25,807 nucleotides of DNA from Promethearchaeia archaeon (GTDB taxonomy: Archaea > Asgardarchaeota > Lokiarchaeia > Sigyniarchaeales > SOKP01). The stretch covers positions 1-25,807 of the forward strand of contig JAWOFX010000155.1 in assembly GCA_046497275.1 (NCBI GenBank), in the 5' to 3' direction. Under the pieces are notes generated by a model. That model did no database searches. It was not told where the DNA came from and worked only from the letters and a program-made list of their open reading frames with translations. The translations under genes and the position numbers were made by a program. Numbering within the stretch: the stretch's first letter is position 1; the number at the start of each line of letters is the position of its first letter. Shown here piece after piece: positions 1-25,807 of this stretch.

Positions 1-1110
1 TTATTAAAAGAATACGGAATGTCGGACTCAATTGATTTACTAATAGAATTAATAGAAGACAATAAAATAGAAATTGTGGGCACCGCTAAATTCCATCCAA
101 TATTACCTCTAATCCCTAAAAAGGAAGTGAAAAGACAAATAAAACTCAATGAGGAGATTAACACAGAAGTGTTTGATAATCGATGGATTAAGAGGGGTTT
201 TTTCCCTCCTGAGATGGCAATCTCCTCAAAAGTAGCGAAAATTGTGAGAGATCTTGGATATAAATGGGTGATTATGAGTGGAATTTCGTGTCCAAATAGT
301 TGGTGCTATGATAGAATCTACAAATCTCCAAATGGTCTGGAATTATTCTTTAGGGACGACATTTTGAGTAATAAAATTGCTTTCAAGAAATATACTCCTA
401 AATATTTTATCAAAGATTTAGGGGAAATCCATAAAAATGAGACAGATAAAAAAAATGATACTTATGTCATAACAGCTATAGACGGAGAGACATTTGGATG
501 GCACATAAAAAAGTATGAAAAAACGTTCCTTGGGAAAGCTCTAAAATTGATTGAAGAAAATGAATATCAGAAGCAAGACAATGAAAATGATGAAATCGAT
601 AATATCGAAATTGAATTTATATCTAATTTAAATAAATATTTTCCTTATGCAGAAGAAACCATTATCCCAATCTCTTCCAGCTGGAGTACGTCTTATGAGG
701 ATTTAAAATGTAATATCCCTTATCCGTTATGGAGGCATCCCGAAAATAACATTCATACTTATTATTGGAAAATTGTAAAAAGTCTTAATGAATTAATGAA
801 ATTAGCCGATAACTTAATTTTATCAAAAGATTGGAGTGTTGAGAATTATTATACTACTGCTAGATATTTTTATGATAGAGGAATTCATAGCTGTCCGATG
901 TGGTGGGCTAATCCCTTACAAAATACATGGAGTCCGAATCTAATATATAAAGGAATTGAATTATTAATGCGAGCTGCCCTCAATGCACAATTGGCTTTGG
1001 TAAGTGCGGGAATAAATGATGGAGATGGATACTTTGACAGTATCTCCTATTATCATGGTCTTCTTCTAATGGAATTATATTCGATAAGCAGAAGAAATTC
1101 AAAAAAATGA
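1..1110 (+). CDS. Glycoside hydrolase family 57 protein (alpha-amylase/amylopullulanase-like), 5'-truncated by the window edge
   Basis: The frame is open from base 1 (LLKEYG precedes the Met at 19). GH57-type motifs are present: EIVGTAKFHPILPLIP, GFFPPEMA (nucleophile Glu), TAIDGETFGWH (acid/base Asp) and SSW. Confidence 0.85.
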   Translation, partial: LLKEYGMSDSIDLLIELIEDNKIEIVGTAKFHPILPLIPKKEVKRQIKLNEEINTEVFDNRWIKRGFFPPEMAISSKVAKIVRDLGYKWVIMSGISCPNSWCYDRIYKSPNGLELFFRDDILSNKIAFKKYTPKYFIKDLGEIHKNETDKKNDTYVITAIDGETFGWHIKKYEKTFLGKALKLIEENEYQKQDNENDEIDNIEIEFISNLNKYFPYAEETIIPISSSWSTSYEDLKCNIPYPLWRHPENNIHTYYWKIVKSLNELMKLADNLILSKDWSVENYYTTARYFYDRGIHSCPMWWANPLQNTWSPNLIYKGIELLMRAALNAQLALVSAGINDGDGYFDSISYYHGLLLMELYSISRRNSKK

Positions 1111-1207
1111 CTTTTTCCTTTTTTAAAGATTGAAATTTATATTCTCCTCGTTAAACCCTTCCAATATTCGTTTTGTTTTCTTTCCAAATAATTTTACCTT
1201 ATTTATC

Positions 1208-2356
1208 TTATATTAACCAATTTATTTTTCCATCTTCATTATATTGACCCCATTTTAGGGTTACTTTTCTCTGCGCCATAACATTCTCTTTTGGAGCTCT
1301 TAAAGTTGAGGAGGGCATATATTCATAAACTGCTAAACCACCATCATTATTTCCCACTTTTCTTATATATGTTTTGATCTCTTCTTCCACCTCTTCTGGG
1401 GTTCCCAATGAGAAAGTAGTTTGTATATTTGAAGAAAGCCAGAAAGCAACCTTCCTTTCTTCTGCCCATTTTTTAAAATTATCAACACCAACCATGTGAG
1501 GGCTGTCAAATTCAAACACGTCAACTCCAATTTCTATAATATCGGGCATTACTTCATAAATTTGACCACATGAATGCATAATGAAATCAAGTCCAAGATC
1601 ATGTGCTAAATCAATTATTTTCTTATAAGGTTCTTTGAAAAATGTCTTAAAAATTTCTGGACTTATAAATGGAGATTTTTGGGATCCCAAGTCATCTGCC
1701 ACTATTACAGCATTTAGGGGAGGATAGAATTTTTTATAATTTTCAATAAGATTCGTGAAATAAGGCAAAAGTTTTTCTATTAATTGATGAACTTTATTTG
1801 GTCTTCTCACTATGTCAATTAAAAAATTACTAAATCCTCTTATTTGAGAGCATAGATTAAAAAATCCATTGGGAGCTAATTCTCCCAAAGTATATCTATT
1901 TTTTCCTAATAATTTCAAAATTCCAGATTTTAAAAAATTATATCTTTCTTCAATTGATATATCTGGAGGCTCAAAATCCTTTAGATAATCCCAATTATCT
2001 TGCAATGGACCAAAATGAGGGTGTCCTCTTGTAATATCATTACTTTCTGATCCTGAAGACTTCCATTGAATTTCCCATTCATCAATACTAATATGAGGTT
2101 TTTTCCAGAATTTTCTTTCATATCCCGCTTTTTTTCTAAATTTTCTTTTCCATCTGTAGGTGAATATTCTATATGATAATTTTTGGATAGAATCAACCCC
2201 ACCTTGTACATGTGGGGGATAATTAGTAGGTTGCCAGGATCTTAAAGGATAGATTGAAACAGGAAAAAAATCAGTTTTTAAACTCAAGCAAGACATTGGA
2301 ACACGATCTGGATTCTCAAAATGAAAGGCACGCCTAACTCTCTCTTCACTCTTCAT
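1208..2356 (-). CDS. Uroporphyrinogen decarboxylase / MtaA-CmuA methyltransferase superfamily protein
   Basis: N-terminal ERVRRAFHFENPDRVP, then ADDLGSQKSPFISPEIFKTFFKEPYKKII, HSCG, DIIEIGVDV and LGTPEEVEEE, all typical of the URO-D-like TIM barrel family. Confidence 0.8.
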   Translation of the reverse strand: MKSEERVRRAFHFENPDRVPMSCLSLKTDFFPVSIYPLRSWQPTNYPPHVQGGVDSIQKLSYRIFTYRWKRKFRKKAGYERKFWKKPHISIDEWEIQWKSSGSESNDITRGHPHFGPLQDNWDYLKDFEPPDISIEERYNFLKSGILKLLGKNRYTLGELAPNGFFNLCSQIRGFSNFLIDIVRRPNKVHQLIEKLLPYFTNLIENYKKFYPPLNAVIVADDLGSQKSPFISPEIFKTFFKEPYKKIIDLAHDLGLDFIMHSCGQIYEVMPDIIEIGVDVFEFDSPHMVGVDNFKKWAEERKVAFWLSSNIQTTFSLGTPEEVEEEIKTYIRKVGNNDGGLAVYEYMPSSTLRAPKENVMAQRKVTLKWGQYNEDGKINWLI

Positions 2357-2509
2357 TTATTATATTAATATTGCTCGTTTTGTTTTCTATAATTATCAAG
2401 ATATTTTATTTTTTTGCTCTTTTTATTCCCAAAATCTTTTTTAATATAAGATAGAGCATATCAAAGAAAAAACTTAACCATTGCTAGCATTCAATTGAAG
2501 ATTTTGATT

Positions 2510-3496
2510 CTAATTCATCTTCATTTTTTCATTTTCGAGTATCCATTTTAATATTATTCCGAATAATAATGGCTCCTGATATTTAAAATCATGTCCACAA
2601 TTCTTAATTAAAATTGCTTGGTCATCTGGTATTTTTGCTTGTTTTTTATTTAACTCAAAAGTTATTTCTGGGGGAAAAATAGAATCTTTCTCACCATGAA
2701 TCAAATAAACTCTCTTCTTATTATAATCTGAATCCCTTTTTAGAAATTTATGCGCAACCATATTTAAAGCAGATTGACTTCCCATATGTTTCATAGCACG
2801 TTTAATCCCCCAACCTGCAGATAAGAAAGTAAAATCCCTATTGAGTAAAGTTTCAACATCATGAAGCGCTGCAATACCTATCACCATCGCGACTCGTTCA
2901 TCTTCATATGCTTTGGTTAATACAGAGGTAGCACCCATAGATTTTCCAATACAGCATATAGCCCCTTCTTTAACGTCTTCAAAAGTACATACTTTATCAA
3001 TAAATATCTTAACATCATTATATAACTTATACATATCCTCCTTTTTTCCACCTGCTTCACCATGTCCCCTTTGATCAAAAGCAGCACTTATATAACCCAT
3101 TTGAGCTAATGGAATCATAAACATATTGTTAACTTCTTTATCATCCATAAATCCATGAAAAAATATGATTATAGGTCGTGGATTTTGATACTGTTTCCCA
3201 TTTGGAGTAGATATAGTTTCTGTAAGAGACCTATAAATAAGACCTGTTGATTTTACTCCATCGTCGAAGCTCACATCTACTTTTTGGACATTAATTGTTT
3301 CCTTGGAAGTATTTTCAAACACAGATTGTGGTGAATATAATCCTGCTTTGACTAAAGTTATTCCAACGATTAAAGAAATGACAATATATATTATCCCTAT
3401 TACTACATATTCAAAATGAAAAAATAATAGATATGTTAAAAATATTGTAACGATTATAAAACTCGGAAGTACTATAAGTAAAACTTTGAGTTGCAT
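2510..3496 (-). CDS. Membrane-anchored alpha/beta-fold hydrolase
   Basis: Two hydrophobic N-terminal helices, FFHGF oxyanion region, FDQRGHGE, nucleophile elbow GKSMG, HGEKD (Asp) and GHDF (His). Confidence 0.85.
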   Translation of the reverse strand: MQLKVLLIVLPSFIIVTIFLTYLLFFHFEYVVIGIIYIVISLIVGITLVKAGLYSPQSVFENTSKETINVQKVDVSFDDGVKSTGLIYRSLTETISTPNGKQYQNPRPIIIFFHGFMDDKEVNNMFMIPLAQMGYISAAFDQRGHGEAGGKKEDMYKLYNDVKIFIDKVCTFEDVKEGAICCIGKSMGATSVLTKAYEDERVAMVIGIAALHDVETLLNRDFTFLSAGWGIKRAMKHMGSQSALNMVAHKFLKRDSDYNKKRVYLIHGEKDSIFPPEITFELNKKQAKIPDDQAILIKNCGHDFKYQEPLLFGIILKWILENEKMKMN

Positions 3497-3647
3497 AATT
3501 TTATAACGGATTTATAGATTAATATATTTTTTATTTTTATCAAATCAACTAATCTGTTAACTTTTTTGATATCTCAAAGAATATATTCCTATTAATGGAA
3601 ATAAATAATAAATTATATAATTATTATTTCATCATTTAATTATAATA

Positions 3648-4742
3648 ATGCCAGATGAAAATGAGAATGAGATTAAATACTGTGAATATTGCGGAGCTAA
3701 ATTAGAAAAAGACAGAATATATTGTCCTAAATGTGGGAAATTGGCGATAAATGCGAGGAAAACAGAAAAAAAGGCTATTGAAAAAACGACCAAGAAAAGC
3801 TCTAAATCAGGGGAAATACCTGGTCGAGAATGTCCCGAATGTGGGTCAATCATTAGATCTCGTATTCTCAAGCAATGTCCCGTTTGTAATGCGAAATTAA
3901 AAGAACCCCCTCCAATAGAAACAGAGCCTAAGAAAGAAGAATCTGGTTTTATATTTACTGGAGAAAAATTACAACCGTTAACAAATAAAAATTCATGGAA
4001 CTTAAGAGAAGGGCTTTATGCTTTTGGAAATTCTATAGCAATTTATTTCATAGTTCTTCTGACTATCAATACTATAATATTAGATTTTATTGGAACACCT
4101 ATAGACTCTGTGAGCATAGTAGAGATCTTAGTTGGAGAAATTCCAGAAATCACATTAGGAATATATCCACTATTTTATATTATTTCAAGAGGACATAAGC
4201 AAGAGAAATTAGGTTTAAACTTAAATAGTAAAACTATGTCAATTGCATTAATACTTGGGATAGCAGCAGGTATGATCCTCTATTTTATAAATTATGGTTT
4301 AGACATATTCTTCCAGTATATTATAGATATGGGATTTGATGAATTTTTAGGGATCCAAGAATATTATTCTGCTTATGCTGGAACCCTCAAAACAACTGAG
4401 TTCTATTGGATTATATTATTCACTATTCTTCTCATTATTCAATCTCTTTCATCAGAGATATTATTTCGAGGCACACTCCATAATTCATTAAAAGATAAAT
4501 TTGGAAACCAATTAAAAGGTAAAGTAATAGTAATTCTAATTGTTGCCTTAATAATTTCATTAACATACTCTATATTATTTTTCTTCGTTTCATTACCAAT
4601 AGGGATATATTTTTTCGTATCATATCTTATATTGAATTTAGTATTAGGGTGTGTTTATGAAATTAATGGGAATCTGGCAAATTCTATGGTAGCCTACACA
4701 ATTTATAATTTGATTCTTCTAATCATGATGTTATTCTTTTAG
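3648..4742 (+). CDS. Double zinc-ribbon plus CPBP/Abi (CAAX protease-like) membrane protein with degenerate catalytic motifs
   Basis: CEYC..CPKC and CPEC..CPVC pairs are followed by about 7-8 TM segments containing SEILFRG and a C-terminal GNLANSMVAYTIYN segment. Confidence 0.7.
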   Translation: MPDENENEIKYCEYCGAKLEKDRIYCPKCGKLAINARKTEKKAIEKTTKKSSKSGEIPGRECPECGSIIRSRILKQCPVCNAKLKEPPPIETEPKKEESGFIFTGEKLQPLTNKNSWNLREGLYAFGNSIAIYFIVLLTINTIILDFIGTPIDSVSIVEILVGEIPEITLGIYPLFYIISRGHKQEKLGLNLNSKTMSIALILGIAAGMILYFINYGLDIFFQYIIDMGFDEFLGIQEYYSAYAGTLKTTEFYWIILFTILLIIQSLSSEILFRGTLHNSLKDKFGNQLKGKVIVILIVALIISLTYSILFFFVSLPIGIYFFVSYLILNLVLGCVYEINGNLANSMVAYTIYNLILLIMMLFF

Positions 4743-4873
4743 GATTTTTTAAAAAACTATTATATTTTGCAAATTAACAAATAAAAAAAACCATTAAACC
4801 CTTTTATTAAAATACCATAATTTTCTTTTCATTTTTATAATATATTAATAATTTCGAAGGAGCCATCAAAATA

Positions 4874-5593
4874 TTGGGGAGAACTATTTATAGAAACAAA
4901 GGAAGTAAAGATAACATTGTTTTCTCGATAGCTGGGGCTCACGGAGTCGGAAAGACTACTATATTTAATTTACTTAAAAAACAATTACGAAATAATCCTA
5001 AATTTAAATTTTTTCCAGAACGATATGTCAAAAAACCTCCAGTTCCTTTTGGTTCGCGAAACAAACAAACAGCTTTTCGATCTGAAATCCATTTCCTTCA
5101 ACAATTTATTCGGAGAAATAAAAATATTAAAAATTTTGATGATAAATATAATGGGAGAGTATTAATTCTTGATAGAACTCCTTTATGCGTTCTTGTATAT
5201 TCTAAGAGTCTATTTTTAAAAGAAAAAGATTATCATCTTATATTAGATACATTTAATTCTGTAAAATGGTTAGAGGATTATATTATTTATCTTACTGCTG
5301 AACCAGATACCATCCTTAAACGAACTATACGCAGAGGATCCTTAGAAAAAATACGAAAACAATGGAATGAAACAGAGAAAAATTATCTACTTAATGTTTT
5401 AACCTTTTATAATGAGATATTATTTACCAGAAAAGATTCTGAAAAAATCATTGAAATAAATACAGAGAATTTGACTCCAGAAAATATTCTCGAAAAAGTT
5501 ATGAATATAATCTCAGAAATTTCGGGGTATTCCTTTAATCAAAAATTAGAACCCCCTTCCAAACAAATGAGTTTAAAAAAATTCTTTCAATGA
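4874..5593 (+). CDS. Deoxynucleoside kinase / thymidylate kinase-family P-loop kinase
   Basis: Walker A GAHGVGKTT, LILDRTPLC (the DR motif of the dNK/TMPK family) and IIYLTAEPDTILKRTIRRG lid region. The start is TTG and its exact position is uncertain. Confidence 0.75.
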   Translation: MGRTIYRNKGSKDNIVFSIAGAHGVGKTTIFNLLKKQLRNNPKFKFFPERYVKKPPVPFGSRNKQTAFRSEIHFLQQFIRRNKNIKNFDDKYNGRVLILDRTPLCVLVYSKSLFLKEKDYHLILDTFNSVKWLEDYIIYLTAEPDTILKRTIRRGSLEKIRKQWNETEKNYLLNVLTFYNEILFTRKDSEKIIEINTENLTPENILEKVMNIISEISGYSFNQKLEPPSKQMSLKKFFQ

Positions 5594-5676
5594 TGAGCTT
5601 TACGATAAATTATTAATACTAATTTTATTATTGTATTCTTGAGTAAAATAAAATCATTTGGTCTCTTTGAATAAAA

Positions 5677-6696
5677 ATGTCATCAATAGCAGACGATGTT
5701 CGTCAAAAAGTGATGTATGTACTTAAACAAGAAGAAGAAAAAACACATCTTAAGAATTTATCCGTATTATCTCGTGTTGGAATGAAAGTCTCTAGTGCTA
5801 CATCCGCAGAATTAGATGCAGATGCAACTTCAGCATCGAGTACTGCATTAATCGATTTAGGACTAAGATTAAGCGAGGCAACGAATCATGGTTCACTACG
5901 AGAAATCATTTTACACAATGAAGCAGGATATAGTATCTTAATGGCTATTAATGATGAATATATCGTTTTTAGTGGGTTAACAGCGGTATATAAGATTGGA
6001 TACTACTTACCATATCTTAGAGATTTGGCTAAGAAATTGAACGCATTGATATCTGGTGATCAAGATTCGGAAATGGCCTTATCATTAGAAGAAGATGAAT
6101 TAGAAAAGCTGCGCAAGAAAAAAGAAAAAGAGAAGGAAGAAAAAGAGGAAGAAACAATTAAAAAACCGTCTGTGGAACAAGATAAAGCAGCTTTGAATGG
6201 CTTATTAGGTTTTCTTGATGATTGGGAAAAACAAGGGCTTGAATCAGACGAAATGGAGCCTCAAAATGAACAAAACATTGTTTCGATTCCAAAAACAATT
6301 GCAGCTGGCGTTACTACAGAAACAACAGAAATGAGCATCCCTGAAACACCTGAAACAACATCACATATCTCTTCCGATTCTCAGTTTAAAGTTTATGATG
6401 ACGAAGTAGCTCCAGTTCCACTGGAAGATTATACTCCAATGGAAGTTGATGAAGAATTAACAGAACCAGAGCCAGTAGTAGAGCCAGAACCTCAGACTAT
6501 GGTCTCTGCCCCTTCATTAGAACCTAAAACTGAGCCAGCTTCAGAATATGGATCACTACCCTCTTTAGATGAATTAAAGCCACCAGATTTTGATGCTGAG
6601 ACCGCTTCGGAATACGATACCGAATTTATTTTGGAAGAGGAGACAGAATCTCTGGAAGCAGTTTTAAAGGATTTGGGATGGGAAGAGGAAGATTAA
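5677..6696 (+). CDS. Roadblock/LC7-domain protein with a long acidic, low-complexity C-terminal tail
   Basis: The first ~125 aa fit the roadblock pattern (SVLSRVGMKVSS, SASSTALIDLGLRLS, LREIILHNEAGYSILMAINDEYIV, C-terminal helix). The remainder is rich in E, D, P, T and S. Confidence 0.65.
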   Translation: MSSIADDVRQKVMYVLKQEEEKTHLKNLSVLSRVGMKVSSATSAELDADATSASSTALIDLGLRLSEATNHGSLREIILHNEAGYSILMAINDEYIVFSGLTAVYKIGYYLPYLRDLAKKLNALISGDQDSEMALSLEEDELEKLRKKKEKEKEEKEEETIKKPSVEQDKAALNGLLGFLDDWEKQGLESDEMEPQNEQNIVSIPKTIAAGVTTETTEMSIPETPETTSHISSDSQFKVYDDEVAPVPLEDYTPMEVDEELTEPEPVVEPEPQTMVSAPSLEPKTEPASEYGSLPSLDELKPPDFDAETASEYDTEFILEEETESLEAVLKDLGWEEED

Positions 6697-6830
6697 ATCC
6701 ATTCACATTAATTTTACTATTTTTCTATACTTCTTAACTTAATAACCCTTGATTAGGAAATATTATAAATTATTTTAACCTAAGTTGTATTTGAAGTTAT
6801 AATTTAATAAAAAATTTTTGATGAATAATT

Positions 6831-8198
6831 ATGTCTGAACTCAATGAAATAAAACGAGAAACAGGCAGGAAAGAAAGGATTATCTTCGGGATGCCTAGAT
6901 TAGGGACATCCATTATATTAGGAATCGAAGGATGGGCATTACTCACGCTTTATACATCGGGATATGGTTTAGATCCTTTTCGAACTGGTTTTGCAATTGC
7001 CATGGGGTACTTAACGATCGCAGCATCTCAGTTCTTGCTTGGATGGCTCAGTGATGCAAAATATACAAAATATGGAAGAAGGAAACCTTATATATTCATA
7101 TTTGCACCAATCTTAGGAATTTCTATCATCTTTTTATTATTACCCAATTTAGTACTTCCTGACATGAATAATAAAGACATACTTTTCTTCTGGTTATTAA
7201 TATGGGATATTCTTTTCAGAGCAAGTTATGCAGTGACCACACCATATCAGGCGTGGATGGCAGAAGTGTTTAGTGTTAATGAAAGACCAAAAGTTTCCCA
7301 AGTGCAAAACACTTTTAACTACATTGGTAATGGTTTAATGGCATTATTTTCACTTATAATCTTGACAGATTATATTGATTTATTAGAACTGGATATCTAT
7401 GCGCAATATTCACTTTTTACAATACCAGTAATTATTTTTGGGGCACTAACGATAATATTGTTTTATTTAGTTGCGATTTTACTTCCCACGGAACCAAAAT
7501 ATGAGATAAAATCCAATATGATGGAAAGTCTTAAAACAATCATTAAAAATAAAAATTTTATGTTAATTATTTTTATGGTCGGGATCTCAGGCCTGGGTTG
7601 GACAATGGTAACAACTACAATGTTGAAATATACCGAGGATGCTTTAAATCTAGATGGGACCGATTATTTAATTGTTGCAGTTTTTCTTTTAGTGTTTATT
7701 TTTATCTTTCTTTATATTTGGAGAAGATCCATAGAAAAATACGGCAAAAAATCTACTCTCCTAAACGTCTTTCTTTTAGCAGTAGTTTTCCTTCCAATTA
7801 CATTAATTGGATTAATTCCAATGTCATCCTACTTGGTCTTTGGAATTATCTTTATAATTGGTATTGGCGCAGTATTAGGTGGATGGTTCTTGTTCCCATA
7901 TATTGTTTATGCGGATGTTGCTGAAGATGATCAAAAAAAAACTGGAGAATTAAAAGCAGGCATTTATGCGGGCTTCCCTTCGATTATATTAAATATCTTC
8001 CAAGCATTTGGAGCATTCCTTATCGGTGTGATCCTTTCAATTCCTGTATATTACAATCCTACGGCGGCTATTGAACCATATTCTATCGGATTGGTTTTAT
8101 GGGGGCCTCTGGCTTCTATTGTTCTGATTATAGCTTATTTCTATACGAAAAAGTACGTGATTTTAGATTTTGAATGGGAAGAACAAATTAAAATTTAA
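6831..8198 (+). CDS. MFS transporter, glycoside-pentoside-hexuronide (MFS_2/MelB-like) family
   Basis: About 12 TM helices, GWLSDAKYTKYGRRKPY loop motif, PYQAWMAE and YADVAEDDQKKTGELKAGIYAG. Confidence 0.85.
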   Translation: MSELNEIKRETGRKERIIFGMPRLGTSIILGIEGWALLTLYTSGYGLDPFRTGFAIAMGYLTIAASQFLLGWLSDAKYTKYGRRKPYIFIFAPILGISIIFLLLPNLVLPDMNNKDILFFWLLIWDILFRASYAVTTPYQAWMAEVFSVNERPKVSQVQNTFNYIGNGLMALFSLIILTDYIDLLELDIYAQYSLFTIPVIIFGALTIILFYLVAILLPTEPKYEIKSNMMESLKTIIKNKNFMLIIFMVGISGLGWTMVTTTMLKYTEDALNLDGTDYLIVAVFLLVFIFIFLYIWRRSIEKYGKKSTLLNVFLLAVVFLPITLIGLIPMSSYLVFGIIFIIGIGAVLGGWFLFPYIVYADVAEDDQKKTGELKAGIYAGFPSIILNIFQAFGAFLIGVILSIPVYYNPTAAIEPYSIGLVLWGPLASIVLIIAYFYTKKYVILDFEWEEQIKI

Positions 8199-8320
8199 AA
8201 ATTTTTTTTCTAATTCTTTTTAAAACTTCAAAAAATAAACTAAATTATAGTTATGAAAGAGTTTATCTAATAAAAAAGAAGGAAATAAAAAATTAAATCA
8301 ACATAATCGGTTAGAACCTA

Positions 8321-8595
8321 TTAAAATCTTCGATCCTTTGCTATTATCTCAACATTCAATGCTTCTGGTCCTTTACCATCATCTTCATTTTCTTTTAGTA
8401 TAAATTCGACCTCATCGCCTTGATCAAGTTTTTTGAACCCTTCCATATCGATATTCGAGTAATGGACAAATACATCTTCTTCTTGGTCCTTTACTGCGAT
8501 AAATCCATATCCTTTCCGCAAAAAGAGGATTTCTCTATTTTGTTGCGGTAATCAAACCACTTGACAAAGCCAGTTCTCTTTTCACCTTCAGACAT
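8321..8595 (-). CDS. csp: Cold-shock domain protein (CspA-like), split gene: exon 1 8595-8543, exon 2 8513-8321; predicted spliced product 81 aa
   Basis: ATG at 8595 gives MSEGEKRTGFVKWFDYR. The second frame gives KGYGFI (RNP1), DVFVHYS (RNP2), GFKKL..GDEVEF and KGPEALNV. The two parts are separated by 29 nt and are out of frame. Joining 53 + 193 nt gives 246 nt = 81 codons + stop. Confidence 0.9.
8514..8542 (-). other. Putative bulge-helix-bulge (BHB)-type mRNA intron, 29 nt
   Basis: The mRNA reads UA-CCGC-AA^C-AAAA(U)AGAG-AAAUC-CUCUUUUU-GCGG-AA^A-GGAU. This gives a 4-bp central helix CCGC/GCGG, two 3-nt bulges (AAC, AAA) and an 8-bp intron stem. Cleavage after the 2nd nt of each bulge removes 29 nt and restores the frame (CGC AAA GGA = R K G). 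The outer exon helix is weak. Confidence 0.75.
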
Positions 8596-8755
8596 TAATC
8601 AAAACCTGCTTATCTTACTTCTATTTTGTTTATCTATTATATTTTTATAGAGTTAAATAGAGAAATAAATTTTAATTTTTAAATTTTGATTTTGTATTAA
8701 CGTCAGAATCTAAAGCAATAATAAGATAAATAATCTAATATTATAGAAAACATCA

Positions 8756-10117
8756 ATGAGTATTTTCGATAAAGTAATAGAGATATACAATAACGAATTC
8801 TTATGTATTTCTTGTTTAGGCAGGATGTTTTCTTTGTTGGGAACGAATACGACAAACAAAGAGCGAGGTGATTCATTATTATTATCACTCACAATGGATC
8901 TTCATCAAAAATTATTATCTGGTGAGCAAATAGATAGAGAAAAGGCTAAGCAAAATCTCATTATTTTATCTGAAAAAGCAAGATATCTTCCAGCAAAATT
9001 AGTTCTCGAAAAAGAAGGAATAGAAAGTTTTTGGAAATCAGAAAAACCAGATTGTTATATATGCCACAATATCTTCGATAATTTAGAAAAATATGCCAAA
9101 AAAGCACAAGAAAAAGTTTCTGATTATGAATTCACATCTTTTTTAGTAGGTTCGAGCCCGGATGCGATTATTCTAAATAAAGAGGATAAATTCAAGGTAA
9201 CCAATCATATTCTTGAGGCAGAATCATTTAAATCACATTTCAATAGAGAGATAGGAAAACTGTTATCAGAAATATTTGGCAAAGAGCCAGAATTTCATTA
9301 TCCCGATCTTACGTTAATCTATACCATAAATTATGAAACTTTTTCGATTAATTTAATTATCCGCTCACTATTCATTTATGGGCGATACAAAAAACTCATT
9401 CGAGGTATACCCCAAACTCGGTGGCCTTGTGGAAAATGTAATGGGAAAGGGTGTGAAGCTTGTGATTTTACAGGAAAACAGTATGAAACCAGTGTTGAAG
9501 AATTAATTTGTCAAGAATTTGTAATAGCCTCTCAAGCTGAAGGTTCCAAATTTCATGGTGCTGGGAGAGAAGATATTGATGTTCGAATGTTAGGTTCAGG
9601 AAGACCCTTTATTTTAGAACTTATCAATCCAAAGATAAGAACCTTGGATTTGATTCAGATTAAACAAAAGATTAATTCAAAAAATGAAGGAAAGGTTGAA
9701 GTGGAGAATTTAAGATATAGTGATAAAAATGAAGTAATACAGATCAAAGAAGAGGCAGAAGATACACAAAAAACCTATAGAGCACTCATCAGAGGGGAAG
9801 AAGAAATAAAACAATCTGAATTTGATCAAAAACTAAAATTAATTAAACAGCAAATTGAAGAAGAAATACTTGAGCAGCGAACCCCTCATAGGGTATCTCA
9901 TCGTAGAGCAGATAAAGTAAGAAATAAAAAAATTTATGAGATCGAGGGTACATATCTAAAGCCCGATCTTTTTGAATTTCTTATAAAAAGCCAAGGTGGG
10001 ACATATATTAAAGAATTAATTACCGGTGATCAAGGGAGAACTTCACCCTCTCTAACCGAAATTTTCGGATTTGCATTAATATGTGAGCAACTTGATGTAG
10101 TTAATATTAATTCTTAA
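8756..10117 (+). CDS. pus10: tRNA pseudouridine(54/55) synthase Pus10
   Basis: N-terminal CxxC..CxxC, THUMP-like region, YGRYKKLIRGIPQTRW, catalytic FHGAGREDIDVRMLGSGRPF and QGGTYIKELI. It sits upstream of rpl21e as in the conserved archaeal cluster. Confidence 0.95.
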   Translation: MSIFDKVIEIYNNEFLCISCLGRMFSLLGTNTTNKERGDSLLLSLTMDLHQKLLSGEQIDREKAKQNLIILSEKARYLPAKLVLEKEGIESFWKSEKPDCYICHNIFDNLEKYAKKAQEKVSDYEFTSFLVGSSPDAIILNKEDKFKVTNHILEAESFKSHFNREIGKLLSEIFGKEPEFHYPDLTLIYTINYETFSINLIIRSLFIYGRYKKLIRGIPQTRWPCGKCNGKGCEACDFTGKQYETSVEELICQEFVIASQAEGSKFHGAGREDIDVRMLGSGRPFILELINPKIRTLDLIQIKQKINSKNEGKVEVENLRYSDKNEVIQIKEEAEDTQKTYRALIRGEEEIKQSEFDQKLKLIKQQIEEEILEQRTPHRVSHRRADKVRNKKIYEIEGTYLKPDLFEFLIKSQGGTYIKELITGDQGRTSPSLTEIFGFALICEQLDVVNINS

Positions 10118-10219
10118 GCTTATATGCATCCAAATTCTCGTGCTAATATTGGCAAAATCACAAAATAAATAAACTATTCTTCATAAACTAGTAATAAGAA
10201 TTAAATACTATTCAGAAAA

Positions 10220-10522
10220 ATGACTCTACACAAAGGATATCGTAATAAATCTCGGAAAAAATATCGAAAAAAACCTCGGCAGAAGGGTTTGGGGGCAATA
10301 GATAAATATTTAATAGACTATGAGATTGGAAATAAAGTCAATATTATCGCTGACCCTTCTCAACAGAAAAGAGGGCTCCCTCATAGGAGATATCATGGAA
10401 GAACTGGTGTTATTACAGGCATTAGAGGAAGATGTTTTGAAGTTGACGTTAAATTGGGAAATTCGAATAAAACAATAATTATTGGTAGAGAACATTTAAA
10501 ACTTAATTCTAGTTCTAATTAA
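10220..10522 (+). CDS. rpl21e: 50S ribosomal protein L21e (eL21)
   Basis: KGYRNKSR, GLPHRRYHGRTGVI and KTIIIGREHLK motifs, plus operon context. Confidence 0.95.
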   Translation: MTLHKGYRNKSRKKYRKKPRQKGLGAIDKYLIDYEIGNKVNIIADPSQQKRGLPHRRYHGRTGVITGIRGRCFEVDVKLGNSNKTIIIGREHLKLNSSSN

Positions 10523-10552
10523 ATACTCTAAAAATTGATTTTTGTGATTTAA

Positions 10553-10918
10553 ATGTTTGGACGTAAAATTGATGAGAAATCTGTGTCAATACCAGAAGTC
10601 AAAAAAATTATGGAAGATATAAAGGATCAAATGACTGAAATTGACCCAGAGGAGGGATTATCTCATTTCCAAGAGATTACTTATAATTATGTAAACAAGT
10701 TTTCAAAATTATCGGTAAAAGATGCTTTAAAGATTAAAAAATTTTTGATGGATAAATATAATATTGAAGAGATTTACACCATCAATATTGTAAACATAGA
10801 TCCAAAAACAGTCCCTGAGTTACGCATGATCTTAGAAAAGAGTCATATAGGTAAATCTTTAAATGAGGATGAGTTACAAGAAATTCTTTATCAAATTGAA
10901 GAATTGAAATCCTCTTAA
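10553..10918 (+). CDS. rpoF: DNA-directed RNA polymerase subunit Rpo4 (RpoF)
   Basis: VSIPEVKKIM, YNYVNKFSKL, IVNIDPKTVPELRMIL and ELQEIL motifs; conserved position after rpl21e. Confidence 0.9.
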   Translation: MFGRKIDEKSVSIPEVKKIMEDIKDQMTEIDPEEGLSHFQEITYNYVNKFSKLSVKDALKIKKFLMDKYNIEEIYTINIVNIDPKTVPELRMILEKSHIGKSLNEDELQEILYQIEELKSS

Positions 10919-11090
10919 TTTTATATAGCATAAAATTTTAAGTCTATATAGATAGAATATTAATACCGAATAATTTATATACACAGATAAGTTAACTTTT
11001 TAATGACCCTTTTTCGATATAACTGAGATTTCAAGATATAAAAATAAATTATGGTCAGAACTAAAATAAAAAGGAAGAGAGTGGGTAAAG

Positions 11091-11741
11091 ATGGACAGAA
11101 GGCCAAGAGATCGATACAGAAGAAAGCCTCGAGGAGGATCCTATCGAAAAGGCTCTCACAAAAAAAAACAATTTATAAAACGAGAACGAGATGTAATAAT
11201 CTTAGATCTCTTGCCGCATGGACATGTGGGTGATGAAAAACCAAGTTGGGCAAGAGCCCCTCTCGCTCAAGTGCTTACTTTCCCTGATTTTGTCTTATAT
11301 GAGGTAAAATATAATAGAGATTCAGAAATTAAAGTTCAAGAGAAGGATACTTATGAGAATTTTCGCAATAATAAAAAATTAGGGGAAGTTTTGCGTAAAA
11401 TTGATTATGATGATCTCACAAATACCTCAAAAGCTTTAATTCAACCAATAATAGAGAAGGAAGTTGTAAATTATGAAGATTTATTTATTAGATTCTTTAA
11501 TAATTCAACCTCAATTACACCTAGACTGCACTCTCTCAAATTAATTCCGGGAATCGGACAAAAACATATGTGGGAAATCTTAGAAGCAAGAGACAGACAA
11601 GAATTTGTTACTTTCCAAGATATTTCCGATCGAACCAGTATCTCTAATCCTGGAAAGCAAATAGCACTTCGAATTATAAAAGAACTTCAAAGGGAGGGAA
11701 TCAAGTATTATCTCTTCAGTAAGACCAAAAGATATGAATAA
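11091..11741 (+). CDS. DUF655 family putative RNA-binding protein (OB-fold plus HhH) with an Arg/Lys-rich N-terminal extension
   Basis: IILDLLPHG, PLAQVL, YDDLTNTSK and FFNNSTSITPRLHSLKLIPGIGQKHMWEILEAR motifs; conserved position between rpoF and ksgA. Confidence 0.9.
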   Translation: MDRRPRDRYRRKPRGGSYRKGSHKKKQFIKRERDVIILDLLPHGHVGDEKPSWARAPLAQVLTFPDFVLYEVKYNRDSEIKVQEKDTYENFRNNKKLGEVLRKIDYDDLTNTSKALIQPIIEKEVVNYEDLFIRFFNNSTSITPRLHSLKLIPGIGQKHMWEILEARDRQEFVTFQDISDRTSISNPGKQIALRIIKELQREGIKYYLFSKTKRYE

Positions 11742-11752
11742 TTCATCCAATT

Positions 11753-12616
11753 ATGAATAAAAAAGAAGTAAAACTAGTTCTGAAAAACCTTGATTTATCT
11801 CCTAAAAAATCTCTAGGACAAAACTTTCTTACTGATGAGCGAACTCTATCCAAAATCATTCAATTTTCAGATATTAGTCGTAAAGATATCATCTTAGAGA
11901 TAGGTTCGGGATTAGGAGCTCTCACAAAGAAACTCATTGAGAATGCAAATAAAGTATATGCATATGAAATAGATAAAAAGCTATATCAACATTTAATGAA
12001 GAAATTTTCCCATATCTCCAATTTAAAATTAATAAATCAAGATATTTTAGAAGAAAGTTTACCCGACCATAATAAAGTTGTATCAAATATACCTTATTCG
12101 ATAACTGGTCCTATTTTAGAAAAAGTTTTTTTCAAATCCAATCCTCCTGAAGGAAATCTATTAATTGAAAAAACCATTGCTGATAGGGTTTTTTATAAAG
12201 ATAAATATCATAATTTTTCACGAATCACAGTAACAGTTAATTCATTTATGGAATCAACTGAAAGAATACAAATTTCTAAAAATTCATTTTATCCGAGTCC
12301 GAAAATAAATTTAAGTCTCATAAAACTAAAACCAAGACAAAAAATTCATCCTTTTCTTCTTCATCAAAAAACTCGACAATTTTTCTTAAAATTTATAGCA
12401 GGTATAATGCCTTACAAAAACAAAAATATTGCGAATGCGATAAAACTTTTTTTGAAAGAAGAAAATATCACTGCGATCGACAAAGATAAAGTAATCAATA
12501 AACTGAAAGAGAATAACTATAAGAATCAGAAAGTAAGTCAGTTTGCTATTGATAATTTTGCTTCAATAGCAGAGAAAATTTATAGAATGATAAATATGGA
12601 GGCCGACTCGCCATAA
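11753..12616 (+). CDS. rsmA: 16S rRNA (adenine-N6,N6)-dimethyltransferase KsgA/RsmA/Dim1
   Basis: PKKSLGQNFL, ILEIGSGLGALT, AYEID, VVSNIPYSIT and FYPSPKINLS motifs. Confidence 0.95.
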   Translation: MNKKEVKLVLKNLDLSPKKSLGQNFLTDERTLSKIIQFSDISRKDIILEIGSGLGALTKKLIENANKVYAYEIDKKLYQHLMKKFSHISNLKLINQDILEESLPDHNKVVSNIPYSITGPILEKVFFKSNPPEGNLLIEKTIADRVFYKDKYHNFSRITVTVNSFMESTERIQISKNSFYPSPKINLSLIKLKPRQKIHPFLLHQKTRQFFLKFIAGIMPYKNKNIANAIKLFLKEENITAIDKDKVINKLKENNYKNQKVSQFAIDNFASIAEKIYRMINMEADSP

Positions 12617-13293
12617 ATTATCCCGATCCCGTTATAAACTATATAAAAGATAACGTTTATACTCCCTCTGATGATACGTATCTCCTCTTGGATCATTTGA
12701 AACAAAATATAACTCCAATTGAGTTTGATGGAATAAAAATCCAACACGTAAGGAATATTTTAGATATGGGAACGGGAACAGGTATACTCGCCATTCTTCT
12801 TCAAATCGTTAAAACCGTAAATCTTAATTTTAATGCTAACATTTTCGCTTCTGATATCAACCAAAACGCTCTCATCTCTGCAAAACGAAATGAAAAATTG
12901 AATGGATTATCCGAGGAGATAACTTTTATTAAATCAAATTTATTCGGTTCATTCCCTGAAAGTCTTAAGGGTAGATTTGATATTATAATCTTTAACCCTC
13001 CTTATTTACCATCTATCGAAAAAGAGGATATTTTTAAAAGCGAAGAAAACGATCGTTCGTGGGAGGGGGGAATTAAAGGATTTGAAATCTTTCTAAAATT
13101 TCTAGTTCAAGTAAAAAAATTCATGAATTTTGAATATAAATCATTTATTTATTATATTTCCTCCTCGAAAACTGATTTGAAGGAATTAGATAGGAAAATA
13201 TTAGAACAAGGATTCAAAAATGAAGAAATGGATAAGAAACATGTATTTTTCGAAGATATAATTTTAAATAGGTTAACTCTTAAAACTTCCTAA
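12613..13293 (+). CDS. hemK: HemK2/PrmC-family SAM-dependent methyltransferase (release-factor Gln methylase / N6AMT1-like); start probably upstream of the called TTG at 12688
   Basis: The frame is open upstream of 12688 and encodes INYPDPVINYIKDNVYTPSDDTYLLLDHL (the family N-terminal VYxPxxDTxLL motif). Also present: LDMGTGTGIL, ASDIN and IIFNPPYLP. The 12613 (ATA) start is inferred. Confidence 0.85.
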   Translation: MNYPDPVINYIKDNVYTPSDDTYLLLDHLKQNITPIEFDGIKIQHVRNILDMGTGTGILAILLQIVKTVNLNFNANIFASDINQNALISAKRNEKLNGLSEEITFIKSNLFGSFPESLKGRFDIIIFNPPYLPSIEKEDIFKSEENDRSWEGGIKGFEIFLKFLVQVKKFMNFEYKSFIYYISSSKTDLKELDRKILEQGFKNEEMDKKHVFFEDIILNRLTLKTS

Positions 13294-14567
13294 AAAGGCC
13301 TTCGATCTCTTCTTTTTTTTAAAAGATTGAATCCATATTTGTTTAATTTGCGTCTAAGATTATCAAATAATAAATTTATTTCTTGGGATGTGAAAACAGC
13401 CCTTCTGTGTGCTTCAATCTGTGGTATGGGAAGACCATAAGCTTCATTTAAATTAGAGATTGGTAAAAGGATTTTGGATATAAGATCCGCCTTTCTAGTA
13501 GCCTCTTCATATTGATGGTTCTCTTCGATGAAAAACTCAATTCTACAAGGCATATCATATGCCGTAGTTTTGAGATAAAATGCATAAAAATCTAAGGGAA
13601 AATAATAAGGAATTTCTTTTTTTATACCTGTATCTCTTATTTTATCTACATCGGTTTTACAATTAAATATACAACTTCTTTCATTTTTTTTTAATAATCT
13701 TTTAAATAGATCCAAATCGGAAAAATAGTTCATTGTTTCTCGATAATTTAAATTAATGAACTCTTCCAAATGGTTATGGCTAGGCTTAAAATATTGAATT
13801 GAATCTCGTATAAGATGGTTTAGAGCAGATGTTCGTGTGTCTTTTATTGATCCAATAAGGATAATTCCGTTTTTTTTACAATTTTGATATAATCTATGAT
13901 ATTCTTTCAAGAGAAAATCATATTCATTACTAATATTAGGATCTTTTGAAAAAAGTAGATTAATCGGCATAATTACTACAGAGCCATCAATTATTATTAG
14001 ATCAATATTCGGTGTATCCTTAATTAATTCATTTAGAAGATGGATTTCCATATAGGTCATATCAAGCGATGATTTGGTGTCGATATAATTATCATCTTTA
14101 TTCTTTAAATTAACTTGAAGATCATAGTTATTGAATCCGTTGAAATCAGGAAAATAATTGATTCGTGCCTTTTCATTTTCATAAAAATAATACTTAACTG
14201 CTATTGCTTTTAAAAATGAAATATCTACATTCATAAATTTTTTTATCACTGAACTTCCATCAACACTGACTATGCTTAACCCTCTAATATTAGAGGTTTC
14301 TACTTTTTTTATTAAACTCGATTCTTTTATATAGTATTTTGGATGATTTATGAACTTATTAAAATCGAGCTTTTCTAAATTCGATAAAATCGCTTCAATG
14401 AATGCATTTTTTAAATTTTCAATTTCTTTGCACTCAAGCGCAATATTTTCTATTTGATTCAGAAGAAGTTCTTCTTTTGTGACACCAATTTTATTGAGAA
14501 GAAGTTCTTCATCAATCGTATTTTTAGTCTCTTTATCAGTACTAAAATAATCACGATCAGTTATCAT
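13290..14567 (-). CDS. nurA: NurA-family 5'-3' nuclease
   Basis: VSVDGS, IIIDGS, IGSIKDTRTS and YGLPIPQIEAHRRAV motifs of the RNase H-like NurA domain. It overlaps the hemK stop by 4 nt in convergent orientation. Confidence 0.8.
   Translation of the reverse strand: MITDRDYFSTDKETKNTIDEELLLNKIGVTKEELLLNQIENIALECKEIENLKNAFIEAILSNLEKLDFNKFINHPKYYIKESSLIKKVETSNIRGLSIVSVDGSSVIKKFMNVDISFLKAIAVKYYFYENEKARINYFPDFNGFNNYDLQVNLKNKDDNYIDTKSSLDMTYMEIHLLNELIKDTPNIDLIIIDGSVVIMPINLLFSKDPNISNEYDFLLKEYHRLYQNCKKNGIILIGSIKDTRTSALNHLIRDSIQYFKPSHNHLEEFINLNYRETMNYFSDLDLFKRLLKKNERSCIFNCKTDVDKIRDTGIKKEIPYYFPLDFYAFYLKTTAYDMPCRIEFFIEENHQYEEATRKADLISKILLPISNLNEAYGLPIPQIEAHRRAVFTSQEINLLFDNLRRKLNKYGFNLLKKRRDRRPF
14461..14510. 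repeat. 14-bp direct repeat AGAAGAAGTTCTTC (14461-14474 and 14497-14510) inside nurA, encoding EELLL twice with a 12-codon period
   Basis: Exact match read from the sequence. The protein reads DEELLLNKIGVTKEELLLNQ. Confidence 0.8.
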
Positions 14568-14931
14568 TTAAGATTAATTAAAAAAAAGTTAAATCTTAAT
14601 ATTTATGAGATATTCAGTTTACTGATTTATTAAAAATTGGGCGCTTAAATATTTAAGTTAGACTCAAATTTTCATGGAATTCAATGATTTATTTATAAAG
14701 ATTTTATTAGGATATACCATGAATTTGTGGTGTTTTTTGCTCTAAATGAAAACTAATGAAAATGAAAATAATAATCCACTATAATAAGTTTTTATTTCCC
14801 AATGATTATATAGTATTATAAGAAAATATTTTGAATAATATAATATAAAATAATAATTTCCAAGTTTAAAAACTCTTCAAATTAGCTTTATTAGCATTTT
14901 TAAATTAAATAAAGATTTTAGGGAAAAAATT

Positions 14932-15477
14932 GTGGTAGATTTTGACTTTACTTTTAAGCTATTAATGTTGGGAGATGCGGCAGTAGGAAAAACGTCACTT
15001 ACAATTAGATATATTTCCGGATCATTTTTAGAAGATTTAAAATTGACTATAGGAGTTGATTTTTTTAGTAAGACCATTAATTTTAAAGGTAAAGGAGTTA
15101 AATATCAAATTTGGGATTTTGGAGGAGAGGAAAGATTTCGATTTCTCTTACCTCAATATTGTAGAGGAGCTAATGGGGCTTTCTTTTTGTATGATATAAC
15201 TAAATCCGTTTCTTTAGAACATTTACCCGAGTGGACAAGCATCATAAGGGAACATGCAGGAGACATTCCAATTATGCTTATAGGTGCTAAGCTTGATTTA
15301 TATAAATATAGAGAAGTTTCTCGACAAGATGGTATTGAAGCAGCTCAAAAATATAATCTCGCTTCATTTGTTGAACTTTCTTCTAAGACGGGTCAAAATG
15401 TCGAAGAGGCTTTTGATTTAATGACAGAAATCTTGTTTGAAAAGTATATTTATCCTACAGAAAATAATATAACTTAA
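14932..15477 (+). CDS. Ras-superfamily (Rab-like) small GTPase
   Basis: G1 GDAAVGKT, G2/RabF1 TIGVDF, G3 WDFGGEE, RFRFL, YCRGA, LYDIT, G4 GAKLD and G5 SSKTG. GTG start; no C-terminal Cys prenylation motif. Confidence 0.95.
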   Translation: MVDFDFTFKLLMLGDAAVGKTSLTIRYISGSFLEDLKLTIGVDFFSKTINFKGKGVKYQIWDFGGEERFRFLLPQYCRGANGAFFLYDITKSVSLEHLPEWTSIIREHAGDIPIMLIGAKLDLYKYREVSRQDGIEAAQKYNLASFVELSSKTGQNVEEAFDLMTEILFEKYIYPTENNIT

Positions 15478-15554
15478 TACAAACCAAAGATTTTCTTATT
15501 TAATACTTGTTATTCTTTTAGTGTACCCTAATATTTAATGATATAAGAATATAA

Positions 15555-16982
15555 ATGAATGATTTTGAGCAATTATTTGATCCTAAAGCGATTGCAATAA
15601 TAGGTGTAAATGAAAAACCTTATGGTGGGGGATATTTTCTTTCTTGTTTAAAAGCTATTGGATTTGAAAGGGCAATTTATTTACTTAATCCACGCCTCAA
15701 AGGAGAAAAAGTATTAGGTTACCGAGTATATGGATCGATTCAAGAGATAGATGGTGACCAACCTATTGATTATGCCATAATTGCAATTCCTGCTGAGAAA
15801 TGTCCTCAAATCTTAGAAGAAGTGGGAAAAAAGAAAGTTCCTTTTGTCACTATATTCTCTTCAGGATTTTCAGAGGTTGGAAACAAATATTTAGAAAAAG
15901 AGATATTAGATATTGCTAATAAATATAATATTCGGATAATCGGACCGAATTGCTTGGGTGTATACAATCCAAAATCAAAATTATCAATTAGTCGTTGGCA
16001 AACCTCAGTCCCAGGGAAATTCGGACTGATAAGTCAATCAGGGGGGCTTTCAATCAATATTTCTAATATTTCAATTCATAGCTACTCAACCAATATAAGT
16101 AAATTGATCTCTATAGGAAATCAGATTGATCTAAACGTTATTGATTTTTTATCCTATTTTAAGGATGATGATCAAACAAAGATTGTTGGATTGTATCTTG
16201 AGAATTTAAAAGGTGAAAATCCTCGAAAAGGAAAGGAATTTATAAAGATTTTAAAAGAGATCACACTTAGTGAAAAACCTGTTATTTTATGGAAAGTAGG
16301 TTATGGAGAATCTACAAAGGAAGCAATTTTATCTCACACAGGTGGTATGGCGGGCTCCCATAAAATATGGAAAGATATAGCTAAACAAACCGGTGTTATA
16401 TTGGTCAACAACACTCTAGAACTTGTATCTCTCGCTATGGCTTTTAATTTCCTTGATTTCAGAAAAATTGAAAGGAATAAATTGGGTATAATTGCTGTTG
16501 GAGGTGGTAGTTCAATTGAATTAACGGAGGAAATGGAGATGAATGGTTTAAAGGTTCCTGCTTTGTCAAAGAAAACCAAAGATAAATATCAGACCTTTTT
16601 ACCTGATGTGAACACCATAATTAGAAATCCCTTAGATCTTGGAGGTGATGGATTGATGCCGAATATTTTTGGAAAATCACTATTAACAATGGATCAAGAT
16701 CCCAATATTTCCATAGTAATTTTTATTAAACCATACTATTTAACTAAAGCTTTTAGTGACGCAATAATTAACGCAAAAAATCAAATGAAAAAACCTTTAG
16801 TATGTATTGCTCCAAAAATTAGGGATAATTTAGAAGATTTTCAGGAACGAATTACTTTCAAAAAAGCACTTTTTGATGTAGGAATCCCGATTTTTGAATC
16901 TGTTGATCTCGCAGCAAAAGCGATAAAAAACTTATGTAATTATACAGAATTCTTAGATAAGCACAATCATAGTAAAAATTAA
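15555..16982 (+). CDS. ADP-forming acyl-CoA synthetase (ACD) alpha subunit / CoA-binding protein
   Basis: LFDPKAIAIIG, IIGPNCLG, ISQSGG, ISIGNQID, phospho-His motif SHTGGMAG, GGGS and NPLDLGG. No fused ATP-grasp domain. Confidence 0.88.
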   Translation: MNDFEQLFDPKAIAIIGVNEKPYGGGYFLSCLKAIGFERAIYLLNPRLKGEKVLGYRVYGSIQEIDGDQPIDYAIIAIPAEKCPQILEEVGKKKVPFVTIFSSGFSEVGNKYLEKEILDIANKYNIRIIGPNCLGVYNPKSKLSISRWQTSVPGKFGLISQSGGLSINISNISIHSYSTNISKLISIGNQIDLNVIDFLSYFKDDDQTKIVGLYLENLKGENPRKGKEFIKILKEITLSEKPVILWKVGYGESTKEAILSHTGGMAGSHKIWKDIAKQTGVILVNNTLELVSLAMAFNFLDFRKIERNKLGIIAVGGGSSIELTEEMEMNGLKVPALSKKTKDKYQTFLPDVNTIIRNPLDLGGDGLMPNIFGKSLLTMDQDPNISIVIFIKPYYLTKAFSDAIINAKNQMKKPLVCIAPKIRDNLEDFQERITFKKALFDVGIPIFESVDLAAKAIKNLCNYTEFLDKHNHSKN

Positions 16983-17009
16983 GCCTTTTTAATGATTTTA
17001 ATTAGAAAT

Positions 17010-18986
17010 TTATTTTATGGAATCAATCCATACCCTCATTTTTGTCCGACCTCTATTTGCCCATGCAAAATATGGAATTGCTGTAAAGGACTTACCAGAG
17101 GAAAGATCACCCTTAATGGTTAATATTCCTTCTAATAATGATGATTCAAACTCTGTTTTTAAATTAGGTTCCACTGCAATAGTTATATGGGGGAAACCAT
17201 TGTTTCTATTATCAAGATCCTCTAAACAATATACTAGCGGGCCATATTGAATATATTTCTTATCTATGGTCTGTTTCCTATTCCGAATGTCTGAAAATAG
17301 TCTTGGTTCCATATTTAAATTTATTCTCAAAATCTCATCCTCTTTCCATTTTCTTTTGATTTGTAAATATGACCTTACTTTTTTTCTCTCAACAATCTCT
17401 TCATCATTTAAATAAAGTTGTAAACTTTCACACCATTTTGGAACTCTTAAATACAAGGAGATTTCTTTATCCACTCTCGATATAAATTTAATTGAGACCT
17501 TGCCATTCCATGGAAATTGACTATTTTGTTTTATTTTAATAGAGGAGGAAAAATTTGAAGGGATATTAAGTTCACTTCCTATATATTGATGAACCCAAAT
17601 ACCACTTTTTGAAGTTGTATAGATATATTGTCCCAATTTAGGTATAATACGTATAAAATTAGTGGGACAACAAGGACATTTAAACCATTCTTTTCTTTCC
17701 TCCTCTCCATTAGAAATTAAGCAATTGTTATAAAAATATTTTTTTCCATCCAGAGACTGTCCTACTAGCATTGCATTATAGAGTAAATGCTCAATAAGAT
17801 CAGCATACTTGATCTTATTTGTAACCAGAAGTAATCTCCAATTCCACATAATATTTGCTATGGCTGCACATGTCTCAGAGTAGGAATTTTCTACTTTTAA
17901 ATCGAAATCCTTCCCAAATCCTTCAATTGCTTTGACAGATCCAGTCCCTCCTGTAATATACATTTTTGCTTTTACCATTTTTAGCCATATTAATTCCAGA
18001 GCACGGAGTAGCGTTTCATCCCCTGTTTCTGAATAGAGATCTGTAACTCCCGAATATAAGTATAAAGCTCTTACAGCATGACCAAAAGGTTCATAAGAAT
18101 CTCGTATAGATTTATTTAACTGGTAAATCTTTCCATTTAGATTTTGTTGAAGAAAGATAAGCCAATCTTTCAATGATAATGCTTCCAGAAATTCAGCAGA
18201 TTCTTCTTTTTCGAACTCTTTATTTCCTTTTTTTATAAGATACTCCTCTTTTATTTCATTTGAGATTCCAAAAGTCTTTATAGCATCAATTAATCTTCTC
18301 ATAACATAGGTTCTGAGATGAGGAATTTTTCCTCTTGTTTCTATAAGATGCTTACATAAATTCAAATAAGTGTCATTAGAGGTCTCTCGATATAATTTAA
18401 TTAATGCTAATTCGATTTCTGGATGTCCAGAAGTCTCATAAACCTTTGGATTTAGAAATCTTTTAACTAATAAATTAGCAAATTGTTTAGAGACTTTTAA
18501 AAGATTTCTTTTATCAAAAAACCCTTTCTCTGCCATAGCAGCTTCAATTAGATGACCTGTACAATACAATTCATGAAAAATTAATAGATTTGTAAAGCGC
18601 TTATTAAGAAAGTTAAGAGAATAATAAGTATTTAAATAACCATCATTTAATTGTGATTTTTTGATTAATTTAATAATATCTCTTATTTTATAAACTAATT
18701 CTTCAGATAGATCAAAATGAATTGTAAAATATAGCGCCCCCTCTAAAAATTTATAGAGATCAGAATCATAATAAAAATCTCCTCTATGAATACCTTTCTT
18801 CTCTCCTGCAGCAATGCGAAAATTATCAATATGATGATTTTCCTCTAATTTCCTAAACATTAAAGGTAATGAGATATTCTTATTGATTTCTTGTCGCTCT
18901 GACCAAAAAGAATCTGTGATCTTAACATATTTGAGTGGAATAGCAGATAATTTATTGTATGGACGAATATCAAACGTATTTACCAT
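17010..18986 (-). CDS. Glycoside hydrolase family 127 (beta-L-arabinofuranosidase-like, DUF1680)
   Basis: DSDLYKFLEG, HELYCTGHLIEAA, GHPEIELALIKLY, GHAVRALYL, EGFG, YSETCAAI and CPCCPTN (Zn/Cys-nucleophile site as in HypBA1). Confidence 0.92.
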   Translation of the reverse strand: MVNTFDIRPYNKLSAIPLKYVKITDSFWSERQEINKNISLPLMFRKLEENHHIDNFRIAAGEKKGIHRGDFYYDSDLYKFLEGALYFTIHFDLSEELVYKIRDIIKLIKKSQLNDGYLNTYYSLNFLNKRFTNLLIFHELYCTGHLIEAAMAEKGFFDKRNLLKVSKQFANLLVKRFLNPKVYETSGHPEIELALIKLYRETSNDTYLNLCKHLIETRGKIPHLRTYVMRRLIDAIKTFGISNEIKEEYLIKKGNKEFEKEESAEFLEALSLKDWLIFLQQNLNGKIYQLNKSIRDSYEPFGHAVRALYLYSGVTDLYSETGDETLLRALELIWLKMVKAKMYITGGTGSVKAIEGFGKDFDLKVENSYSETCAAIANIMWNWRLLLVTNKIKYADLIEHLLYNAMLVGQSLDGKKYFYNNCLISNGEEERKEWFKCPCCPTNFIRIIPKLGQYIYTTSKSGIWVHQYIGSELNIPSNFSSSIKIKQNSQFPWNGKVSIKFISRVDKEISLYLRVPKWCESLQLYLNDEEIVERKKVRSYLQIKRKWKEDEILRINLNMEPRLFSDIRNRKQTIDKKYIQYGPLVYCLEDLDNRNNGFPHITIAVEPNLKTEFESSLLEGILTIKGDLSSGKSFTAIPYFAWANRGRTKMRVWIDSIK

Positions 18987-19043
18987 AGAATTAAAAATAT
19001 TATAAGAAATTTTAAATATTTTATTTTTCGAAAGAGAGAAAAA

Positions 19044-19739
19044 TTAATTTTCTCTATTCAGATATTTTTCATAATCATCATAGAGAAGATATAGAAGGGC
19101 TTCATCTTCTTCAATCTCTACAAAACGATCAGTTTCTTTTAAAAAGACATTATCTCTATAATCATCATTAACCGTGGAAACTTCACCGATTAAAACCTTG
19201 CCATTTCCTTTTTTCGGCCAGAATTTATGATAATGTCTTGGTTTTATGGTTATCGAATCTCCTGGTTTTAATTCAACGATACTGCCAGATTCAAGAGTTT
19301 TTCGCATTCCATCCATCGAAATAACGACGGGTGATTCTGCTAATTGATCATCTGCCGTTGTATTATACAATTGGATCAGTAAAATACCACCACCGCGATT
19401 GATAATATCCTCTATTTTTTGTATATGATGATGCATCGGTATCACTTGTTCTTCTTCCATTATCATCACCTTCTCACAATAAGTTTTAGTGCCTTTTGGG
19501 ATATATTTAAGATTACCATTTCTTAGAGTGAAATGAATAAGCCCAAAATCATGGAAATTTCCGCTTCCATAATCGGTAATATCCCACCCTAATTGATTGT
19601 CAATAATCTCATTAATCTCCTCACCTTTCGTCTTCCAATCCTCTAATTTCCAATATGCAAACTCAGGAAGATAAAATTTTTGTCCTTCAAAAAACTCAAG
19701 CGCTTGTTTCATTATTTCATTAATTTCAGATCTCTTCAT
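19044..19739 (-). CDS. D-lyxose/D-mannose-family ketol-isomerase (cupin, DUF1498 type)
   Basis: MKRSEIN, GWDITDYG, FTLRNG, YCEK, PMHHH..KIEDIINRGGG, HYHKFW and GEVSTVNDDYRDNVF motifs. Confidence 0.9.
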   Translation of the reverse strand: MKRSEINEIMKQALEFFEGQKFYLPEFAYWKLEDWKTKGEEINEIIDNQLGWDITDYGSGNFHDFGLIHFTLRNGNLKYIPKGTKTYCEKVMIMEEEQVIPMHHHIQKIEDIINRGGGILLIQLYNTTADDQLAESPVVISMDGMRKTLESGSIVELKPGDSITIKPRHYHKFWPKKGNGKVLIGEVSTVNDDYRDNVFLKETDRFVEIEEDEALLYLLYDDYEKYLNREN

Positions 19740-20055
19740 TTCTACATTATATGGAAATTTTTAGTTTATATATACCTTATGAGAGAGTTGTATTCGCATA
19801 TGTCATGAATTAGTTTTGATAATTTTAATTTTAAATCTAAGATTTTTATTATTGATTTAAATAGAGTTTTTTGTAAATTGTACTAGTTTTTCAGTCTATT
19901 TGGTAAGGCTAATAAAGCTGATTATTTTAAAAATAAATTATTTCCCAAACTTGACATAAAGATATTATAAAATCTCATCTGTTTCTATTTTATCCCATTA
20001 AACAATAATTCATAAACCTAATTCATTAAAAAAATAGTTGGAAAAAATTACAAAT

Positions 20056-20877
20056 TTAGGAAGATGATATCAAATTTTTTTCTAAAATTTTTTCAAGCTC
20101 TTTATCTGTAACATAGCCTTTATGTTGCATTATATTAATTATTTCATTTACCAATTCTGGTATAGATTTTGTCTCGTTAATTTGAGTATAAAGTGCATCG
20201 ATCGTATTATTAAGATCATTAATTTGTGCTATTTTAGCTTCCAGATCGGTTTCTAATTTGCCAATAATTTTATCTTTACTAACTATCGCACTATTTAAAT
20301 CGTTTTTAGTAATTTTAATCTGTTCATCTTTTACTTTTAACTCCTCCTTCAATCTTCCAATTTCCTTATTTGTTTCAGGAATCGTTTCATCTAAATGTTC
20401 AATAAGATTATCCAATCTCTGATTGATCTGAGAAATTTCCATCTTATCTGTTAAAAACTCATTTTTAGTCTTTGCTTTTAATTTTCCCATTTCAAATTTA
20501 AGATCTTCAATTTCCTCTCCTATTTTATCTACAGATCCAGGCGGAAAATACAATTCTCCGTTTTTTGGTTTCTGTTTATTTTTGCTTTCTAACGATGGAC
20601 CTAAATAATACTCAAGCTCTTTTTGCTTGTTTCGTAATTTTTCCTCTTTCTCTTCTAATTGATGTTTTAAGTTATCTATTCTTGCGATTAAATTTTCTTC
20701 TTTTTGATTCGCTCTATCAATGATTTCCCTAAAACTTTCTTCAGTAGCCTCATATTTTTTTTTTACTAACTCTACCCGTTTATCAGAATTTTCCATATTT
20801 GCTTCTAATTCTTCGATTCTTTCCTTAAGTTTCAATAGATCTTTTCCTTCTATTTTCTGTTTACTATTAGGTTTCAT
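20056..20877 (-). CDS. Long coiled-coil protein, paralogue A
   Basis: K/E/L-rich heptad pattern over most of its length. Shares ETIPETNKEI.RLKE, KDEQI and DLEAKI..INDLNNT.DALYTQ with the neighbouring ORF. Confidence 0.8.
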   Translation of the reverse strand: MKPNSKQKIEGKDLLKLKERIEELEANMENSDKRVELVKKKYEATEESFREIIDRANQKEENLIARIDNLKHQLEEKEEKLRNKQKELEYYLGPSLESKNKQKPKNGELYFPPGSVDKIGEEIEDLKFEMGKLKAKTKNEFLTDKMEISQINQRLDNLIEHLDETIPETNKEIGRLKEELKVKDEQIKITKNDLNSAIVSKDKIIGKLETDLEAKIAQINDLNNTIDALYTQINETKSIPELVNEIINIMQHKGYVTDKELEKILEKNLISSS

Positions 20878-21179
20878 TAAAGCCTTTTCCCAATCTATCG
20901 TTATATAAAATCACCCTGATATTTTCATATACTTAACAAAATATATATTCTATAAACTAAAATTATTGAATTTATGCTTATAAATTTTTATGATCCTTGA
21001 ATTTTTTTAAAAGTTTGTTGTAAATCATTAAGAAGAGATGTAGGATCATACCTATTTTATTCATTACTAATACTCAGATAAAAATGAAATAAAAGAGAGA
21101 GTTCTATTATGCTATTATTTTACTTACCTGTTTTTCATAAGTTTAAAAATAGTTAGAGGAAGAGTGTTTAATTAATAGA

Positions 21180-22037
21180 TTAATTTTGTTGTTCCATTCT
21201 TTTCTCTAAGATTTCTTTTAACTCTTTTTCAGTGATGGATCCATTTTCTTTAATAAAATTTTTAATCTTTCGAATAATTTTAGGAATATTTTTAAATTCT
21301 GACATTTGTGTGTAAAGTGCATCAACAGTGTTATTTAAATCATTAATTTCTTCTATTTTTGCTTCAAGATCTTTTTCCAATTTTTCAATAATACTGTCTT
21401 TAGTTATTATTGCTTCATCTAAATTCTCTTTTGTTATTCGGATTTGTTCATCTTTCACCATTAAATCCTCCTTTAATCTCTCAATTTCTTTGTTTGTTTC
21501 AGGTATGGTTTCTTCAAAAATACTAATAAGATTATCCAAACGCTCATTAACTTGAGATATTTCGTATTTATTAATCTTAAATTCATTAAAATGAGTTAAT
21601 TTTAATTCATCAACTTCATTTCGAAGATTATTAAATTCGCCGAATACATTGTCAAATCCCTTCATATAGCTCCCAATAACTCCTTCTTCTGTTATTTCTT
21701 CGCCCTGAATTTCTGCAGAACCACCGAATACATTAGCCAATCTTTTTTGTTGTTTTTGTATTTGAGTTTCTGCTCTCTCTAGTTTCTCTTGTAATAAAGA
21801 GATTTTTATCTTTAGGTTTTTTTCGGCTAATTCGGCTTTATTGATAATATCCTTAAAACTTGATTCTGTTGTTTTTAACTTTTCTTCCAAGATTAATATC
21901 TTTTCATCTTTCTTAAAATTCTGTTCTTCTAATTTAGAAATCCTCTCTCTCAAATCTAATAATTCTCTTCCACTTACTTTTTGTTTGGATTTTGGACTCC
22001 CTTCCGCTTTTCTCCAATTTATACTAATTCTACTCAC
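21180..22037 (-). CDS. Long coiled-coil protein, paralogue B
   Basis: Same architecture and conserved blocks as 20056..20877; GTG start. Confidence 0.8.
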   Translation of the reverse strand: MSRISINWRKAEGSPKSKQKVSGRELLDLRERISKLEEQNFKKDEKILILEEKLKTTESSFKDIINKAELAEKNLKIKISLLQEKLERAETQIQKQQKRLANVFGGSAEIQGEEITEEGVIGSYMKGFDNVFGEFNNLRNEVDELKLTHFNEFKINKYEISQVNERLDNLISIFEETIPETNKEIERLKEDLMVKDEQIRITKENLDEAIITKDSIIEKLEKDLEAKIEEINDLNNTVDALYTQMSEFKNIPKIIRKIKNFIKENGSITEKELKEILEKRMEQQN

Positions 22038-22376
22038 CGAGTTTATTAATTAAATAGATCACTTTTTAAATGACCTTTTAGTAATATTCTATATTTCATG
22101 TAAGTTTTTAAATTTTTATCAAATAAAAAAAAGAATTTCAAGGAAATTGTTTATTGAGAGTTATTTAAAACCCCCTTTATATATCAAGTAAAAAAACTCT
22201 GAAATTGTGTGAGATTAAATTCAGAGCTTACTTAAAAACCTTCAAACATATTTTAATCTTTTACCTTCTCTTCCATATAATTAACCTCGAATTACCAATT
22301 CTGCTCAATTACTAGAAAGTAACTATCATCGGATCTAGAACATCATTACTCCATATAAAGTTTTCATCAGATCATA

Positions 22377-22391
22377 TAGTGAACTTCACTA
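22377..22391. promoter_or_regulatory. Palindrome TAGTGAA-C-TTCACTA, candidate transcription-factor operator in the divergent coiled-coil/histone intergenic region
   Basis: Perfect 7-bp inverted repeat with a 1-nt spacer, lying downstream of a TATA-like ATATAAAG (22353-22360). The regulatory function is inferred. Confidence 0.35.
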
Positions 22392-22579
22392 GTAAAAAAT
22401 TTTTTTTCTATCAATGAGTAAGTTTTTTGTCGAATAAAATGTATTAATTTTATTGCTCAGATCAACCAACACATTTATATATAAGAAATACTAATTTAAA
22501 TATAAGATAGTAAATTTAATCCTATCTTTACACAATAAAATTAAAAAAATAAACAAAATTAGTGGAGGAATGAATAAAA

Positions 22580-22789
22580 ATGGGAGCGTTCGCCTGGAGC
22601 CCACTCAGGGCTTTAATGAAAGATGCTGGAGCCGAAATCGTAAGTAGAGCAGCAGTAGACAAATTAATGGACTTCTTAGAAGGATATGCGAAGAATTTAA
22701 CTGATTGTGCGCTTGATATCGCTAAACATTCTGGAAGAAAGAAAGTTACAGCTAACGATATGAAGATAGCCATTGATTTGGTTGAATAG
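22580..22789 (+). CDS. Archaeal histone (HMf-like single histone fold), variant
   Basis: Aligns with HMfB without gaps: MKDAGAE.VS, AKHSGRKKV.A.D. GGAGG Shine-Dalgarno at 22564-22568. Confidence 0.93.
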   Translation: MGAFAWSPLRALMKDAGAEIVSRAAVDKLMDFLEGYAKNLTDCALDIAKHSGRKKVTANDMKIAIDLVE

Positions 22790-22838
22790 ATTAACCGAAA
22801 TAACTTTTCCAGCATTTTTAAATCTATAAAAATTACAT

Positions 22839-22857
22839 TTCTTTTTCTTTTTTTCTT
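22839..22857 (+). terminator. Oligo-T tract, candidate archaeal intrinsic terminator of the histone gene
   Basis: TTTCTTTTTCTTTTTTTCTT-like U-rich run about 50 nt after the histone stop codon. Confidence 0.4.
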
Positions 22858-22990
22858 AATTCCTTATTTCTAATTTCAATTTTATTAGTTTATCTTAGAG
22901 AAAACAAAATAGTGTAATAGAAATAATAAGATTCTCTGAACTAAATAGAAAAAAAATTTTTAGAATTAATCAACAAATTAAAAACAATAT

Positions 22991-23275
22991 TTACCGAAAT
23001 TCTTCAGCCTCTACAACCTGCATTTCTGCAATAGATTCAATTCCTATTCCTTTAACATTTTCATCCCATACTTTTCTGATTGACTCTGCATCTTTTGCAT
23101 TCCATTCGCAATATAATTTTTCATGATCTAATACTGCCCATGTTCTTACCCAATATGCGTCAAAATCACATGCTTTTCTCATTTTAATAATCATTCTATT
23201 TTGTTCTGGAGGAATTTGTTGCATCTGTTCTAGTTGTGCTCTTGGTATAGGATGAGTTACAATAAATTTTGGCAT
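22991..23275 (-). CDS. DUF4242-like small alpha/beta protein
   Basis: MPKFIVTH and WVRTW....EKLYCEWNAKDAESIRK resemble the DUF4242 pattern. Recognised from memory, not from a search. Confidence 0.55.
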   Translation of the reverse strand: MPKFIVTHPIPRAQLEQMQQIPPEQNRMIIKMRKACDFDAYWVRTWAVLDHEKLYCEWNAKDAESIRKVWDENVKGIGIESIAEMQVVEAEEFR

Positions 23276-23476
23276 TTCATATCCTCTCTATTAGTATTTT
23301 TCTATCTAAATTTTATTATTGAATTTCTATGAAAATAAATGTATTATACAAATATGTCAAGTTATTATTTATATATATCTATAATATATCCAAGATTAAC
23401 CTCTATCCTAATTTTTATTAATAGTTTTTAACACATTATTAATTTATTAATTCAATATTAAATAGGGGATACTAGT

Positions 23477-23923
23477 ATGGAAGAATTAAATGAGGAAGAT
23501 TTACCGAAAAATCCAATTGAAGCTCAAGGAATGTTAATCAAGGCAATTTATAAAAAATTCGGGAAAGAATCTTTACCGATTATAAAGGAAATATGTAAGC
23601 GGCAAGGGAGGGCTCTTGGATTAAAAATCAAGAAGAAGATTTCGGATAATAAACTTTCGACCGTTGCATACGCATTTTCGAAAAGTTATAACCCTAATGA
23701 TATAAATGTTGTTTCTGTTTCTGACGAAAAATTTCAAATTCAAGGAACGAAATGTCCTTTTGGGTTGGAAAACACGTCGAGAGAATTATGTGAGGCAGTT
23801 ATGGAAATTGATCATGAATATTTTCGGACAGCAGTAGATAAAAATATCGAATTAAAAATAATAAAAACGGTTGCTGCTGGAGATTCTCACTGTGATACTA
23901 TTTACGAATTAAAACTTGAATAA
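23477..23923 (+). CDS. L-2-amino-thiazoline-4-carboxylate hydrolase-like / V4R-type small ligand-binding protein
   Basis: KCPF, LCEAVMEID and KTVAAGDSHCD Cys pattern; GGGGA RBS-like sequence upstream. Confidence 0.65.
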   Translation: MEELNEEDLPKNPIEAQGMLIKAIYKKFGKESLPIIKEICKRQGRALGLKIKKKISDNKLSTVAYAFSKSYNPNDINVVSVSDEKFQIQGTKCPFGLENTSRELCEAVMEIDHEYFRTAVDKNIELKIIKTVAAGDSHCDTIYELKLE

Positions 23924-24034
23924 GATAGAAATAGAGAGATCTAGAAGTATTTATTTTTCTCTTTTAATGAAAAGCTATTTATTTTAATGATGAAAATATT
24001 ATTAATATTTAAAAATTTAGAGTAGAAAATAAAA

Positions 24035-25114
24035 ATGGTTGAGATATATCACGAGAAGGATGCTAAACTCTCACAATTAAAAGATAAGACAATAGCAATG
24101 ATAGGCTATGGTAATCAAGGGAGGGCACAAGCCTTAAATCTCAGAGATTCTGGTCTAAAAGTAATAGTGGGAAATCAAGAAGATGAATACAAGCAATACG
24201 CTATAGAAGATGGTTTTCCTACATATTCAATTGAAAATGCAGTTACGGAAGCAGACATCATCTTTATTTTAATTCCTGATGAAATTATGGATGAAGTTTT
24301 TGAAAATACCATTAAACCGAATTTAAGCGAGGGAAATGCGATTGTATTTGCAAGTGGATATAATGTGGGATTTGGATTACTTGAGATCCCAAAGTCCATT
24401 GACGTACTTTTATTGGCTCCTAGAATGATCGGCGTGGGGGTACGAGAGAAATTTCTAGATGAGGAAGGTTTCTTTAGTTTTATTGCGGTGAATCAAGATG
24501 TGTCGGGTAATGCGATGGATATATTGTTAGCTTTGGCAAAAGGAATAGGTACCTTGAAAAAAGGAGCAATTAAATTGACCTTCAAGCAAGAGGCGGAATT
24601 GGACTTATTTAATGAACAAGGATTTGGACCTGCTTTTGGAAGAGTATTACTCACAGCAATTTACACTCTATTAGATGCGGGTTATCCTCCGGAAGCTGTT
24701 TTAATTGAGATGTATATGTCTGGTGAAATGTCCTATACCTATCAAGCGATGGCAAAAGTGGGATTAGTGAAACAGGTTGGGTTTCATTCACAAACTAGTC
24801 AATATGGCTCTATGAGCCGTGGAATTAGATTTCGTAAATTGCCCTTACGACCAAAAATGGAGGAGATCTTAAAAGAAATTCAGAGCGGAGAGTTTACAGA
24901 AGAATGGGAAAAGGCTATCTCAAAATTAAAATTTAAGGTTATTAAGTTTTTCGCTACCAAACAAAAAATAAACAGAGTTGAAAACCAAGTTAGAGAGAAT
25001 TTAGGCTTAAAAACATATGATATTTATGATGAGGAACCACCCACTAAGGAACAAATTGATAAGTTAAAAAAAATTGATGAAGAACTCAAAAAATTCGAAA
25101 AATATTATCAATGA
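24035..25114 (+). CDS. ilvC: Ketol-acid reductoisomerase (class I), divergent clade
   Basis: IAMIGYGNQGRAQALNLRDSG, LIPDE, FASGYN, APRMIG, EAELDLFNEQ and SQTSQYG motifs. Confidence 0.85.
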   Translation: MVEIYHEKDAKLSQLKDKTIAMIGYGNQGRAQALNLRDSGLKVIVGNQEDEYKQYAIEDGFPTYSIENAVTEADIIFILIPDEIMDEVFENTIKPNLSEGNAIVFASGYNVGFGLLEIPKSIDVLLLAPRMIGVGVREKFLDEEGFFSFIAVNQDVSGNAMDILLALAKGIGTLKKGAIKLTFKQEAELDLFNEQGFGPAFGRVLLTAIYTLLDAGYPPEAVLIEMYMSGEMSYTYQAMAKVGLVKQVGFHSQTSQYGSMSRGIRFRKLPLRPKMEEILKEIQSGEFTEEWEKAISKLKFKVIKFFATKQKINRVENQVRENLGLKTYDIYDEEPPTKEQIDKLKKIDEELKKFEKYYQ

Positions 25115-25148
25115 ACAAAATCTCATTCAATTTCTTTTTTAGTATGGA

Positions 25149-25769
25149 TTAATTTGTATTTTCAGTTTTATTTTTCCCGTTATCGTGAATTAATTCTATC
25201 GAACACTTATAACAATATTTCGGAACAGAATTATATTCAGTTCCACAATTTGGACAAACATATCTCGTGGTTTGAATAACTTTTTCTAAATCTGCAAGCT
25301 GTGCATCTATATTCGGTTCTGTAAGCTTTTTTGCTATGAATGAAAATACTATTGAGATCAGACCGATAATAATAGTTATTATTACAGTATTTAGCATTAA
25401 TCCCCAAACTTCATTATTAAAAAAGATAGGTGAATATCGAGATAAAAATACATAAAAAAAGAAATTTAAGAAAAATATTAGTTTTAAATTAGCTATAAGC
25501 GCGGGGCGTATTTCTCTAAAAATTATTATAGGAATAAATGATACTAGAATCCAAAATCCATTAACAAATAAAAAACTGTCCAAATCCTTAAATTGAATAA
25601 AATTTGCTAAAAATTGGATTATCATTTTTCTCTCTTCACTAATACTCGCATCAAAATCAATTTGGTAAACGTAATTAAATCCATATATAAATAGAGTGAG
25701 AATTATAAATTGAACTAGAAAAATTAGAATCTTACTTCGCACAATTTTTCCATATACTTCCTTGACCAT
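25149..25769 (-). CDS. Membrane protein (about 4 TM) with a C-terminal zinc ribbon
   Basis: Hydrophobic helices followed by CPNCGTEYNSVPKYCYKC. Confidence 0.7.
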   Translation of the reverse strand: MVKEVYGKIVRSKILIFLVQFIILTLFIYGFNYVYQIDFDASISEERKMIIQFLANFIQFKDLDSFLFVNGFWILVSFIPIIIFREIRPALIANLKLIFFLNFFFYVFLSRYSPIFFNNEVWGLMLNTVIITIIIGLISIVFSFIAKKLTEPNIDAQLADLEKVIQTTRYVCPNCGTEYNSVPKYCYKCSIELIHDNGKNKTENTN

Positions 25770-25807
25770 TATTCTATTAAGAATTTATAATCAATTAAAT
25801 TCTTCTA

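What the first reader, a model, noticed from the sequence alone, without database searches (positions are those of the whole stretch)
8321..8595. Candidate bulge-helix-bulge mRNA intron splitting the cold-shock protein gene of an Asgard-type archaeon
SEEN: from ATG 8595 (minus strand) the frame reads MSEGEKRTGFVKWFDYR, then runs into NKIEKSSFCGKDMDLSQ and stops at TAA (8493-8491). The rest of the cold-shock domain (KGYGFI...) is in another frame, 29 nt later. The insertion folds as CCGC|AAC|AAAA(U)AGAG-AAAUC-CUCUUUUU|GCGG|AAA, that is a 4-bp GC central helix, a 3-nt bulge on each strand and an 8-bp intron stem. Cutting after the 2nd nucleotide of each bulge excises 8542-8514 (exactly 29 nt) and gives TAC CGC AA|A GGA TAT = Y-R-K-G-Y. 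This restores the canonical KWF-x-x-x-KG(Y/F)GFI spacing and an intact 81-aa Csp. ESTABLISHED: archaeal tRNA splicing endonuclease (EndA) cleaves at this position in BHB motifs, and mRNA introns of this kind are known mainly from crenarchaeal cbf5. INFERENCE: this is a spliced protein-coding gene in a lineage close to eukaryotes, and Csp production depends on EndA/RtcB splicing. Caveat: the exon-exon outer helix is weak (A.G mismatch next to the 3' bulge, then U.G, U-A, A-U), so the motif is a relaxed rather than strict BHB.
Basis: partly seen in the sequence, partly recalled or inferred. Interest (0 to 1): 0.95.

Follow-up and report, generated by a model that had tools for sequence, protein, structure and literature searches.

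The report
tRNA-type mini-intron splitting Asgard csp
A cold-shock protein gene of an Asgard (Promethearchaeota) archaeon is interrupted by a 29-base hairpin with the shape that the archaeal tRNA-splicing enzyme cuts, so its mRNA almost certainly has to be spliced before the protein can be made; no spliced RNA has been seen yet.

Summary
On the minus strand, ATG 8595 opens a csp frame that breaks after codon 17. Removing 8542-8514 (29 nt) gives an intact 81-aa Csp.

The insert has bulge-helix-bulge (BHB) geometry: CCGC/GCGG central helix, 3-nt bulges AAC and AAA, and an intron hairpin.

Comparative evidence:
- Intronless positional orthologues, also next to Pus10 and with an identical 5' leader, read exactly the predicted junction (WFDYR|KGYGFI).
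- A second csp paralogue in the same genome has a 30-nt insert at the same codon. Three same-genus genomes and two genomes of a sister genus have 29-31-nt inserts there.
- All seven inserts form a 4/4 central helix at the register fixed by the protein junction, with compensatory changes.
- Both exons are under strong purifying selection.
- An independent DNA assembly carries the 29 nt.
- The genome encodes an alpha/beta EndA pair and two RtcB ligases.
- At least four other conserved genes in the genome (RpoA', UbiA-type, AMP/thymidine phosphorylase-type, cdhA) carry the same kind of 30-31-nt insert.

Splicing itself was not observed; the RNA contigs were uninformative.

This scan has noted similar mRNA mini-introns before, in this genome and in at least 79 others. 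I found no paper reporting them in Asgard protein-coding genes.

Verdict: a real BHB pre-mRNA intron and a new member of the cbf5-type kind. Confidence 0.88.

The parts
8543..8595 (-). Exon 1 of csp: ATG 8595-8593, 17 codons (MSEGEKRTGFVKWFDYR) plus the first two bases (AA) of the Lys-18 codon.
   Evidence: It is 16/17 identical to residues 1-17 of the intronless positional orthologue P0003.
8514..8542 (-). The 29-nt BHB intron. It shifts the frame, and unspliced reading stops at TAA 8493-8491.
   Evidence: It is absent from the positional orthologues L098, L099 and L038 and present in an independent DNA contig of run X2.
8321..8513 (-). Exon 2 of csp: the last base of the Lys-18 codon, 63 codons (GYGFIAVK...AKDRRF) and stop TAA 8323-8321. 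It holds RNP1 (KGYGFI, whose Lys codon is split by the intron) and RNP2 (VFVHY).
   Evidence: Pfam CSD E 6.5e-20, profile positions 11-64. Translation.
8545..8548 (-). Ha, the 5' strand of the 4-bp central helix (CCGC). It is exonic: the last base of the Tyr codon plus the rare Arg codon CGC.
   Evidence: CGC makes up 4.4% of Arg codons in this genome, and the intronless orthologues use AGG or AGA.
8516..8519 (-). Hb, the 3' strand of the central helix (GCGG). It is intronic.
   Evidence: 4/4 Watson-Crick pairs with Ha; slid registers give at most 2 of 4.
8542..8544 (-). 5' bulge AAC. The predicted cut is between 8543 and 8542.
   Evidence: Geometry. The cut position follows the established EndA rule (knowledge) and is confirmed by the orthologue junction.
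8513..8515 (-). 3' bulge AAA. The predicted cut is between 8514 and 8513.
8520..8541 (-). Intron hairpin (helix h'): AAAAUAGAG / loop AAAUC / CUCUUUUU, with one bulged U.
   Evidence: The constrained fold pairs 3+4 bp; alone it folds at -2.5 kcal/mol.
8508..8553 (-). Span of the weak exon-exon outer helix (8553-8549 with 8512-8508).
   Evidence: 3 of 5 positions can pair, so the motif is relaxed on this side.
8596..8625 (-). 5' leader of csp, identical in the intronless positional orthologues.
   Evidence: Alignment A2.
8756..10117 (+). Context only: the divergent neighbour Pus10 (453 aa), which serves as the synteny anchor for orthology.
   Evidence: Pfam Pus10_C and Pus10_THUMP_arc. The same neighbour sits beside the intronless csp in L098 and L099.

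Best explanation
The 29 nt at 8542-8514 are an archaeal bulge-helix-bulge intron inside the coding sequence of a cold-shock protein gene.

Proposed mechanism: in the pre-mRNA, the exonic CCGC pairs with the intronic GCGG. Two 3-nt bulges (AAC, AAA) flank this 4-bp helix on opposite strands, and the rest of the intron forms a hairpin. The genome's heteromeric (alpha-beta) splicing endonuclease EndA cuts after the second base of each bulge. RtcB joins the exons (...CGC AA + A GGA...) and probably circularises the 29-mer. Only the spliced mRNA encodes the 81-aa Csp. The unspliced mRNA gives a 34-aa peptide.

Shown here: the geometry; its covariation in seven copies; exact agreement of the predicted junction with intronless positional orthologues; purifying selection on both exons; presence of the 29 nt in independent DNA; presence of the enzymes; and the same kind of insert in other essential genes of this genome.

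Inferred: that cleavage and ligation actually occur, and which enzymes perform them.

The intron is young and patchy. It occurs in two genera, in four csp sub-lineages, each with an intronless sister. It seems to have moved or arisen repeatedly at this one site.
For: (1) Geometry at the stated coordinates.

(2) Removal gives an intact 81-aa Csp. Exon 1 is 16/17 identical to residues 1-17 of P0003. Exon 2 covers CSD profile positions 11-64.

(3) P0003 and P0004 are intronless and lie beside Pus10, as the window gene does. They have an identical 5' leader and read ...GAT TAC AGG/AGA AAA GGC..., which places the empty site exactly at the predicted junction. L038 is also intronless and is the nearest relative in the tree.

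(4) A second paralogue (G000:C20) has a 30-nt in-frame insert with TAG and TGA stops at the same codon. Its motif is UCGC|AAA|9-bp stem|GUGA|AUG, and its BHB-constrained fold is -13.5 kcal/mol against a minimum free energy of -14.4.

(5) Five more copies occur in relatives. All spliced products are intact Csp.

(6) The central helix is 4/4 in all seven copies, with compensatory changes: CCGC/GCGG, UCGC/GUGA, UCGU/GCGA (twice), CCAG/CUGG, CUAG/CUAG (twice) (with G001 re-registered by one base).

(7) pN is 0.11-0.19 against pS 0.7-1.0, the same for intron-bearing and intronless pairs.

(8) The junction Arg codon is the rare CGC (4.4% of Arg codons) in both intron-bearing genes of this genome, while the intronless orthologues use AGA or AGG.

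(9) An independent DNA contig (run X2, a different study) spans 8150-8778 with no indel in the intron.

(10) EndA: the L073 ORF matches solved-structure chain 3p1z_B at E 3e-38 and keeps the Tyr/His/Lys triad. A second, divergent paralogue lacks the His. There are two RtcB genes. Asgard archaea are reported to have (alpha-beta)2 EndA with the L1 loop, which goes with relaxed substrates (PMC5829648).

(11) The same class of insert occurs elsewhere in this genome. In RpoA', Pfam Rpb1_1 covers positions 2-73 on one side and 74-312 on the other. In a UbiA-family gene it covers 3-48 and 53-231. An AMP/thymidine phosphorylase-type gene and cdhA are also split.
Against: No spliced transcript, exon-exon read or circular intron was observed.

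The BHB is not the local minimum-free-energy fold (-8.8 against -10.1 kcal/mol), and the region is not significantly more stable than shuffles (z -1.64).

The exon-exon helix is weak: 1-4 of 5 pairs across the seven copies.

The genome has five intact csp paralogues, so this copy is not obviously indispensable.

My naive genome-wide ORF-rescue scan gave no excess over a shifted-junction control. The number of such introns in the genome is therefore not established by my own count.
Confidence: 0.88

Rival explanations
1. The gene is a pseudogene. A random 29-nt insertion inactivated one of seven csp copies, and it is decaying.
For: The genome keeps five uninterrupted csp paralogues. Gene callers report only a truncated 66-aa product (P0001 and P0101).
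Against: Both exons stay open and conserved in seven interrupted genes from six genomes. pN is far below pS. The insert sits at the same codon each time and always keeps a 4/4 helix with the exon through compensatory changes. The 5' leader and start codon are identical to those of the intact orthologues. Essential genes such as RpoA' carry the same kind of insert.
Confidence: 0.04
2. The insert is real but is not spliced out. It acts as a structured block or switch, and the locus yields only the 34-aa peptide or a truncated Csp started at the internal TTG 8521.
For: The 66-aa ORF has a TTG start inside the insert. No spliced RNA was seen.
Against: A Csp lacking the KWF strand would be missing CSD profile positions 1-10. 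Exon 1 is nonetheless conserved at 16/17 residues, and its frame is preserved in every copy. The helix geometry matches EndA cut sites to the base.
Confidence: 0.05
3. Ribosomes bypass the 29 nt by programmed translational hopping of the phage T4 gene 60 type, rather than the RNA being spliced.
For: A hairpin follows the break. In the sister-genus copies (G132, G139), direct repeats of 13 and 8 nt flank the insert and could act as take-off and landing sites.
Against: The window copy and the other same-genus copies have no matched take-off and landing codons (sequence reading). Insert lengths of 29, 30 and 31 nt all restore the frame only at the BHB cut sites. To my knowledge, hopping of this kind is unknown in Archaea.
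Confidence: 0.02
4. The 29 nt are an assembly or sequencing artefact.
For: The genome is a 188-contig MAG.
Against: A 1598-nt DNA contig from another study (run X2) spans the site with no indel there. Several further DNA runs hold 0.69-0.91 of the stretch's words. Related inserts recur in six other assemblies.
Confidence: 0.01

Closest known systems
cbf5 (pseudouridine synthase) pre-mRNA intron of Crenarchaeota (Aeropyrum, Sulfolobales, Desulfurococcales; PMC2738675 and the references listed in PMC5829648)
   Same: It is a short intron inside an archaeal protein-coding sequence, bounded by a BHB-like motif and cut by EndA. It is linked to hetero-oligomeric EndA and shows lineage-specific presence and absence.
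   Different: The host gene differs (csp, not cbf5), and so does the phylum (Asgard/Promethearchaeota, not Crenarchaeota). Here the same site is occupied in four csp sub-lineages, including two paralogues of one genome. Occupancy is patchy even between positional orthologues with an identical 5' leader and 86-89% protein identity. Splicing of cbf5 was shown experimentally; here it was not.
BHB introns of Asgard tRNA genes (bioRxiv 10.64898/2026.10.13.758758)
   Same: Same predicted enzyme and motif. [quoted passage not shown] ARAGORN finds only 19 tRNAs in this 98.9%-complete genome, which may mean that many of its tRNA genes are interrupted too; I did not check this.
   Different: The substrate here is an mRNA, so the cut sites must also keep a reading frame, and half of the central helix is coding sequence (a rare CGC Arg codon). 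That preprint does not treat protein-coding genes.
Unconventional HAC1/XBP1 mRNA splicing in eukaryotes (IRE1 cleavage, Trl1/RTCB ligation; PMC6592678 abstract, plus my own knowledge)
   Same: A protein-only, spliceosome-independent excision of a short intron from an mRNA, at stem-loop sites, sealed by the tRNA ligase, which changes the reading frame of the product.
   Different: The endonuclease is IRE1, not the tRNA-splicing endonuclease. It is a regulated stress switch. No regulation is shown here.
Group I introns in phage csp genes
   Same: The host gene family is the same, and the intron lies in the KWF...KGxGFI region.
   Different: Those are self-splicing ribozymes of about 254-264 nt in phages. 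This is a 29-nt protein-spliced hairpin in a cellular genome, and nothing in Rfam matches it.

Membership tests
Archaeal BHB (EndA-spliced) intron | A 4-bp central helix flanked by two 3-nt bulges on opposite strands | tested here: met
   CCGC (8548-8545) pairs with GCGG (8519-8516); the bulges are AAC and AAA. All 7 related copies pair 4/4 at the register set by the protein junction.
Archaeal BHB (EndA-spliced) intron | Cuts after the second bulge nucleotide on each strand give a precise junction | tested here: met
   Excising 8542-8514 gives the 81-aa Csp. The junction is identical to the empty site of the syntenic intronless orthologues.
Archaeal BHB (EndA-spliced) intron | Flanking helices h (exon-exon) and h' (intron stem) | tested here: inconclusive
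   Helix h' is present as a hairpin. Helix h has only 3 of 5 pairs here and 1-4 of 5 in relatives. This is a relaxed motif, of the sort that (alpha-beta)2 EndA with the L1 loop is reported to accept (PMC5829648).
Archaeal BHB (EndA-spliced) intron | The structure is kept by compensatory change | tested here: met
   Five different central-helix pair sets occur among the seven copies. The exon side uses the rare codon CGC.
Archaeal BHB (EndA-spliced) intron | The host encodes the splicing endonuclease and the RtcB ligase | tested here: met
   There are two PF01974+PF02778 proteins. One resembles solved-structure chain 3p1z_B (E 3e-38) and keeps Tyr/His/Lys; the other is divergent. There are two RtcB genes. 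Presence of the L1 loop was not examined.
Archaeal BHB (EndA-spliced) intron | Spliced RNA and excised (circular) intron observed | tested here: inconclusive
   The only laying of runs showed no joint, and the RNA contigs do not bridge the site. No junction was found in JGI contigs. No full-length product of this gene is in the protein collection.
cbf5-type pre-mRNA intron of Crenarchaeota | Located in cbf5 of Desulfurococcales or Sulfolobales | tested here: not met
   The host gene is csp (Pfam CSD) in a Promethearchaeota genome. It works like the cbf5 intron but is not a member of that lineage of introns.
Cold-shock protein, CSD (PF00313) | A complete CSD with the KWF strand, RNP1 (KGYGFI) and RNP2 (VFVHY) | tested here: met
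   Exon 2 matches profile positions 11-64 at E 6.5e-20. Exon 1 supplies GFVKWFDYR. The spliced product is 81 aa, like P0002-P0007.
Self-splicing group I / group II intron | A ribozyme core of hundreds of nucleotides | tested here: not met
   The insert is 29 nt. No Rfam family reaches its threshold in 8250-8720.
Programmed translational bypass (T4 gene 60 type) | Matched take-off and landing codons flanking the gap | tested here: not met
   There is no matching codon pair in the window copy (sequence reading). Direct repeats occur only in the sister-genus copies.

The most novel reading that the evidence does not exclude
The csp introns are a feedback or temperature device rather than passengers. 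Csp proteins melt RNA structure, and cold stabilises it. Formation of the marginally stable BHB, and therefore EndA splicing and Csp synthesis, would then rise in the cold and fall once Csp accumulates. That would explain why the same codon of csp has been occupied in four sub-lineages, with at least two unrelated intron sequences and two registers one base apart. More broadly, these archaea would use tRNA-type splicing as a regulated layer of mRNA expression.
Probability: 0.1. Interest if true: 0.92.

Novelty: new member of a known kind. Interest (0 to 1): 0.8.

Why it matters
Since 2002 the only documented archaeal pre-mRNA intron has been the one in crenarchaeal cbf5. A csp intron in an Asgard archaeon, backed by covariation, empty-site orthologues and selection, extends protein-dependent mRNA splicing to the closest prokaryotic relatives of eukaryotes. 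The same kind of insert also occurs in RpoA', cdhA, a UbiA-type gene and a nucleoside phosphorylase-type gene of the same genome.

There are practical consequences. Public annotation calls truncated proteins: the 66-aa P0001 here, and the 68-aa MBD3195560.1 in a relative. Gene content and pseudogene counts of these MAGs are therefore biased.

The csp family offers an unusually clean natural experiment for how such introns are gained. It has presence/absence at one locus between near-identical leaders, two paralogues in one genome with related introns, and copies flanked by direct repeats. The tRNA-intron literature leaves the question of intron arrival open.

Tried and rejected
(1) RNA evidence. 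Eight metatranscriptome runs hold part of the stretch. I laid three of them (X7, X8, X10) plus one DNA run. No joint was reported, and no RNA contig bridges 8516-8754, so nothing can be said about splicing either way. One RNA contig of X7 (415 nt) ends at 8515, the last base that spliced and unspliced forms share. This is a single run and I do not count it as evidence.

(2) Exact search of JGI metagenome contigs for the spliced junction, and then for either form with a 0-29-nt gap, gave no hit. This is uninformative, because the organism may simply be absent from that collection.

(3) Protein collection. Only the truncated 66-aa ORF of this gene is on record, and there is no cDNA-derived full-length copy.

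(4) Genome-wide count of such introns. I scanned for a 4-bp helix with 3-nt bulges and intron lengths of 16-70 nt. I then added filters for ORF rescue, hairpin energy and a codon-usage score. The result never clearly exceeded a control in which the 3' junction was shifted by 1-2 nt (best case 13 against about 6). Adjacent-gene junctions and shadow ORFs in this 30%-GC genome swamp the signal. The scan did surface four clear cases, which I confirmed with Pfam.

(5) MAFFT alignments of the seven introns misalign the length variants and the one-base register shift. I therefore did not run the count of structure pairs and counted pairs by script instead.

(6) Other pattern hits proved to be unrelated genes or upstream leaders: G218, G224, G126, G051, G159, G113, G237 and G289, plus the 64-nt hits.

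(7) I did not type the 81-aa spliced protein into any search, because it has no reference. The intronless orthologues served instead.

Full report
**1. The observation**

On the minus strand, ATG 8595-8593 opens MSEGEKRTGFVKWFDYR. The frame then runs through NKIEKSSFCGKDMDLSQ to TAA 8493-8491. The remainder of a cold-shock domain lies in another frame as a 66-aa ORF (8521-8321). Pfam CSD matches it at E 6.5e-20, but only over profile positions 11-64, so the first beta-strand (KWF) is missing. Removing 8542-8514 (29 nt) joins TAC CGC AA to A GGA TAT and gives an 81-aa protein with KWFDYRKGYGFI.

**2. Geometry**

The parts are:
- Ha CCGC, 8548-8545 (exonic).
- Bulge AAC, 8544-8542.
- Hairpin 8541-8520 (AAAAUAGAG / AAAUC / CUCUUUUU, with one bulged U).
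- Hb GCGG, 8519-8516.
- Bulge AAA, 8515-8513.

This is the arrangement of an archaeal pre-tRNA at position 37/38. The central helix forms between the 5' exon and the 3' end of the intron, and the cuts fall after the second base of each bulge (established knowledge of EndA). Folded with that constraint, the 48-nt core has -8.8 kcal/mol, against -10.1 for its unconstrained optimum. The 76-nt region is not unusually stable (z -1.64). The exon-exon helix has 3 of 5 pairs.

**3. The organism**

The window is contig C121 of a 3.85-Mb, 188-contig, 98.9%-complete genome with 30% G+C. The nearest csp loci in named records are Promethearchaeota/Promethearchaeia MAGs, the phylum of the Asgard lineage formerly called Lokiarchaeota.

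**4. Empty-site orthologues**

The protein collection holds full-length 81-aa relatives. P0003 (JGI, 89% identity over exon 2) and P0004 (a Logan DNA contig, 86%) both begin MSEGE.RTGFVKWFDYRKG. Their contigs place the gene divergently next to Pus10, followed by L21e and Rpb4. In the window, csp likewise lies next to Pus10 (8756-10117). Their 30-nt 5' leader is identical to the window's, and they read ...GAT TAC AGG (or AGA) AAA GGC... with nothing between (alignment A2). Exon 1 is 16/17 identical to P0003 residues 1-17. A third intronless relative, L038, is the window gene's nearest neighbour in the tree (86% identity over 78 columns). The predicted junction is therefore exactly the one used by uninterrupted alleles at the same locus.

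**5. More copies and covariation**

The genome has seven CSD loci. Five are intact. One further locus (C20) has TAG and TGA in frame. There a 30-nt insert sits at the same codon: UCGC|AAA|GAAUAGGGG-AAUUU-CCUCUAUUU|GUGA|AUG. Removing it gives KWYDSRKGYGFI. The constrained fold is -13.5 kcal/mol, against -14.4 for the minimum free energy.

A degenerate pattern (AARTGGTWY, a gap, then GGNTWYGGNTTYAT) was run on 161 genomes of the class and 400 of the phylum. It found inserts of 29, 30 and 31 nt in three other genomes of the same genus and of 29 and 31 nt in two genomes of a sister genus (of 42 searched). It found none elsewhere. The remaining hits were unrelated genes.

With the exon boundary fixed by the protein alignment, the four bases before the 5' bulge pair 4/4 with the four bases before the 3' bulge in all seven copies:
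- CCGC/GCGG
- UCGC/GUGA
- UCGU/GCGA (twice)
- CCAG/CUGG
- CUAG/CUAG (twice)

In the six copies that one search ran at the right register, registers slid by 1-3 nt give at most 2 of 4. For G001 the script cut one base too late and scored only 1 of 4. I reassigned its cut one base earlier by hand, within an A-run that leaves the product unchanged, and read CCAG/CUGG off the sequence; that register was not re-run with slid controls.

The exon half of the helix is coding sequence. Both interrupted genes of this genome use CGC for the Arg codon. CGC accounts for 4.4% of Arg codons here, against 52.5% for AGA, and the empty-site orthologues use AGG or AGA.

In three copies (G001, G132, G139) the structure-defined cuts lie one base upstream, in phase 1 instead of phase 2, with the same product.

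**6. Not a pseudogene**

All seven spliced products are intact Csp of 70-89 aa. Within the window's orthologue group, pN is 0.11-0.19 while pS is 0.7-1.0 (saturated). Where dS could be computed, dN/dS is 0.04-0.13. There is no difference between intron-bearing and intronless pairs.

**7. Evolution**

A maximum-likelihood tree of 19 Csp sequences has two well-supported clades (100/99 each). Interrupted genes occur in both clades and in four sub-lineages, each with an intronless close relative. For example, the G002 gene with a 29-nt intron is sister (100/98) to this genome's intact C172 gene.

The window intron is 80% identical to that of its orthologue in G004 (0 of 2000 shuffles reach this). 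It is 70% identical to the intron of the paralogue C20 in the same genome (3 of 2000 shuffles). It is at background level (about 50%) to the intron of its orthologue in G001.

The simplest reading is recent, repeated occupation of one site, some of it by transfer between paralogues. The shared CGC codon would fit gene conversion. At least one occupation looks like an independent gain. This is inference.

The two sister-genus copies are flanked by direct repeats of 13 and 8 nt containing the palindrome CTAG, which forms both halves of the central helix. That hints at an origin by local duplication.

**8. Not an artefact**

A 1598-nt DNA contig of run X2, from another study, covers 8150-8778 with eight substitutions and one 1-nt insertion, none of them in the intron. 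Other DNA runs hold 0.69-0.91 of the stretch's words.

**9. The machinery**

Two proteins carry both EndA domains. The 201-aa protein matches chain 3p1z_B, a tRNA-splicing endonuclease, at E 3e-38. The alignment keeps the Tyr, His and Lys of the active site. I identify that chain as the Aeropyrum catalytic subunit from my own knowledge. The 200-aa protein is divergent and has no His at that place, as expected of a structural beta subunit. Two RtcB genes are present. PMC5829648 reports that Asgard archaea have (alpha-beta)2 EndA with the L1 loop, and that enzymes with such an insert cleave relaxed motifs.

**10. The wider class**

My own BHB/ORF scan could not count such introns, because it showed no excess over a shifted-junction control. 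It did surface clear cases, which I checked with Pfam on both exons:
- RpoA' (G000:C83, 30 nt): GHFGH|IELARP is restored, and Rpb1 domain 1 covers profile positions 2-73 and 74-312 on the two sides.
- A UbiA-family prenyltransferase (C111, 30 nt): profile positions 3-48 and 53-231.
- An AMP/thymidine phosphorylase-type gene (C171, 31 nt).
- cdhA (C46, 31 nt).

ARAGORN finds only 19 tRNAs in this nearly complete genome. That may mean its tRNA genes are heavily interrupted, as a 2026 preprint describes for other Asgard classes, but I did not check it.

Earlier notes of this scan list many more candidate mRNA introns, in this genome and in at least 79 others. I used them as leads only.

**11. What is missing**

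No spliced RNA was seen. The junction is absent from JGI contigs. The protein collection holds only the truncated 66-aa call for this gene. Splicing is therefore inferred, though strongly.

**12. Comparison with what is known, and novelty**

The closest known case is the cbf5 pre-mRNA intron of Crenarchaeota, which is cut by EndA at a BHB-like motif and has been lost in some lineages (PMC2738675). The csp intron works like it but lies in another gene and another phylum, so it is a new member of that kind.

Seven full-text searches found no paper reporting BHB introns in Asgard protein-coding genes. The library is incomplete, so this is not proof of absence.

Public annotation has missed these introns. 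MBD3195560.1 is a 68-aa truncated call that begins inside the intron of the G004-type gene.

**13. Verdict**

This is a genuine, conserved, co-varying BHB intron in csp. I put the probability that it is spliced by EndA and RtcB at about 0.88. It matters less for csp itself than as an unusually well-controlled example of a so far unpublished population of mRNA mini-introns in Asgard archaea. Whether csp splicing is regulated is open (probability about 0.1).

Noticed in passing
G000:C83:1644-1673, G000:C46:5373-5403, G000:C171:12136-12166, G000:C111:36426-36455 (loci L085-L088): Four other conserved genes of the same genome carry 30-31-nt BHB hairpin inserts: RpoA', cdhA, an AMP/thymidine phosphorylase-type gene and a UbiA-family prenyltransferase. 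Removing each insert makes the Pfam profile run on without a gap.
   Followed up: partly
L079 (G132:C79:71881-71944) and L080 (G139:C52:6013-6078): In the sister genus the csp intron is flanked by direct repeats of 13 nt (GACTCTAGAAAAG) and 8 nt. The palindrome CTAG within them forms both halves of the central helix. This is a possible footprint of intron birth by local duplication.
   Followed up: partly
whole genome G000: ARAGORN finds only 19 tRNA genes, 9 of them with introns, in a 98.9%-complete genome. Most tRNA genes may be too interrupted for standard detection.
   Followed up: no
P0014 = MBD3195560.1 / MBD3200174.1; P0001 and P0101: Public gene calls for the interrupted csp genes are truncated products (68 and 66 aa) that begin inside the intron, so the introns have been missed by annotation.
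   Followed up: yes
window 8515 (RNA run X7): A 415-nt metatranscriptome contig covers the 3' exon and the 3' flank and ends at 8515, the last base shared by the spliced and unspliced sequences. This is a single run, with no joint and no loose end. I note it only as a reason to map the raw reads.
   Followed up: no
L077 (G030:C30:6800-6864): A csp gene of a same-order genome reads GTVK*FNPKKGYGFI, with TAG where the invariant Trp codon TGG should be. This could be a sequencing error, a pseudogene or a recoding event.
   Followed up: no
many loci (for example L013-L022): Intact csp paralogues of several genera in the family share a conserved stretch, TGGTTTTAAA.TTGGTAAA.GGAAC.GT.AAATGGTTT, that spans the leader and an apparent TTG start codon. 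It may be a conserved translation-initiation or regulatory element.
   Followed up: no
G001:C5 (L027), versus the window and G004:C7 (L024): Three orthologues of one csp carry introns at the same codon. The G001 intron is unrelated in sequence (about 50% identity, which is background level) and its cuts lie one base upstream. This suggests an independent gain at a hot spot.
   Followed up: partly
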